Shown here in pieces: positions 1-64,000 of a DNA stretch of 64,000 nucleotides (position 1 is the first letter of the stretch; each line of letters begins with the position of its first letter). The DNA is from Pavona decussata. Lineage: Eukaryota. Both the position numbers and the translations under genes were made by a program. The stretch covers positions 310,001 through 374,000 of the forward strand of contig CDRNST010000035.1 in the NCBI GenBank assembly GCA_977016875.1, written 5' to 3'. The notes beneath the pieces were generated by a model. It had not been told where the DNA came from. It did no database searches and saw nothing but the letters and a program-made list of their open reading frames with translations.

Positions 1-370
1 AGCTTCAATGTCACTATCTTATACAGTTGTAAGTTAGGGGACTTGGCTGAAAGGGAGGCTTATGCAACTTTGGCTCTCTTTCAGCATTTGGGCACTTTTA
101 AAATAGGTGAAGACGCTCGTTAAAAACACTCTGCTGAAAGAAGGTGCTTATTGGAAGGAATGTGTCAAAGCAAATAATTTTGGTACAGTGTATGTCATAT
201 TATTAAAATCTGTATCATTGTATAATGCAATTCTAGGGATTTGATTGGCTTAGCGGCCATGGTATATGAGCCATTATACCATGCTCGAGGAATGGTGACC
301 ATTAAATTGTCTTCTGGTTGTTCTTTCAAAGTGAAATCAGCAAGATCTGGCAATAATTCTTCTTTGTTTT

Positions 371-425
371 TAATAAAACAGTTATTCCACTTGCGCTTGT
401 TGGGTTATAGCCAACTCGGCGCCAT

Positions 426-459
<34 letters not shown>

Positions 460-487
460 TGCGCGCTCGTGGAATAATTGTTAATTA
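371..487. mobile_element. Short palindromic MITE-like repeat
   Basis: Outer arms AACAGTTATTCCAC…GTGGAATAATTGTT and inner arms ATAGCCAAC…GTTGGCTAT form a nested inverted repeat. Confidence 0.6.
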
Positions 488-744
488 TTGAAGTACTATT
501 GAGAGCATTAACTGCCTTACATAGAATTTTGGATTGCTTTTCACTTTTGCTCAGATTTTGCCAGCATGTGGCCTTCATTTATTATTCCCAAAATATTCAG
601 TAGCCAAACAGTGCAGCTGTAGTGAGGCAATGGGTGCTAGAATAAATAAATTATAGCAGGTCTCTTTCTTCATTGCCTTGCAGGCACATGTAAGCTGCAT
701 ACATATCATGTATGTCTTATTATTTTCTTGAACAAACTTTGCAG

Positions 745-3700
745 ATACATTAGATCGTATGTACAAAAGCCATCTCCTGTCAGCTGTAAGTGTGAGCTCA
801 ATCTATAGAGAAGTAAGTACACCTCCTTATTTATCCCAGAGTTAATTTATTTTACTTGAGGTTACAGTAAAAGGGCTAATATTAGAACTAAAATCTCTTA
901 CTGCAGAAGGAGATGTTTCTGAGTCGTGATGAATTACAGATGAGCATTCGCGGAGCTGAAGACAAAGAGATTGAAAGACAAGTATGTGCTGACTTGATCT
1001 GTTATTTTTTTGTATTTATATATGGTAACATTGGCTGTTGTTATTGCATCAGAAGATTATTCCCCTGAAAAGGGACATACTTCTTTTTCAAATCTGTTGT
1101 TGTTTTAGTTAATGGTTAGCTTGGCTCACTCACTTTTTTATGCTTTTATGGCCCATGTGAATAATTATGTTCCAGCATATCATCTCCCATTTCACCTTTT
1201 TGAAAATATAAGGTGGCTCTTAACCCCTTCCCATGGAAGATGCTGATCACAGTTCCATTATAAAAAGTGGGGGTCACTAAGCTCGTTTTTGAGTTATAAC
1301 TTAACTTACAGCTAAAATTAGGGTTGTGTTTAACAGGTTATAATATACTGTTGCTGTGGTAACCTGTTATGTTGAGAAAGTGAGCATGACTTGTTCACCA
1401 ATGACGAGGCGTTTGTTTGAAGCAATTGTTCTGATACCTATTGTGTATTATCAACTTCTAAAGAGTGGTAGTATTGATCTGTCAAAGTATAAGTGCTGAA
1501 AAGTGCTGCAAACTGGTTCCAGGCACCTTAAACCTCAATGTACAGCTGTACATGTACATGATGTGTGAAACAGTGTAATAAAACAATGATTTTGGTCACT
1601 CAATCTTGATGAACATCAACTCAACAGATATATGCATTATACATTTACAACGTAATTTTCTGGAACACTCAGTATTGTTAATATTGTAATAAATGGCTGC
1701 AACTGGATGACAAAACTTGAAACCTTCTGTGTTGTTACAGATGGAGCTTTGTAAAGAACTCATGATTGCTGCCAAGGGAGGTGATGAGGAAGAGGTGAAA
1801 AGAACTATTGAAGAAGGAGTTGATGTTGACTACCAAAATGAGGTAATGATGCTTCTGTAATAGAAAGTAAATAATTATTATGGTAAAAGAAATTCTACAA
1901 TGATGAGAAGTGTGTGGGAGAAATGTTTCTCTCTTTGTGGAGTATTTTGTTAACCCTTTAAAATATTCATTCTCAACACCTCAATGAATATACTCTTTAT
2001 GGCACGTGAAATGATAGAGTAGTTGTAATCTTTTCTCTGTTATTTAGTGCTTCTAATCATATTTATATAATTATTTATTTGACTGTCTTTATACCGTAGT
2101 GTCTTGTATTGTTGTCACTGACCATCCTTGTAATTCAGCCTTTAGGCTGCAAGAGGGATATCAATAAACTATTATTATTATTATAGTACATTGTTTTGAA
2201 AAATGTTGTCAATTTTGAAAGTTATTTTTTGATGGGTTTTCCAGGAGTGTAGTCTTGTGCACCTTTCTTTGTTTTTGAACAGTTTATTCATATGTGCATG
2301 AGCTCTCTTCTCTCGCTGAGATGATTGATATTGAATCACCCTACAGTCTTGTCCATTTTGTAGCAGTGATGGCTGCCTATTATTGACACCTTTGTTAGTG
2401 TTCACACAGTTTTTAATACTGAATAATTATCAGTGAATTCATATTCAGTTAGCTTTTTAAATAACTTTACAGTTTGGCCAATCAGCTATGATGGTTGCCA
2501 GTTGGGAAGGACACCTAGGGATTGTTGAGACCTTGCTAAGTGCTGATGCAGATCCTAACCTCCAGGAAGGGGTAAGCCATTTTTCAAGCATTTTTTATAC
2601 TGTTAAGGAGGCTTGCAATAGTTTTTCTTTCATTTGGGTGCATCCTTTCAAATCAGAATTTGTTGAGTCCTCAAATGTAATAAATTTCCCTCATACTACA
2701 CCACCATTTAAAAATATGATTCGATTTTATATTTTGGTTGGTTTCCAAGCGACAGATGTTACCATAGCAATGGTAACACAAAGCCGTTCAGTTTAGATGT
2801 CGTCAATGGTCTCGAAATCTACTGTAGTGAGGCACTTTACAATGAAACTTTTAGGATATGAACTACTCCACCTAGACAACTTGTCAGTTTATCTGTCAGA
2901 GCATTTACAAGTAAATAAAAAATCAATTTTTATGGGCCGGTTTTAGTTATACTCGCATTTTTTGTTAAAATCGTACGAAAAATGAAACATATCACTTTCT
3001 CATTTCTGTCCAAAGGTCTTTAATCATGGCAAACATTCTGAACGTACATTGAGCTTCATAGGTGGCTGCGATTTTAAGATATTTGTGTTTTAAAATAGCT
3101 AAAATACCAGCACAAATTAGTCGGAAAGGTCTTAATTTGCGTAAAACAAGATATTTCAAAAACTTCCTTGTATATTTTTCTTTTAAACTGTGAGCCATTA
3201 GAAGAATAATTCTCTAAGATGTTCGTTCGTTGTAAAGTGTCTCGCTAGATTTTGAGATAATCGGCGTTATTGAAAATGAACGGCTTTGCATCATCGTTGC
3301 TATGGTAACAGCTATTGCTTGGAAACCAATGGAAAAAGAATAAATTTGATCATAGCTTGAAAAGGTACGTAAGGGAAATCAATGTGAAATTTTGACTTGA
3401 AAAGATCGACTCTGAGGCTGGAAAAACTGTTGTGGTCCCCCTTACCCTTGAAGGTTATACAAACTCTAACATGCAAACAGCTGGTACGGTGGTGAAGTCA
3501 TTAACAATGCACATGCGTAAGCTGTGCTGTTCAAGACACCCACGTGTATTGTAAGTGGAATGCTTATAGTACAACTGGAAGGCAGTGTCAGTAGTGTTTA
3601 TTGTTTCACCATATCCTCAAGATTGTTTGCTTTTAATGTATTTTTATTTTTTTGAATTTTGTAGTTTGGCAAGTCAGCACTGCATGAGGCTGCAATAAGA

Positions 3701-6700
3701 GGTCATCATACCATTGTTCATCGTCTGATCTCTGCTGGAGCTAAAATCAATCTAACTGATGAGGTTTGTATTTACACGACTTGTTTAGTTGTAACATTTA
3801 ACATAGAATCTTTTGAGATATTAGACAAGGTTGTACAATATAACAATGAAAATTAGGATGTATAAAGTAACTTCCAAAACACTGTTTTCTTGGATGCCTG
3901 ATGATATCACATCATGATTTCCAACAAATGGCAGCCGTTTTGATCTGTTATCTTGCATTTCTTATTTTTCCAATCGGAAAGACAGAATAACTTTGAAATG
4001 GTCTAACAATATAAATTGTTACCAACAACAACAGCAACAACAAAGAGACTTTATTAAGAAAATAACGACAAGGATTACACTAACCCACAAACAGCTGTTG
4101 CTATTCATATCCAGGGGCGGGTTAGTTACAGTAAATTGTTATGCTTCACACGTAAAGCAAAAAACAAAACGAAACAAAACAAAGCAAGACAAAAAATCAC
4201 AAGTGTTCATGGAGCGCGAAACTTCACAAATAATGATGACTCATGCTTAAATAAATTACATACATAAATTCAAGGAAAACCCGCAAAATTGTGTGGCTTT
4301 TGCTTGGATATTGATGATGATGGATTCTCCTGTCGATACGACAGATGAGTAGGCAGACAAGTCATTAGACGAGGTGAGTCCTCATGTGGGAATGAAGAAC
4401 AATTCGTGACGAACACGAGCGGCCAACAGATGCTGCATGAGGATGAGTCCACAGAAGCGGGGCGCTGTTTCCTCCTCTCTTTCTTTGCCAGGATCGCAGC
4501 TGCTCTCATAGATACAGTCGAACCTGTATATAACGGCCACCCTTGGGACTTGAGGAACTGGCCGCTTAATACAGGTGGCCGCTTAATACAGGGTCACTAA
4601 AAATACTCACTGGGCGTTGTCTAATGTCATTTTAATAGCGTATCATACAAAAACACTCCACGCAAGGTAACAATAGGAAAACCAACACTCGTTTAAGCGA
4701 TCGATACTTTAAACAAAGTTCAATGCCAACTTGTAACTTACGGTATAATAAGCATAACATTGTGTAAAAGTACTATGCAATAAATTGTCCTCTACTCTTC
4801 TACGGTATACAGTGCTCTATTTCTATGACTTACAGTTCACAACAAAATATCTCATTCCGTCAGTTCATAGTTGTTAAGCTCAATGGTCAATGTCACATGG
4901 CTGAAGAACAAGTTGATTAAAGAGGAATTTCTTGCTAAAGAGTGAAGCATATTCAAATCAAACTTTTTTTTAGCGTTCGTGTTATGGTACTGTACTTCAG
5001 CACATTGCGGACATCTGAAAAGCGTGCACCATATTAAACGGCCGAGTATCAGCTTACAGTAGCTCTGTACATGCTATTTCTTTATAGTGATGCTGGATCG
5101 CATTTTAAACACAATAAAATACCGCATAAAATAACACATGGCTTAGCATCCATTCAAGGGTGGCCGCAATACGGGTAAAAATAACAAAGAAAGACAAACA
5201 TAGGACTGCTACAGGGTGGCCGCGGCCGCTTAATAGAGGTGGCCGCCTAATACAGGTAACAAATACAGCGTTTGTATGAGCAAACAATCGGGACTTTGAA
5301 AACTGGCCGCTTAATAGAGGGTGGCCGCTCAATACAGGGCCGTTATATACAGGTTCGACTGTATTAAACATCCAAAGTCCGTGGGAACAGATTCTAACCA
5401 CCCCCCCCCCCCCCCCACGGGATTGGCCAGCTTCAAAGCTGTCCTGAGCATCTCAGCCTGTAAAAAAATAGAAATAGAACATGTGCTCCTGCTTATAGAG
5501 GCCGGTTACCCTTCTGTTCAAAATCATGTGTATGATCATTTTATTTTCACATCCATAAGTCCAATTTTTAGCGTTTCTCCTTGTTGACAGGAACACAAGA
5601 CACCACTCCACTGTGCAGCTATGAGAGGAAAGAGAAGAATAGTTGAAGTCTTGCTGCTGTTTGGCGCAGATGTGGCACTTCTCACAAAGGTAACTGTTTT
5701 GGATACCAGGCTTATGCCATCTTTCTCTCATTGGCGTTTCGTTAATATCAATTTTTCCTGATAGCTTATGTCAGTAGTTAATCGTCCTTTGCGTTTGAAG
5801 GACATAAGTTGGGTCAAACGCACTGGGATAATCTTGCCTCCAGCTCTATTATGCACTTCTCAATCAAGGAGTTGTCTTGTCAGACTGGTATCATTCCCTA
5901 ACTCATTCAATAGTAGTCACTATGGCTTTCATTGGCTGGCTTCCTATGCCATAAGTCTGAAAAACCGTTCCAAAAATGCGTTGTTGCCATACTGACAACA
6001 TGTCCCAGCAATGCCACCGTTTCCATCAGAGGAGACTAATCAGGGGAGTGGAGGGGTGCTTGTATAGTTCTACGGTGCATTTGTATCTATCTCTGTTGTG
6101 CCAGTGAATGCCAAGTATCGTTCTCAACCATCTGTTGTGGGAGCCTGAAAAACGTTTTTTTCCTGCACAATGTAGCCTCACACGCAGTCGTTTTTAGGGG
6201 ACTCGTATTACCTCCGTTTGTGGGGAGGAGGTAATACGAGTCCTCTAAAAACGACTGCGTGGGAGGCTATGCACAATGGTGCTCCAGACTTCTGCACCAT
6301 GTAACAAAGTTGTTATGACAACAGTCTGGTAGATTCTAATCTTGGTATTGAGCTTGATGGAGTTGTAACCTACTAAAGGCATCTGCACGTCCAGTGCGAT
6401 TATCTAGGTGAGGGGTGAGCTGGCTATCATGTGCCATTTTGCTACCAAGGTAGACAAATTCTCTCCAAATTCTTGAAGAATGTAAACAGACCTTTGAGCG
6501 ACGTTAATGAGAATGTCACAAAACCAAAGCAGTCAATGAGCATCACAATAGCTCTACACGTGCGTTATGAATTTTGTTACATTTATGTCCTGTCCCCTGC
6601 AAAACAAGAACGTGAAATAACCAAAACTCAAGTTTTATGGAGAACGTAAATCCACAAAACGGTGAATGTATAATTTTCTATCTGCTTGAACGCCGTTCTA

Positions 6701-7927
6701 CCAATTCAGTTCCTGCATTGTTTGGGTACATAGTGCAAGATGTACTGACCGAAATAAACTCGAAAAAGTTCAATAACGTAATGTCACATTTTCAAGTGAC
6801 GTTTTTGTTGGCGTTGCTGTCGTGGCTCTTAAGGTTCGTTATGTTACTGTCCATGTCATGCGGGCTATTGTAACCTTCCTTCAAGCAATGAACTGTTGTC
6901 CTCTCAGAGTCATCAGTGAGTCCTCTTATCTTCTCGACCCGTGACGTTGAGAATAAGGTTACGTCTAATTTTCTTACTTTCTTGCCATGTACATGTAATT
7001 TTTTCGCCACGCTTACAAACCAGCTTCATTTTTTTAATTATTTTGTGTGATTCTATTGTTCAGTATGGTGAATCCGCAGTTGAACTGGCCTATTCATACC
7101 ACCATGATGATATTGTGGTTCTTTTAATGTCCTCCCGCGATAAGGTGAGTGCTGTTGTTGTGCACTGGGTTTTTAAAACTATTTGTCTGTGATACTATTT
7201 GTGTATGCAGTGAAAAGAGCATGATTTACTGTGGCTTGCTCATCAAAGTTTAGTTGTGTTACTGGTTTGATTGCTAATGGCTGTCATTTGTTATGTTTTG
7301 TAGAAAACTCGTAGAGAGATGGAAAGTCAAATAAGAAAGCAGAAGTTACGACAAATGAGCTCAGCAACGTCTTTACCAAATTTGTCCAAAGTAAGGATTT
7401 ATTGTTAGTAGTTATTTTAGTCGTATTCTGTTATTGTTGTGTTTTGAAGGGTGGCTTTCATCCTATTTTAGTTTGTTTTCTTTAGTTTACCCGTTGGAAT
7501 GCACGTGCCATTGTTTTGGTGGGGGTGGGGGAAAGGGAATTATACCAATTGTAAACTGCTAATGATAGGAAACAATTTCATAGTACTCCTTGTTCTAGTA
7601 GCGTTGCAAATATAAAAGAAAATGGAGTAAACTTTGAAAATGCCGCCTACTCTTTTCGAAATCCTCTTCCATCCTTTTTAATTTGTTGTTACATTTGTTA
7701 TGAATAATGAACGGAGGGTGTCTTGATGCTATTTCTGTCTTTAAGATTAATTTTGGAGATGGGTTTTAGGTCCTTAATTTGAGGTAAACCCGCTTTCATC
7801 TCGCAAACTTTCTCAGACCATTAAAATGTTCCTTCTTATCTCGCAGGTGTCATCCATGAAAGACCTTTCCCGTTCGAGAAGCCGACCAGACTTGCGCAAA
7901 AAGAAATCCGTTTGCCCCATTCAATGA
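745..7927 (+). CDS. Ankyrin-repeat protein with C-terminal polybasic CaaX motif (spliced; 5' end uncertain or outside window)
   Basis: Exons with AG/GT boundaries join in phase 0: 745-812, 907-981, 1741-1842 (MELCKELMIAAKGGDEEEVKRTIEEGVDVDYQNE), 2473-2571 (FGQSAMMVASWEGHLGIVETLLSADADPNLQEG), 3665-3763 (FGKSALHEAAIRGHHTIVHRLISAGAKINLTDE), 5591-5689 (EHKTPLHCAAMRGKRRIVEVLLLFGADVALLTK), 7064-7144, 7304-7390, 7847-7927 (…LRKKKSVCPIQ*). About five ankyrin repeats. The first two exons are less certain. Confidence 0.88.
1207..1531. mobile_element. Degenerate non-autonomous DNA transposon (TTAA-flanked, Kolobok/piggyBac-like)
   Basis: Termini TAAGGTG…CACCTTAA. The internal GTTGCTGTGGTAAC motif is also seen in the element at 2603-3445. 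Confidence 0.45.
2095..2184 (+). mobile_element. 3' tail of a non-LTR retroelement
   Basis: …CAGCCTTTAGGCTG… hairpin followed by AATAAA and a (TAT)n tail. Confidence 0.45.
2603..3445. mobile_element. Non-autonomous DNA transposon with ~250 bp imperfect TIRs (TTAA-type)
   Basis: Left arm TTAAGG…TTGGTTTCCAAGC…TGTTACCATAGCAA…CAAAGCCGTTCA…CACTTTACAA mirrors right arm TTGTAAAGTG…TGAACGGCTTTG…TTGCTATGGTAACA…GCTTGGAAACCAA…CCTTA. Confidence 0.75.
4515..5361. mobile_element. Non-autonomous Tc1/mariner (pogo/Tigger-like) element
   Basis: Perfect 24-bp TIRs CAGTCGAACCTGTATATAACGGCC, TA on both sides (4513-4514, 5362-5363), subterminal repeats of (G)TGGCCGCTTAATA; no transposase ORF. Confidence 0.92.
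6173..6269. mobile_element. 97-bp hairpin MITE with 9-bp target-site duplication
   Basis: Near-perfect palindrome TAGCCTC…GAGGCTA flanked by TGCACAATG at 6164-6172 and 6270-6278. Confidence 0.9.
6490..6832 (+). repeat. Dispersed interspersed repeat (related copy at ~54565-54670)
   Basis: AATGAGCA..ACAAT..CTCT..AC.TGCGTTAT…TTTTG.TAC.TTT…AAAACAA.AACGTGAAAT is shared between the two loci. Confidence 0.55.
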
Positions 7928-9284
7928 AAACAAGAGTGGCAACAAGCAGAGGTAGATAGAATAGATAGATTTTCTTCTTCAGAGAAATCCTTAGTTTTAG
8001 TTCAAGTGCTGTTGGAAGTTTCACTGCTAACTTGCAGTGGTAACGGACCATCACAAGATCAATCGCACAAAAATTAGTGAAATCCCGATCCACCCAATAC
8101 GAGGGTTGTAATTATCTTGCAACCAGGTTGTGGTAATAAGAAACTACGATATTTTGAAACTGTGGCTGATGCCTGCAGTACAGCCGACATTTTGTGAATG
8201 AGCGAGTTGCAAACTTGGGTGTGTCTATCGGCTGGAGCCTTACTTACTCTCTCTTAAATGTAGATTATATCTTGTGAAATTATCCCACGATATTGGAATA
8301 GATGGTTACTTTGCACCACACGATTATTCATCGTTTTGTGTAAACTTTGCAACCGTCAAGTGAATGGCCTGAACGACATTCTTCTCCTGTATATTTATAT
8401 ATTTAATCTCTTATTTTTAAGGTAATTTTAATAGTAATAAGAATTATTATCAGTAGACAGCTGCCTGGAGGAACAGGATCCATCCGTTTGGTGAGGTTTG
8501 TAGGTTAAGGGAGACAACCTTGATGATACAAAAAATACACATTACCCCAAGTTATGGTTTCATTTCTTAAAGCCGAGGGTCCATGTTCCATACAACTGAT
8601 CCCAAAAAACATGCAATTTGTGCTTTTTGTGCTTCTTTTTTTTTTCTGTCATTATTGTTGTAATTTTCCTCAATCTGACTTCACGCTTCCTATTAACATG
8701 TTTGATTTCATCAATGTACGGTACACATTGTGTAGTACAATTTAATACCGACTTATTTGGCTCCATTCATTATTTCTGTAGCTAAAGGTTTACTCGTTTA
8801 TGGTTTATGCGAACTGCAGCTAAAAATGTAAGAAAAATTCCTTTGTGAAGGAGCTTCTCTAGTTACAAAGGAAATCCAAGTGAAGCGTTAACCAGGCACA
8901 GACCGTTGATTTTGTGTTTCTGTTATTGTTGTGTTTTGGTTTGCTAAGAGGAACAACGATATAAATGTTCGATATGCGTTATACTCGGCATTGTGGTCTC
9001 TTATTCTTGGCTTTGGGTGGATTTTAATACTTGTAAATAATGTACTTTTTCACAGGAGATAGCCACGCGTTTTTAAAACTTTATTGCCATTGTATAAGTA
9101 TTGCAGAGATCAAATAGCAGATATTTTTATAGGTTTTTTCAGTGAAATATTTACAGTTACAAATACGGTTACCCGAATAGTAGTTTTTAATAGAAAATAA
9201 ATTTACGATCTCTAGCAAGCTTTTCAAGTGTTAAAATATTATCTCGCTAAGGTGAAGCTGTATTAACATGAAATATAGAAGTTT

Positions 9285-9290
9285 AATAAA
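9285..9290 (+). promoter_or_regulatory. Candidate polyadenylation signal of the ankyrin gene
   Basis: AATAAA at the end of a U-rich 3'UTR-like stretch, followed by a GT-rich downstream element (TGTTGTGGTTTT). Confidence 0.35.
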
Positions 9291-9554
9291 ACAAGTTCAG
9301 TTAAATCTTGTCTTCATACAATATATGTTGTGGTTTTCTGTAGAGTGACGTCATTTTTAAGTTTATAGGTAAAAAATCTGCTGAAATTAAACTACTGTTA
9401 AGTGCTTTGTTTCGTACTGCCTTTACCACCAAGAGGAAGATATCAGTTGCTTTTCTCAGTGGAAGAACCAAAAACCATAATCAGTTTTCAGTGATTTGTC
9501 CAAGACATGACTAAAGAGAAGAACTTGAATCCATCCATGCGTCCGTCCGTCCTT

Positions 9555-9736
9555 NNNNNNNNNNNNNNNNNNNNNNNNNNNNNNNNNNNNNNNNNNNNNN
9601 NNNNNNNNNNNNNNNNNNNNNNNNNNNNNNNNNNNNNNNNNNNNNNNNNNNNNNNNNNNNNNNNNNNNNNNNNNNNNNNNNNNNNNNNNNNNNNNNNNNN
9701 NNNNNNNNNNNNNNNNNNNNNNNNNNNNNNNNNNNN
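9555..9736. other. Assembly gap
   Basis: Run of N preceded by a (TCCA/TCCG)n microsatellite. Confidence 0.99.
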
Positions 9737-10217
9737 GTCCAATTTTAATTTTACAGCCCGTTATCATCCTGGCCATCTGTACCTAAATTCGTTATTTTAG
9801 CTTCAGACGACTAATTTATTTATTTTAAACAACACTGAATCATTGTTTGGTTTCCTTTTATTCGAAAGTTTTTTACCTTGTTTAAAATAAGGCTAAATTT
9901 AGGCGAGATACCACACCATTTCAATCCGATCGTGAATGGTTATTCCTTTACCGACAAGATGCTGTACGGTTACAATTATTTTGTACCTTTCGCTGAAAAG
10001 CCAGGAATTTCTCAAGCATGGTACTTTTTCAACTTCGTCTGAAAACTACTGAAGAATGTCGTTTGCTTTAGCCTCGTTGTAGGGCGAGAAGTGTAGGCAC
10101 TGAAATTTATGAACACATCGGACCTTGTTTTTCAAAGAGAAGGGAATCAAAGCAGTAGATAATAAAAAAGTTTAATTCAGTTCCTATCCCCCTTTTTAAT
10201 TAAAAAAAAAATATTGC

Positions 10218-10360
10218 GCTGGCTGGCTCGCTGATTGACTGACTGACTGACTGACTGGGTTGTTGATTCAGTGACTGACTGGCGGATTGGATAGCTGATT
10301 GACGAACTAACTGGCTGGTTGGCTGGCTGACAGACTGGCTGTTTGATGGTTGATTGACTG
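10218..10360. repeat. Degenerate tetranucleotide microsatellite (CTGA/CTGG)n
   Basis: Directly visible; explains the spurious S/Q-rich ORFs here. Confidence 0.9.
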
Positions 10361-13300
10361 AAGTAAAATAAGGGGCATAAAAATATCCCACGAGTATACT
10401 ACATTTATGAAGTCTGTAAAGCACGTTAAAAGATTCTTGAAATTCTTGATGTTTTGTAGAGTTGAAATGTCCAAACAGATGTAAATGTTTGTTTTAAATT
10501 GAAAAGATAAGAAAAAATATACATATACAACTTTTTTGGATTGGGGACAAATTATTTGATCATTCACAAAACCTGGCAGAAAGTGATAAGTGATAGGGCA
10601 GTAAGCTGTGTTAGCATATTTACATATGCATCATTATTCAGCTTATAGTGAGACACGAGCGACGGGCATTGTCGATAAGGTGTTATTTGTTGTTGAAGTT
10701 GATAAAACAGGTCGAAAAAAGCTGTAAGCTGAACGAAGAACACTTGAGCCAATACAAAGGGGATTTATTTGAACAAAACTCAGATGTTTCTTTCATACCA
10801 GTGTTTCAAACATGGCGTCCTTTATAGTTTGTGTCAATATTTGATGTTGATGATTGCAAAATTTGAATCATTGCCATTGTTTAAATCTTTTCCTTCGAAA
10901 AACGAATTCTGCTTTTATTCCGTGTCGGTTTTATCGTGAAAGTTTTCTAAATGATCTAGTAATATTTTAATTAGGTTTATCAAGATTTCTATACTATGTT
11001 AACTCGCTACTATACCCAATATACTTATTACGAACAAATGCGAAGAAGACATCGTGATAGGAGTCTTTAAAAGTACTTATATACTTGATTTAAAGTTAAA
11101 TTTCGTGAAGATGTTAAACGTTTAAAAGATAATGAATAGGTTATCAATTGATAAGTATGTTCGTACTCATCGTGTGGCTAAGTTGGAGTTTGTGAATGAA
11201 ATACAAACGGGTAATCATCAAAGAAACGCGACTTTGTGTTGTACGTGTATTGTATAATTATGTGGAAAGATAAGAATTCGTTACTTTAATACTCGTGAAA
11301 GATAACATACTGTGAAGACCGACTGAAGGCAGTGTGAAGACTGAATATTATGAAGCATTAGTTCCGCCAAAGCGGCAGAATTCCTAAAATGTTCACGTTT
11401 GTAGTATTTGTGTCGGTTTGTTTTTCATAGCTATAAAAATACACATGTGTAAGTCCACAAGGATTAATCCTTTGGCTTTGGTGTTTGTCCATTTTTTTGT
11501 GAACTTCTGCTAGGAAAATATAGACACACCTGGATGGTTTGTGTGCCGCAAAAACAGTCGATGTTTTATTTCCTCAGCATTTGTCAAACATGTTGTCGTA
11601 TTCACCAGACTTGTCACCAACTGTGCTAACAAAAGCCTAGCTGTGTTTTTTGTCATTTCTGTTGTGTTTTTGTTCAGCCAAAGCCCTATTTACTGTCCTC
11701 TAACAAAACATAGGTGTCAAAACAATATCAAGAGTGAAACCTGTGAAAAAGTACAATGCTTTTTATTCTTCTCTGAATGTTCACAATTCCTTGTTTTCGA
11801 ATTGTTTCTTTTTATTCATTCTCGTAGAACGCAAAATTGGTCTATTACTGTTGCTGATGTTCTTGATTTAACATAGATTCAGCTCGCACAACTTTTTGCG
11901 CGATGGCCTAGGGACCGTCTCAGAAACATTACCCGGCGGCCATGGACACATGTTTGCTAGTTTAGCTATATACGAGCATACCTTGCGGGAATAAGTTTTG
12001 CTTCTTGAAAGCCAGAAAACATTTTTGAATCGAGTCATAAACATTGCTGTCTTTAAGACGAACATCTTTCGTTCTTAAGTGTTTCCACAGCAATGTATTC
12101 TACTTGAGCCTTTACTGGAGTACCTACTCGGCGGTAAGCTGCTGGTATACTTGTCTGACGAGTGTTCACAGCTTACAGCAACCTTTTTAGTTCTGGTTAA
12201 TTTTCACAAAGAGAGTACTTAACCTGAAGGTTAATGGCTCAAAACGTCGTTTCCTTCTCTTTTGTTGATCTGAAGCAACGTACCTCAATTTGGATCTGTA
12301 CCATTGGTATACTTTCCTTTCTCTTTACTGTTTTGAACCTGTTTCGTGCTCTTGTAATTGTATTGAGATGTTTTCTATCTTACCCGGTACATCTGTCTGG
12401 GTGAAGTTGTAACATCCTGAACTTCCATGTAGTTCAGTCACTACTACACTGTGGAGCCGTAATTGGTTCTGGTCTCGTCTGTTTACAGCGGACTATGCCT
12501 TTACAGTTGCCTCATTGTATTTCAGCGAGTTTGTAATCATACTTCCTTGCAAAAACTGATTTCTCGAGGTTGTAAAGAGGACTGGGAAAAAAAATTCTCG
12601 AGCGTTTACTGTCAATTCCAAGAACCATTAAGTTTCGCTTCCGAATCAAATGAAGTTTAAGATATCCCGCAAGAGAACTGAACAAAGGGCGCCACATTCA
12701 AACGTAAAACGATAAGGAAATTTCCGGCGTTCTGTTCCAACCGGCAAAGAGGAGTATATCCACTTGAGTTCAAAGGAAATTTCCGGATTGTCTACCATTG
12801 ATAAACAGCCCTTTCCATCTCGCCCAAGCATCAATTGATGAAAATGTTTCTGTATTTTAGGTGCAACTTGAGCTTTTTCACCCTTTCAAGCTTCCCTCCA
12901 TTTACACACTTTTACTTTGGAGTATTACGATTCAAGTTTGTGAAAACTGTGTGGCAATACTTTCTTGTGACACTTCCTTGTATTTAAAACTAGTCAGTCT
13001 CTATACGAAGCACTATTTTCACCCTTTTACAGAGTACAAAAAGAAAAAAAGTGTTGTAAAGTAGCCACCGTGATAATGAAAGCTCATTAGTTCGTGGCTT
13101 AAACATTCTGAGAAGAAGGAATATTAATGACTAGGAAGTCTGACTTTTTCACTGAAAACTACTGAGTTAGAATGGTGTTTATTTAATATGTTGTAATTTC
13201 GATATATTTCTAATTTGGTTCAAATCCTAAAGTATGAGCTTCATCTGTATTGAGCTGTACTCTTTTGTTGCGTTCCTCTTTTCTCAATAATTTGAACATG

Positions 13301-16300
13301 TTTCTCTTGGATGTGGGTTCTTGAGGGTATGGCCTAACACGAGTTTGTACGTGCTAGAATCGCTGTGACCTAGCCCCCTTAAGCCGGATGAGCTCGCGTT
13401 AAGGTTAATTTAGGAAAATGTTTGTAGTTATTGTTGCGTATTAATGTTATAACGCAAAGAAAGGGATTTTGAGTTCTTGTCGTGATTATCTGTAATTAAG
13501 CTCCTCGTTGTCGCAGCGGAGATTTGTAAGTCAAAAGCTTACTACTTAGTTTTGTAACTGGATACTTATACCATCTGTATGTTTGTTCTTTTACATCCTT
13601 TGAACGTAGAAAATTAGTATTCATAGTAAACAGATTCGCTCAATTTAATTTACTTTTAATTTCCAATTCAATATCTGGCTGAAACAGAAAGGTATCTTTT
13701 GCCTGTTACTGTTTCTTCCTTATCGCCGATCATGCAGTAAGATGCTAAATGTTTCTATTTTTTACTAAGGCTATTTGGCATCTTGTTTTCTACCGGTTTC
13801 TGTTCACAGAGTGATAATCATCGTTTTGGTTAGACAAGATGGCAACCCACAAGTACTCACAGACGGAAATATGTCTTCTATCCAGCTACCGGAATCTGAT
13901 AAAAATAAGCTAGAATGATGTTAGCAATACCAATTGTTCCAACGTTGTGAAATCTACTTACTACTTTGTGTTCCCTCAGTACAAATACACGAAACTACTT
14001 AGTATAAATTCTTAAGAATAATAAAAAAAAAAAAGAAAGAAAGAGAGAAAGAAAGAAAACAGGAGACTTGGTTTAGCTGGAGATTTTCCTACGCCATACC
14101 AGCAAAATCAACATGTTACAAGGAAACGGTCTTAGTACGAAAGCACCATCACATGATTCAAACAATGCTCATTTATTTGAACATCACGTGCTTTTTGGTA
14201 TGTTTTGTGTAAAAAAGACTAAAATTAACCACAATTTCATGGCTGCATTTATAACCATGTAGAAAGTTTTTGTCTTCTTTTAAAAATCCGTGCTGCTCAA
14301 CAATAAAAAAATCTTTTTTTTTTTTTCGTTTTCATTTCGTCGTCCTCTTTATTTTATTTAGTTTGTTCAGTGCAATGAAGACGTTAAATTAACCAAAGTA
14401 AAAAATGTTCTGCGTGTGTCCTGGCCACGTAGGAGCTTAAAATGGGCATTATTCATTAGCAGCTAATAAGGTTCAGTAATCTAATTCACATGCATGTAAG
14501 ACTACCAACGGACCACGATAACGAACGTTTTACTGAGCGTCTTAAGACAACTCTGGTGGTCTTAACCCTCTTCGTCCTAAATTCACCTCCATATCAGTTG
14601 CTGTTTTAAGACTTTTACTTTTGGATCTGTGATTAAAATTCAAAAGTTTGTTCATTCTAATGAAGTCTGAACAGTGCGTTTTTTGTTGTTGTTGGATCCT
14701 TCTATTTTTCCTTTTTCAATTTGAACATTTTGACAGCAATGGGATTTAAGGATTAAATGGAATGGTAACTCAAAAATTGAAAAGCACAAAACCAAACAGT
14801 AGAATTCCGAGAGAATTATGTGGGCAGACAAAATTGGACAAGATTCAAATGGATTCAAATAACTTAATTCGTGTAAAAATGTTATTACCATGAATGCCTT
14901 TGCCAAATTATTAGTTTTTATCTCTAAATGGATGTTGGAGCTAGTAAGAAAGAAAGGCTGCGTTTTTTCGTGTAAGACACGGGTTATCAAGATCTTTCAA
15001 CTGAAGTCTGTCGAAAGTCGTATGAACAAAATTATCAACAACATAACTGAAATCCATAAAAAATTCCCTTGAGCACTTTTTTTTTCTTCAGCCTTTGGCA
15101 TCTGGTCGACAAATTGCGTCAGTGATTTTTTTTTTAGTTTTTTAACAACACCAATTACAAACAATAAAACGAAAGCCAAACAAAAAACTGCGAAGCGATT
15201 AAAAAATATGCGCTGGTCCAAGATCACTGCAGAGTGTATTTTCTAAAGTGTATTTTGTAGTGTTGGCATGTAATATTGTATTAGCAGCCTTTGTTGAAAT
15301 ACCACCCACCTCTGTCTTAAGGTTAGTAGAGAAATATATTTTTATGATTCATCATTCTAGATTTTTAACAAGCCAAAGGTCACATAGCTTGGCAATGTTG
15401 TAACGGCTATTTTAAATCAGATCTGAATTAGGTGGAAATCCAAGACGAAGCTAAATAGATACCGTTTGAGGAGAACGAAACTCTATCACCAGTAGGACGA
15501 ATGGTGTTTGATGCAGTTTTGGTCTGTCAACTTGTAGGCATTGGTGCACACAAAAACCCTTGTTGAGAGACTTTGAATTCGGTTATGCTGAAGGAAGACA
15601 TGAAACTAAAGGACCTCCACTGATGTGTCTTCCGTCAGCTTAGGTTTTGTTATTTAGGGATAAAAAAACTGTATACTCTATAACTAATCCGAAGTTATTA
15701 GGGGAAATGGGCTGGGCGACGCAGTGTTGTTGAAAACAGGTAGCGTCATAAATCTACAAAACAGATTTGATAAACGAAAAAACAGCGACAAATTTTTGCA
15801 TTACCAGTAGCCAAGGCCTAGCCTAGATTCATAGCAGTATGGAGTACAGTGCAATAACAACAACGGCAGTTAGTTATACGCTATAAACAAATACAGCAAT
15901 AATGGTGTGATAGTTTTTGAAATGTTAAAGCTTCTAAAAAAAAAAATGAATAAGGGTAAGAATAAGAAAAAGTTACCGTAACTACCCAACTAAGTTTTCG
16001 TGTTATTTTTAAGTTTCAGTCTAAACACCCTCCGCTGTTACAGCAGTGTATCATTGTGCGAGTACAGCGGGGAAAAAATGATTTGGTGGGTGTACTTTTC
16101 GTGTTGATGAACCCTTTTTTTTGTTCCCAGACCCCAAAACAGTTGAAACTCGGTTGGCATTCATCATGCCCTTTTGAGCCACGGCTTGTAGATCTTGCTA
16201 TTGAAAATTAATACATTGGTACCAACTTTACCACTGGAAAAAAATATATCATGTTTCAAAATAGTAATTAAAAGAAAAAATTACCCGATCGCATAGTTTT

Positions 16301-19300
16301 GTCTTAATATTTGCTATACTAGATGTCGACGCAGTTGACGTTCGCGTACCGGCTTCTATGTGTTAACCGAGCATGGAAACTAAGGACATGGACAATGCTG
16401 GCACGGCGATAATGGAAGTTAAAGAGGCTCTTCTTTCCATGTTACTCTAACAAGTTAGTTCCCATGGCATTTAGAGAAGTGGATGAGTGCATTTATTGGG
16501 GTGCGTTTTTTTTTCGGTAGATTACTTTCACCAGCTATTTGCAAGGAGATACAACACTATCGATTCTTTTAACATCAAGTGTGAATAAAAGCTGTCAGCT
16601 TTTCATACTTTCTTTAAGAGTATTTATTGTGTGCCCATAGTGTCTCTAATGAAGCTATTGTTGTGCAAGTTCAATCGAAAGGTTGTGAAAGATTAGAACT
16701 CAGAAAAGATGCGCCTGTGTCGAGTCAGCTGCTTGGAAACTTCTTATCGCGGATAACAGCTATTACACATCCGATTGTTCTCTTTTGTGAAGTTTATGAA
16801 ATGCTTTATTGCGTATTTTATCTCACAGAGCCCTGCGGATATATTGAATACCATAAAAAAGTATCGAGTGAATTCACAGCGTGTTGAATCACCACCATGA
16901 AAAACTTCTTCATGTCTGCCCCATTGAGACGTAATTTTCTGTTTCGCGTCTCACTCCGTTTCATTAAATGGACGCTAAAAACCACAGATTGTGTGGTAAA
17001 ATCTAATTACCCTTTGGGGTGTTGATACGAATGCTTATTTACACAACCAGGGAGGGATATTACACATTATTAGGTAGGCTGCATGCTGCTTTACATTATG
17101 TCAACACGACTACAAAAGTTAATTAACGCTGCCTTAATGACCACACAAAACTAGACCAACAGTTCTTTTTGTGTACCATTTGTCCCTGCGAAAAATTAAT
17201 TAAACTTTGGAGCGGTTACATCCATCAAATTCGAATTCTGCTCGATGTATTTAGTTGTTTTTATTTGTTTTGTTTCTTGTGATGTCGACACTTGTCTGCT
17301 TTTAATTTCGGTGTTTCGTGTTCGTTTTAATTGCAAAAAAAACTATTTTGCATTTCATTTGGCGACACGAAAATGAAATGACTTTTTTGTAATAATCCCA
17401 ATCCTTTATTAATCCAAAAATGTAGCTTCTCAGTCCATTATGCTACAATCAAGGTTATGTTTATGGGTAAAGAATTAAGCTTTTATTCAAAGAACTCTAC
17501 ATATCTCAAAATTAATATCTACAGTTGTTTGAACCCCTGAATTGCTTACGTCTGTTATTGTTGTTATTACTTTTTGGGGGCTGAAGTTTTAGTAATATAT
17601 ATTCTACGTACAATACTGAATTTGTTTAACTTAGAAATCAGAGTTTTTGTCATTGATTTATTTTTTCAAATATAACTTCTTAGGAGGAATTTCAAACCTG
17701 TCATTTTTATATCATACACTGTCCATTGCCTTCGATTTTTCGATCTGTCTCTAAGTGACGCTTTTTAATCAAAAATCTACTTTTAGTCTGATTTCATTCA
17801 AAACTGACACTTTTTGGAAATTAATTTTCATTCTTTCGAAATTACTGACTCCAACTTACCGTTCAGCAAAACTTTAACAATATTGTTCTAAGTCCACATG
17901 GACGAATTACGTTAAAAATCTTTAGTCTCTGCAATGGCGTTGCTGCCTTAACCGCAACACATGAATTTGGACTAAACTATTAAATTTGACATCGTGGGGA
18001 TTCATGACATATTAAATGCACCAGTGCGTGCTGCTCGTAATACTTTGCTATGTTGGTACACGAAAGTTCCCAGTCTTTTCTTTAAGTCTGGAGTCAACCT
18101 TTTTTTGCCACATCCGGGACCTTGTAATTGTGTCATTTTACGAAGCTTTTAAAATCACCCCTGAGGATTTCACTCGGCGCCATTAACATACCTGAAACGA
18201 GAAAAGATAATAAAAGTATATTGTCAAGAATAACTTCATCAATCGACGCTTTTTAATAACTCGCTGAAAGGAGGTATCAAGATTAAAAATAAAAAAAAAA
18301 ATGACCTAAGTTTTATGTTTCAGCTTCTATCCTATTTTTTTAATGCGACATTGGCAGAAGAAAACTGATATTTAACGAAAATATCTAGTTTTGCTTTTGG
18401 TTTTCGAGTAGCTTATTGTTCTTGTATCATTGTTCTGGGATGATTTTGTTCTTTTTCTCAAAAATAGTGAATACAAATTTGCAAATTCGTGGCGCATGCC
18501 GGCTGGCATGCTGGCTAGTTATTTTGATGCGCTTTGTATATTTTTTTTTTGTACTAAATGCTATCACCTGGAGGGGAACAATAAATACACTACTTTCACT
18601 TCTTTTAAAAGCTTAAATTAACCACGAAACCCACATTCATATGACTCAACAAATTTTAAATTAAAAACATTCTGTATAAAAGACGTCCGCGAAATAAACA
18701 GGAAATAATTACACTTTGCTCATTTCACAAAGCGAACTTAAATTTAATTTTGTGTCGAAACAAAAAGGTGCTTTATCCAAAGAGTAAAAGGTTATTGATA
18801 GCTGCAATAAATTAAGAAGTTAAATTTTGGGTTTGCGGTTTCATCATTTTATAATCACAGATTAGTGGGAGCAAAGGAACAAAACTTTATTTAGTAAAGC
18901 GGTGTTTTTGTACTCTGGGATAATTTACTTCGTACGATTTGACTTTACTCAATTACGCGATAGTGTATTTTAGGTTTGTAATCTCTTTTACAACTTTCTG
19001 TTTAGTTCCGTTTCGAATCATTAATTTTGCTTTTTGCAATTAGGAAGAAAAATAGTATTCGCACACTTCGGCAATCAAGCTGAATGTGACGCGATATCAC
19101 TAAAAGTTATGAAAAAGGATTCCTTTTTAGTTTTAAGTAGATATTTTTTATTATTATTTCAAAGAACGAACCCTTTAACGTTAAAATATAAAATATTACT
19201 GACATTTTCTCGAGCGAACTAAGAAAAATTAATGTTTTAAAAGACGGAAATACGGAGTAATTTGGAAGCATCTCAGAGTTCAATTTCGCTAAAAGCAGCG

Positions 19301-19703
19301 CCTCAGAAAATAGCCATTAATTATTTCCTGTGTGAGTAGAGTGCAGGAAAGTTATCTAAGTGTAGGGCATAGAATTACTTAAGTTGAATTTAGAATTGGA
19401 AATGGACTTGATGGTGTTCTACTTTGTGATTCCGGCCATTGTAGTCGATGTTTTAACAGTTGCGCTAATCAACGCTTGCTGTTGAATATTTTGCCATATC
19501 TTATCGACAAGGCTGCAGAACCAATTTATGGTCTTAATTACTTCGTATTAAAAACTGCTCCCCTTTGTGTTATCACTGGCCTCAGGGTGAAATAGAGATC
19601 TTAATCTCGACACTGTCTTCAGAGATGCAAATTACTTGGCCAATGCTGAAGAATTCAAAGTAAAAAAATAAAACTCAAAACAGCCGTGCGCATGAAGCCA
19701 TGT

Positions 19704-21458
19704 TTATATTGCTTGAAGACTCGTGTAATCTGACATGGCTATGCGCTAAAAAGCAATACAGTCGCAAAATTAAAAACGTGTTTCCTTTTGACGAAAATAG
19801 CCAAATTAAATGTCAAAACTGATGACTTAATATTAGCTTAAGCAAAAAGGTCGGAGATATTAAAACCAAATAAGTATTATCCAAGGGATGAAATTTATTG
19901 AAGCTCTATTTTGACAGACGTTTGGGGACTCAAAGAGCTTTTTGCTCACCGTTTGTTTTGTGGCGTGAAGTTGTTGTTTTAGCAGTCGTGGGTCATCATT
20001 CTCACAGAAGAGCCTCCCGTTTACGACATGAAATCGGTCTCCGGCTACAAGTTGGTTGTGACATGTCGTGCAGTTGAAGCAGTCGAGGTGATAAACTTTC
20101 CCAAGAACTTTCATCACAAATTCCGTGGCGGGAATTAACTTGGCACAGACGGCGCATGCTCCACTCGAGCCATATAACCTAAAAAGCAATAAGCGCAAAT
20201 GCCAAATGAGATCGCAGCTCGGATCTGATAACGCAGGATTTAATATGTTCTAAGTAATTAGAGATAAAAGCGTATAAAGCCAATATTTGGAATAGCGATA
20301 AATTGTTCTTCACGGGCCCATTCAATTTGTCGCGTTTAATACAGTGGATATGTTAACCTGACTGGCTTGGCAGATTAAAAATCTTGTTTATTAAAATAAA
20401 AAACACACGTCAAATGATTGAAATGGCTTTTGTACGCCAATTTCGGAGAGCCTTCGCAATTTTGCCACACAACTGTAAATTAAACGGACAAATGCACTAA
20501 ATCGCCTTTCCGAGGTGAAATATTACCACGCTAATGAGTTTTGAGGTTACTTTGAGCTCCTAATACCGGGCATTCTCTGAGGCTTTTATAATCTATGTTA
20601 TTAATTGCACTTTCATAATGGAGGAAATATTACATTGGCTAAAATGTATGCAAAAAGCTGACCGATGACACTGAGACGAAATAATGAGAGAAAAAAATCA
20701 TAATAGAAGATAAAAGCCACTTAAGAAAGAATTTAAAAACACGAGGAAACGTGACTCGCAGGGAAAAGACAAAACGTCGACGGCGGAAGCAAGAAAAATA
20801 TATTTTGCTGGCTGAAAACTGAGCAGCATACACTACTCCTTCGCGATAAATTTAAAATATAAAAAAATAGCTCATTACATTATGAGATTGCCGTACACAA
20901 TAAAAATACTAGTAATACTCTCAAAACAAACTTTACCGCGACGCTGAAGAAATATTAAACATAACAAATCGAACGATGGCCAGACGAAACGAAATAACAT
21001 TATAAAGAAGTGCTTACTTTACGTAGTCAGTTTTGCACAGGATCATTCCTCCTTTGGCATAACAAGACGTCCCGACTTCCCCCAGTCTTACATTACAACA
21101 GGAACATTTCAAACAATTCACATGCCAGTACTGGTCCAAAGCGAGCAGAAGAAACCGATCTAATATTTTTTCTCCGCATCCCCCACAACTTCGAATCCCT
21201 CCTTGAAGACATCGACCTGAAACCAGAAATTGAGAGTGAGAAATGAACGCGAAAGCTGAGGAAAAATTGCCGCGCCGACGCGGACTCGCGGCCGCTTTCA
21301 GTTTCTCTCGCATAAACACAGTGAACACGCCGGGAAGGACGTTAAACCATTCATTTGGAATAGCTGACCACGCGGGCTCTCGACGAGTACGACGAAGTTT
21401 CGATTCAACAGAGCATGAACCGTGCCAACTTACTGTTATTCGCGTTCATGTTGTCCAT
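19704..21458 (-). CDS. LMO4: LIM-domain-only protein 4 (LMO4-like), 164 aa
   Basis: Exons 21458-21434 (MDNMNANN), 21216-21018 (LIM1: CGGCGEKILDRFLLLALDQYWHVNCLKCSCC…GTSCYAKGGMILCKTDY), 20178-19950 (LIM2: GSSGACAVC…VYHLDCFNCTTC…GDRFHVVNGRLFCEND), 19745-19704 (RIAMSDYTSLQAI*). Intron phases 1/2/0 are consistent. GTSCY, GMILC and GDRFH match LMO4 rather than LMO1/2/3. The last exon is less certain; the alternative is read-through to the stop at 19860. Confidence 0.93.
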
Positions 21459-21479
21459 TTTAGTTGGCGGTGGAAATTT

Positions 21480-22300
21480 AGTGGGCCGATGTGCTGTTTC
21501 TGCTCGTGCGGTTACGTTGTCAGCCTTTGTGACACTGAGTAGGAATTAGCCAGTGGTGGTTGTTTGTTAAAACAACTCCGGTAACAGTGTACGTTATTCA
21601 AAACATTCATCATATGACAGCGAATTAAGCCTAATCAATACGACATCAAATCAGCTTCAAACCCTAAATGACCAAGACACAATTAGTTGTCATCAACTAA
21701 GAGATGTTGCCATTACGTCCAATGATCGGCCGCCTGTGATTGGTCGCTGGTTTTAATAAGACAGTAGTTAAGTCACCCTTACACCCTGTGTATCGCTTGC
21801 AGTAATTACCAACGCGATACGGTATAGTTTTCGAAGTTTAATTAAGTCACGTGAGACATTGCAATTATCGCACTTGTGCTTTTTTTGTGGGGAAACACTT
21901 GTTATTGGGAACGTGGCGAGAAAGTAATGAATTTTTGCCTTGTTTATATCCTTTCCTGCTGGCAGGAATCCATTGAAAATGAGATTGAGATAAAAGCGCG
22001 TAATTTGCAAAAAATACAAGCCAGTGTGATCGGATGTGGCAGAAGCACTGCTCAAATTGATTTTTCTATTCTTCTCACTGGAAGCAATTTATTTAAGTCC
22101 CGAATCACTTGAAAGGATCATTTGTTAGGAATACAATTGCGAGTAAACGGAATGCAATTAAGAAGCTGACAGCCAAGAACCCGCCGAACATCTGTCCAAA
22201 AGAAAATTAAACAAAGTCGGCTCGACCAATCAAGTGCTAATACGCAGCACTACACAGAATCGCGGAGACGTGAACCAATATACCCCGGAGGAATCATGGT
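21480..22300 (-). promoter_or_regulatory. Putative LMO4 proximal promoter
   Basis: Immediately upstream of the ATG. CCAAT-type motifs (GATTGG ~21739, CCAATC ~22226), E-box GTCACGTGA ~21846, raised CpG content. Confidence 0.4.
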
Positions 22301-25300
22301 GTTATTCATTACCGCTAATACGATGCCTCACCTAATTATAAAAGCAATTGAAGTGTTTGCTCGTCTTGAAGAACCCATTATTGCGTTTTGTGTAGAGAAT
22401 TAAATAGCTATCGTACACGCATGCGTCCGAATGAAACTCAAACTTTAGTTGTTCTCTTGCGCGCGAATTGAAGGTTTACAGTGATCGATTTCTGCAGTTT
22501 GGAACCACACCAAGCAGAACTGACCACATGTTCAAGTGGCAGATAAGATAAATAGTGAAAATAGCAAATTGGCTGTCATGCTTATGGTAATAAATCGCGC
22601 TCAGTGGGAGAGAGATTCAAGAGTATGAATCCCCACAAAAAACCGAAAACATCGGGGTTTCTCGGTTTATGAAGTTATTAAATTCTTGGGCTGCGTTGGT
22701 AGACACAGCTAGACGTTGTTAGTCTTTTTATTATTGTTTATTGCGCCTTGATGAATTAACCACACGAATGTTCACTTGAATGCCATTTTATATTTATTCG
22801 GTTTGGGTTGATTGATTTTCCTGTCTCAGTGTGCAGTGTGTGCACTGATCGCTTGTGATCATCTATTTTCTTCCGTCCTTTGTTTTTCCTTTCCATATTA
22901 TTGACGGACGCAGTTTCCCACGGGTTCTGATGTGTGTAATCTATATGACACAAAATGAAGTTTACACAAAGTGGGACAATACCTGTCTTTTTTCTCATCG
23001 TAGTCAAGTGACCGTTTTCGCTGTCGTTAAGAACTTTCAAATTTTGAACTGGATCTGCAAAATGCCATTATTAAAAATAAACACAGCCTGGGCATTAGCC
23101 AACTCTGAGTTAATCTTCTGAGTATTGTTTAACTTGCCTTGAACTGACAAGATGCCTGACCGAGTAAGCGAAATAGCTACTGCTATGAAAACAACTCTTG
23201 GTAATAAAAGAGACTGATTAGCTTAGATTCAGCCAGCATAAAAGAGTCGCATTATAGTCCCAATCTTGAGGACACAATTTCACTTCTCTTTCGAATACGT
23301 TTGTGCTTTGAACGTAATACTTTATAGGATCTCTGTAGTATATTCTAGAGTAGAATTGTTAACTTCCAGAATTATGGGATCCACTCATGTCTATACTTTG
23401 AGAGAGACTACCATGGTGACCTCAATTTAGTTGGATAATCAAAACTCACTCCTAGTCCTCTCGCGTTTCGGGTATCGTCTTGTTCCTCGATAAAAAAAAA
23501 AAGATCTTAAAAGTAATGTAGCCATCTTCGCTGAGCGTAAAGCAAGCTAAAAATATATAGATGTTTTCGCTTTGTAAATAGCGCCACGGGTGTCGTGAAG
23601 TTCCAACAGAGTCCAAATTTTAATTGAATCCTTGTGTAAACAAAGAATTTTCTGGCACGTGCCTTTATCGTAATCTGCAGTGCTAATCCAGGTCCTATAA
23701 CCGACATGAGTAAGACATGCAAGGCTTCCAGTGTAAATTTTCAACCGAATAAAATCGCTCTGAAACAGCATGGTTACTCAAACTGTTGGAGCGTGCATTG
23801 GCTCGTTTAACCGAAGGGTAAAGCTTCGCGAGTGGTATTTACATAAATAATTAAGCCTTTAAAAAGTGTAAATACCGTCTTTATTGCGAGAGCAAACAGG
23901 GAAAACTAATTGTGCGTCAGCGGATTTCGATTGGTCGAAATTTCAAGTTTTTCTAATTATGAGCTAATAGATGTTCGAGCTTGGGCAATTGCGGCCGGCT
24001 TGGTATAATGGGCTTTATTGTTTTTTGTTCCATTAGAGAAACTTAATCGCATGTTGAAATCTTCGAGAATGTTATGCCCTCAAAGAGCCAAGGAAATAAT
24101 TGGAAAGGTAATTAAATGGGAATGAAAAATGACCTTCAAGATATTACGCCAAGCACATTATAGCATTGAATGCTACTAATGGAGGATTAGGTTTGACAGC
24201 AGCAGTGGCATTTTACTCAAAGATTCAGTCACCTGCTCTCACCCAAACCGGAATTCAGAACAAATTTGTTTTCACGGAACGTTCAAACTTACGAATTCAA
24301 CAGCCCAAGTTACAATTGTATCCTCTTACAAATTTCCAGAAGGCGTCAAACTAGGTGAGCTTTCGACAACTGTGACCGCTGGTAAACTACACTTCCCCTG
24401 AAGTTTACCTTGCCCGATATCCGGTGCTTTGCCAGTAGTGTAATGCATTATATAATGAAACTTGTTTGGTTAACGTCCTTTGTCGTCGCCTGCGGGCCAA
24501 TGAGATGCAAAGCAACAAGATATCATGGAACAATCAAGATGACAGGCCTGAAACTTGGAACCCTTTTGGATCCCACGGGCAATTTGCTGAGAAGTGTCTA
24601 TATTTCTGCCGTTAAAAGGGTAATAATTACCGGTACCTACGTCAGATATGGTGCCCCTTAGGCGGAGGCTTGCTCAATTATCCCGACATTCTACCGCCTT
24701 AATGGATCTGGAGTTAATGGCTCGGCCGACAACGCACTCGCCGATATAGCTATAGTTTTTGCTATAGCGTTGGCTTCAAAAATTCCACAAGATTTTAACA
24801 CAATCGCCGCGAAATCATATATCCAAAGTGGTATTTCCTTTAAGTTGATAAAGTATCCTTGTGCCTACATCAGCTTAAAGTATCAATCAAGGTGCTGTGA
24901 ATAGTTCCAGAGTATTCGATCGCAGACTTGATTAGTTTCCGAGTGGCTTTCTCCAATGTTGACGATAAAGCTCAGTTTTGGATTAAAACTAGCGAAGTTC
25001 TCTTCAAGTTCAACGCCGAAAATTCCCAAGTTTGAAACATTCTTTATCGCTTTGAAAGGTCAGCCCAAACCTATTTAAAGGACGTAACTATTTCATAAAA
25101 TATATAACTATATATTACAATTATTCCCGAACCAGTGTTGAACTTTTTTTTTTCGCCGGAAACGTACTCCTTTCAAAAAGCTTTATCGGTTCCGCCGACA
25201 CTTGTTATAAATTTAAAACCTTATGTAACTTACAGTAAGGAGATTATCGAGTGACTTCTGCCTAACATGTCGTAAACCATTTTGTCATTCTTTTTTATGT

Positions 25301-27254
25301 TAGTTTACAAACGTTGATCGATAGATATAAATAAAAGAAAGAAAAAGGATAAATGTGACTTTGAAATTGTCAATATTGTACCAATGCTAGTTCGCATTGT
25401 GTACTTAACTCAGCGTTCATGATTCTCTACCGGTTGATAACAATTTCAAAGTTTTACCTTCTTCGAAGTCTTGAAGTTCATCCATATTGATTTGAATTTG
25501 GTTTTGTTCTGTTTCCAATCCTGTTTCAGTCGCCAAAGACGCTTCAAAGCGGAGCGCAAACAGAAAGCGTCCTGCAGATGATATCAAAAGGCTTGCGCAC
25601 ACTGTATTCAAGCTGGCTAAGTTTTATTCATGGGCTAATAAAAGGCGTTTTTAAAACACTTCATTCGCAAACTGCCCTGATGACATGTCGACTGGTCGCC
25701 CTGCACATGGCACTTAAAACATCTATTAATTAACAACTCGTCCGTGATATTTGTCCTTGAAGCATTATTTGCATGTAAATTAGCAAAAAAGCACAACCCA
25801 GCTGCGGCCGCGAAACACGTATATTAACGGCGAAATCCCCAATTCGTTGAAGAACTGTGCAATGGTGTACATCCGACTGCCATCCCAAACTAGAGAGCTT
25901 TAGAAAAACAAACGAGCAGCGAATTTGGCGAGAACATCGAAAACTTAACCATTCGACGTTCCTTAAAAGTGCATGGCTTAGACCCTAATGAATTTTTAAA
26001 TAAAAATATATTCCCCATTTTTAATTAACAATCCATTAGGAAGCTTCCACATCGCCTTTGGTAATTTAAAGCGGTACGAACCACAAGCACTAATTAACAA
26101 AACTCCATTATTAATACACAAGAGGGCTTAACTAAAAAAGAGACACAAGTAGGCTTTTTGTTTTACGTTTTCTATTTAAAAGGCTTTTAAAATAACATCA
26201 AAGAAAAACAATGAGAGCAATAGTGTTTTACCAAGGAGATATGGCTAGAGCTGCTGTCGAGTTCTCTCTGATCGCTCAATATATTCTAATTAATTTTGAA
26301 AAGTTCATAATTTGGAAGTCTTACGTTATTAATTGGGACATCGCAGACAAATAAGCCGCATGAGGAAAAGTTTAATGAAAAGTATCTAAACGGCTTTATG
26401 AAATGAAAAATAAAAAATAAGCAAAAAGGACTGTATCGTTTAAACGTTCAAGAATTGTTTCACCGAGTGTAAGAGGAAGTTCAATTTTGTTTTGTTTTTT
26501 ATTGTACAAGTTCTACATGTTGAACATTCTATCTTTCCTCCCTCGATACAAGTAGACAGCTGATTCTTTGTGCAAACGTCAGATGCGTTACAAATTGAAC
26601 CAAAACTCTAGATGGCTTGTAATTGCATGGGATTATGGCAACAATAAATGCACGTGAATTGAACTGAATGGCAGACAAATAAACAGCTTTAGAGCGAACA
26701 AAACCACGCTTTCAATGACTAATTTAAGATAGAAGTTGCACCTGTTTACTAACTTACTGACAAGTTTTTCAATTCTCCTTAAATTGACATACAGGGTATG
26801 TATTTCACCTTCAGACGGAAGTTGGGGTGGAGGAGGTATAGGTTCCTTCCCCAGTGAGTTATACCTCCAGTGAATTGCCTTATATGTAAGATGAGGATAA
26901 TTTGACATATTAAAAACAAACCGTTGGATACACCTTTAAATTTACATGAGACATGTTAGGTTTTAAATCTTACTTGGGGCAGGTACAAGAGAAAATAAAA
27001 GACATTATTTAAACACACACATATACTATGGCGAACCGTTATATTTGAAATAAATTACAGTGATAGAGGTTCACAGCAGCGTCAATGTTCAAGTACTTTT
27101 TTAAATCTTTTTTTCGTAGCTACAAAAGTGCTTCAACGTTGTCAACGTTTAAACTTCAATTTTGAGGCTTACAATCAAATCACGGGTAGTTCCTACATCT
27201 GCATAATCCGTTTTCCGTTCGAAAGAGTTTGCTAGATGTAAGCCATTGTGAATA

Positions 27255-27345
27255 GAGTAGAGAAGAGGGAAGGGAGAGGAGAGGGAAGGAGAGGGGAGAG
27301 TGAGAAGACGGAAAGAAGGGAACGGAAGGGAAAAGTAGAGAACAA
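27255..27345. repeat. Polypurine (GA-rich) low-complexity tract
   Basis: Almost pure A/G run on the + strand. Confidence 0.8.
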
Positions 27346-27444
27346 AAATGAACAGAACAAGATAGAATTCCCTTAACAGATTGATTCGGAAAATTAGGTG
27401 ACAGGTCAAACAAAAATTCTTTACTCTCCTGCCCTGTTTGTCCA

Positions 27445-27709
27445 TAGTCAATAAAATGTAATGGTTATGAAGCCTGACAAATATCTTTGTTGTATGTTTT
27501 TGTTAGCATTTTTGACCTTGACAGTGCACAGACGACAATAGATTTTGAAATGTGTTGGAACAACTGACCAATAGAAACGTTCCTGTTAAGATAATTTTTA
27601 TTCAACTGTAGTGTGAACATTCAAGCAAAGGATTGTGCACTGTCGTGGCCCTTCCAACATAGATTGCAGCACCATTGTTTTCATGGCAAAGTTTCATAAC
27701 CAGTCCCTA
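27445..27709 (+). mobile_element. ~265-bp MITE-like repeat, copy 1
   Basis: Reverse complement of 60276-60534 (shared AACAACTGACCAATAGAA, CGTTCCTGTTAAGATA, AAAGGATTGTGCAC, GTTTCATAACCAGTCCCT); subterminal inverted TGGTTATGAA/TTCATAACCA. Confidence 0.8.
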
Positions 27710-30700
27710 ATGAAGCAGTAATGTTTTGGGAGTATTTGGTGAAGCTGTAACAAAGAATCATTTAGTTCAAAGTCCAAATAAATGTTTAAGTATGCTTTCG
27801 ATCGGCCGTCAGCGCACAAAGATAATGGTTACCATATGTTTGTTGGCTGTGCGCATAATAACGGGGCTATTCAGTTTTGTAGATCACGGCAATACAAAAT
27901 CTATCCGTCATATCTTGGAACAGAATATTGACAGAAAAGGAAAGAAAGCAATCACCGCCGGGGAGATCATTGAGTTTCGAAAAAAGAAAAAGGTTTTAAT
28001 CTTCATTTCCAATGGTAAATATCAGTGTTGTTGTAATAAGAACTGGAACAAGCCGTAACTTGTTACATCGTATACATTTTAGTGCTAACCAATCATCGCT
28101 TGTTAAAATTGGATTTTCCCATCTCATCTTGTTTATTTTCTTTATTTAAAAGCCATATTGAAATGGAAGATTATCATAGGTTGGAGCGCAGAAATTGTAA
28201 AGAGTGCGTAAAATTACTAACATGGAGACTATGTGTGTGTGTTTTTTTTTCATATCTTATGCATGCCATTACTCGGCTTCAAAACCTACGAGAAGGAGCA
28301 ATTCTTTCTTCTTCTTCTTCTTATTTTTTTTTGTAATTAACTCGTGTCGAATTAATTAGCCCAAGAAGTAAACACTAGATGGCTTGTTTAGCGTTAAATT
28401 GTACAGTTTAATTTTTTTAACCACTAGAAGTGGTTTTATAGCCTGTTCCCAAACAGATTCATGGCCTCAGTAATGGTCTATGCTTACCAACCTTGCTTAG
28501 CTGTTTTTGCTTGTATGTCTTTATTCATCCCTGGTGTTGCCTTGTCTTGAATCTCAACGTTGCTTTCCTTATCTCCCATGTCAATAACAAACGTTCGATG
28601 AACTTCCAAGCGAGATAGCAGCTCTCTGAGATTTACAGCTCTGTGGTACGTGGGTTTATATACAAGTTACTAACCGGCAAACAATACCCATGGGCAGTAG
28701 ATACCAGGATGCCTGACTCCGGAGACATGCTGCTTTTTATTTGAGTTGCTTTCAACACATGCGCGTGTGTTTGCAGCATTGCTTAAGGCGCCACGAGTTT
28801 GATATCATTATACGACCAACACACCGTCTACAAATTTGGCGCTTTTAAGGCTGATGCGTCCGTCATTTTCCCGCCAAAACAGATGGCCTTGTCAACATAT
28901 ATCAGCTACTTGTATTTTAATGGCTTTGAAAGATGGGTTCACTTTTGTTAGAGAATTCATTGCTATAATTTGTTTTTGTCAAGATGTTAAGAGGGCTCTT
29001 AAGTTGGTTTTTGACATTAAATTCTTGGCTTGAATTACAAAGCATTTTGGTCTTTTCATAGGTTTTGTATTCCCGATTCCTCTTGATAATTAAGTTTTGC
29101 TTAATTTAGAAAGCGTGGTTATTAAAAAACGGAGCTTGTTCATGGCTCGGTGACACATGACCCGCACCTGGCAAGGTGGACCCGCCTTACACCGGAGAGT
29201 CTGTCTTAAAAAAAGAAACGTAAAAAAAAAAAAAAAAAAAGCAAAATAATGCACCATAGCACACTTGGCTGTTAGATACGTTCCTATTGCAAACAACAGA
29301 TAAAAAAAATGAATCCATATCCTCTGTATTATTAAAATGAACTTAGAACGACAAAAGACTTAAAATAAAGTTGTAATAACTGGGAATATTTTGTTTGATA
29401 CAACCGAACTTGATTAACCCGAAAACGAATTGAACTATCATAACAGGAGGATTTGTTTAGGACTCATGGACCGTAAAGAAATTAGCAATAAAACCAATCC
29501 GACGCTGACCATTTTTAACACTGGATGTATAACAGATCTGGACGAATCGATATGTTCTCTGTCAAGGTTTAGCACTCGTATTGCGGTCAGCTTTTGTATC
29601 TCTTTCCTGTGGACAATTTACCCCATCATTGGATGGTTGATAAAACCAAACATTCATTTTTATTCCCTTCACCGCCGCAGCACCACAGTTCCCGTACAAA
29701 CCATTACCTTTATTATTAACCAACATCTGCTGTCAGACCAAAGCTTTCCTCATGAAAAACGGTTGATAACACAACAATCTAGCCCAAGTTGGAGGCCTAC
29801 AATCGATTACATTTACGGCTTTTTTCCACGCTTGTGACATGTTATAACCTGCACATGATGCATGCGTAAGATTATATGAGTGGGTTATATAAATTACCAC
29901 TGGTAATGCGTATGGCTCCAGGAGGTCGTTACATTAAGGCACACCGTATTTTATCATGATTTTGAAACAAGAGAAGACATATCGGTGATAAATAGAGCTG
30001 GGACAACTGTTCAAGACAGTGCATCAAGGAAACGTTTGTTCCAATTATTTTTTATCGTTAATTTTTGTCTTCCTGTAGACGAGATGCAGCAAACTTGCAG
30101 ACGTCCAATTGTCTTTCCGGTGAAGGAAGGAAATCGGGTCGCAAGTGTGTGAGATCGTTTCCATAGGTTTGCGTGAGATTTCCAGAAATGACACATTTTA
30201 GCAGATAGCGCCCCCCCCCCCCCCTCCCCCCCATCAGAAATAAATCGAAATTTTCAGAACTGGTCGAGAAAGCGCATTTCCAACCAGGGAAACATATTTA
30301 AATGCGTTTCTAGCCACATATTGTCAGCATTGCTTGCAATTTGTGGAAAATTAATGCTTTCGACTTTCTTTTGGCAAGAGATGCAGCGCATGTCATATCT
30401 TGGTACACGACATGGTTTGAGCATGGCTGAATTTGACCCATTGCATGTTGATCGCATGAAGCAAACTTCACTGACTGAAGGGCTGATGAGCATCATTGCT
30501 TCAAAGAGTAGAATAAAAAGTCAACTTACGAATAGAAACAAAATTAGAGCAAAATCATAGCAAGAAGACTGCCCGGAAAAACAGAAGATGTTTTGTTTAT
30601 GCCCCCTCCCTGCCTTCCAAGCATTTCCACCACTTTAAAGTACTGAAGGCTTGTCACAGGCGTCCGTCCAACAACAATCAACCATGCAGGAATAAGTTCT

Positions 30701-33700
30701 TTTCTTTCGCGTCACTATTTCTTTCTTTCAACCCATGACAGACTGGATTATAACTTAGCATAGACAAAACAGTCTGCTCTGCTCCTCTTAGCAGACAAAA
30801 GCTATAAAACGTGGCAAACAGGTGCTACAGCCTGCCGTGGAGCTTGCACGTTGATTGAAAATATATCAAATTAAAACTTTACCTTTCTCAGCTTGTTTAA
30901 TTTATTATGAAGGGAGAACAGTTGGAATCAACCGACTTCACAACGGAGCTGATTCACGCAAACTAAACAATAAAAAGTCAGCTAGTTGGCTTGATCTCTC
31001 TCCACTTAGCTCGCCGGAGCTGGAACTGATACCAACTGAGAAACAGCGTGTACTGAGTCAGACAAATTTTAAAGGAAGAAAGGACGCCTAACGTAGTTTA
31101 TTTTGAGACTGATAAACTGTCGCACGTTTTTTTCCCTCTGGGGTTGTAAATTGGTTCCAAGATAGTACAAATGCAAAGTGTGAACAAACATAGTGGTTCT
31201 TCTTTGAACAAGTTTAAAAATAACAATCTGTTTCATTTCCTTACAAACTAAGAGTTGATAAAAGAACCAACTAACATGCACCGATTTAAAGAGCTGCTGT
31301 ATAAATGAACGTTTAAATCGACGCCAACCTTAATAACTATCAAACATTTTTGCGGGCCGAGGCCATTCGAAAACACTTCCTTAAAATGGAACATAAGCCG
31401 TCCCCTCACCGCTCCAAATAAGAATTCATTCCGATGATAAGTCCATGGAGTGTTCGAGATAGCTATTCTCACCTTTTAGCTTGGTGACAAGCTTTCAAAC
31501 TACCAATTTTGAAACCCCAAATTTCTTTCCTTCCCGAGGAGATATGTCACGGAAGCTTTAACAATACGTGAATTTACCTGACGAATGAGATCCTTCTAAA
31601 TACATGGGCAATTAATGCTTTCCAGCCTTTTTCGTCTTGAAAACCATCTCCGTATACTTTGCGTGTCGCAAAAATAAAATTGTGATTAATTTACGCGAAA
31701 TGTTTGCAAGTTGTTACGTCTGAATGGAAACAGCTTTTTAGTTTGTTCAGCGATGGCCAAATATTTCTGCTAGACATATCTAAATTAAAAGCTTATCATT
31801 TAATTTAGCATTTTATTCTTTATCTCGAAACCTCAAGTGGTTGGTGCACAACAGCAGTTTTACTTTAGATAAGAGTTTTGATTATATGTGACATACTTTA
31901 CCTGTGTTTAGTCAAATTCTAAATCCTTCTAAGAGGAGAGGTGGCCAAAGATACAACTTACTCCTTTAGTTCTAACGCAATGTTCTGAAGAGCACACTCC
32001 AGGTATCGGTATTTCTCTGATGAAAATTGAATGTCCGAAAGAGAAAGTTTGTTCTTGAGTTTGTACTGAGACAAGTACACTTTTCTTTAACTTGAGCGAA
32101 CTAATTTGCGTTTTAAACATGTCGGTTTTTAACAAATACCTCGTGATAACAAGTTTATCGCAGCAGAACAGGAATTAAAACAACGTCAGACGCTTGCTTA
32201 TTATCTTATCTCTAACCCTACTGAATCCAACTTGTCTTAACATTACCCAACTTTACTAGATGCTCATTGACTGAAAGAAAATTACTGCGCTAGATTGGTA
32301 TTCAGCCAAAAATAGTCTGGGTTTGAGTGTTTTTCATGGCGGGTACGCATTTTCCAATTCATCAACCAAGTTACATAGACCGAACTGAAAAAAGAGGTCT
32401 GCCTATTCTTAAATAACTAAACCAGTTTCGTTGTTAGCAAGGAATATTGATTTTCCCAATATATTTGTTACGATGTCGTGCAAGGAGCCTTTAGTACAGC
32501 GTAATTAAATTTTGTTTTGCGTAGGAAACTCTTGTCGTTTTAAAAACAATAACCGGCTGCTCCTTTGTATCAAACCGCTAAAACCAAGATGGCTTCTTAC
32601 AGAAATACTTCTAGTCTTGTCCTCCTGTATAATACACCACACAAGATGTCTCAATGTCTCACCGTAAATATAAGATCGTACAAGTATTCTATTGCGAACC
32701 AAAGAGTTATTCCCATAGGCTTCAGAACTGAAAAAAAAAATTAAACCCAGATAAACAGCAAGCAGCCTCCTACGCGTACGCTGAGTGGTGATTAATAACC
32801 GTTGTCAAGGATTTTGGCGGTATTCACAGGAATGCTACATCAACTGAAAGTTTTAAATTGTATTTACATGGCTTTCACCGTTAGACTGCAAATGTTAATG
32901 AATTGCCTCGTGTGTTTTGATTGAACACACCAGTTTACAGCGCTAAAACGCCGGCAGCACTTGGCATGTCAACGAAACGCAAATGGCCGGATTGCGGCAG
33001 ATATGAACTAATCAAAAGGCGTTGTTGTTTCACTTGTTTAACATTGTCCTATGTAAAACGCTTTTAACTCAGTGGTCGCCCACTGTCTCGCTGTTATGCT
33101 ATTATATCCAGTTTAACGGGCTTTGACCGTCAATTTCTCTGAACGAATTGCTTCCTGCAATGAAGGAAATATCGGATCTGTTGACAGGCGATAATGAATT
33201 GAGCTTTCGTAACAGCTATTTCAGGACCAAAACAAGACACAAGGGCAAATGGATTTTTCATTCTTCTCATTTCTAATTCCATTTAGTTTCCAAGAATTTT
33301 TATCTCTCATTTTAACAAGATGAAAGTGTACTCTATATAATAAATACCGGTTTCTCAAGACACTCGCCCGTTGATATCAGCATTTTAAACAACTCGTGCT
33401 TTAACTAATCAATTCTATAAAAACTCCTTCTGGCTAACGCAGGAAATTTTATTCTGTTCCGAAAATTTGAATTTCCATCAAAACAACTTGACAACGTAGC
33501 TGATCGTTTTTATTCTTCTCTTTACCCTCCTCCTTGAAAGTGTACATGACGCTGTAGGGAGAATTTAACATTTGAAACAGTTGATATTTCAAGTGGGACT
33601 TCAGCGTTAATGAAAGAAGACGCCCGGAAATAAATGTGAATGGTACGTCTGAGAATACATTTGGAGATAAGAATCGCCATTGAGTTGCTTTTAGACTAAG

Positions 33701-36700
33701 TGTGCCTTAATGCATGTTATAGCTGCTAAAACAACGTCTTTTAATCTCGAACGTAGCACTTAACTTTGGACAACTGTGAAAACAAATTCAAGTCCATTTA
33801 CAACATTAAAAGCATTACTTTTAAAAGTTAGTGCAACCTATCTTTTGTCGGCGCAAGGCTAAGTAACACAACTTTGTGTCTGGAATAGATTACCTAACTG
33901 AAAATCTACAAAAGTTTTATTACGTGAAATCGCTGTTTTATCCTTTTATTTTTCTTGTTTTGTTTGAACTCTCGGTGTTTCTTTTGTATTTGATATACAA
34001 GCAATTCAGCTCACTGAAAACACGGCAAATATTTTTCTTTCTACTTCCATTAGCTATGAAGATAATATTACCTTTTCTTTAAGGCTGCGACACATTTTTA
34101 ATCAACGTAACATTGTTTTTTGTGTATACAATTGCTCGAAGCGCCCCGCCGCCACAATCTAACATTTTTAATATCTGCCGGTTGATAATTTCAATTTCGT
34201 GCTGTTAAAAGCGGTGTTATTAATCACACACGTCTGATATGAGAAAGAAAGAAGCATAATGTCTCTTGCTGTCACATCAGAATAGCTTAAATGATTGTAA
34301 ACGTCTTCTCACAGCGATTTTAATAAATTCCCGACTATTGATTCCTAGTGTCAGGGAAACAGATAACTTCAAAAGCTGAGCACCACGCAGAAACGTGTTC
34401 CATTGACACTCAAAAATTTCTTCCCTTGGCCAAGAAAGCGTTCTGTAAAGTGCAATTACTTGGCCGAATATTCCACACATGAGTAGCTTTTCTGCCAATA
34501 GCACGACTTGTTATTATTGAAAATGTATACAATATTAAACTTCCATGCATGTCTAATTAATCCCTGGTCACAACTTAATCAAAAAGGCCGAGTTCCGCCA
34601 TCTTGGTGCTTGTTATGATGTGGTTTAAGGACCAAGAGAAGCAAAATCATGTGAAAATATATCACAACAAAGCCATTGCCAGGGAAGAGATCTCCAGAGT
34701 AGGGAGATCATTCGGGGGTTAAGTTTTCTGATCTTGCCCTCAGCGAAAATTTCGGATAAAAAAAGTCTGCCGAAATGAAAAAAATAATTTGTCGTGCCCG
34801 TAATTTTATCCAAGCGCCTATTACCTCGCGAGATGCTGTCAATGAATATATCAGCTTCTGGAAACAGATAGCAAATTACTTCTAAATTAGAATTCGTTGT
34901 CTGTTATCTGCTCTCACATATCATACCTTACCGTTTATTTCAGAAGACATAGCGCCAGACCTTGAATCTATATCGTTTGTGTTCGCGGTGGAATTGTATC
35001 CGTGCGGAAACAATAACTAAGCACGATTTGCAGCCTGCAAAATGAAAACAAGAAAGATTCATTAAAGTGGAAGGCTTAGTAATATTGTGATAAACGCAGC
35101 GAGTGTGGTGAACACACACGGTCCGCTCATGGCTTACCGGGGCAGTTTCCTTGTCCGAGCAGTAACGCGTGTGTTTCACGACAGATCCACGCCAGCAAAT
35201 AAACTGGATCGCGTTTGCGTCGATTTTGAATTTGAGCCCTGATACAAAACAATCGTAGGGAGAAGTTGGGGAAATATGATAAAAGCAAAAGCTACACTCC
35301 TGTTATCAAAGATGTCCCCACAAGGAGATTAGCATAACACTAATGAAATTTTATTAAATTGAATGCAGTGTATACTATTGATTAGGCCATGTTCCTGCTT
35401 TTCAAATGGCCTTTTAATTATTTAACCGGATCTGACCACAAACCCATGTAAATTGAAAAGTGCCTCGGGAGTCGTCGCTAATTACGAATACCAAAAATAA
35501 TTGTTTTACGTTTCGTTTGGAACAAAATTAAACGGAGTTGGCGCTAACGAACAATGATGGCATTCTAGTCGATTAATTCCTTTTTGTGTTGCTGCGGATA
35601 GATTCAAAGTTAGTTAAGGAATTGTTCAGAACTTTTGGAAGCTGACCAATGTGGACTTTTCTTACTTGACAGTACGTGATAAGGCAAAGAGCTAGTCCGC
35701 TCGCATGCAATTACACCCAATTCTTTAATTGAAATGTATAAATAACACTTAAATCTGCTAAGCAGCAAAAGTAAATATCATATTTCTTTACACGTTTGTT
35801 CATTAGCATACAGGCATTAAAGTTGTTCTTGACAAGAGTGATATGAAAGTTCTCCGGTTATTTGAGACCTTTTTTACTGATAACAACAACCGAAACAGAT
35901 AACCGCATGGCTCTGGGCACCTTCCAGTTTGTGCTGTTTAATTAATCCTGACAAAATAAGCCATTTACTATTTTCTGTTCTCACTTGTTAATTACTTGAC
36001 GGCTGGCCAGCCTTTCGCAAGTAGAGTAGAAAGGGAAATTAAAATTTTCGCTAGCTTGCTGTGGCACTTTCATCAATCGACGCTTTCAATCACAAACCGC
36101 GAAATGAAAGCTTGTTTGTTTTCTTTTCCGTTCGTCTCAGTTCAATTTACTTACTCCTTGGCAAACGAAAACCCAGAAAATTTGTCCTTAATTGAAATAA
36201 AGCAAAATGGAGTTTGACGCTCCCAAAATTCATTAGTTATTACTGCTAAACGCTTAATTTTTCTCCAAAGTACTGTAAAACTGCCAATGTCAATCTTGGA
36301 CTCCTGCAAAAAAAAAAAAAAAAAATTATAAGAACAAAAACGTTCTAATTTTGCTGTATATTTTCAGCTGAAATAAAGAGCAATTGTTATAATGGAACTA
36401 TAAAAGCTTGAAGTGATATATGGTAGTCATCAAGAAAGCTTTTACATCATTAAGAAAATAATGCTTTTATTTTAATGCGGCTTCTCTTCTGTGGAAAATT
36501 CATCGTAGACTTTCTGAAAGCTCTTGTTAACAAAATATCAGTTCGCCGGTAAATTGCTCCCCGGGGAAATTTGAAGGTTCGAACATTGGCCTCAAAACTT
36601 ATACAGAAATAATGTCAAGGGATTTGTAGCAAACACGAGTTCTGATGGCTAGAGTTGAATCATAAGCTAAACTTTCCGTCAAAAAGGCTCAATTCTAGAA

Positions 36701-39700
36701 TGATATTATTTTAGACGCTGTATTAATTTTCACTTTCGATGCCAAGATAGCATCAAATGGATAAATGCAATTTAATTTTGGCATCATGTCTCAACTGGTT
36801 CAACAATTAAAGGACTTCCCGTTGACACAGCACCGTTTAGTACACTTGTTAATTCCAATGAATACGTCGTGAAAAACTCATTTTACTGAAATGAAAAAAA
36901 AAAGTTAGCGGGGGTTCAAAAAATGAAATTTTATTTGCTAAAAAACAGATGAAGTTGTGTCAAGGGACTTTGCCGTTTATGATCTGAAATGATAAAATTA
37001 GTAAATGGGATTTATTTTATTTCCATTTTGAAATTGAGGTAAAACAATTAGTCTGTATTAACATGATGTTATGGAAAGAACGTTCGGCCATTACTAGGAA
37101 ACAGTATTGAACGTTTTTGTATTTTTGTGGTCAATTTACTTTTTTCATTTTGTGCTAGCTGTCCTTCAAGGTTGGGGAAACAAGCAAGACTGGAACGTAG
37201 CCATTCAGTTTCTAATTTCAGGGTAAACTGTAATTACAATAAAACATTTTATATTTTGATTTTTTTTTTTTTTTGCATTCAAAATTAAAATATTAGCCTG
37301 CAAAAGGATAATTAGATATTTTGAACCATTTTTATAAAATCCCTGAGACTTCAGTTGTGGAGATTTCAAATGATTTCATTTTAAATGAACCTTTTTATCC
37401 CAGAAAGAGCTGGAAGAGTCTCGCCATCCATTTCCACCGACTATGACATTCTTGTGGAACTGCGTGCATAATTATGCCCTCAACGTGTAAATTTTTAAGA
37501 AAGGGTAGGTATGCTGAACAGTAAGGAGTTTCTCGTATTCTGTGTTACACATGTGCAACTCAGTGGCGAATAACTGATAGCTCTGTTGTTAAAACCCGCC
37601 AAAATGCAATGTACCGTTTCATCTAAAAACAAAAAACGGTCGAGAGTATCCCCAGGGCTCCTTAAGACAATTTGGCAAGTGTATATCATGCTCAGTTCAG
37701 AACTACGGACAGATGTTCACGTTGTTGTAAAATTATAGCAAAAACTTAAATGGAGATCTTTTTTTTGTTGGAAAATGCATCCAGTATAAAGGTTTTTATT
37801 ACTGTTCGGCCTTTTCAGCCACCTGCGCTCCCACAGACGCCTCAAAGACTAAAATGGTCTTTATTCGTTGACTCGACGGACGAACATTACTTTCTAAACG
37901 CAAGTTTCCAACGCCAAGCTTAATTTATGTCATCTGATATAGCTTTCTTGCTTGGGGTCATACTTCAATTTATTTGTAAATAGATAGCTTTTTCAGTTAG
38001 TGTTTTCCTCTGGGCTACGCACTCCTAAACTGTGAATTGATAACATTTCAGATAAAGCTCAGTGCCCCTTAAGCAATTGCATGATCGAAGCTAGCCAAGG
38101 AAAAGAAGACAGATAACCTTGACTTTGGAATGATTGATTTGAGTATGTTGTCACGTTTTCCGAAATGCAACAAAAACCGCGTATTTACCTCGAGGAAGAT
38201 AAATCATTATTTCAGTTTTTCTGAGGAGGAGTACGTGTTTTCCAAAAAGCTCTCCACCTAGTAGTGTTAGAACAAAAATGATAGTATTGAATTTTGGTGG
38301 AGTGAGTAATTGCTAGAAGAGCTTGAACTTGGAAAGAACTTCTTATTCCCTGCTATGTGGCCGAACCGTTGTCATTTTGATAAAACCGAAGGATGAAGAC
38401 GAAGAACGAGAACGTTTAGGATGACGATGAATTACGACCACAATGATTACAGCCCCTGCAAGCGAACTGCAAATTTCCCGGATTTACCACCACCAAAGGG
38501 GAGAGGGCGTATATATTAGAGACGAGTTCCTTTATCTCACAGTTTCTTTCTCCACCCACATATTTGTGGGTGCAAAGCAGTTTGTTGACTGATATCAGTT
38601 GGGACGTGAGGTGCGTTTCCTCCTCCTGTCACACCTATTAATCAGCCAACCTGTGGTGAACCCGCCCCCGCTTTCCTCCTTCCCTTTTGCTTTTCCTTTT
38701 ACATCAAACATATACAGGCCTCTTTTTCACGTCGGAACTTATTCTCCCAAATAGTAGCAAGAAAGAGAGTAGTGAGAATCTACATGTTGACACTAAGGCT
38801 TAAAGGATAATCTGGCCAGTGGAAGAATTAAATGGCCCAGCCGATGAGAGGTCTGGGGTGAGTGACCTACGAAAACAAAATCGTAGTATTAATAGAGTCG
38901 GCGATCGCAGCGACCGTCGCCCACTAACAAAATTACTGGCAGCTTTTCTCTTATATCAGTGACTCTGTCGCTCTGGAACATAAGTAATCTTTAGCAATGC
39001 TACATATAAAAAGAAATGGCAACCACAAAGGTAGCACTTAGTGCCATTTTTATACAACCCGTAGGTCCTACATTGACCGGCGGTGCCCATCATAACTTAA
39101 GTCATTCGTACAAATTATTACGCATTTTAAAACGTCAGAACTTTGTTTGTTGGTGAAATCTCTTCTTCTACGAACTTTGCTATTAGTGAGGATGCTGTTT
39201 TCCGATCCTTTATTCACAGTATTTCCACTAGGTGGCTCTTCACTTGTGAATATCTTAGATTACAAAACTATTTAAGACCTATTACGAAATTAATGCAAAT
39301 AACAAAATTAACTACAATGTATTGAACTTACAAATTAATTAGAAATACAAAATATAGACACAACTTAATCACGTGCATTTAAACGAGTTAAAATCCTAAT
39401 TAAAATAATAATTAAAAATCGAGTCTATTAAGTGATCTGCATGTGATTTGAGATGGTGAAATTCAGGTGACAAAAATGTCCAGGCAGCTCGATGCATTTT
39501 CCCTTAATAATTTTTCATAAGGCCTAATACAGCTGCAATTTGCACAAAAGAACCAAAACCTAAACGATGCTAGCACTTGTGGTAAAAATGGCCTCGGGAC
39601 AGGGGAAGGGGTTGTATATATCTGCACGGACTTTGTGCGCATATAACTTTTTTATATGGGGGGAAAAACCACGAAATTTTGCAACTTTTTTTTTAAATGA

Positions 39701-42700
39701 CAAAAATTTTGTTATGGGCCTTCATTGTTGGTGAAATTTGATGTTATCATAGCAACAATATTTTTTACAGGTTGGTTATTTAAAATATTGACATTTCCTG
39801 TTTCTTTCTTAACGGACTCTTTTGGTTAGATTTAGATTGTGTTTTTCTCTTTTAGTTTTAAGTACTTTATGGTCAATAAATTGGTGGTACGGCGGACGTT
39901 TTTGAAACATCCAGAAATCCAAGATGGCAGATCCAAAATGGTGCCATTTGCGGAAATCATGGCGGAGTTCACCCTTACGGACCTCAAAGGAAACATATTT
40001 GATGTGCTATATACCCTACTGACAAGTTTGCTGCCTTAATTAATACTCTCGGATTTCCTTTCTGGTCTTAGAATACTGAAAAAACAAAAGACTTTTCTGA
40101 ACTCATTCGAGTCGGATAGAAAATCATTCATTTGGCGATCAATATGAGTAGCTAAGGCACTTCCGCCCTAAACGCCATTCAGGCTTTGGTTCAGACTGTC
40201 ATCATACAGAAATTGGAAAATACTGTAGAACAAAAATACACATTAAATAACGCTTCAACCAGTTAGACCATTATTCTTATAATTTTATAGCACATGGCAT
40301 CACAATGGGAGTCAAAACTTGCGTGCAGTGATGAAATTTTGCTGTCTATTGAATTCGAATGGCTTAAGCCGCTAGTGAAACACTTCACATTAGCATTGAC
40401 TACGGACTTGCATTGACAGCTTGTTCTAATGACGGCTTGCTTTAAAAAGCTCAATGAGCATAATACATGCATCTGAGACCTAATAAAACCTAAGCAGAGG
40501 CCAACATCGGGGGTGAAATGAGAGCAAACACAAGAAACAGCTAATCCGACCAAATATATAAAGTTCCACTACAAGGCTAAAAGATAAGAAACCTTTGATT
40601 CTATAGGATAACTCCTTCAGTTTTTGTACAAGATAAAAACTGCTATCCAAAGAGGCCCTATATACAATACTATGTGATAGACATCCAATGATTTTCTCAT
40701 CAAACCGTCACCAGTTTTAATTCATTTTACATACCGAGGATAGAAAAGGACCCATCTTTTGTTGTTTAAGCCAGTAGAGAAAGAGTAGATTTACTATAAA
40801 GTTGGCACGTTTTATTGCCCACGTGGCCATGCAATTCATTAACTGCAAAAATGGCCCGGAAATGGAGGCGATTCACTGTTCTTCGTCGACATGGCGCCGT
40901 TTTGGCAGGAATATTAACCTTAGCCGAAGCTTTTTTTTTCTGGAAATAATGATATTGCCTTTTTGTTTTTCTCAGTTTTTAACGACTGTAAGAGTAGCTT
41001 GTTGATTCGGGTTTTACAGTTTGATTTGGTTTCGTGGATTAAATGGAGACTTGAGAGAAAATAACACTCAGTCTGGCTGGAGGTTTCGTTAACATAATAA
41101 TGTACCAAAAGATAGCATTGCGTCATAGTGGATATTTTCTCCCTAAACACTTAAGTTTGTACAATATAGTGTCTAAATTTTAAATTTTCAAACGCAATTG
41201 GAAAAAAAGGCAATTTCAGCTAGGCAGACATCAATTAAAAGATTGAGGTGCTTTGCGGTACAGTGCAGCAACACAAATAACGAGGCAGACACTAAGATAA
41301 CGAGTACAGCTGGGTTTGCTAAGGAAGAGTTTAAATTTTATGATATATTTTAAATATAATTCATGCTATTTTTCACGTACTTACAAGGAACATAATTGAC
41401 TTTTTGGCTGTTGCTGTTTAGCAGAAATTTCCGCACTTGTAATGTGCCCTCTTTTTAAATAAACTCATTTCATACTAAAAAAAAAAGAAGGAAAAATTGA
41501 TTTTAATTATCCAGAAAAATAAATGAGAAAGGTGAGTACTCTTGAATGTTTCTTACTATAAACAATTATGAATTTTCAGGATTGAATCCCTTTCGTCGTC
41601 CTTGCAATTAATATTTTCATATTATTTCTTCCGAATCCCTGCCGATATTCTCCGAAACCCTAACAAAGGAAGGTTTATTTTAATTAAAATTGAAGACTGT
41701 TCTATAACAATCTAATTTGATTTTATACCCTAAAACGATAGTTATTTCAAATTTGAATTGAATATTGAATATTTCTATTGTTCTGTAAGAGAAAGTAATA
41801 AAGTTAGCCAATTGCAAATGACAGCACGTTTGGAATAAAAAATATAGTGATCTCAGTCGCAATTTAGTGACTTAAATGGTGAAGAAATTTAAAGGCGTTA
41901 CACAGAAACCAGCTTTGGTGTTCTAACCAAAGACCATTGCCATACCAAATAGACGATGTAATTTATTTCTGTTTAATGATATGTCCAGTTTGGAATATTC
42001 TATTTTGCTTTCTACTTGGCCGGCTCCTCGGCTATGATGAAAACACGTTCAATTCGCTTTTCGTTTCAAAGTCAAGTCTGCTTGATTTCAGCATCTGTGA
42101 AAGGTCGAGTGTTTGAACGTTTTTATAATTGTCAAACTCAAGTGTCAGAAAATATTGCCCTAATCACGGTTGTTTAACTCAGGAGTTTGTATTTTTAACA
42201 TTGGAAGGGGGCGGGGGGAGGGGGGGGGGGGGGGGGCGTGAGGGAGTTTTCGAAGTCCTTAAGTTGCAAGTTTAGTATGCGAAAAATTGTTAGAGCAACC
42301 TCATAATGCTTGGAAAAGGTAAACTAGATTCGCATCTCATTATGGTTAAATTATGAATAAACTAGTAAATATATAGCAGCATTATTGGGCTTAATGTGGC
42401 GTTCTTAGCTTATTTAAAGCGTATAATTAAGTTTAGAATTATCACGATTTGAAGTATAATGTTGAGAGCTGTGACCATTTTACTTATAGCTGAGAAACGG
42501 GTCAGTTACAAGTGATACCTGTAGCTTAGAAATGGCCGAAAATTTATCTGATAACCGAGATACCTCCATCAAGAGCTCACGTTATTGCTCGTGAACAATC
42601 TTTACGCTGGGACGGATATTTTAAATAGACCCTAGAACATTACTATCGTTGAAAGAAGCTGTTTTCTTTGTTATGATAACTGCAAGTATATCCCCTACCC

Positions 42701-42922
42701 CCACTCTACTGTCACAACTGTCGTCGTTAAAAGCATAGCAATAACTCTTAACCTAACGCATCCGACTGGTGTCGGAAAGTCATACATCTGGCTTCATTCG
42801 AAATCCAGCGGGAACTAATCAATGTTTTGAAGTCCACAGGCATGATCAACTGAAAAATACAATTTACTATTAAGGCTCTTAGGGCCTGTCTTTCAGCTGC
42901 GAAGGGAAAATGGAAATTTATC

Positions 42923-42991
42923 AATAATAATAATAATTTAAAAGCTTATAAGGCGCAAATATCTACATAAATATATTCAAATGCGGCATCC

Positions 42992-43054
<63 letters not shown>

Positions 43055-43146
43055 TAAAAAAAGAAACTTATGGCTAAAATTAAGAAATAGTCTAAGCTAA
43101 AAATGCCTTTTCAAAAAAGGTGAGTCTTCAGCTTTCTCTTAAAGGT
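42923..43146 (-). mobile_element. 5'-truncated CR1/L2-clade LINE 3' end with (TAT)n tails
   Basis: Minus strand encodes FKRKLKTHLF, typical of the extreme C-terminus of L2/CR1 ORF2, followed by (AAT)n arrays at ~42992-43050 and ~42923-42937 on +. Confidence 0.7.
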
Positions 43147-44223
43147 TTATCCTAAGCAGCTTAAGAAACACCGAGGGACACAACTGTATTTCTTCAGGCA
43201 CACAACTGTCTTCATGTTCTAATTGACAGAATGAATTCATTCAGTGCTATTTCGTTCTTGTGTGGGCCATCCCTCTATCTGTGTAGGTGGTAGAATCGCT
43301 CCATGTACCGACTTGCATACATTGGCGCCCTCTTTGATCTTCGAATATGAAAATACACGATTTAGCTTTAGAGTTATGAACTGAAAAAAACTAAATCAAA
43401 AGTGTTGGTTAATCTGTCTTAAGAATTTCTCGATACGTAGCTTATTTAACTGAACACGTCGGTAAAAGGTATTGCGTTTCTATTTAACCTTGGGAAATAT
43501 GTTCTCGTTGTTGCTATGTAGAAATCATAAATATAAGATTTAATCTGACTATTTAAGGACTAATTTTCTATGTTCAGTCTAGACCTTTTAAGTTGAGCAC
43601 TCGTGAAGCTCTAGGCAGTATAATTTTAGCGATTTTTAACGTCGATTATGGTCCAACGTTTGAATAAAAGTTAACGGAAGTCCTTGTTGTTGTTTAGCTA
43701 GAGTAATAGATATACAAACAACTCAGCAATTATAACAAAACTTTTCGGTGTCCTTTTCCTTTCCTAAAGTTTCCTACTTGATTAGATAAATATCACAATA
43801 GTAGGAAGTTATTGAATAAACAGTATCATCAACACACTAAAGTACATTCAATGTATATGACTATATTACATCTTATTCTATATTTATCTTCTACACAATG
43901 ACTAAAGCAATTTGTATATTTATTTTTATATATACAACATTGAATATAATCTTTAACATAAATCAAATAAATTCTTAGTTCAGGCAGTAATACAGGCGTG
44001 TGTGCACTAGCAAAAGTGATAATGGTCAAGAAATTTATACTCGTATCAATATCATAGTTCAAAAGTGCACATTTGACAAAAGTCCACTTGGAAAACAAAA
44101 AACACAAAAACACCGTGGTAAGTTATTGCTTAATTGCGCCGATTCGGATGGACGCCTTAAAGATTTCGTCCACCGAGTGTGACTCAGCTGAGATTTACCT
44201 CCCAAGGCAATGATCCTGTGCAG

Positions 44224-45482
44224 TTAGTGGCATCCACAAGTTGAAGCAACCATTCCACCATACTCAGTCAATGCAATCGATCTATCACTAGTCTTATACA
44301 AAACGCTGATACCGTGCAGTTTGGTGGGAGCACATGATGGAGACGGTATGCGACTGTCCATTCTGTGTAGAATGTTTTGCAAAATGGCATGGTTGGTTGG
44401 TTCAACGTGCATATCAAGAACACTTGAACAAGTACCCTCACAGTAATTTGCGCTGTATCCACTTGGAGCGATAATCCAGTTCCACTTTAGCTTTTTGAAC
44501 TGCACGTAAACCCACCGCCGTCGGCAGGTCCTGAAGGCTGACCGCTTAGCACGGTTTGTTGGCGTTGTGGAGGCGTTTGCAACGATGTATTCCCCTTCTT
44601 CTCGAACTAGGTTATTGTTGCAATTTTTGAAAGTTTTTGACGATTTGGCTTTTAAATGTGGATTTTCAGTGTATGTCACCAAGAATGGTGCTCTTCTGCC
44701 ACGACTGCCGATGCGAAATTCTGTGGGAAAGGCCTTCATTCCTTGAACACTTAGCATTAAGCCAAAATTTTCTTTGGGTTTTTCTTTCCAGAATTTAACT
44801 GCAGAAGTTATATTGAAGCTAATCCATCGACCGACACTTTCTTTGTAACTAACAAGACGAGAAGCCAAAAGAACTTTGTTGTTCTTTGGTTGAATGCTTT
44901 TGTCTTGCGACGGCCTTTTCAAGCGGAACAGTCTGATCTTAAAATGCCCTAATCTGCTGCTATAACCCAGTGGCTTCTTCTTGTAAATTCTCAACTCTGC
45001 TTTCTTGATTTTCTCTTGGGCTGGAATCGTAGACAAGTTGAAGAATAGTTGGTGATGAAGTGGCACTGCATGCTCGTTTTTCCCTGCGGCTGAAGTTAAG
45101 GCAACAAGCAGTGAGATGACAGTCAATGTGTATTTAACTTGGCATACAGTTTGATGGCTCGTCTTTAAAAAGTTTTAAGCTTATTAGGCAAAGGTATATA
45201 CTTACGTTCTCGTAAAAAGACTCTTACTATGTCGGACTCCCTTTGATATAATCTTCCCCGAGGTAAATGCGTTCGCTTTCTGTACAAATCAAGCAGGAAT
45301 CTTGGAACTTCGGCCTTCTCTCTTTCTTTGTTTGGCTGTTTGGCGGAGCGAGCTTCTCTCGCCACGAATTTCCGAAGTAACCCGTTTGAATGACTGTAAA
45401 CCTTATTAGAAATCTCGCCATGTAAAACGTAGATTGAGAAATTAAATATTAAAAATGCTATAAACATTGAATAGAGTGCCAT
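44224..45482 (-). CDS. TGF-beta superfamily ligand, BMP-type (ADMP/BMP5-8-like, divergent), 380 aa
   Basis: Exon 1, 45482-45206: signal peptide, VPRFLLDLY, SDIVRVF. Exon 2, 45089-44224: LFFNLSTIP…KAELRIYK, WISFNIT, PFLVTY, furin site RAKR, and the mature cystine knot C…WIIAPSGYSANYCEGTC…PTNHAILQ…SCAPTKL…MVASTCGCH. Phase-1 GT-AG intron 45205-45090. Confidence 0.95.
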
Positions 45483-47445
45483 TTGATTACGCTGGACGGA
45501 ATGTTGTTATCGAGTTCGAAGATGACTCACTCTAGTACAGAGTTCACGAGATTGTCGCACACCGCTTTATACAGCAATACCAGCTCTCTTTCGAACAGCC
45601 CAGTCGTCTTTTCGAAGATTAATTATAGGTAGGCGGTTTGCTTTATGTCTCTTAAACTGCAGTTTAACCCATATCGAAAGCGAATATTCATGTAGATGCT
45701 TCAGTTAACTGCCCGCATTGATATGACAGCTCTTCACGGTCCACTCCACATGCGTCAATAGATGGCTCAAAAACACTCGTTCAAATTTGGTGAGGCGTTG
45801 AAGGTGGGGCGGAAATATCTCCAAAAAGGGACAAGCATCAATCAAACCGACCATTCTTGGTCATAGCACAAAAGGAAATATAATTAAATAAGCGTGGCAG
45901 AGTCGCAATGATCAAAGGTTTTAAAATAGATCATAGCCACCTCACTTCACAGTTTTCAAGGTGAGAGCTTTGTCTACTGACATGCAAATTTCTACCTCGA
46001 AAACATGAAAAACGCATTATTCAAGTGCCATTTGGAGGCGTTACTGCACCACTCCATTGTTTTAAATCGCCACTTAAGTCTAACAACTGGAAATGCTGAC
46101 TTACCAACTTTTATGTTACTGACGTAGTTGTCATTGAGGTGGAACTATGTCATAGTTCTGTAGTCATAAATACTTTGACTAAACCAACACAATCTACTGT
46201 TCCACCTCAGTGGCTTCTGTATAGTATTTAAGATACACATTGACGCATTCATCGACTCTTAAAATTGAAAAAAACACCTCGAGGAATGTCTTTTCCTATG
46301 GGATACTACACAATGGAGTTCTGAAAAGAAAGAGAATGACAGGCTGGTATACCTTCTGTTTGCTATATTTTTTCCTTCTAAGAAAGTTTACAGCACGACT
46401 TGTAGTTGACAGTGTTATTATGTTCAATATTCTTAGAAAAACCAAGTTTTTCCGTTTTTCCACTTTTGAGTTGGGTCACATACCGGATGGCTTTCCTATG
46501 TGGGTATGTTAAATGAGCAACGACATATTACAACGTTTATATTAAAAAGGTAAAGTTTTGCTGCTTGCTATTTCATGGCTTTTTGCTGGAAAATACTTTT
46601 TTGTAGGTCATACATTTTCTCACTTTGCTGTTGGACCATCGTATCCAGCAGGATAGCCCCATAGCAGATTTAGCAGCCCTTCTCAAATAACCTTCTGCTT
46701 CTTCTTCTTTAGTTTGTTATTTTTTCCCTTTAAAGTTCTCTTGTTTTCGCCAGTCAAAATCCAGGCCCCATTCTCGTTTGGCTGGGTCCAGAGAGACCGA
46801 AATCACCTTAGTTGCTGAATTTTTGACCCTCTTCGGGACATAGATTTCAATTTTTTCCCAAACTACCAATAAAAAAGGACACATACCGTTCACCATTCGT
46901 GGTATTTTCACCCTGCATCACAGTATCCAGTTAAGCATTAGTTGGTTTCGCTATGTTGGATCTCTCTTGCAGTCCATATCTGATTATTTTGCTTTAACTA
47001 CTTTGCAACAAGTTTCAGGTTTTGGTAAATAACCATTTTGGGATTTTTAGTTTAAAAAATTGTATAAATTACGTTTATTTTTCTTCACCTCTCTTCTGCA
47101 GCGCGTAAACATTACAAAATTTTCGAAAAACAAATCTGCTGAGTAAACTGTAGTCCAGTTAAATACTAATAATCACTTTTTTATGGGACAATACTGATCT
47201 GGAATACATTCATCTTTATTCATTCAGTGCTACATTTTACCCCCAGGACGTCTTACTGATCCAAACCCGCGAAGATTCACATCAATTAAGTTTTAAAGCA
47301 GTCGGAGATAAACACCTTACACAGCACAAAATGTTAAAATGGTGCCAAAGATTTGAATGACAACGATAAGTGATTTTTCTTGGGTGGCACAATACCTTTA
47401 ATAACCATTGCAGTTAAATACAGTGTACATTCTTGAAACAAGTAA

Positions 47446-47717
47446 AGGCCCGTTTACAGTAAACGGTTTCAACACAGTTGTTGAACCAAATGTCGTGGGC
47501 GTTTGAACAGGTAGTTCAACATTATTGAAAGCGTAAAAAAAAATGTTGAAAGTGTGTTGAATCAAGTTCAAATCAATTCAACATTTTCTGTGTTCTTGAA
47601 AATGTTGAATGGCATTGAAACCGTTTGAACACTTCGTTCATCCAACATTTGCCCAACATCCGTTCAACTTTTATTGAACCAATGTTGGCAAAATGTTGAA
47701 ACCGTTTAAAGGGGCCT
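47446..47717. mobile_element. PIF/Harbinger-type MITE
   Basis: TIRs AGGCCC…AAACGGTTTCAACA / TGTTGAAACCGTTT…GGGCCT flanked by TAA on both sides (47443-47445, 47718-47720); internal TGTTGAA/TTCAACA repeats. Confidence 0.8.
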
Positions 47718-48316
47718 TAATAGTTAATGTAATGGCAAAATATAGAAAAACACACTGTAGCAACTCCAGTATGGTTAGACTGCAACCAAATTACCAAAGA
47801 AGTAATGAACAGCACATTTGGCCTTGTAAAGACTCATCATCAGCATGGCGTAGCCTCAGATAGAGAGCGGAACTGGAGATTCACCACTTGTAAGCAGATT
47901 AAAACGCCCTCTTGCGGTAGCCGTTAGAGTAAATAAATGGTGGATGATACACGTTCTGTCTGAGTCTATACCATATATACTGATGAGTACTAGCAAGGAT
48001 GAAACGGCCTTCATGGTTGCCACTGATTCTCTGACAATCATGAGCTAAGTGCATGCTAAGAGTAATGACCATATAACGGACTTGAAGGAACATACTTCTT
48101 CCTTCCTCAAATCTTTTTTTAATTTCTATATCAATAAAACGCTGAAATATCAGACCTTTCTTTGGCTAGGGGACCTTTCTTTTCATCTGTGAAGGACTGA
48201 GAATTAAACAACTGTCTAAACTGTTAGGGAAGCGCTATAAAAATGTGCAAACGGATAGTTCGTCAATTAATCAATAAAATCATCCATTAAATGGTCCTCG
48301 GGCATCATTGCCACAG

Positions 48317-51300
48317 TTACAGTTTTGTTGATTGACCCTCCTCTAAGTAATTATTCGTAGACGTCTCGTCTTCTAGCTCTTTCTCCGATTCACTTGCCTC
48401 GTCCCCAGTCTCCCAATAGCACGACTTCTTGGCCAGGTTCCTCAGAATAAGTTGGCGAATGACCTCTCTTCTCTAAAATTAGGGAAAGCATACTGTAACA
48501 AACCCATTGCAGGATTCAGATGATATTCAGGTTAAAGGGAATTGAATTTCTTACACTTTCTTGGAAGATTTAAGGAAAAAATAAAACAAAGCAAAACATA
48601 AAAATAAGGATAGCAAAGGCGCTAAGTGACAGTCTGATTGAAAGCCTTTCGTGAGTGAAGGAGAATGACCAATTTTATTCAAGGCTTTACACCAGTCAGT
48701 CAGTTAGCCAGGAATAAAACAAATTAACCTTGACTGATAACCTTGAAAAGTTTAACAACATAACATACCTCCTGCTCGGAAATACTTTCAACTTTCCAGG
48801 TCGGTTGAGGCTTCTTCAGGCACTATTAAAGTAGTTACATAAAGAACATATATATATTTTTATTTTGTTAAAAATTAAAAAAAGACACTTGTCTTAAAAT
48901 TTTGTCAACTGACACAAACAAACAAGCATACATAATGATAACGAGAAGATGCTCTGAAAAGTTACGGTAAGAAATATTGATTACAGCTCGGTTTCATGAC
49001 CACCAACTCACAAGTTTTTAAATAGTTTAGATATATTACTTCAGGCCGGGTTTTGAGGCACCAAGCTATCTAAAGCATCGCCGCGTACTCCTGCATGGAT
49101 AGAATCTTGGTTGTTTTTAATCCTCCTGCCATACGCTCTACCTCTTGGATATATTTTATTAAGTTTCCCCATTTTCTCAGGATTTCATTTTCATATAGTT
49201 ATGTATCAGTCAATTCCAGTAGTGCCCACCCTCCCGGCCATTAGTGGGACATTTTCCACATTGTCCGTCCCATGAGTCGGGATCAGTCAGCCCCGGGACA
49301 TTTAACGACCTTTTGATTTTCACCTCACAGCACAGTCACTTTCTTTCGATTAAACTATGTCTAAGGAAGACAAAAATTAGATGGTGGATCCACAGAACTA
49401 ACGGTCACTGAAGCGATACTGAGAAATTTGACCAATCTGTGACTTAGTTTGGCCTTAATAAACTTTCATTAGAATGGGGGTAATCTCAGAAACCAAAAAA
49501 ATCAACTTATCTTTGAACTGTACCTTGGGGCATTTGAACAGTTCGTTTGTCCCCGCCGTTGGGTATTATACCCGGTGATCAGTCGAGGGGGGAGGGGAGG
49601 GAGGGGGACGGCTGTTGGAAATATTTGATATATTATTAGAGAGTAAAATGTTTTACCTGTAAAGACGAGGGTGGAGGTCAGAACTCAACAGAGTGATCCT
49701 AACACTTACCCTCGGCAAGAAACGGAAGGATGCAAAAATGCATTTGTCGCAATTCGTTTCGTTATATTAACATCCAAGTTCTCCCAACTTCAATTCACAG
49801 AATTGTCTGTGAAAGCCGACGGAAAAATTGTTATGTTTACCTTTTTTTTAATCACTTTGAAAATGTGATTTATTATCGCAGAGGGTCAACGGTAAGGAAC
49901 AATTACTACTCTTTAACATTCCTACAGTCCTCTAATTTCCCAGGGTCGAAAAATAAATCAGCTTTATGGAAAATGAAATGCATTAAATGGACTTTGAAAC
50001 CTGTCAGACCGTTGAATTTGTCTAAATTTCACTGAGATAACGTTTTCACTGCCGCGAAAAACCACCAGGACGGTATTTTTAAATTAATTGTTGTGATAAA
50101 CAAACGGTTGTAGGCACTAACCTGGGCACCAGGACAGCAACGCGTGACAAGACGTTTGATAACCCACAGGAATGGAAGCAACACGTAAAGAAGATTGAAC
50201 GGCGATGGCAGAACAGCTTTCTTGTACGCCCAACTCAACCACAGCTTGGTTCTCATGAACTTCCATTCCGTATCCAAGTTAGCCTGTCAACCATTTCAAT
50301 TTATTTTAAATTAATTCTGCTCAATAGCTTTTTTCACGGTTAACTCTGCTCATTTGAATTACAATGAAATCTAGCATGTATGTGAGGGCTATTTTGTAGC
50401 TTTAGCCCGAAATTGCCTCGCAATCACGTTGGATAACATTGTAATGCAAATGAGAATAATCAACCGTGAAAAGGGCTATTTATGCCGCTTCACTGTGTTT
50501 GGGAGCCTCAAGAAACGGTTACTAGACTGAAAACGGTTCAGTTGATAGCGTCAACTCCCACTGTGTTGTGCCTACTTTTATAACTTTAAAATAAGGCGTC
50601 ATGAATAAAAAGTATTTGTAATGAGAAGTAAGTTGATGTTGCCTCTTTAGAGTATGGAATTTTTACGCCTGTCAAACAATCAATATCAATATAGTTTCCA
50701 TGTTATAGTGAAAGTTTGTACACCAGATGGACTGCTTTGAGCACATTTAATTCTAAACTTCCAACCGAACCGTACAGAATCATGGATCTCAGTCAGGATG
50801 TGTGTACCTTTCTAATTATCTGTTTATCTAAGGAAGTATTTCTCATGGCCTCACCGTTATCCTGGTGAATGATTCATTGAGCATTGCAATGAGCATGTTA
50901 AGGGCCACAACAACCGCTGTGATGTTGAACACAGCAAATAAAAGGACACCTGTTTCCGATATAAGAATGTAAGGCTCCTCGTCAATCTTAAAACTGTCGT
51001 GGTTTATGTCACCGAACAAAGACCAGAAGATCGTTTCCACACTGCTGGAAAACCTACAAATAGAAAAATCACAATTTAAATAACGATCGCTTGACCGTCA
51101 GATCCTCACTGAATAAAATCTGCAAGAAAGCATATGGANNNNNNNNNNNNNNNNNNNNNNNNNNNNNNNNNNNNNNNNNNNNNNNNNNNNNNNNNNNNNN
51201 NNNNNNNNNNNNNNNNNNNNNNNNNNNNNNNNNNNNNNNNNNNNNNNNNNNNNNNNNNNNNNNNNNNNNNNNNNNNNNNNNNNNNNNNNNNNNNNNNNNN

Positions 51301-54300
51301 NNNNNNNNNNNTGGCTCAAACAGTTTCCTTTTTATCACTGCATACTGAAATGATGGTATCAAACAAATGCTTAAACATTCGCAAACAATTTATGCTCATT
51401 TTTTCGTCAATTGCAATCACCATGTCAAGACGCAACGTTTTGCAAAAAAAAAAAAAAAGGGGGGAGGGGTTCAGAGCCATTTTAAATTTTCGAAAATGAA
51501 AGGTGGCTTTACATGCTGATTACAAGCCTAAAGTAAAAATAGGGGTCCCACTACGTTTCGATGACTCCATGTCATCAATCATCAAGTATCAAAAACAACT
51601 ATCAGCTATCTAGGACCAAAGTACTTTAATTCTTTAAATAAAGACATTTGTAACTGGGTATTTCTTTTCTCCTTTAATTCCAGCCTTAAAAAGATATATC
51701 TATAGCAACTGATAAATCTGTTATCATCATTTTAACCTTACATGTAATGTTTTTTTCAAATGCATATCGTACGTCGTTTTATGATTGTCTCAACTGCAAT
51801 TGTATCAACCGTCTCACAGTCTATAAACCTCTTATGTAATAGCAATGCCATGAGCTAGCCTTATTCCATAAGCCATATGGTTTCTCCTGAGGCTTCCTCA
51901 TCACTTTCTCTGTCATCTCTTTTCTTCCGCTCATATGTCATTTTTTCAACGTGCGTGGTGAAATAAATAAAAAGAAATTTAAAAACTGTAATTTATTCAG
52001 CAATAATTGGGCATTTGTGTGAGTTATTGTTGTATTAGCTGAAAAATAGTGGTAATATTGATCCATCAAAGTTTAAAAGCTTAAAAGTGCTAGAATGATA
52101 TCGCTCAAGTTTATATACAAGGAGTCTAACACTGAATAGGAAACACTCAAGATTAACATATGTTGGTTTTCCCTCCCACATTTTTTACTTAAGTTTATAA
52201 CTTTTGTATTAAGTTGTTTCTGGTCATTCACTAACTGTAACATAAAGCTCAGAAGGTGTAATGAGGATACTATTTCCAAACTAATCACCAAGTAAAGTTT
52301 CAGGACGATTGGGCTTTGACAAGTGCCAGTCACCTTCAAAGAAAAACATGCCAGATTTTCAGCAGATTCGAAGTTTTTTTATAACCGCCGCTTTCAAACA
52401 ACTTGATAGGGCGAGTGACTAACGTCGACTTCGGTTTCTTTGATTGGTTTGTAACCTGTCAGACGAAAGATTTGGCTGCACATAAGATTGCCTGGTCTTA
52501 TTCCTTTGGCGCAAAGTACATCCACGTGCTAATTTCTTGTGATCTCCGTCCTTCTTGAGCTTTTTATCCTTAGCAAGCCTTAACATTTCATGGGGGAGAA
52601 TATAGGATAAAGTCATTCAGTTGTTTTTCCTGCTTTGAATCGAAGTGATTATAAATGGAAGAACACGAGATTTATCCGCAAAGATTTCGTTTCGTTCAAC
52701 TATTTCGGTGGTTACATATTTCCGAACTGTAAAATCTGGCAGCACCTTACTGGTACGAATTTGAAGGTGGCACCGTTATCTGTTTCCGAAGTGGGTACAA
52801 AACGTGTAAGAATAGGCGGTCCAGATTACGCTGTGAAAAATAGTCCTCTCATTGCAAATTTGTCCGAATTCGATTTGGTCTCTAACACACTAACTGGCAT
52901 CTGTTGGCTCAAGAGCTGTAATAGACAACTGAAACATAGATTATTAGCAAAAAAATTTCAAGCCATTTTTTTCTCAGAACACCTGTCCACAGACTAAAGG
53001 CTAGTTAGTTGTACCAACCTTTCCAAGTGTAGTGAATTTGTTTCATTTGCTTGCCTTTGACCCATAAATAAAGTCTTCCTGGCCCCGTCATATTGCAAGT
53101 AAAGCTTCGTAAAACTCACGCCAAATGCGAGAAACAAGAAAAAGAAACAAACGAAGAACTTTATTACATCTCCTAACATCTGGGTGAAAGCCTGCAACAG
53201 CGGTCCAGTGATAGAGTTGGCTTGAATAAATGAGAAGTTGTGGATGAATGCTAATAAGATTCCAACTGCCCGAAAACATTCAGAAATTAGCAGGGTCGCG
53301 TATGCGTGATCTTTCACATGGTTTTCCCACACCATGGAGGTAACTTTTCCGGATAACACTCCGTAGCAAGCCCACCAAATAACGTGGTGTAGAAAAAATG
53401 CCGTCATCGCTGCCATATAATTGTAATTCCAATAGTTAGAAAAGAACCGGGATCTTCCTAGCTGGAAAGCATCTGTAATGAATTCCACCAGCAGCCCAAT
53501 GAAGAATACGAGAACAATCCAGTCTTTGCAAAACACAAATAAAAAAAGCAGTTAATTCATAACAATTGTGATCGTACACAGTATGGATTCTCGTGTCTTT
53601 GTTATATCATATTAAGCAAACTATTACCAATTATTACCAATGGATAAGTGATTACCAATGGATAAGTGAGGTGCTCAGGACCAGGTTACCGCCGCCCAAA
53701 AAGGAGCAATATTGAAATCGTCAACCCTTTGGATACTTACAACACATATTTGCGTTGAAAACACTGTTCGTGCCTTCCGGTGATTTTCTTCTTGTTTAAC
53801 TTAAGTTACAATGTAGGAATAGCACCAACGGTGAATTTTGCCATCGTCGCGACCAACAAACCGACTAAACCTCCCGATTTTCGCTGCATATATGGGAATC
53901 CCGAATCATCGGGTTTGGATTCGAGTTGGACCGCACCAGTCAGGGTGCAACCCTAAATGACATGGAAAAATATTTCCGCTTCCTCCTAAGTAAGTGAGAC
54001 CAAAATCCGTGTTGTTACACCCGTAAACGACCTCCGTGATTTACAGACTGTACTGATGTTGATTGAACAATAAACGGAACAGTTCAATTTATAATAACAA
54101 TATTACATTATAAAAACAATATATTTTCTCACTTTCAATACCTATAAATAAGGCTTTTCCGTTATTTCCATTTTACTCATTTGGCAATGACGATATGAAG
54201 TCGTCGAAACGTCATGCTGTTTTACTATCGTAAATTTTCTTGTTGAAAAAAAAATTTAGACGACAAAATCATTTTAAAGTTTGAGGCACTGTTAACTGCT

Positions 54301-56486
54301 TTCTGTCGCCTTCCTTCATATGCGGCTACCCGAGGGTCAGTCGCCTCAGACTTTCCAATGAAATTAGAATTTGCAAACTTTATCTCGTTCTTTGAAATGT
54401 AAGTCACCTTAGCGTTTCGAAAAGGAGGGCGTTATAGCCCCGTATTTGTCCTTTAGATAACATTTAATTCTTTAACATTGTCTTGTCCTTCGAAAAAGCG
54501 CTTACCGCGGGGATAGTATCAGTGTCTCTCCCTAACTACAGCCCGTCCCCCCCCCCCCCCCCCAATTAAGCAACGAAAAGGCTTAATGAGCAAAACAATT
54601 CCTCTGAACTTGCGTTATATGTTTTTGTACGTTTCTTTCCTGTCATCAGAAAAACAACAACGTGAAATGTAGCAACTCGAAGTCCAACTCGAACTCGAAC
54701 TCGAATCCAAACTCGATGATTCCGCACTCCCCATTCGTTTCGTTTGGGAACAAAGCCCAAAACGCCAGTTTGTCGGCCAAAGAACAACACCAAAACTTAC
54801 ACTTATTTGTCGTCAATTTTTAATCCAAAAATTTGTTAAAAAATGAAAAGTCTACATTTACAGCAAACCTCAAGGTCAGACCTTGGTATCTGACTGGAAG
54901 TTTTCCTCTCAACGTTTCCCGCGGGCTATACTTCAGCTATTTTATCAGACCCTGTCTTGCGTATCTCAAGTTACCTCGTTGACGCCCGAAAAATAATTCT
55001 GGGTAATTCAGCCATAGCACGACCGTAGAACTCCCCCTCTTTCCATTTCATAGATCCACCCAGTACTACCAGCAAAATAACGAATCCATTGAATTTTTTA
55101 CTACTCCAAACTTGCCCAAATTGCCTTGGTAGGTCCTGGAATTCATCCACAAAGCAGCCAGAGAGACAACTTCACTCGTGGGCCTCCATGTTTGCTACAC
55201 AGCATGTTTGGCGACTCTTTAAGCATGAAAGCATTCTTCACCTCTGTTTTCTTTCAGAGGCTTGCCTCTACCCACATTCCAGCTTAATGATACCAGACTG
55301 GGGGCTTCTTCAAGGGAAAATGGCTCGAAAAAACCTATATTTTTGTGTCTCGAGTACTCGACAAACTGAATTCAGTTTACTTATTACATGGTTAACCTCC
55401 TCATTGGCAATCTTTCTCTTTGTCATGACACAATTTTTTAGAAGTTTTTGGCTCATTTTGATTGTTTTGTTACCCCTCTAAGTTTCATTTTTAAAGTTTC
55501 AATAGACTGGAGCTAAGGCGGAAGGCGGAATTCTTTCTCACCCTTCCAACTCCACCGAAGAACGCGATCTGAATATGTCTAAACTAAGGGAAACATCTCC
55601 TGTTTTACTCACCAATAATGGAGTACTGCAAAAAAAATGCAGTGTGCCAAGGTAATGAAATCAGCAAAAGAAACGTTTGGTATAACCCACAGTGTATTAG
55701 AAACTTCACACAGGGGGAGTGAAACATTCTAGCAACCTCGTGATGCGGAAAACAGCTGTCGAATACTAGCCAAACCATGAAAACCAGAGGGAAGAAACCA
55801 GACATCAATAATATTACCAAAAATTGTTTCCAGGCACTTTTCTCTAGGAAAGGAACATATTTATACACTTCTGAATTTAACACAAGTTGGCTGTACGGGT
55901 GACAAACAAACTGCAAAGGAAGGAAAAAGAAGATACCGTGTATCAGTATATACTTTAAACTGTTTTTTTATTATTATTATTATTATTATTTAAGTTACGA
56001 CATTTTTAAGGTAAACATGTTTCGGATGAAACTTCATCCATCTTCAGTACAAAACCCACTAGTGGGTGTGAAATAAATAGAAGTACACAATATAGCTTAT
56101 TATAACGTGACAATAAATATAGAGCAAACAATCAATTATAACGTGACAATAGCTAATTACGGCGTGACGATAACAAAGGAAGGAACAGAAAGTACATACT
56201 GAGTAGACAAACAAAGCTAAATAACTAGCGAAAGATTTGCACGAAAAATTGGCCTATTATGTATAGGTTTCTCCCAATGAATATGTAACGCCCCCTTGAT
56301 TTTTAGCTGGAAGCGGATGGCGGAGTCAATGGAAAAACAATCTTCAGAACACAAAGCTCGGCAGTTTTCCGAGCTTTGAAGGTGATGTAGAATGTCGGAA
56401 TTTTTGTCAGTGCTGGAGGTACTCCTGGATTCGTGTAGCGGGATGTCGATTAGTCTCGCCGACATAACAGCCTAATAATAATAATA

Positions 56487-56549
<63 letters not shown>

Positions 56550-57660
56550 CGAATATTTATACAGGATAACCCCTCAGTATAGAATACTGTTATCAACGGG
56601 GTCCTGTTGACTAAGAATTAAAAACTTACAAATAAGAATAATTAAAATATGTAAAAGCAAAACATGCACTAATTTAGAACTACAGTAAAAATTTACAGAT
56701 AAAAATCGTCCAAGGCTTTCCTGAATAAAAATCTAGAATTAATGTTTCTCAGACTTAAAGGCAAAGAATTAAATATCGAGGCACCTAAAAAATAAAAACT
56801 ACAGCGTGCAAAATCCAGTTTGACCTTGGGCAGTTTTGCTGCTTTCCCATTGTTTCTAGTATTTAAAGCGTTATGATTCACTCGTTGAAAATGATTCTTA
56901 AAAGGAGAGCATACAGTTCCATTAAGGCAGTCAAATACAAGACAGAATGCTTTCTTTTGTAAAAAGTTGTCATTTGTACACAGCCTGCGCAAGAAAACTT
57001 ATACACTACACGAGATCATGGTGACCTGGGTACTCTTTCTTTGACACTGAACAAATTCCTTAATTTGTATGGGGGAAAGACCATTACTTAATGTCAAAAT
57101 TGTTGCAAAACTGCTGAGTAAGACGCCTAATTTTACATTGAGTCGTGTCGGAAAAAGGGCCAACGAAAGGTAATTTATAATAGTGGATCAATGTTTTCCT
57201 GCAGCTGGTGCATGTTTTGGTAGGACTGAGTAAGGGACTTATTGAAATAATATTTGCTGTTCCTTCCTTTGTTATCGTCACGCGGTAATTAGCTATATCT
57301 CTACATTTCTTGTCACGTTGTAATTGGTTGTTTGCTCTATATTTATTGTCACGTTGTAATTAGCTATATTGTATACTTCTTGTATTTTTTTCACACCGAC
57401 TAGCGGGGTTTGTACTGAAGATGGATGACGTTTCATCCGAAACATGTGACTGTGATAAAAATTATTTCACACCTGCTGACTCTACGAAAACGTTAAATTG
57501 TACGTTCACAATATTTAGAATGCCGCGAGATAGAAACACCAATCCATTGAAATTGGAAAGAATAGGTCCACAAGAGTAACCAATGATTTCTGCAACACTT
57601 CTTTTCAGTTTTGTGAAAAAAATTCAGTAGCCTATTAAATACTTTCCCGAGGTTTTTGTT

Positions 57661-57696
<36 letters not shown>

Positions 57697-59085
57697 AGGA
57701 ACGACTACTCTGCTTAGAATGGATGTAGTTAAACTTCTATGATTCGTTTGACTTCCAACTGTTTTTTTTAGTGATAGAATAGAATTAAAAAATCCTTCTG
57801 CCTGTGACTGATTTGAACTAAATACTGTGGTGTAAAAATTATGTCATTACTCTTGGTCACATTCTTGGTTTTCTCGATTTCGGTAAAGCAGCGCTACAAT
57901 GGCATAAAATGTAAACGTTAAGGCAATAGACTTAAAAGAAATGGAAAGTCAAAATTTGGAAAAATGTCAAAATGTTGTTGTCATGCAAAGTTGCATTAAC
58001 TAAGACATCTCATACCAAATGGTCACCAGGTTCGTTATAAGAAAAGTTACAATATTCGGTAACTTTTACTTCAAATTTTATAAGGTTGTAAATCTTCAAA
58101 GAGAGCGCGGGCACTTTCTATCCTCCACTTCCCTCCTGCTAGGTTAATTAAGGTAAAAGATGATTATCTTTACAAGGAATGTTTCGGGATATAAAGAATA
58201 TATGTAAATCCGGTATACCTTCTCATTTCTGGTTGCGATGGCGAATTCAAGAATGTTTAAGAGCTCTTTCTCTATGTTAGGCGTTATTCCTTCCTCATTT
58301 CTCATCTCCATGACGCATCTGATCTCTTTCGTGGAGCGGCATTCGTTGAGCAAGGCCACGGCGAACTCTTTGCAACCGTCAGCGAGCTCGATATACTCCT
58401 TTTTGAACTCGTATTCTTTCTTGGCAAAAGTACACAGTTCTTTGTTCAGGAGGCATGTTCGATAAATGGGATCCGGACCACTTTGCACGTTTCGAAGAAA
58501 TGAGGCTGCAATGTACAGGGGGTTAGTAAGCGCTCGGTAAAAGTTCAAACGGTACACGGCGGGTTGAAGCTTCTCTTTGGCCACTCCATTGGAATTTGTA
58601 GGCCACTGAGGATTTGTTGGATCGCAAATAGTGAAACCATGTTTCATAAAGAGTTTCACAATTTGCAAATTCTGCAAAAAGATCCCAAGCATAAATGGGG
58701 TGACGTGCCCTTGGCGTTTCAAGGCACTTACTGCACACAATGACGGCGGGCGGTGAAATTTGAGAAGAACTTTCACACCACCAACATCACAGTCATTAAC
58801 TGCATGAAACAAGGCTTGCTCCAAGTCTGCTCCGCTGCTTAGCAAGGTTCTGATCATGTCGTTTCGAACTTTTGTATCTTGCAGGCTCCCTGCTACTTGC
58901 AGAGCTGTTTTACCGGAGCTGTTCAGGCAATTCAGGTCGCATTTCGGTTTCGACAAATTTAAAGTTTCTCTCACACTCTCCAAATCTCCTTTCCTGATCG
59001 TATCAAAAAGATTTCGTTGCACGTTGTTAATCGGACGATAAATATCCACTGATATTTCTTCAAGGAAATGGTTTGTTGCTTCCAT
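48317..59085 (-). CDS. Short transient receptor potential (TRPC-family) cation channel, 746 aa
   Basis: Exons 59085-58219 (ankyrin-like repeats, RLNFYRALTNP, EYEFKKEY), 55910-55613 (FVCHPYSQ, PCVKF, S1), 53523-53019 (S2-S5, GPLLQAFTQMLGDVIKF), 51053-50855 (pore ETIFWSLFG, S6 VVALNMLIAMLNESF), 50283-50122 (TRP box EWKFMR, LPSPFN), 48822-48769, 48472-48317 (…GQSTKL*). Phases 0/1/2/0/0/0 are consistent; total 2241 nt. Confidence 0.92.
49200..49636. mobile_element. Degenerate MITE in a TRPC intron
   Basis: Imperfect TIRs TATGTATCAGTCAATTCCAG…/…TTGGAAATATTTGATATATTA with C-rich and G-rich subtermini. Confidence 0.5.
50323..50480. mobile_element. Short MITE in a TRPC intron
   Basis: TIRs AATAGCTTTTTTCACGGTT…CTCATTTGAATTACAATG / CATTGTAATGCAAATGAG…AACCGTGAAAAGGGCTATT. 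Confidence 0.75.
51139..51311. other. Assembly gap (inside TRPC intron 3)
   Basis: Run of N; the flanking exons join in frame without needing it. Confidence 0.99.
51590..51972 (+). mobile_element. 5'-truncated CR1/L2-like LINE 3' fragment
   Basis: Translates as ISYLGPKYFNSLNKDICN…SLKKIYL*, like an ORF2 C-terminus, then a 3'UTR ending AAATAAATAAA. Confidence 0.6.
53633..53668. repeat. 18-bp tandem duplication
   Basis: ATTACCAATGGATAAGTG x2. Confidence 0.85.
56011..56050 (-). ncRNA. Minimal hammerhead-ribozyme-like motif (Penelope pLTR)
   Basis: Minus strand reads CTGAAGA-T-GGATGA-AGTT-TCATCC-GAAAC-ATGTTTA. Confidence 0.6.
56474..56979 (-). mobile_element. 5'-truncated CR1/L2-clade LINE nested in the Penelope element
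   Basis: ORF2 C-terminus …NTRNNGKAAKLPKVKLDFARCSFYFLGASIFNSLP…FRKALDDFYL*, 3'UTR, and (ATT)n tail at 56474-56549; flanked by ACAGCCT (56467-56473, 56980-56986). Confidence 0.85.
57412..57448 (+). ncRNA. Minimal hammerhead-ribozyme-like motif, second copy
   Basis: CTGAAGA-T-GGATGA-CGTT-TCATCC-GAAAC-ATGT. Confidence 0.5.
57657..57696. repeat. (TTG)n microsatellite
   Basis: Directly visible. Confidence 0.95.
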
Positions 59086-60264
59086 TGGAATCTGGACAAG
59101 TATGAGTGGTAAAGGGGAATGATATTTTCAAGCCTTCCTGATTTCTTCTTTGTGTCTCGGGTTTCTAGAACGGGTAAGCGTGTCGTCGATACCTCTTCAA
59201 TTTTTGTTTCAGCGCATCATAAAATATGATATAACTATCTGCTTTAATATACCAAGTTATTACTGCTAAAAAATTCAAGCATTCATTGTTTAGACAGTTT
59301 TGAACAGGTGGTATACTGCATTGAATATTCCTTAATATTCAGTAAGTATAAGCTTTTGGATCATTTGGTTTTTGACATGAACTATCTAATGCTCTTTTAT
59401 ATCTGTATTGGAACCCAAGCGTCAGAATTAACTAAGGACGTACGAATTGTTTCCTGGAAAAAAGAAAAAAGTAACTTAACCGGCAATCATCTAATATGAC
59501 TCAATTAAGTACTCGCAAAGATTTTATGTAATAAAAATTCGTTATGGTATTCAGTATCTGTAGACTTTGAAACAGGTGGTTTATTTGTTATTCGTTAACA
59601 CTGGCTCAACTTATTCGTTAAAATTCTTGAAAATTAACATCAGAGGTTATTTGGAGATTGTTACAAAATTGTCACCGAATGGCCCCAGAAAAATTTATAC
59701 AAGAAATACTTAATGTAAAGAAAGGGTTTTGATGGCTGACTTAGCATTTAGCAATTCCCTCGAGGGTACATTTTACTGATTAATCCGTTTTTCCCAAAGC
59801 AGTGCACCGAGAAAGGTTAAATTACTCTTACAACAAAATTTATGTCCACAGGAAAACAAGATTAATAATTGAAAGGAAACTTTCTGAGGCAAACAGGGTA
59901 AAACAGGGTAACTGAAGCCGGGACGTTGATAAATTATAGCAAACATAAGTACCAAGAATTATCAGGGAAAGTGCCTAGGTTTTATTGTTTTTGTAAATGC
60001 CGGTTTAATTAAGGTCTTGCTTAATACAGATATAATATGAAGGCTCCAACGATAAAGCATTTCCATTCGTTGGATGTACCAGTGTCCGGCGTTGTTCCAG
60101 GTCTGTTTCAGATTACCATCCTTTTCCCTTCCGTCACCTTACTAAGTACAATTTACCGCTCATTGGCCTATTTAGTAATCTTGTTCTAGTTTTTCTGTGG
60201 TTCCAGCAGAAGAGTGTAACAAGTCGCTTCATGAGCTGGACAATTAATTGTTTATGGTAATGGC

Positions 60265-60535
60265 ATAGTCAATTGAGGGACTGGTTATGAAACCTTGCCA
60301 TGCCGAATGGTACTGCAATTTATGTTGAAAGGGCCTCGACGGTGCACAATCCTTTGTTTTAACGTCCATGCTACAGGTGAATATCTTAACAGGAACGCTT
60401 CTATTGGTCAGTTGTTCTAACACATTTCAAAATCTATTGTGGTTTGTGCGAGGCCAAGGCCAAGAATATATGCTAACAAAAACATAAAACAATGAAGTTT
60501 ATCAGGCTTCATAGCCATTGCCTTTTATTAACTAT
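60265..60535 (-). mobile_element. ~270-bp MITE-like repeat, copy 2
   Basis: Inverted copy of 27445-27709; termini ATAGTCAAT…ATTAACTAT. Confidence 0.8.
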
Positions 60536-61972
60536 ACTTTTGGGCAGCCGATTTTGTGCAGTGTTACAATGTGTTGCGTGTTTAACACCATTCAAGCTTT
60601 CAATTTGGAATTGCAGTCCGCTTTCAAGGCGAGAAAAATGTATGATTTTGCCGGTTTTAATCTATGTGTAGAAATAAAAGAGTTAAGCCTATTTAGACCA
60701 GGGACCAGAGACCAGGGGGAGGGAAAAACAGCACAGACTATAGAAATTTATGAACCAAACTTACCGACTTTTTCTAAGTCACCGCTCAGCAGTGAAGCTC
60801 AGTGACCTTCAGTCAAATGGTGACCGAACACGGCGCTGTGTTGTGTATGGAAAATGAATGCTCCTCCATGCATAAGCCTTCTGGCAAAGAACTACTTGGC
60901 ATAAAATGTCGTCTTTCTTCGATTTTATTTAACGTAGTCATAAAACATGTAATATATTCATTTTACTGAGAGTAGCGATGTTTTCGTTATGGAACTTGCA
61001 TACTCTTAACTTACACTGATATCAAAATTTATCTCATTTTTCACAGTCATAGTAAATTTACGCGCATTGAATTTTTTTTAGCTAGGTTGATCTGTGATAG
61101 ATACTTACACTTCCTTGATTTCCCAACTAGCCTCTTTAGAAAACGAAATCGTGCCACAGAGCACGGTTTTCGGCCTGAAGTTTCATCGATTTGCTTTTGG
61201 CCGCCCATTCAGCAAACCCGCGAGAACTTACTGATTTGTGGCAAGCAAGGCAGCGCTAACGCAGACGTGTCAATGGTTAAGAAAAGAAAACAACAACAAC
61301 AATTTCAACTGACACAGTTACCAAAGCTGATGTTGACGTTCATTGCGGCATTCTTTTGTAAATAAATCAGCAAACTAACGTTCAGTAAATTCTTCATACA
61401 CTGCACCATTGTAGGATAGCGCGGTGAAATTTTATTCTAATCTCGTCTTTGTCCTTGGTATACGCTGAATAACGTATTTGTGACAAATAAACATTGAGGC
61501 CCAGGTGAGGTACGAGAGGCAACCTTTCTGAATCGTCCTCAGTTAACACTTTTAAAATCATGTGACGAATAATAAAATCTATATTAACCTTCAATGAATC
61601 CTTTTGACAGTGACCTTTACAAAATGATATTTTCACCGCAACAGCCAAGTGCGAATCTATATGGGCTCACTCGTCGAACATCGAATGAGAAGAATTACAA
61701 CTAATTTTGTTAACAAAATATATTCTATATGGTCATTTCCAGCAGATTGTCAGACGTCGAGCATCAAAAAGAAAAAGTCACTGTCGACCTATATCACTCA
61801 GTGGAGCAGGAACTTGTCAATTGAAAATTTAGCCATCAAGTAATATTATGCTAGATGATGCTAGATTTTAAACCTTTTGAGACCATATTGAGACCCAGGG
61901 TAAAACAAAAAGCAATCCCTTGGAAACAACCCCAACATTGACAATGTGTATGACAAGAGAACAAAACTCATG

Positions 61973-63395
61973 TTAGTCAGGCAAAATTGGTACACCAACA
62001 CGTTGGACTCGTTTCAATCTCTCAGGCGTTTGAGCTGCATAGTATTCTTCTAGCATTGCATTCGCGGCAGTTGGAGAAACATGACCTGGATGTGCTTCTT
62101 GAGGAATCCCTCTACTTGGGGTTTGCGAATTATGCACTTGCGGACCATGTCTTGGATAGTTGTAAAAGGCTGTTGGACCGGTCAGGCTTTGACCATCTAG
62201 AGATTTTGAACGATACCAAGTGACTCCTTCAGTGTTGTAATCTTCTCTTGGAAGTGCAAATGGTGGCGGGTTAGGGCTATCTTCCAACTGCCATAACTGG
62301 ACCTCCCTTACAGGCATCAATACATCCCCATTATACCTTCTGCTATCCTCTAGCTCTTTCGATTTCTTCTTTCCATTTTTTGTTGGTGACTTTGCCCTCG
62401 GATGGGGAGCAGTCATGTACCCCATAGGGTAATGTTCACGGCCCTCTTGGGATCTTGGAGGAATCATCCCCAACCTGACCATTCTCTCTTCAGTTTCGGG
62501 TCTTGTGTCTGATAGCACCGGTAAGCTTCCTCTCTTCCAGTCGGATTCACTGCGAGACCTGACATATCGACTTGCAGAAGAGGGTCGATAATCTGATCTG
62601 TTAAGTTCTTTGGAATACCTTGCTAAGGACCTTCCGACAATAAAAGGTTCATTTCCAGCTGCTCTTGCAAGCGAACTTGATCGCACCTCTTCTGGCGGTT
62701 TTTCTTTCAGAAACCAATTGGAACTGTTGTTTGGGGAAGGCACGGCCACAGAATTCGACCGGTCCACTCCCAATAAGACTTGGGCATGATCAACACCAGG
62801 AGATGGAATCGATTGCAATCTCTGCATTCGACTTTCACGTTTCCTGATCTGGTCCTTCCTAGAAATATGGTAATGAAAGAACGCATCACACAAGAGAATA
62901 GCTACTGTTCCTGTAGCAGCCATTTCTAATTTAATATAAACACAAGAATTGTGATAAACAGTTATATATCATTGTGTGATTACACCAGAATACTATATTT
63001 AGTGAATACAATTCACAAATAGCCTCATTTTTTCTGGAAATTGCGACATGTCTTGGACTTTGTTAATTTCTTCTTGAAATATGTAGTTCTCTTGCGGCAA
63101 AGGTATAATCAATAAAATTCCTCGATTTCACGAAATGTCTTTTATTTATTTCTTCACTGACATGACATGAAAAGGCGCACTTTTCAACAGAAGAAAGAAT
63201 CGTGGTCTACGGCACAAACTTAACATGTGTAACAAATAAAAAAGAAAGACAAATTATTGAAAAATATTTTTAGTTATCTAATTACCTGGCCCATAGAGTA
63301 CAAAATACAATGATGATACATAGTAGAACGAAAATCAATGCTGCTAAGCCAGCTACGAGACCAATGAACCAAGTCTCCTCTGTCAACTTCACCAT
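61973..63395 (-). CDS. Uncharacterised single-pass membrane protein with long disordered cytoplasmic tail (~331 aa)
   Basis: Exon 63395-63286 (MVKLTEETWFIGLVAGLAALIFVLLCIIIVFCTLWA, ATG in AACATGG context, acceptor at 63399-63400) splices in phase 2 to exon 62858-61973 (RKDQIRKRESR…VPILPD*). Upstream coding exons outside the window cannot be excluded. Confidence 0.8.
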
Positions 63396-64000
63396 GTTCT
63401 GAAAGTAAATACACAATATTCAAAGTTATTTATTCAATTTATCACCAGATTAAATTACTTGCTTGGCAGAAAAAAAATTACATTTCATGGCCTGGTACGT
63501 CGATTGCTGATCATTTCTTTTCCGCACGCAGGGTATTAAAAAATTTTCGGATTTCAATTGTCATACAATTGCTACAATGTAAACACCAGTTCATCCATAT
63601 TGAAGATTAGAATAATGTAAGCAAATAAGTAGATAGTGAACTTAAAGTAACAACAAAATAGTCTAATCCTCATGTGTACGGGAATTCTAAAACAGTAAAA
63701 CAGGTACATGAGGTATGAAGTGGCATTCAAAGTCCACTTCTGTATACTTTCTCAGCAACAATCGACCCATTTCAGAAATTCATTGTTAACACATGATTAA
63801 TCCTTTTCTTGAGATTCGACATGGCAATAAAATAGTCAATTTGCATGTATCTAGTCTGACTATGTTGATTGCCGCCTTTCTTTCACGTTGCTTAATTTGG
63901 GAAAACAAATTAAGGCAAATTGATTTAGACCGCCGTTTAAGATAATCAAAAGACCCATCCATGTATTTGTTTGGTAAGAGGTACATTTTGATAAGAAGAA

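Follow-up and report, generated by a model that had tools for sequence, protein, structure and literature searches.

A conserved six-cysteine ADMP-like ligand of stony corals that lacks the inter-chain cysteine

Ligands with and without the inter-chain cysteine

Corals and sea anemones rely on BMP signalling to pattern their second body axis. In the structures of BMP-2 and BMP-7, the first cysteine of an adjacent pair (Cys78 of BMP-2) forms the bond between the two chains. GDF3 and Lefty, both deuterostome families, lack this cysteine and are reported antagonists or heterodimer partners. GDF9 and BMP15, which lack the cysteine too, are agonists whose subunits can be swapped extracellularly to give heterodimers (PMC6953019). 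In Nematostella, four BMP ligands have been counted, and the gene models for admp (NV2.2978) and smad1/5 (NV2.2977) are consecutive (PMC11846459).

The window analyzed here was the whole stretch of 64,000 nucleotides from Pavona decussata (contig CDRNST010000035.1, positions 310,001 to 374,000). A gene on its minus strand (45482-44224) consists of two exons with an intact frame, and encodes a signal peptide, a prodomain, an RAKR furin site and a mature domain (Table 1). We designated this gene and its stony-coral orthologues group A.

The coral ligand resembled GDF9 and BMP15 in its six-cysteine mature domain, in the serine that replaces the inter-chain cysteine (P-S-C-V-P in GDF9), and in a lone conserved prodomain cysteine (PMC7017013). 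GDF9 differed in having W-x-x-W in finger 1 and no PTNHA motif, and its ovarian function is irrelevant to a coral. GDF9 and BMP15 form non-covalent dimers capable of heterodimer exchange (PMC6953019). A wrist helix is predicted in the coral exon-2 model (residues 232-243, low confidence), whereas Lefty is not known to have one. BMP6 and BMP7 shared the knot spacing and the C-G-C-H end with the coral ligand; what set them apart were seven cysteines, W-x-x-W, the pre-helix F-P and an N-glycan sequon ahead of the helix.

The nearest relatives of the window gene were Nematostella ADMP and two further six-cysteine groups of corals, described below. The Nematostella protein (NV2.2978, P0057) and a coral gene, L003, fell in the same clade as group A (100/100). 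Common to ADMP and group A were the exon-2 architecture, the furin site, the L-K-W start of finger 1, the PTNHAI-Q-N helix motif, the G-M-V-A-S tail and the absence of F-P. On the other hand, ADMP has seven cysteines (A-A-C-C-V-P) and W-x-x-W, and was only about 40% identical to the window gene.

Table 1. Features of the group A gene (positions within the window)
Feature	Position	Strand	Basis or remark
Exon 1	45206..45482	-	Start codon 45482-45480; hydrophobic signal peptide; N-terminal part of prodomain; codon phase 1 at end
Intron, 116 bp, GT...AG	45090..45205	-	Sequence; CDS of orthologue mRNA L032 runs unbroken across this point
Exon 2	44224..45089	-	Remaining prodomain, furin site, mature domain; stop codon 44226-44224
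Lone prodomain Cys (TGC), motif K-N-C, 26 residues before cleavage site	44620..44622	-	Orthologue alignment
Furin-type site R-A-K-R	44542..44553	-	Followed by Ser1 of mature peptide
Mature ligand of 105 residues (cystine knot with six Cys)	44227..44541	-	Pfam and BMP6 alignment
Finger-1 W-N-W, mature residues 20-22	44476..44484	-	One-residue gap against W-Q-D-W of BMP6
Pre-helix loop C-S-S-V-L, mature residues 38-42	44416..44430	-	C-P-F-P-L in BMP2, C-S-F-P-L in BMP6
P-T-N-H-A, mature residues 48-52	44386..44400	-	EPTNHA opposite NATNHA of BMP6
Ser69 codon TCA at position of inter-chain disulfide Cys	44335..44337	-	Sequence and BMP6 alignment

Gene structure and the mature domain

Exon 1 was supported by the full-length orthologues P0002, P0003 and P0006, of which residues 1-89/92/93 matched 45482-45204/45207 at 57-72% identity. 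Searched by itself, this exon gave no Pfam match. The signal peptide was called by eye only, from the hydrophobic N-terminus. L032, a 1562-bp contig from the assembly of a sequencing run, carries the unbroken 376-aa CDS of the orthologue P0002 from a related species, which indicated a spliced mRNA of the orthologue. The first acceptor of the intron gives the junction ...FLRE-P-AGKNEH, which resembles ...FFRE-P-AGDGEH of Oculina. With an alternative in-frame AG acceptor 6 nt downstream, exon 2 would begin at 45083.

In the 300-aa open frame of exon 2, Pfam detected TGFb_propeptide (PF00688) at residues 18-152 (E 1.7e-21; 77.4 bits against a curated cut-off of 25.8) and TGF_beta (PF00019) at residues 201-299 (E 1.3e-29; 103.4 bits against 27). 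Matches of both domains above the curated cut-offs, far beyond chance, place the encoded protein by homology in the TGF-beta superfamily. The exons were compared with relatives one by one. A dibasic R-x-(K/R)-R was present at the furin position in every group A orthologue.

The closest solved structure was BMP6 (2r53), with an E-value of 2.7e-33 in HMMER; BMP7 (1bmp) gave 8.9e-29. The original prediction, made from the letters of the window, had described six mature cysteines, a CC pair that reads S-C, and a finger 1 that is one residue short. All three were found as described. The cysteines sit in TCRR, NYCEGTC, PSCAP and TCGC on the minus strand, and their spacing is that of the canonical knot (C...CxGxC...C...CxC). 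By homology with BMP-2, the knot pairs would be Cys6-Cys70, Cys34-Cys102 and Cys38-Cys104. In the alignment with BMP6 (2r53), PSPSCAPTKL of the coral stood opposite PKPCCAPTKL, so that Ser69 (TCA) replaces the first cysteine of the pair. In finger 1, W-N-W left a gap against W-Q-D-W. A fourth point, CSSVL in place of CPFPL, was found as well, but the inference drawn from it for this gene is weakened. The Leu aligned to Leu51 of BMP-2 is retained, and F-P is missing across the entire ADMP-like superclade described below, including the seven-cysteine ADMP. The loss of F-P is ancestral to the superclade and therefore tells nothing specific about the window gene.

The codon at the Ser69 position was TCA in the window gene and P0001, TCT in P0002, and TTG (Leu) in P0011. 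TCA is two base changes away from any cysteine codon.

W-(N/H/D)-W was found in every group A sequence, whereas ADMP and the two paralogue groups B and T have W-x-x-W. Within the superclade, the deletion was invariant in group A and confined to it. The same spacing occurs in the activin-like and TGF-beta genes of the Pavona genome, and it is also the spacing of TGF-beta1-3 and GDF8/11. These sequences point to a tolerated geometry, though one that is unusual among BMP-class ligands.

The PTNHA motif also occurs in the ADMP, group T and GDF5-like genes of Pavona. The N-glycosylation sequon that BMP2 and BMP6 have at this position is missing in the coral ligand, and no N-glycan sequon was found elsewhere in its mature domain.

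The residues of BMP-2 to which we ascribe wrist roles (Trp28, Trp31, Leu51, Tyr103 and Met106) all had their aligned counterparts retained in the coral. The same was true of Ala34, Ser88, Leu90 and Leu100, which we take to be among the type II ('knuckle') contacts. The coral positions that we take to align with His39 and Glu109 of BMP-2 differ.

Placement in the ADMP-like lineage and conservation in corals

Scanned in six frames with the TGF_beta model, the 602-Mb genome from which the window comes yielded 34 matches. Motifs, structure matches and trees identified the loci of BMP2/4 (L001), a GDF5-like gene (L002), BMP5-8 (L009) and an activin-like gene (L007); L008, from its motifs alone, was read as a putative TGF-beta proper. 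L003 has seven cysteines. L004 has six, and lies 117 kb from the group A gene on the same contig. Further six-cysteine TGF-beta genes are present elsewhere in the genome.

L003 and Nematostella P0057, at 53% identity, were orthologous. P0057 adjoins a Smad gene, which matches the order of NV2.2978 and NV2.2977, and the clade of P0057 and L003 was therefore taken as cnidarian ADMP. This arrangement is not kept in Pavona, where the MH2 matches lay on contigs other than that of the coral ADMP.

Maximum-likelihood trees joined four groups, namely ADMP, group A, group B and group T, in an ADMP-like superclade. Support was 100/100 with 299 columns from the prodomain and mature domain, and 92/96 with the mature domain only. 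The ADMP character that the original prediction had read from PTNHA was thus borne out. The mature-domain phylogeny, which it had proposed as a check, placed group A with ADMP and apart from BMP2/4, BMP5-8 and GDF5-7. We interpreted the window gene, on these trees, as a member of a stony-coral paralogue group of the cnidarian ADMP-like lineage.

Group B has six cysteines, P-S-P-S-C-V-P and W-x-x-W. Group T, which includes L004, has six cysteines and A-A-T-C-V-P. Named 'DVR-1 homolog' in Orbicella (group T) and 'BMP7-like' in Oculina (group B), these two groups were like group A in their superclade, the lost cysteine and their linkage. The residue replacing the cysteine was Thr in T and Ser, Leu or Val in B. 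Both groups, unlike group A, retain W-x-x-W and lack the cysteine of the prodomain linker.

The three groups were found close together in several corals. Groups A and T are on one contig (C35) in Pavona. In another coral (L034), groups A and B stand head to head, 3.5 kb apart, with a T gene placed on the same contig. Oculina has A and B on one chromosome, and Montipora has A and T on one chromosome. This suggested that the groups are products of local duplication. A copy or remnant of group B was found neither in the window (tblastn) nor in the genome-wide scan.

Absence of the inter-chain cysteine was common to all group A orthologues across Scleractinia and to groups B and T. The proposal of an independently evolved six-cysteine BMP in a cnidarian therefore held in that a BMP-class ligand there truly lacks this cysteine, but not in that the trait evolved in this gene alone. 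As to whether the cysteine was lost once or twice, the 299-column tree joined A, B and T weakly (82/48) and the mature-only tree joined T with ADMP (92/73). The AU test left the latter grouping unrejected (p = 0.57).

The word-indexed protein search returned no bilaterian ADMP sequence; the best bilaterian matches were BMP6/7, 60A, GDF6/7, univin and GDF9. In a thinly sampled mature-domain tree that lacked bilaterian BMP15, ADMP, Nodal and BMP3, the GDF9 branch, very long at 1.49 changes/site, sat inside the ADMP clade. A look-up in the ESM Atlas gave generic BMP/GDF clusters only.

Orthologues from this protein search formed 18 clusters, with identities of 52-95%. The named members of group A come from Acropora, Montipora, Porites and Oculina, which we take to represent both complex and robust stony corals. 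The window gene was 63% identical to the Porites cluster and 65-69% identical to those of Acroporidae. A protein from an ENA assembly (P0221) was identical to it in 279 of 280 residues. Confirmation of the serine in orthologues, another check that had been proposed, showed that the inter-chain cysteine was absent in 18/18 clusters (Ser, Leu or Met). W-x-W was likewise present in 18/18. Both features were kept by every member read from the 90%-identity clusters, a set drawn from many independent assemblies.

From the first cysteine onward, 58 of 100 positions were invariant among 18 distinct group A orthologues. The dN/dS of the mature domain was 0.014 (dS 0.86) in one pair and 0.043 in a second pair; that of the prodomain was about 0.33. 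Purifying selection on the mature domain is very strong, a sign of constrained function, but one that does not distinguish an agonist from an antagonist.

Two conventional explanations were considered and rejected. That the serine is a sequencing or assembly error or a private allele, or that the gene is a decaying pseudogene, has practically no chance of being correct. The same serine was read in P0001 and P0221, and the cysteine was missing from every member that was read in the 90%-identity clusters. The codon is two changes from cysteine, the frame is intact, the splice and furin sites are conserved, and the dN/dS values (0.014-0.043) are low. Nothing was found in favour of this explanation. 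These comparisons indicate a genuine, ancient loss of the cysteine that corals have conserved. The other explanation, that the gene is a BMP5-8 orthologue that signals conventionally, is suggested by the NCBI automatic names ('BMP6-like', 'BMP8A-like'), by the closest solved structures, BMP6 and BMP7, and by the best bilaterian profile matches, which were BMP6/7. However, Pavona has its own BMP5-8 gene (L009), which grouped with bilaterian BMP5-8. Constraining group A to join BMP5-8 cost 44.3 log-likelihood units (AU p = 0.0003). This orthology was therefore rejected and is very improbable, and the names are best-hit labels rather than statements of orthology.

The prodomain cysteine, dimer formation and signalling

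The window gene and its 18 orthologues (P0001-P0018) all have the K-N-C cysteine, which was the sole prodomain cysteine conserved in full-length members of group A. In the AlphaFold2 model of the exon-2 product, the linker in which it lies was predicted to be disordered (pLDDT about 27-30). The mean pLDDT of this model was 59, with low confidence in the mature part, and the model was used only for the linker and the prodomain strands. With one conserved cysteine beyond the six of the knot, the secreted pro-protein has an odd total of seven.

A homodimer of the mature ligand was predicted with a score of 0.69, against 0.00 for the best of three controls. Contacts were identical between runs, and the pLDDT was at least 83. 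The predicted interface comprised helix residues 49-58, finger residues 11-18, 31-35 and 94-99, and the stretch that includes Ser69 (residues 68-72). Of proteins solved as pairs of one chain, 21/30 passed the mark for a homodimer, and of those solved as single chains, 0/23; among eukaryotes, 17/29 passed, and 1/7 of those without an older solved relative. By this benchmark, the pass is a sign of resemblance to solved BMP dimers, not of binding, and the prediction may reflect recall of those dimers. Non-covalent dimerization of the coral ligand can reasonably be inferred. The antagonism or obligate heterodimerization that the original prediction had also raised would be conjecture at this point.

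We favour the reading that the intact, expressed-type gene encodes a secreted six-cysteine ADMP-like ligand, which would form a non-covalent dimer and is more likely an agonist or co-ligand at BMP receptors than a pure antagonist. We put the probability of this joint reading at about 0.6. After furin cleavage, the mature domain would keep its three intrachain knot disulfides. The butterfly dimer would be held by non-covalent contacts alone, with the wrist helix of one subunit against the fingers of its partner. Subunits could then exchange outside the cell in the manner of GDF9 and BMP15, giving homodimers or heterodimers with other six-cysteine paralogues. The resulting agonist or co-ligand would bind receptors and act through BMP receptors and Smad1/5. 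The sequence does not tell a Smad1/5 output from a Smad2/3 output. As a conjecture, the lone linker cysteine may bridge two pro-proteins, or a pro-protein and another partner, during assembly.

An agonist or co-ligand was weakly favoured over a pure antagonist by the retained type II-contact and wrist residues. Binding to type I receptors could be weak or altered, since W-x-W touches both tryptophans of the pocket and the pre-helix F-P is missing, a state that would suit a modulator better than an agonist. A dedicated antagonist or ligand trap resembling GDF3 or Lefty would go further: it would bind type II receptors or seven-cysteine BMPs, fail to recruit type I receptors, and dampen BMP signalling. 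The changed spacing of the two tryptophans that line the type I pocket, the absence of F-P, and the retention of residues aligned to several type II contacts are all expected from such a molecule. However, F-P is also absent from the seven-cysteine ADMP of corals and Nematostella, and W-x-W is also present in the TGF-beta and activin-like genes of Pavona, so that neither feature points to lost signalling. The absence of the cysteine is insufficient by itself, as GDF9 and BMP15 are agonists (PMC6953019). We consider a dedicated antagonist unlikely.

Alternatively, the covalent link might have moved rather than disappeared, with the lone prodomain cysteine bonding two pro-proteins or tethering the pro-complex to a matrix partner, possibly in a latent form. 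In favour of this are the single conserved non-knot cysteine of all members of group A, its position in a predicted disordered linker, and the total of seven. There is also precedent: TGF-beta prodomains use cysteine bridges for dimerization and for binding LTBP, and a single conserved cysteine is found in the prodomains of GDF9, BMP15 and Nodal (PMC7017013). On the other hand, the conserved cysteine described in that work lies in strand beta8 of the bowtie, whereas that of the coral follows the last strand of the arm domain. The two are therefore probably different sites. In most orthologues, moreover, the coral cysteine is inside an N-C-S/T sequon, and a glycosylation site could be the conserved feature instead. 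The mature dimer would in any case be non-covalent once furin has cut. A moved link is thus a doubtful alternative to the favoured reading of a non-covalent agonist or co-ligand.

A wider scheme, which we offer tentatively and hold to be improbable as a whole, is a cumulin-like system in stony corals. The linked, ADMP-derived six-cysteine groups A and T (with B where it exists) would be secreted as non-covalent dimers that trade subunits extracellularly, and their heterodimers would have their own choice of receptors. To this, group A would add a finger of the TGF-beta/GDF8 style (W-x-W) and a disulfide in the prodomain by which assembly or latency is controlled.

We found no description of coral six-cysteine ADMP-like ligands in the literature. 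Group A orthologues are already in public databases as automatic predictions, and loss of the inter-chain cysteine is a known kind of variant. A paper on Acropora gastrulation lists a 'DVR-1 homolog' transcript (PMC12360431); no link from this transcript to group T was found.

These results add up to three strongly conserved ADMP-like ligands without the dimer disulfide to those of stony corals, where they have been masked by the misleading automatic names 'BMP6-like', 'BMP8A-like' and 'DVR-1 homolog'. Their annotation matters where coral BMP genes serve as a readout, as in studies of development and calcification and in stress transcriptomes. The coral genes offer a natural, independent replicate of the GDF9/BMP15 case, in which it can be asked whether loss of the disulfide accompanies heterodimer exchange. 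Group A also allows a test of how a one-residue change at the tryptophan pocket affects the choice of type I receptor. If true, the cumulin-like scheme would mean that a combinatorial BMP code arose independently outside the bilaterians.

Divergent TGF-beta-like genes elsewhere in the genome

The Pavona decussata genome also contained other TGF-beta-like genes (see table). The tandem array on contigs C270 and C183 comprised at least 11 near-identical copies, spaced about 35–60 kb apart. These genes were very divergent, scoring about 50 bits against PF00019 (Pfam TGF_beta). They also had six Cys, in the context P-L-C-V-P, and both Trp residues of finger 1 were absent. The second small cluster carried a long insert ahead of the CC pair. 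In the maximum-likelihood tree of mature domains, this cluster and the lone six-Cys gene (L029) both had very long branches.

Features located in the analysis
Feature	Location	Strand or orientation	Remarks
Two AG acceptors, 6 nt apart	window 45083-45091	-	both in frame; start of exon 2
Open frame, 313 residues	window 58147-59085	-	ankyrin repeats; TRP_2 domain (3.1e-08)
Open frame, 316 residues	window 61973-62923	-	
Open frame, 180 residues	window 52994-53536	-	
Tandem array, loci L013-L022 and L025	C270:218525-554769 and C183:28026-65202	all one strand	PF00019 match
Second small cluster, loci L024, L026, L028, L030	C331:1539722-1573193 and C334:3202001		divergent TGF-beta-like
Lone odd six-Cys gene, L029	C90:1704118		motif R-P-R-C-V-P
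Nematostella vectensis ADMP and Smad genes, L031	OW051994.1:10299240-10320578	convergent	
Group B gene, another coral	L034:5624-6541	-	
Group A gene, another coral	L034:10001-10858	+	
GDF9-ADMP likeness	proteins P0107, P0110, P0111		mature-domain tree

Vertebrate GDF9 and cnidarian ADMP

Vertebrate GDF9 and cnidarian ADMP had L-K-W-D-K-W-I-I-A-P and D-G-S-I-V-x-K-E-Y in common. In the same tree, GDF9 fell within the cnidarian ADMP clade, with a branch length of 1.49 changes per site. This nesting was likely produced by long-branch attraction together with biased sampling, and we treat the placement as a lead only.

Exon 2 and gene neighbourhoods

Exon 2 of the six-Cys ligand gene had two possible acceptors. 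Splicing at the second one would shorten the prodomain by two residues and change the junction residue from Pro to Arg. Elsewhere in the window, the 313-residue frame probably represents the first large exon of a gene for a TRP-type cation channel. The 316- and 180-residue frames gave no Pfam match.

In Nematostella, a Smad gene with MH1 and MH2 lay 5 kb from ADMP. No MH2 match was found on C218, the contig with the coral ADMP orthologue in Pavona. The window contained no copy of group B, the related six-Cys paralogues. In another coral (L034), group B and group A genes adjoined in divergent orientation, 3.5 kb apart, and these neighbours perhaps share regulatory DNA.
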